DNA of 12,298 nucleotides from the NCBI GenBank assembly GCA_054661495.1, contig BAAFSQ010000293.1, positions 1-12,298 on the forward strand, read 5' to 3'. The position numbers were made by a program, and so were the translations under genes. The notes under the pieces were generated by a model. It made no database searches, had not been told where the DNA came from, and saw only the letters and a program-made list of their open reading frames with translations. This document shows positions 1 through 12,298 of the stretch, in pieces. Positions within the stretch are counted from its first letter, which is position 1. Each line of letters opens with the position of its first letter. The stretch is from Zygophlyctis sp. KS116. Its lineage: Eukaryota; Fungi; Chytridiomycota.

Positions 1-23
1 TAAGAAAAATAAATCAACTTGCA

Positions 24-1283
24 ATGGAAAATCTTAAAAGAGATCAACTCAATGAAATGCTTCCAAATTCAATAGTTTATAGAGAATTGGCAAATAGGAT
101 TTTAGAGGTGGAATCAAATTTAGAGGTTATGATAGAGAATCAGTTGAAGACCGCTTTACAAGGCGTTATGAGCGAATATTTCAATAGAGAGAGAGTAACA
201 ATACAAAATGAAGGAAATACGGCACGGGGAGGAGAAGTGTCTGATGGAGAATTACGTGGAAATAATGAAGGAAATAACTCACGTACCGAGGAAGTTCGAG
301 GAAGATCACATGATAATTCAAAGTCACGTGGAGAAAAACGGAATTTTAAAATCCCGAAAGTTAAAATTGAACCAAAATTAAATGGACCCTCAAATTTTAA
401 TTACTGGAAATTAATGATGGAAGGACAAATGAAGGCTACGAATATATTTTTAGCTATAAACCAGAAGTTAGATGAAAATGATGAAATGAATTTAGTAGCA
501 CTTGATTTTATTGTTAGAAGTGTGGGAAATCAAATGATACCACTCATATTAGATGCTAAAACTGCATATGATGCATGGGATAAAATCAAAAATTATTGTG
601 CACCAAAAAATGCCAGTGAAATTAGAAGAATTAGGAAACAATTAGCATTGAAGGAAATGGAAGGAAAGAATATAGATGGTTATATTATGAGTTTTAAAAA
701 ATTATACTCAGAATTATGCAATCAGGGAATACTTATACAAGATGACGAATTAATATCTTATGTTTTAAATGGTTTACCTAATGAATTAAGTACGATTGCA
801 ACATTGGTGGAGAATCAAGCAGTAAATTTTGAAGATGCATGTTCAAAATTAAGATCTATGATTAAAGATATGAAGGATTATACAGGAGGAGGTGATAAAA
901 ATACAGAAAGAGGATTAGCTGCACTAACAGATAAAAATAAAAATAACTCGAGAGGATATTCAGGAAGAGGTCGTGGAAGTTCAAGAGGAGGAAAAGAACG
1001 AAATTTTAAAAAGTGCTATGTATGTGGAGATAAAGGACATATTACAAAAAATTGCAAGTATGTCAGATGTCATAAATGCAAGAAGGAAGGTCATACAGCC
1101 GATAAATGCACAGAAGGAAACAAAAATGATGGTCAATCTGACGAATCAGATCTTGGATTAATGATACAAGAAGTTGCCTTAAAAGGTGGAATAGTAGAAG
1201 AAAATTGGATATTGGACAGTGGATGTTCTTCTCATATATGTTATGATAAAAACAAGTTTCAGAATTTTAAATTGTTGGAGTAA
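24..1283 (+). CDS. gag: Element A gag-pol, 5' part: gag, two CCHC zinc knuckles and the start of the aspartic protease. Truncated by the insertion; bases after 1272 and the stop come from element B's LTR
   Basis: KLNGPSNFNYW gag start motif; VLNGLP; CYVCGDKGHITKNC and CHKCKKEGHTADKC; WILDSGCSSH (catalytic Asp codon at 1215). Confidence 0.93.
   Translation: MENLKRDQLNEMLPNSIVYRELANRILEVESNLEVMIENQLKTALQGVMSEYFNRERVTIQNEGNTARGGEVSDGELRGNNEGNNSRTEEVRGRSHDNSKSRGEKRNFKIPKVKIEPKLNGPSNFNYWKLMMEGQMKATNIFLAINQKLDENDEMNLVALDFIVRSVGNQMIPLILDAKTAYDAWDKIKNYCAPKNASEIRRIRKQLALKEMEGKNIDGYIMSFKKLYSELCNQGILIQDDELISYVLNGLPNELSTIATLVENQAVNFEDACSKLRSMIKDMKDYTGGGDKNTERGLAALTDKNKNNSRGYSGRGRGSSRGGKERNFKKCYVCGDKGHITKNCKYVRCHKCKKEGHTADKCTEGNKNDGQSDESDLGLMIQEVALKGGIVEENWILDSGCSSHICYDKNKFQNFKLLE
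1268..1272 (+). repeat. 5-bp target-site duplication of element B, left copy (TAAAT)
   Basis: TAAAT immediately precedes the TG at 1273 and recurs at 6908-6912 after the terminal CA. Confidence 0.95.
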
Positions 1284-1578
1284 ATTACTTATACGTCCTA
1301 TGTGTTAATCTTACCTATCACTTACTCACTAAATCACACCAGTTTAATGACTGAAGACAATAACAGTTTAACTGATCAAGCAAGTATCAAATTTGGATAT
1401 TTAAGCATTAAAATAAGGGTCATGATGAAGTAGTTTTTCATCCCCAATGTATCATTTGACTATCAGCTGATTATAAATTTGATGGGTATAAATACCGAGA
1501 GGGTAAAAATAAAGGAGTTTTCGATAATTTCAGAAAGTATCCGGAGTTAAATTTACTATTGAGAAAGTAACTCTGTCA
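1273..1578 (+). repeat. Element B 5' LTR (306 bp)
   Basis: TGTTGGAGTAAATT...CTCTGTCA; no difference from 6602-6907 found on reading the two copies side by side. Confidence 0.97.
1487..1513 (+). promoter_or_regulatory. Candidate TATA box (TATAAATA, 1487-1494) and poly(A) signal (AATAAA, 1508-1513) in element B LTR; copies at 6816-6823 and 6837-6842
   Basis: Consensus matches in the 3' third of the LTR. The AT-rich background limits certainty. Confidence 0.45.
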
Positions 1579-1592
1579 GATTAACAGTCGAA
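1579..1592 (+). promoter_or_regulatory. Primer-binding site of element B, complementary to the tRNA-Asn(GUU) anticodon arm (half-tRNA type)
   Basis: GATTAACAGTCGAA directly follows the LTR CA with no TGG. Its reverse complement TTCGA-CT-GTT-AA-TC reads as anticodon stem 5' side, a 7-nt loop with GTT anticodon, and 2 nt of the 3' stem. Confidence 0.8.
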
Positions 1593-1600
1593 ATTATAAG

Positions 1601-2437
1601 ATGAATATGAATATGAATGTGACAATTATTTTTTATAAACGCTACTGCAAAAATCTGGCTAAGAGAAAGAAATTGAACAATCACAATGGGCATAGGTGGA
1701 TACAAGATATGACTTCTGCCTTTTACAGATTCCAGGTCAAGGATGTGGTCTTGGCAGGTGAACCTAAGCCTGAAGCAGCTAATGTAGGAGAAAAAGATGA
1801 AGACTTCAATAAGAGAAGATCTGATTGGAATAGAAAGGACGACATAGCGAAATCTCTCATATATGATTCGTTGTCAGATGACTATAAGGCCTTGTTTCAG
1901 TGGACTCTCACATCGTCCGAAAATTTGAAAACAATCAAAGATAAGGTGTTGGACAACAGTATTTCGGCAATGAAATTGATGAAAGCTGAACTTGAATCTA
2001 TTAGTCAAAAATCTAATGAAACTATTATTGAATATTTTAATAGATGGAATTCGTCTCATTCAAAATATAGAGATGCTGGGGGTGTACTCTCAGAACCAGA
2101 GCAGTTGGCTATCTTTGTGAACAAGTTAAACTCAAATTTAGACTCTGTAGTTGGACCAATTATCTCAAAAGAAAAGTATGATGTTTCGTTCAAAGATTTA
2201 TTGAATGAATTAAAGAATTATGAAAACTTTCTTAAATCAAGAAAGGTTGAACTAAATGAACAAGTACTGTTCACAAAGGAGAAGAAGATCGGAAAGACAG
2301 AAGAAGTACTAAAGGAATTCAACATGAACCTAGTCTGTTACAATTGTGGAGGCTTTGGACACAAGACATTGAAGTGCTCATCGCCGAGACGAAATGGAAT
2401 AAAGTTACCTCATTCCTCATTGGGATATGATTTTTAA
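1601..2437 (+). CDS. gag: Element B gag (278 aa) with one CCHC zinc knuckle
   Basis: KLNNHNGHRW; WNRKDDIAKSLI; QKSNETIIEYF (copia-type capsid motifs); CYNCGGFGHKTLKC. Confidence 0.92.
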   Translation: MNMNMNVTIIFYKRYCKNLAKRKKLNNHNGHRWIQDMTSAFYRFQVKDVVLAGEPKPEAANVGEKDEDFNKRRSDWNRKDDIAKSLIYDSLSDDYKALFQWTLTSSENLKTIKDKVLDNSISAMKLMKAELESISQKSNETIIEYFNRWNSSHSKYRDAGGVLSEPEQLAIFVNKLNSNLDSVVGPIISKEKYDVSFKDLLNELKNYENFLKSRKVELNEQVLFTKEKKIGKTEEVLKEFNMNLVCYNCGGFGHKTLKCSSPRRNGIKLPHSSLGYDF

Positions 2438-5400
2438 GAAGAAGACTCAAAGTCAAGATACACGAGATAATGGTTTTATTAATGTTAAAGATGCAAATCA
2501 TTGCGTCAGAGAAAGAGAAGGTCAACAATTAGTCGAATTCACTATGGAGGAGGATGAATATCCATATCCATGTGACCCCCCGGAAAAAGGAAATAATATA
2601 ACAACATATGATTGTTATTATGGTTCATTCAATCAGAATGAGTTTGATGCATTCAATCTGAATGAATTTGAGTCATTCAATCTGAATGAAGATAATTTAA
2701 ATTTAGGTCAATTAGATTCATTCAATCTGAATGAAGAAAAAGATTACACTATTTTGGACAGTGGAAGTACAATCAGTATTTTCAAGAACTTGGAGTATTT
2801 TGATTTGAATTTATTCAAGTCTTATTCTAAACCACAATCACTTGGGACATACAAGAAAGACTCTGATCAAGGAGAAGGTGATACTTTAGGTGAAGGTCCT
2901 GTATCATTGAGGATCATCAGATCAGATCAAAGTTACTTTGCTCTGAATCTTAAAAGAGCTATATATTGCCCTTCCTCGAGACTTAATATCATCTCAGAGG
3001 GCTATTTACAACAAGTTGGTGGAATTGAATTTAAATCTACTCAAAATGGAAAAGATGCATATCTAAATGGCAATTATATTTTTAGTGCTAAATTACAATC
3101 AAATTTACTTTATACTATTGATATGGATACTGGAGGACTTGACCAAATTCTCTACACATATAGGAGTGGACTTAAAGACCCAGAATTGATACATCAAAGA
3201 TTCGGACATCAATCCAATGCAAGAATTTGTAAGTCTGTGGACTCTGTCATTGGTTTAAATATGTTAACACCAAGAAGGGATCACTGTGAAATTTGTTCTG
3301 TTACAAAGTCTAAGTATAAGACACATCTTAAACCTTATAAAAGACAACCATATGAACCTTTAGGAATGGTTGTGATGGACTATAAGGGACCTTTCTCACA
3401 GCAATCAAAAGAAGGTTTCACTGGATATATTGTGTTTATTGATGTGTATTCTCATTTTGGACAAGTATTTGGACTTAAAAAGAAGGATGAATCTTTATCA
3501 AAGTTTATTGAATTCCAATTATGGATTGAGACACAAACCAATTCTAAAATCAAATGTGTCAGATCTGACCAAGCAAAAGAGATCATTTATGGAACTTTTG
3601 CTGATCATTTAAAGAAAATTGGAATTAGACAACAATATACTTCTGCAGATTCTCAATCCTCAAATGGGACAGCAGAAGCTAGAATCAGAGTTATCAATCA
3701 GATGGCGAGATCAATGATACAACATTCAAGTGTATCACCTGGCTTCTGGTTCAGGGCAGTACACACTGCAAACTACCTATACAACAGGACTCTCAATGCA
3801 AATAATCAGACAAAGACACCTTTTGAATTGATATTTAATCGTCAGCCTAGAGTTGACTATTTCAGAGTCTTTGGTTGCATATGTTATTTTTATATACACA
3901 AACAATACAGGAAAACTTTTGATAAGAATGCCAAAGTAGGGAGATTTCTTGGATACTCAGATAATAGTAATTCTTATGTGATTTTCTCTCAAAACAAATT
4001 CATTTTATCTAGACATGTGGATTTTAATGAAAATATTTTTGACTACAAAGAACTAAAAGATGAAGTAGTTGAAACATCAAAACACGTGCAGAAGGAAAGC
4101 AAAAGACAAGTAACGTTTGATATTCCGGCCGATCAAATGATAGGACGACAAGATTTTAGTATTTTACAATATGGAATGGCACATAATCGAGAGAGTAACC
4201 AAACAAATAATGATAATGTACGAGCACTTAATCAATTTGATGAGAATAATGGACAGTCATATAACCAAGAGAATAATCAAGCTAATGATGATAATGTGGA
4301 ATCCGATAATCCAGATAATCAAGCTACTAATGATAATGTGGGATCAAATAGAAGAGTTCATTCTAGAATATCTGAGACGCAGAGTTTGAATTCTAGACTA
4401 CCTTTGCCTGTGACAAGCTTCAATCGTGGTTTAACATTAAGAGGGAGAGGTGGTCGTGGCCGTGTTTCAAATAGAATTCAAGGTAGGACAGAAGAGCAAA
4501 GATCTGTACTTCAAGATGATGTGTCTGGATCTAGAATGCCCAGATTACGACTAATTCTGCCCCCTAGATCACCAGAAAGTTCAGAACCAGTACAATCAAG
4601 CGAATTATCACAATCTAGTGAATCTTTAGAGGAACTTACACGCATAAATACGTTGAATAACAGAAGTTTGAGTAGTGAATTAAATGGAAACTTCTGGCAA
4701 CAATTACCTATAGATGTTGATGCGCCCCGGAGAACAAGATCCTCAAATACTCAAGACACTGTCAATGCTCTCAATATTAATTATATTGATGAGGAAATAA
4801 ATATACTAGAAAGTATAAACTATTTGGATGATGACGTGCCGAATAATTATAAACAAGCACGAAAACATTCAGAATCAAAAGGATGGATGGAAGCACTTCA
4901 AAGAGAATACAGACAATTAGATAATCTTAATGCTTTTAATTTAATACCAAGACGTGATGTTACTGATCAGAAAATTAATACTACAACTATTACTTTCACA
5001 AGAAAACCAGCTCCACTATTATATAAGGCCAGGCTGTGTTTTCGTGGTGATCTTGAAAAGAATAATCTTCAACTGGAAGACACATTTGCCAGTGTCATCC
5101 GAACTGAAAATCTGAGACTTGTCTTATGCATGATTTTGTCTCTCAAATGGAAATTTGTTTTTATAGATATTAGCAATGCATTTATCAACGCGAAGATGCC
5201 AAGACTCGTTTATTTAGAGATCCCAGTGGATCACCCGGACGCGGGAAAGCGACCCACACATGTATTTAAGTTGAATCGTGCACTCTATGGCACAACTGAT
5301 GCTCCTAAATTGTGGAATGATGAATTATGGGCTACTCTAAAAGAAATGGGTTATTTAAGAACAAAATCTGATTGGAATTTATTTTATAAGGACAAATCTT

Positions 5401-6380
5401 TTATAGTGTTTCACGTTGATGACGGGATACTCTCGGCTTCTGATGACCATGCATTGAATGAAATAATAGCGAAATTAAGACAAAAATATAAAATGACTGT
5501 ACAGGAAAGTAATATCAAATACTTGAAGCTCAATATTAAAATTACACAGAATTGTATCTATATCGATCAATCTGAGTACATAGAAGAGATGACAAGAAAA
5601 TTTGAAGTTAGTTTAGAGAAGAAATATGACACACCAATGATCACCAATTTCGTCAGTCAGGAATCGAATAATGATCAAATACTAGATGAAAGTACACCTT
5701 ATCGAGGAATCATTGGCTCTCTACTCTTTATTGCTCGACAAACCAGACCAGATATTACGTTTGCTGTCAACTATCTTAGTCAGTACGTTACAAAACCTAC
5801 CAAGTCACATTGGAATGCTGCTAAAAGAGTGTTAATTTATCTTTACAACACGAGATTTGACTCTTTACGTATTGGACCAGTGAATAATGAAGGAATAAAA
5901 TGTTATTCAGATGCTACTTGGGCTGATTGTACTGAAACTCGACGCTCTCGATCAGGAGGAGTATTATTCTATAATGGCACATTAATAAGTGCGCATTCAC
6001 ACACTCAACGATCAGTATCGCTATCCAGCACGCAAGCAGAGTATCAGGCACTGACTAGTGCAATCCAAGAGATTATTTACTATAGACAACTTCTAGGGGA
6101 GTTAGGATATGCCAATAACTTACCTACTCCGCTAATGTGTGATAATCAAGGAGCTCTATATTTGGCAGTGTCTACCAAAAATCATACTAGAATCAAACAC
6201 ATTGAATTAAGATATCACTATATACGTGAAACTGTGCAAGAGAAGAAAGTACAATTGATATATATCAATACAAAAGATCAAATAGCTGATATTATGACTA
6301 AGCCACTTGCCAAAGATCAATTTATCAAATTTAAAGAATTAATGGGTATCAAGAATTGGCAGGATGAGTCAAAAATATAA
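2427..6380 (+). CDS. pol: Element B pol polyprotein (protease, integrase, reverse transcriptase, RNase H); +1 frame relative to gag, frame open from 2403
   Basis: ILDSGST; HQRFGH...CEIC; D..D-35-E (VMDYKGP, RSDQ, GTAE); GRFLGYS; YKARL; LYGTTDAP; FHVDD; YSDATW, STQAEY, CDNQ, ADIMTK. Confidence 0.96.
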   Translation: MIFKKKTQSQDTRDNGFINVKDANHCVREREGQQLVEFTMEEDEYPYPCDPPEKGNNITTYDCYYGSFNQNEFDAFNLNEFESFNLNEDNLNLGQLDSFNLNEEKDYTILDSGSTISIFKNLEYFDLNLFKSYSKPQSLGTYKKDSDQGEGDTLGEGPVSLRIIRSDQSYFALNLKRAIYCPSSRLNIISEGYLQQVGGIEFKSTQNGKDAYLNGNYIFSAKLQSNLLYTIDMDTGGLDQILYTYRSGLKDPELIHQRFGHQSNARICKSVDSVIGLNMLTPRRDHCEICSVTKSKYKTHLKPYKRQPYEPLGMVVMDYKGPFSQQSKEGFTGYIVFIDVYSHFGQVFGLKKKDESLSKFIEFQLWIETQTNSKIKCVRSDQAKEIIYGTFADHLKKIGIRQQYTSADSQSSNGTAEARIRVINQMARSMIQHSSVSPGFWFRAVHTANYLYNRTLNANNQTKTPFELIFNRQPRVDYFRVFGCICYFYIHKQYRKTFDKNAKVGRFLGYSDNSNSYVIFSQNKFILSRHVDFNENIFDYKELKDEVVETSKHVQKESKRQVTFDIPADQMIGRQDFSILQYGMAHNRESNQTNNDNVRALNQFDENNGQSYNQENNQANDDNVESDNPDNQATNDNVGSNRRVHSRISETQSLNSRLPLPVTSFNRGLTLRGRGGRGRVSNRIQGRTEEQRSVLQDDVSGSRMPRLRLILPPRSPESSEPVQSSELSQSSESLEELTRINTLNNRSLSSELNGNFWQQLPIDVDAPRRTRSSNTQDTVNALNINYIDEEINILESINYLDDDVPNNYKQARKHSESKGWMEALQREYRQLDNLNAFNLIPRRDVTDQKINTTTITFTRKPAPLLYKARLCFRGDLEKNNLQLEDTFASVIRTENLRLVLCMILSLKWKFVFIDISNAFINAKMPRLVYLEIPVDHPDAGKRPTHVFKLNRALYGTTDAPKLWNDELWATLKEMGYLRTKSDWNLFYKDKSFIVFHVDDGILSASDDHALNEIIAKLRQKYKMTVQESNIKYLKLNIKITQNCIYIDQSEYIEEMTRKFEVSLEKKYDTPMITNFVSQESNNDQILDESTPYRGIIGSLLFIARQTRPDITFAVNYLSQYVTKPTKSHWNAAKRVLIYLYNTRFDSLRIGPVNNEGIKCYSDATWADCTETRRSRSGGVLFYNGTLISAHSHTQRSVSLSSTQAEYQALTSAIQEIIYYRQLLGELGYANNLPTPLMCDNQGALYLAVSTKNHTRIKHIELRYHYIRETVQEKKVQLIYINTKDQIADIMTKPLAKDQFIKFKELMGIKNWQDESKI
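2625..2741 (+). repeat. Coding 24-nt repeat, about 4 copies, encoding (S/A)FN(L/Q)NExx
   Basis: CATTCAATC(A/T)GAATGA in units starting at 2625, 2649, 2673 and 2718. Confidence 0.85.
4197..4340 (+). repeat. Three degenerate NQxxxDNV coding repeats in the integrase-RT linker
   Basis: NQTNNDNV, NQANDDNV, NQATNDNV; TGATAATGT recurs three times. Confidence 0.7.
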
Positions 6381-6588
6381 AGAGAACCGAGGAATAATAT
6401 TTCCTGATGATTGTAGTATCAATTTGATATCAAACTCATAATGAAAATTTTCAATTCTAGTTAATGCAATTAGTGTGGATTTGGATCAATATCGGAATTT
6501 AGGAATATAGATGCGTAATTCGTGTTAACTAATATCTATTACTATAGTAGATATCTATGATAAGAGTATTTTACAGCAAGAGACATGT

Positions 6589-6601
6589 AAGATAGGAGGA
6601 G
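6589..6601 (+). promoter_or_regulatory. Polypurine tract of element B
   Basis: AAGATAGGAGGAG immediately before the 3' LTR TG. Confidence 0.88.
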
Positions 6602-6907
6602 TGTTGGAGTAAATTACTTATACGTCCTATGTGTTAATCTTACCTATCACTTACTCACTAAATCACACCAGTTTAATGACTGAAGACAATAACAGTTTAA
6701 CTGATCAAGCAAGTATCAAATTTGGATATTTAAGCATTAAAATAAGGGTCATGATGAAGTAGTTTTTCATCCCCAATGTATCATTTGACTATCAGCTGAT
6801 TATAAATTTGATGGGTATAAATACCGAGAGGGTAAAAATAAAGGAGTTTTCGATAATTTCAGAAAGTATCCGGAGTTAAATTTACTATTGAGAAAGTAAC
6901 TCTGTCA
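6602..6907 (+). repeat. Element B 3' LTR (306 bp)
   Basis: Direct repeat of 1273-1578. Confidence 0.97.
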
Positions 6908-6912
6908 TAAAT
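6908..6912 (+). repeat. 5-bp target-site duplication of element B, right copy (TAAAT)
   Basis: Matches 1268-1272. Confidence 0.95.
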
Positions 6913-9704
6913 ATCATAAAAACACTTTAGGACAATTGGATAAGGAAAATTCACTTAAAAGTGAAGGAATCGGGACTACACAAGTTGATAATTTAATTTT
7001 GAAAAATTGTTTGTATGTGCCAGATGCCGGTTACAATTTGATATCAGTATCTAAATTGATTAAAGAAGGATATGAAGTTACATTTGAAGAACATAAAGCT
7101 CACGTAAAATCTAGAGAGACAAACGTTTCTTTTATTCAGTCAAACAATATTTACGTCTTATCGCAAGAACGAGCAATGATTTCAGGTACAAAAGATATAT
7201 TACATAGACGGTTTGCGCACTTAAATTGCAAAATGTTAAAGTTTATGGTTGATAAAAATATGGTTGAAGGAATTAATGGGTGGAAAAACTTAGAAAATAA
7301 TTTTTGTGATGTTTGTCATTTGGCGAAAATGTCTAGAAAACAATTCAAAACGAAAAATATAGAAGAGTTTGAAAAATTAGATATTATACATGCGGATTTA
7401 TGTGGACCTCTCCCCAGATCTCTTGGAGATAATAAGTATTTTCTTCTATTAACCGATGAAAAAACAAGATTTCGATGGATATATTTCTTAAAAACTAAAG
7501 ATCAAACGTACAATTTAATGATAAAGTTTATTACGCTGGTTAAAAATCAGTTTCAGAAGTGTTTTAAATTTTTAAGAACAGATAATGGTGGGGAATTTAT
7601 ATCATATGCAAGTCAATCATTATTAGAACAAAACGGAATTATTCATGAAAGGACAGTGGTGTATACACCTCAGCAAAATGGAATTTCTGAGAGAGGAAAT
7701 AGGATAGTAGTGAATATGATACGATGTATGCTAGTTGATTCAAATTTATCATATGTATTTTGGGCTGAGGCAGCTCAAACAGCCATTTTTATATTAAACA
7801 GAAGTTTTACTCATGTGTTGAAAGATAAAACACCCTTTGAAGCGTTATTTGGATCTAAGCCAAATATTCAACATTTAAAAGTTTTTGGCTCAAATTGTAT
7901 CTTTAAGGTTCATGATGATATTCGGAAAAAGTTGGATCCAAAAGGAAAGTTTGGAATATTTTTAGGATATGAAGGAAATTCTATTTTTAGAGTCTACGAT
8001 CAGGAAAAATCAATAGTTATACGAACAAGAGATATAGTTGTTAAAGAAGGAGATTTCACTCGCAGAGTGAACATTGATGATCAAGATGTTATTGTTGTGA
8101 AGGATACAGACAATGAAGATATTGAAATTTATGATGGAATTGATCAAGTATTATTAACAGTTGATGGTTATCCGGAAACATATGATGAAGCTTTAAAAGA
8201 GGACACAAATTGGAAGGAGGCAATCAAAAAGGAATATCAAAGTTTAATCGACAATCAAACTTGGGTATTAGTAGAAAGACCGAAAAACAGAAAAATTATT
8301 AAAGGACGTTGGGTATTCGTAAAGAAATTTAAATCGGATGGATCTTTGGAGCGCTATAAAGCACGATGGGTAGCTAAAGGCTACACACAAGTAAAAGGAG
8401 TTGATTATTTAAATGTCTTTTCACCTACAGCTAGGAATACTACTTTGAGGATGATAATAAGCATAATAATTCAAAGGGGATTATATTCGGGACATTTTGA
8501 TGTCGAAACGGCTTATCTAAATGGTATATTACAAGAAGAGATCTATATGGACCAGGTTATTGGATTCGAAGATGGAACAGGAAAAGTTTGTTTATTAAAG
8601 AAGACTTTATATGGGTTGAAACAAGCTGGAAGAGAATGGAATAAGCGAATCACAGATTTTTGGATTGGTAGAGGATTCAAATCAACAATAATGGATCCAT
8701 GTTTATTTTTTGGAGAAAAAAATGGAAAATTAATACTTATTTTAGTATATGTTGATGATCTAATAGTTGCTGTTGAAAATGAAGGAGATTTGGAATATTT
8801 AGCAAATGAATTAAAAAAGGAATTTATCATTAAAAATCTAGGAAAATTATCTTATTATTTGGGCTGGAAAATTGAAATAGATGATGGGATTGCAAAGATA
8901 TCACAAAGTTCATATAGGAAAAAAGTATTGCGAAGATTTAAAAAATATCGCTACGGTCGAGGATTGTCACCGATAACAAAGATTCTTAATGGGGAAGAGT
9001 CAGGAGATGAAACATATCCATTTCAAAGAATTCTGGGCAGTTTGATGTACTTAGCCACATCTACAAGACCTGATTTGACTTTTGGAATTTCATTTTTATC
9101 TAGATGCATGAAAAAACCGAAAAAGGAAGATCAGATGATGTTAAATGGAGTTCTAACGTATTTAGAGAAAAATGGGAACTTAGGATTGGAATATAAAAGA
9201 AAGAATGGGTTAAATCTTAATGAAGTAGAAGTTACTCTTTATTGTGATTCTGATTGGGCTGGTGATAAACAAGATTGTGCATCTACGTCAGGATATGTTT
9301 GTTTTTTAAATGGAAATTTAATTAGTTGGAGATCAAAAAAACAAGATCGAACAGCTCAAAGTTCGACTGAAGCAGAATACATAGCTCTATTTCATGGTAT
9401 ACAAGAGGCTATATGGGTAAAACAATTAATTGAAGAATTGGGATTTAAAGTAAAAGATGGATTTGTCAAGATTTATCAAGATAATAAGGGAGCAATCAAT
9501 CTAGCAGAAAATGCAGTCTACAGTCCCAGGACAAAGCATGTTGATATAAAATATCATTTTATTAGACAAGCAGTGGCTAGAGGAGAGATTAAGTTGGAGT
9601 ATATTGGAACCGAAAATATGAAGGCTGATGGACTTACGAAAGCTGTTAGTGGAGGTAGATTGAAGAAATTATTATTCGATGTGGATCTTGAAGGAGCAAG
9701 TTAG
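6913..9704 (+). CDS. pol: Element A gag-pol, 3' part: protease C-terminal half, integrase, RT and RNase H. The ORF-track start at 6936 is an internal TTG
   Basis: NLISVSKL; LHRRFAH...CDVC; HADLCGP, RTDNGGEF, QNGISER (D-35-E); GIFLGY; YKARWVAKG; LYGLKQ; YVDD; YCDSDWAG, STEAEY, ADGLTK. Confidence 0.95.
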
Positions 9705-9807
9705 TCGGATAAGTCAAAGCTATTGATCTTTTCCCATTTGACTAGTAAAATTGTGTTATTATGGGTTTTTATCGATCTTTAGTGGGGCATATATAAAACA
9801 TCTCAAC

Positions 9808-9816
9808 GAGAGGGGG
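9808..9816 (+). promoter_or_regulatory. Polypurine tract of element A
   Basis: GAGAGGGGG immediately before TGTTGG, about 100 bp after the pol stop. Confidence 0.88.
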
Positions 9817-10016
9817 TGTTGGAGATTCTAGGTCAAGGGGAAGGAATCTCAAATGGCGCAGATAAGTTTTATATGTGGCGTATTTTTTTTACGGAGTTTA
9901 GAATAGAATCATTGATAGAAGATTATTACAAATGAGAAATGGAAGAGTTTTAAGATCAAGATCGGTTGGAGTACCTAGTAGAATACCTAGAGCTATTGGG
10001 GTTCAAATTCCTAACA
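9817..10016 (+). repeat. Element A 3' LTR (about 200 bp; right end inferred)
   Basis: Starts TGTTGGAG after the PPT and ends TTCCTAACA, an imperfect inverted terminus. The partner LTR is outside the window, so the end is unverified. Confidence 0.68.
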
Positions 10017-10081
10017 TTTCCATCAAAGACATTCCCACCTACGCCTACTGACTTCAGGAAATCCTGAACCGATTTAAGGGT

Positions 10082-10094
10082 TGGGCCCATAACC
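10082..10094 (-). promoter_or_regulatory. Half-tRNA-iMet primer-binding site of element C
   Basis: GGTTATGGGCCCA directly after CA. It is complementary to the initiator-Met anticodon arm (UGGGCCCAUAACC), the PBS type of Drosophila copia. Confidence 0.85.
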
Positions 10095-10197
10095 TGAGGA
10101 ACCTCAGTCACGCTATACGTTTAACCGGTCCTAAACCTCCAGTCATGACGAATGACTCCACGCGGTCAAGCCATTCTCCGAAGAACGTAACCCAACA
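10095..10197 (-). repeat. Element C 5' LTR (103 bp)
   Basis: TG...CA on the minus strand, starting TGTTGG and abutting the PBS; visibly more GC-rich than its flanks. Confidence 0.68.
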
Positions 10198-10300
10198 AAA
10201 AGTTTGGTTTCCAAGAATCAAGAATTATTTCAATGCATTTGATCTCTCTCAGTCAGTCATTTATAAATCAAATCAATTTTCTGTTATTTATTCAAATTAA

Positions 10301-10885
10301 TCAAATCAATTTTCTCTTTTTTAATTCCTTTTGAAAGCCGTCTAAAGATAAATTCTCTGCTTTTCTTTTTTGCTCTAGCAAATCAACTGCCTCTTCATCA
10401 GTAGCATTTTTGCTTGCAAATATTCTTTCCTTCACTGCATTGATTAATATTTTTCTTCTGCTAACAGCTTTGGCGATAGTATTCTTGCCCTTTCTCCATT
10501 GGGGATAGTTCTCCTCCATGTGCTTCAGGGAGGGTAATCCATTGATTCCATTTGTCCACTCTCTCCATACTTCATGTAGAGTAGATAAATTTTTGTTTAG
10601 CTCGAATCTTGTCCAGCAGGAAGAGTTATTAGGAACATGTTGTATAGATCTTTCTACTAACTCTTCCTGCGCCTGAGATTCCTGAGCTTGAGAATGTTCA
10701 TTAAGCGGCTCTATACTGCTGATTGCATCCTGAATATGACTATGTCTAACAAATTGACCATTGACAGTGAGAGAAATATTCCCCAAACAAAAATCTTGAA
10801 TCTGAGTTGATAAAAAGTCGGTTTTTTTTTCTAGATTTTGAATTTTCATAGTTATATCTGAATGATTGGCTTTAAAAGATTCCAT
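10301..10885 (-). CDS. GCR1_C (Gcr1/Msn1/Hot1-type) DNA-binding domain region of the Crypton gene; the exon actually begins at 10960
   Basis: VWREWTNGINGLPSLKHMEENYPQWRK motif; the frame is open upstream to the AG acceptor at 10961. Confidence 0.8.
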   Translation of the reverse strand: MESFKANHSDITMKIQNLEKKTDFLSTQIQDFCLGNISLTVNGQFVRHSHIQDAISSIEPLNEHSQAQESQAQEELVERSIQHVPNNSSCWTRFELNKNLSTLHEVWREWTNGINGLPSLKHMEENYPQWRKGKNTIAKAVSRRKILINAVKERIFASKNATDEEAVDLLEQKRKAENLSLDGFQKELKKRKLI

Positions 10886-10960
10886 TAGTTCTGGATATGC
10901 TGCCTTAGCAGATCCAAAGAGCGCCTCATTTTCGGTTTCTTCGTTGACTGATTCAAGAAC

Positions 10961-10988
10961 CTATTCATTAGAGTTATAAGTTATTAAC
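10961..10988 (-). other. 28-nt spliceosomal intron
   Basis: GTTAATAACTTATAACTCTAATGAATAG: GT-AG ends and a CTAAT branch point. Removal joins FKEK to VLESVNEE...PELMESFK in frame. Confidence 0.82.
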
Positions 10989-11354
10989 CTTCTCTTTAAA
11001 ATTTTTAAAAAGATCTCCTTGAAAAAGCTGATGTTTCCAAATATATAAGCCAGGGTGTTTTTGAGTTAACAGGGCTGCATCCTGAAGTAAAACCGTGCGC
11101 AAATGTTTCAATAGATTAATATGACCTTTCGTAGCATTACAAAATGTCGAATTATTCTCTAAATTATTCTCTAATTCTATTAATAATTTGAGTTCGATGG
11201 GAGGCTCAACGTAGCGCTTCAAAAAATATGAGCCAGGCGTTCCAGGGAAACCAGCAAGAGTGCGAATCGCTGACCAAGGCAAATTAGTGATGTAAGCATT
11301 CATCATCACGTCTCCATTCCATCTGCCCATTTGTCTAATCACGTCATATTCCAC
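10974..11354 (-). CDS. Tyrosine recombinase / NDC10-II C-terminal portion of the Crypton gene (exon fragment)
   Basis: GRW...AY...LP...LAGF and LRTVLLQDAA motifs. Confidence 0.78.
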   Translation of the reverse strand: MEYDVIRQMGRWNGDVMMNAYITNLPWSAIRTLAGFPGTPGSYFLKRYVEPPIELKLLIELENNLENNSTFCNATKGHINLLKHLRTVLLQDAALLTQKHPGLYIWKHQLFQGDLFKNFKEKVNNL

Positions 11355-11599
11355 ACCTGAATCAATTAAATGCTGAATCAGCTAGATTTCTGGCTGCAAC
11401 ACCTCGAGGCGCATGTGTTTTCTTTTTTGATTTTATTCCCACTGCTGCAAAAGCTCTTTTGAAGCCGTCATATTGAGCTGTTGACCCAATTGATTTAAGT
11501 TCATCTTGAAATTCATCAGGCTTGAGCTCCTTCATTTTTTTTAAAGACTCTCTCCCTGGAAGTAATGGAATGTTATACCTGTGATTTCAGCTATATATA

Positions 11600-12298
11600 C
11601 AGTATGTATTACGCGAAAGTAACCTCCGAATAAATAGATTTTATTTAATTTAATACTTTGTAGGTCTTCCACTTAGCCGAATGACTTCTTCCAATCGTTT
11701 TTGAACACTATTGGCAAGGTTTCCCACTATTTCCTCGTCGACTGCATCCCACACCTTAAAGATTTGTTCGATTAACTCATCCTTGTTGCAGGAATCCCAA
11801 ATAATTTATATCTTCTGGCCTTTATTATGGCCCATAAATTCTCGATTGGGTTCATATCTGGAGATTGAGGTGGCCATTCCAGCACTGAAACACCTTTTTG
11901 GCTTAGAAAATCACTGATTAATTTCGTCTTGTGGCATGGCGCGTTATCTTGCATAAACACCATATCTACATCAAAATATCTTTTAGCAGCCACGATTTCA
12001 GGCAGTAAGTGTCTTTTAAGCATAGCCTTATAAGTATGTTGATTTTGGGTACCTTCCACAACTACAAGAGGCCCCAACCCCCAATTGGAGAAGCAGCCCC
12101 AAAACATAACCGAGAAACCACCTTGCTGAACTTGAGGATTTACCGGCCGATTTTCCTTTGGTACACTTGAATGAATTCTGTAGCACATATCTTGACCTTT
12201 GGGCATTCTTCTAACAGTAGTTTCATCAGACCAGATTGTAGTTCGAATCAACTCCTGCACGTTCCCTATATTTCTCTTTGCAAATTCAACCCTCCTGG
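11600..12298 (-). mobile_element. Tc1-family DNA transposon, 3' part (runs off the window); candidate TIR starts CAGTATGTATTACG at 11600 after TA (11598-11599)
   Basis: TA-CAGT is the typical Tc1 terminus and lies 50 bp past the reconstructed transposase stop. The second TIR is not in the window. Confidence 0.82.
11650..12298 (-). pseudogene. Tc1 DD34E transposase catalytic domain with a 1-nt deletion frameshift near 11782
   Basis: RVEFAK...IWSDET...VMFWGCF...FMQDNAPCH-(34)-SPDMNPIENLW. The C-terminus DELIEQIFKVWD...RLSGRPTKY* is in another frame and ends at 11650. Confidence 0.9.

Follow-up and report, generated by a model that had tools for sequence, protein, structure and literature searches.

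A Ty1/copia retrotransposon of the chytrid Zygophlyctis sp. KS116 with a primer-binding site that matches the anticodon arm of host tRNA-Asn(GUU)

Elements of the Hemivirus genus are defined by half-tRNA priming, with cDNA synthesis beginning from the 3'-OH of nucleotide 40 (PMC1181622, PMC8515867). The half-tRNA primer comes from tRNA-iMet in Drosophila copia, 1731, yeast Ty5 and Volvox Osser (PMC1181622); an Arg-UCU tRNA fragment primes copia elements of Candida (PMC4139406), and the plant Bianca lineage has a half tRNA-Ile primer (Neumann 2019, PMC6317226). Kojima (2024) reported primer-binding sites (PBSs) for the anticodon loop of tRNA-Asn-GTT in Helenus/Copia elements of rust fungi, along with tRNA-Tyr-GTA halves in the same hosts (PMC10886601). 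Eight internal sequences in Data S1 of that paper, such as Helenus-3_PGr-I, Helenus-2B_PSt-I, LTR-2_PSt-I and Helenus-9B_PHord-I, start with c(g/a)ATTAACAGTCGAA (PMC10886601). Its section 3.6 names the primer "tRNA-Asp" twice and "tRNA-Asn-GTT" once (PMC10886601); Asn is what the data show, since the Asn anticodon loop, CUGUUAA, has its complement, TTAACAG, in the sequences.

In this paper, we describe a site of this kind in an early-diverging fungus. The window—the whole stretch of 12,298 nucleotides that we analysed, contig C293 (BAAFSQ010000293.1) of the 12.7-Mb assembly of Zygophlyctis sp. KS116—carries a Ty1/copia-type LTR element at 1273-6907. Its two LTRs, of 306 bp each and both on the plus strand (1273-1578 and 6602-6907), are 100% identical, read TGTTGGAG...CTCTGTCA with TG...CA termini, and are flanked by the target-site duplication TAAAT at 1268-1272 and 6908-6912. 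A TATAAA-like box can be read from the sequence near 1489, within the 5' LTR. Between the LTRs, all on the plus strand, lie the PBS at 1579-1592, a gag ORF of 278 aa with a Retrotran_gag_2 domain (1601-2437), a pol ORF of 1317 aa with pre-integrase, integrase core, SH3-like and RVT_2 domains in copia order (2427-6380), and the polypurine tract AAGATAGGAGGAG (6589-6601), which adjoins the 3' LTR and recurs 5' of the 3' LTR of the related copy L052. The element belongs with Ty1/copia (Pseudoviridae) both by its contents, with gag, and integrase ahead of the RVT_2 reverse transcriptase, between LTRs (the full order is Retrotran_gag_2, gag_pre-integrs, rve, SH3_retrovirus, RVT_2), and by its termini, with TG...CA LTR ends, a 5-bp duplication and a polypurine tract just ahead of the 3' LTR.

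The reading frames of gag and pol separate at a tandem CCTCATT CCTCATT (2408-2421, plus strand), and the extra 7 nt found there are missing from L052 and from contigs of metagenome runs X1 and X2; L052, at 85% amino acid identity to the window element, reads gag and pol in a single frame of 1543 codons. The frame change may be a mutation of the window copy and not a programmed +1 frameshift signal. Because the duplication splits its gag and pol frames, the window copy may itself be non-functional, though its PBS is intact.

The element is nested within the gag-pol of an outer copia element, likewise on the plus strand, whose gag part (24-1272: Retrotran_gag_2, zf-CCHC and the start of Pol_BBD) breaks off at the insertion and whose pol part resumes at 6913 (6913-9704: the remainder of Pol_BBD, followed by integrase and RVT_2). 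In a contig of metagenome run X1, position 1272 runs directly on to 6926 and TAAAT occurs once; this contig is a diverged copy of the outer element that lacks the insertion, and its empty site fixes the borders of the inner element independently. The window also holds, on the minus strand at 10081-10197, a third element or remnant with a short LTR of about 103 bp (TGTTGGG...CCTCA); directly 3' of that LTR stands GGTTATGGGCCCAA (10081-10094, minus), the complement of positions 27-40 of the host tRNA-iMet, whose genes lie on contigs C10 and C328.

The PBS of the inner element, GATTAACAGTCGAA, starts right after the last base of the LTR, A1578, with zero spacer, and the sequence that follows the LTR, GATTAACAGTCGAAATTATAAG, contains no TGG-led PBS and no complementarity to a tRNA 3' CCA end. 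Host tRNA-Asn genes were found by a genome tRNA search and then with ARAGORN, which together gave three tRNA-Asn(GTT) genes, at C51:30685-30758, C365:8636-8709 and C167:11203-11276, all three with the anticodon arm TTCGA-CTGTTAA-TCGAG. The reverse complement of the PBS, TTCGACTGTTAATC, matches gene positions 28-41 at 14 of 14 bases in each of them; these are positions 27-40 in standard numbering, owing to one additional base in the D loop. Pairing would take in the anticodon loop, all of the stem's 5' strand and the first two bases of its 3' strand, with a predicted duplex energy of -18.8 kcal/mol. The flanking tRNA bases G26 and G41 are left unmatched by the element, so the complementarity is exactly 14 nt and its limit on the side of the primer's 3' end is C40. 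As in hemiviruses, then, the site adjoins the 5' LTR and is complementary to an internal tRNA stretch that ends near nucleotide 40. The original prediction had put the motif at 1579-1592, directly behind the LTR with no spacer and no TGG, and had read its reverse complement as tRNA positions 27-40 with a GTT anticodon; the first description proved correct, and the second is exact in the host's own tRNA-Asn genes.

The pairing includes A37, which in tRNA-Asn is expected to be t6A, pairs poorly and would sit four bases from the 3' end of the primer. The same problem attends the accepted iMet, Arg and Ile half-primers.

How often does the motif occur in the genome, and where? Exact GATTAACAGTCGAA is present in 18 copies, against 1 for a reversed-pattern control; when up to two mismatches are allowed, the numbers are 140 and 96, so the excess is confined to exact copies. 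Three of the 18 lie in the tRNA-Asn genes, and all 15 others sit behind an LTR-like end (...CA, ...TA, ...AA or ...AG) and are followed by a short leader. Copia gag/pol lies 3' of 13 of these 15, as long frames with copia domains in nine and as decayed gag/pol in four; of the remaining two, one is on a contig that ends too early to tell and the other is unclear. The spacer is zero in all five elements with both LTRs visible (the window element and those on C152, C495, C509 and C563), and the C152 element is flanked by a 5-bp duplication, CTTCA. In none of the 15 does tRNA sequence extend past the 14-mer on either side, and ARAGORN detected no tRNA or tRNA-like sequence in the window. A coincidental match, or the capture of part of a tRNA gene, has only the shortness of the motif to recommend it; set against the 18 copies to 1, the want of any continuing tRNA sequence and the lack of an ARAGORN tRNA in the window, it is hardly credible.

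The elements with this site span at least six copia lineages. Those of the window, C152, C518 and C495 form one group with 48-85% polyprotein identity, and identity is only 22-34% for those on C509, C516, C563, C573 and C653, whether they are compared with that group or with one another, a distance at which the outer element also stands from the Asn-PBS lineages. A polyprotein tree of local and fetched relatives, whose backbone does not resolve, puts the Asn-PBS elements in three places, with three changes, and its well-supported branches are compatible with a single origin. The motif had been predicted to be conserved among relatives, and it is unchanged although LTRs, leaders and proteins have deeply diverged: an identical site amid deep divergence, equal to the host tRNA, is what a PBS should look like.

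This constancy also bears on Tf1-type self-priming, in which the 5' end of the transcript would fold back onto the site. The LTR does hold two complements of 1579-1600, at 1303 and 1524, but each is 8 nt and no longer, and a self-priming site must co-vary with its own LTR, whereas this one is constant across unrelated LTRs and equals a tRNA; we regard self-priming as extremely improbable. Slightly less improbable, and still very unlikely, is that the 14-mer is conserved as a cis element for something else—packaging, dimerisation or protein binding—and resembles tRNA-Asn incidentally. Priming is, after all, proposed here from sequence, and the predicted leader fold gives a stem that partly buries the site. 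That fold, however, is no better than those of shuffled sequence (z = -0.76), the identity to the host tRNA covers exactly the anticodon arm, the 14-mer sits precisely at the edge of the LTR, the position required of a PBS, and the same place is occupied in other elements by 14-mers for Lys(CUU), Ile (with C opposite inosine) and iMet. For the same z value, we dropped the idea of a U5/leader stem that presents the PBS.

We therefore come to the reading that we consider highly probable: that the element at 1273-6907 is a hemivirus-type Ty1/copia element whose minus-strand DNA would be primed by a 5' fragment of mature tRNA-Asn(GUU) and not by a tRNA 3' end. On the model of copia, Ty5 and Tca2, tRNA-Asn would be cut between nucleotides 40 and 41, and the 5' fragment would anneal to the PBS via nucleotides 27-40. 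Minus-strand strong-stop DNA would then arise as reverse transcriptase extends the 3'-OH of C40 through U5 and R, A1578 serving as the first base of the template. Plus-strand strong-stop synthesis would in turn copy the primer back from C40 up to position 26, which in eukaryotic tRNAs is usually m2,2G and blocks reverse transcriptase, and a copy-back stop at position 26 would regenerate a PBS of exactly 14 nt.

The exact 3' end of such a primer deserves separate thought. It is unlikely, though less so than the alternatives above, that the primer derives from tRNA-Asn with another 3' end, whether a stress-type half cut in the loop or a fragment that ends at 39, and that the first bases of the 14-mer are merely tolerated sequence adjacent to the LTR. 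Drosophila copia is said, going back to Kikuchi in 1986, to use a 39-nt fragment, which would count for such an end. On C109 the LTR end CTATTA runs straight into ACAGTCGAA and nothing longer, so that the paired length can differ between elements, and the rust-fungus sequences start a base sooner, with C facing G41, or have A for the G opposite C40. Against this, all 15 non-tRNA copies in the chytrid keep G opposite C40, five of them with an LTR end fixed by LTR-LTR identity, and the base before the 14-mer varies and never matches G41. A fragment with its 3' limit at about nucleotide 40 had been predicted, and the PBS limit at nucleotide 40 is that described for hemiviruses (PMC1181622). The host match, the conservation and this 3' limit together support the reading of a half-tRNA-Asn primer, at the level at which sequence can speak.

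The same genome search was run with the complements of positions 27-40 of other tRNAs. For Ile it returned 27 copies, 22 with C opposite the edited inosine-34 (CGTTATCAGCACCA) and 5 with the genomic T; we took the five T-form copies as tRNA genes, three of them being in the tRNA list and two presumed. The 22 Ile-half sites would thus reflect the mature, modified tRNA, with C opposite I34. Lys(CUU) gave 16 copies, two in known tRNA genes and 14 outside any ARAGORN-detected tRNA, most of these behind LTR-like ends. Such sites, reading GATTAAGAGTCTCA, occur at C588:176-189 (L208), on C461, C351 and C339, at C131:888 and elsewhere, and the one on C588 is followed by a 1243-aa copia polyprotein; the Lys-half reading thus draws on one full polyprotein and 14 short contexts. 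We found no report of a Lys(CUU) half as primer in the searchable literature. The iMet complement has four copies (two tRNA genes and two element sites, one of which is that at 10081-10094 on the minus strand of the window), Arg(UCU) three (two tRNA genes and one unclear site) and Lys(UUU) two, in tRNA genes only. From the Ile, Lys, iMet and Arg counts it follows that half-tRNA sites are specific to certain tRNAs and always span 27-40. A separate observation on the tRNAs of this assembly is that C172:6586-9910 (L022/L023) holds a tight AT-rich cluster of tRNA genes (Trp, Pro, Asp and an ARAGORN-called Pyl-CTA) that looks mitochondrial.

Among variants of the Asn site, seven copies in the genome have one mismatch, and three of these are in element context, on C64, C149 and C109. 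The C64 copy has G opposite U27 and the C149 copy T opposite G34, both of which still pair as G-U. As for the third, C109:25821-26034 (L213) and C461:1614-2027 (L196) have a homologous LTR end and leader/gag start and different PBSs, Asn-type on C109 and the Lys(CUU) 14-mer on C461. It looks as if related elements have traded the PBS as a module, with an apparent switch between Asn and Lys primers within a family, and the copy-back step proposed above would explain a swap of the whole 14-mer.

Taken together, these sites suggest something broader, to which we would give an even chance: that four or more 5' tRNA halves, among them Asn-GUU, Lys-CUU, Ile-IAU and iMet, serve the copia elements of this genome as a whole, each with a PBS of exactly 27-40, all primers ending at nucleotide 40, copy-back stopping at 26 and 14-mers being swapped, which would point to a generic host or element activity that makes 40-nt 5' tRNA fragments and to frequent primer switching by copy-back. 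We also considered the rule that half-primers come only from tRNAs that decode ANN codons (U36, t6A37); it fits Asn, Lys, Ile, iMet and Arg-UCU, and it is broken by the Tyr-GTA halves of rust fungi (PMC10886601), so we gave it up.

Outside this genome, the closest public homologues of the pol protein are only 25-37% identical. Seven copia relatives were fetched, and none showed an Asn PBS; five of the seven could be read, and two could not, L063 having an unclear LTR layout and L188 no upstream sequence. What they showed were other halves: an Ile-half PBS in the C form, after the LTR, in a copia element of Amoeboaphelidium occidentale (L065:528-541), an iMet-half PBS in a Synchytrium element and two metagenome elements, and an odd Ile-like site in one more. 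A metagenome scan for DGATTAACAGTCGAA found no copia coding sequence at any of the 80 loci listed. The window element itself is at least 99% identical in contigs from four freshwater or estuary metagenome studies, with no difference at 1579-1592 among the metagenome differences listed. In a search of sequencing runs, the matches were in metagenomes, and the element was in no RNA run.

What does this site add? Standard PBS finders look for matches to tRNA 3' ends and would assign no primer to such elements, which are annotated correctly once the PBS is compared with positions 27-40 of the tRNAs of the host itself. To our knowledge, the cut after nucleotide 40 of the tRNA has yet to be explained, even for Drosophila copia and Ty5, and the chytrid, with its four putative half-tRNA primer types that each span exactly 27-40, offers a compact natural setting in which one could ask what makes that cut and how elements switch primers. 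Taken singly, the Asn site is confirmatory rather than surprising, and the breadth of half-tRNA usage in the genome adds some interest.

Like copia, 1731, Ty5 and Osser, the window element is copia-type and has a PBS that adjoins the LTR and pairs with the anticodon arm; the primer is iMet in those elements and would be Asn here, and for copia and Ty5 it has been shown experimentally, whereas ours is read from sequence. With the Candida elements it shares a fungal host, copia affiliation and a non-Met tRNA fragment, from a different tRNA. Bianca, too, is a copia lineage with half-molecule priming by an elongator tRNA, there Ile and in plants, and a Bianca-like Ile-half type is present 22 times in the chytrid genome.

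Nearest of all are the Helenus/Copia elements of rust fungi, because window positions 1579-1592 carry the same motif, ATTAACAGTCGAA, as Data S1 of PMC10886601. The original prediction had held out the possibility that an Asn-fragment PBS was novel; with the same motif in the rust-fungus elements of Kojima 2024 (PMC10886601), the Asn half-primer has already been described, and ours is no new primer type. The two share the tRNA, the motif, a PBS right after an LTR that ends in CA, fungal hosts, a 5-bp target-site duplication and mobilisation by Copia. We rejected the idea that the window element is itself a Helenus, since it encodes gag and pol and ARAGORN found no tRNA in the window. The rust-fungus families are mostly non-autonomous, with tRNA-like sequence in the LTR, whereas the window element is of the autonomous kind, and their hosts are basidiomycetes, whereas ours is a chytrid in which at least six deep copia lineages carry the site. 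Asn-half priming would thereby extend from rust fungi to an early-diverging fungal lineage, and the new aspects appear to be the host, a chytrid, the range of lineages that carry the site and its occurrence alongside putative Lys(CUU)-, Ile(IAU)- and iMet-half PBSs, including the apparent switch between Asn and Lys.
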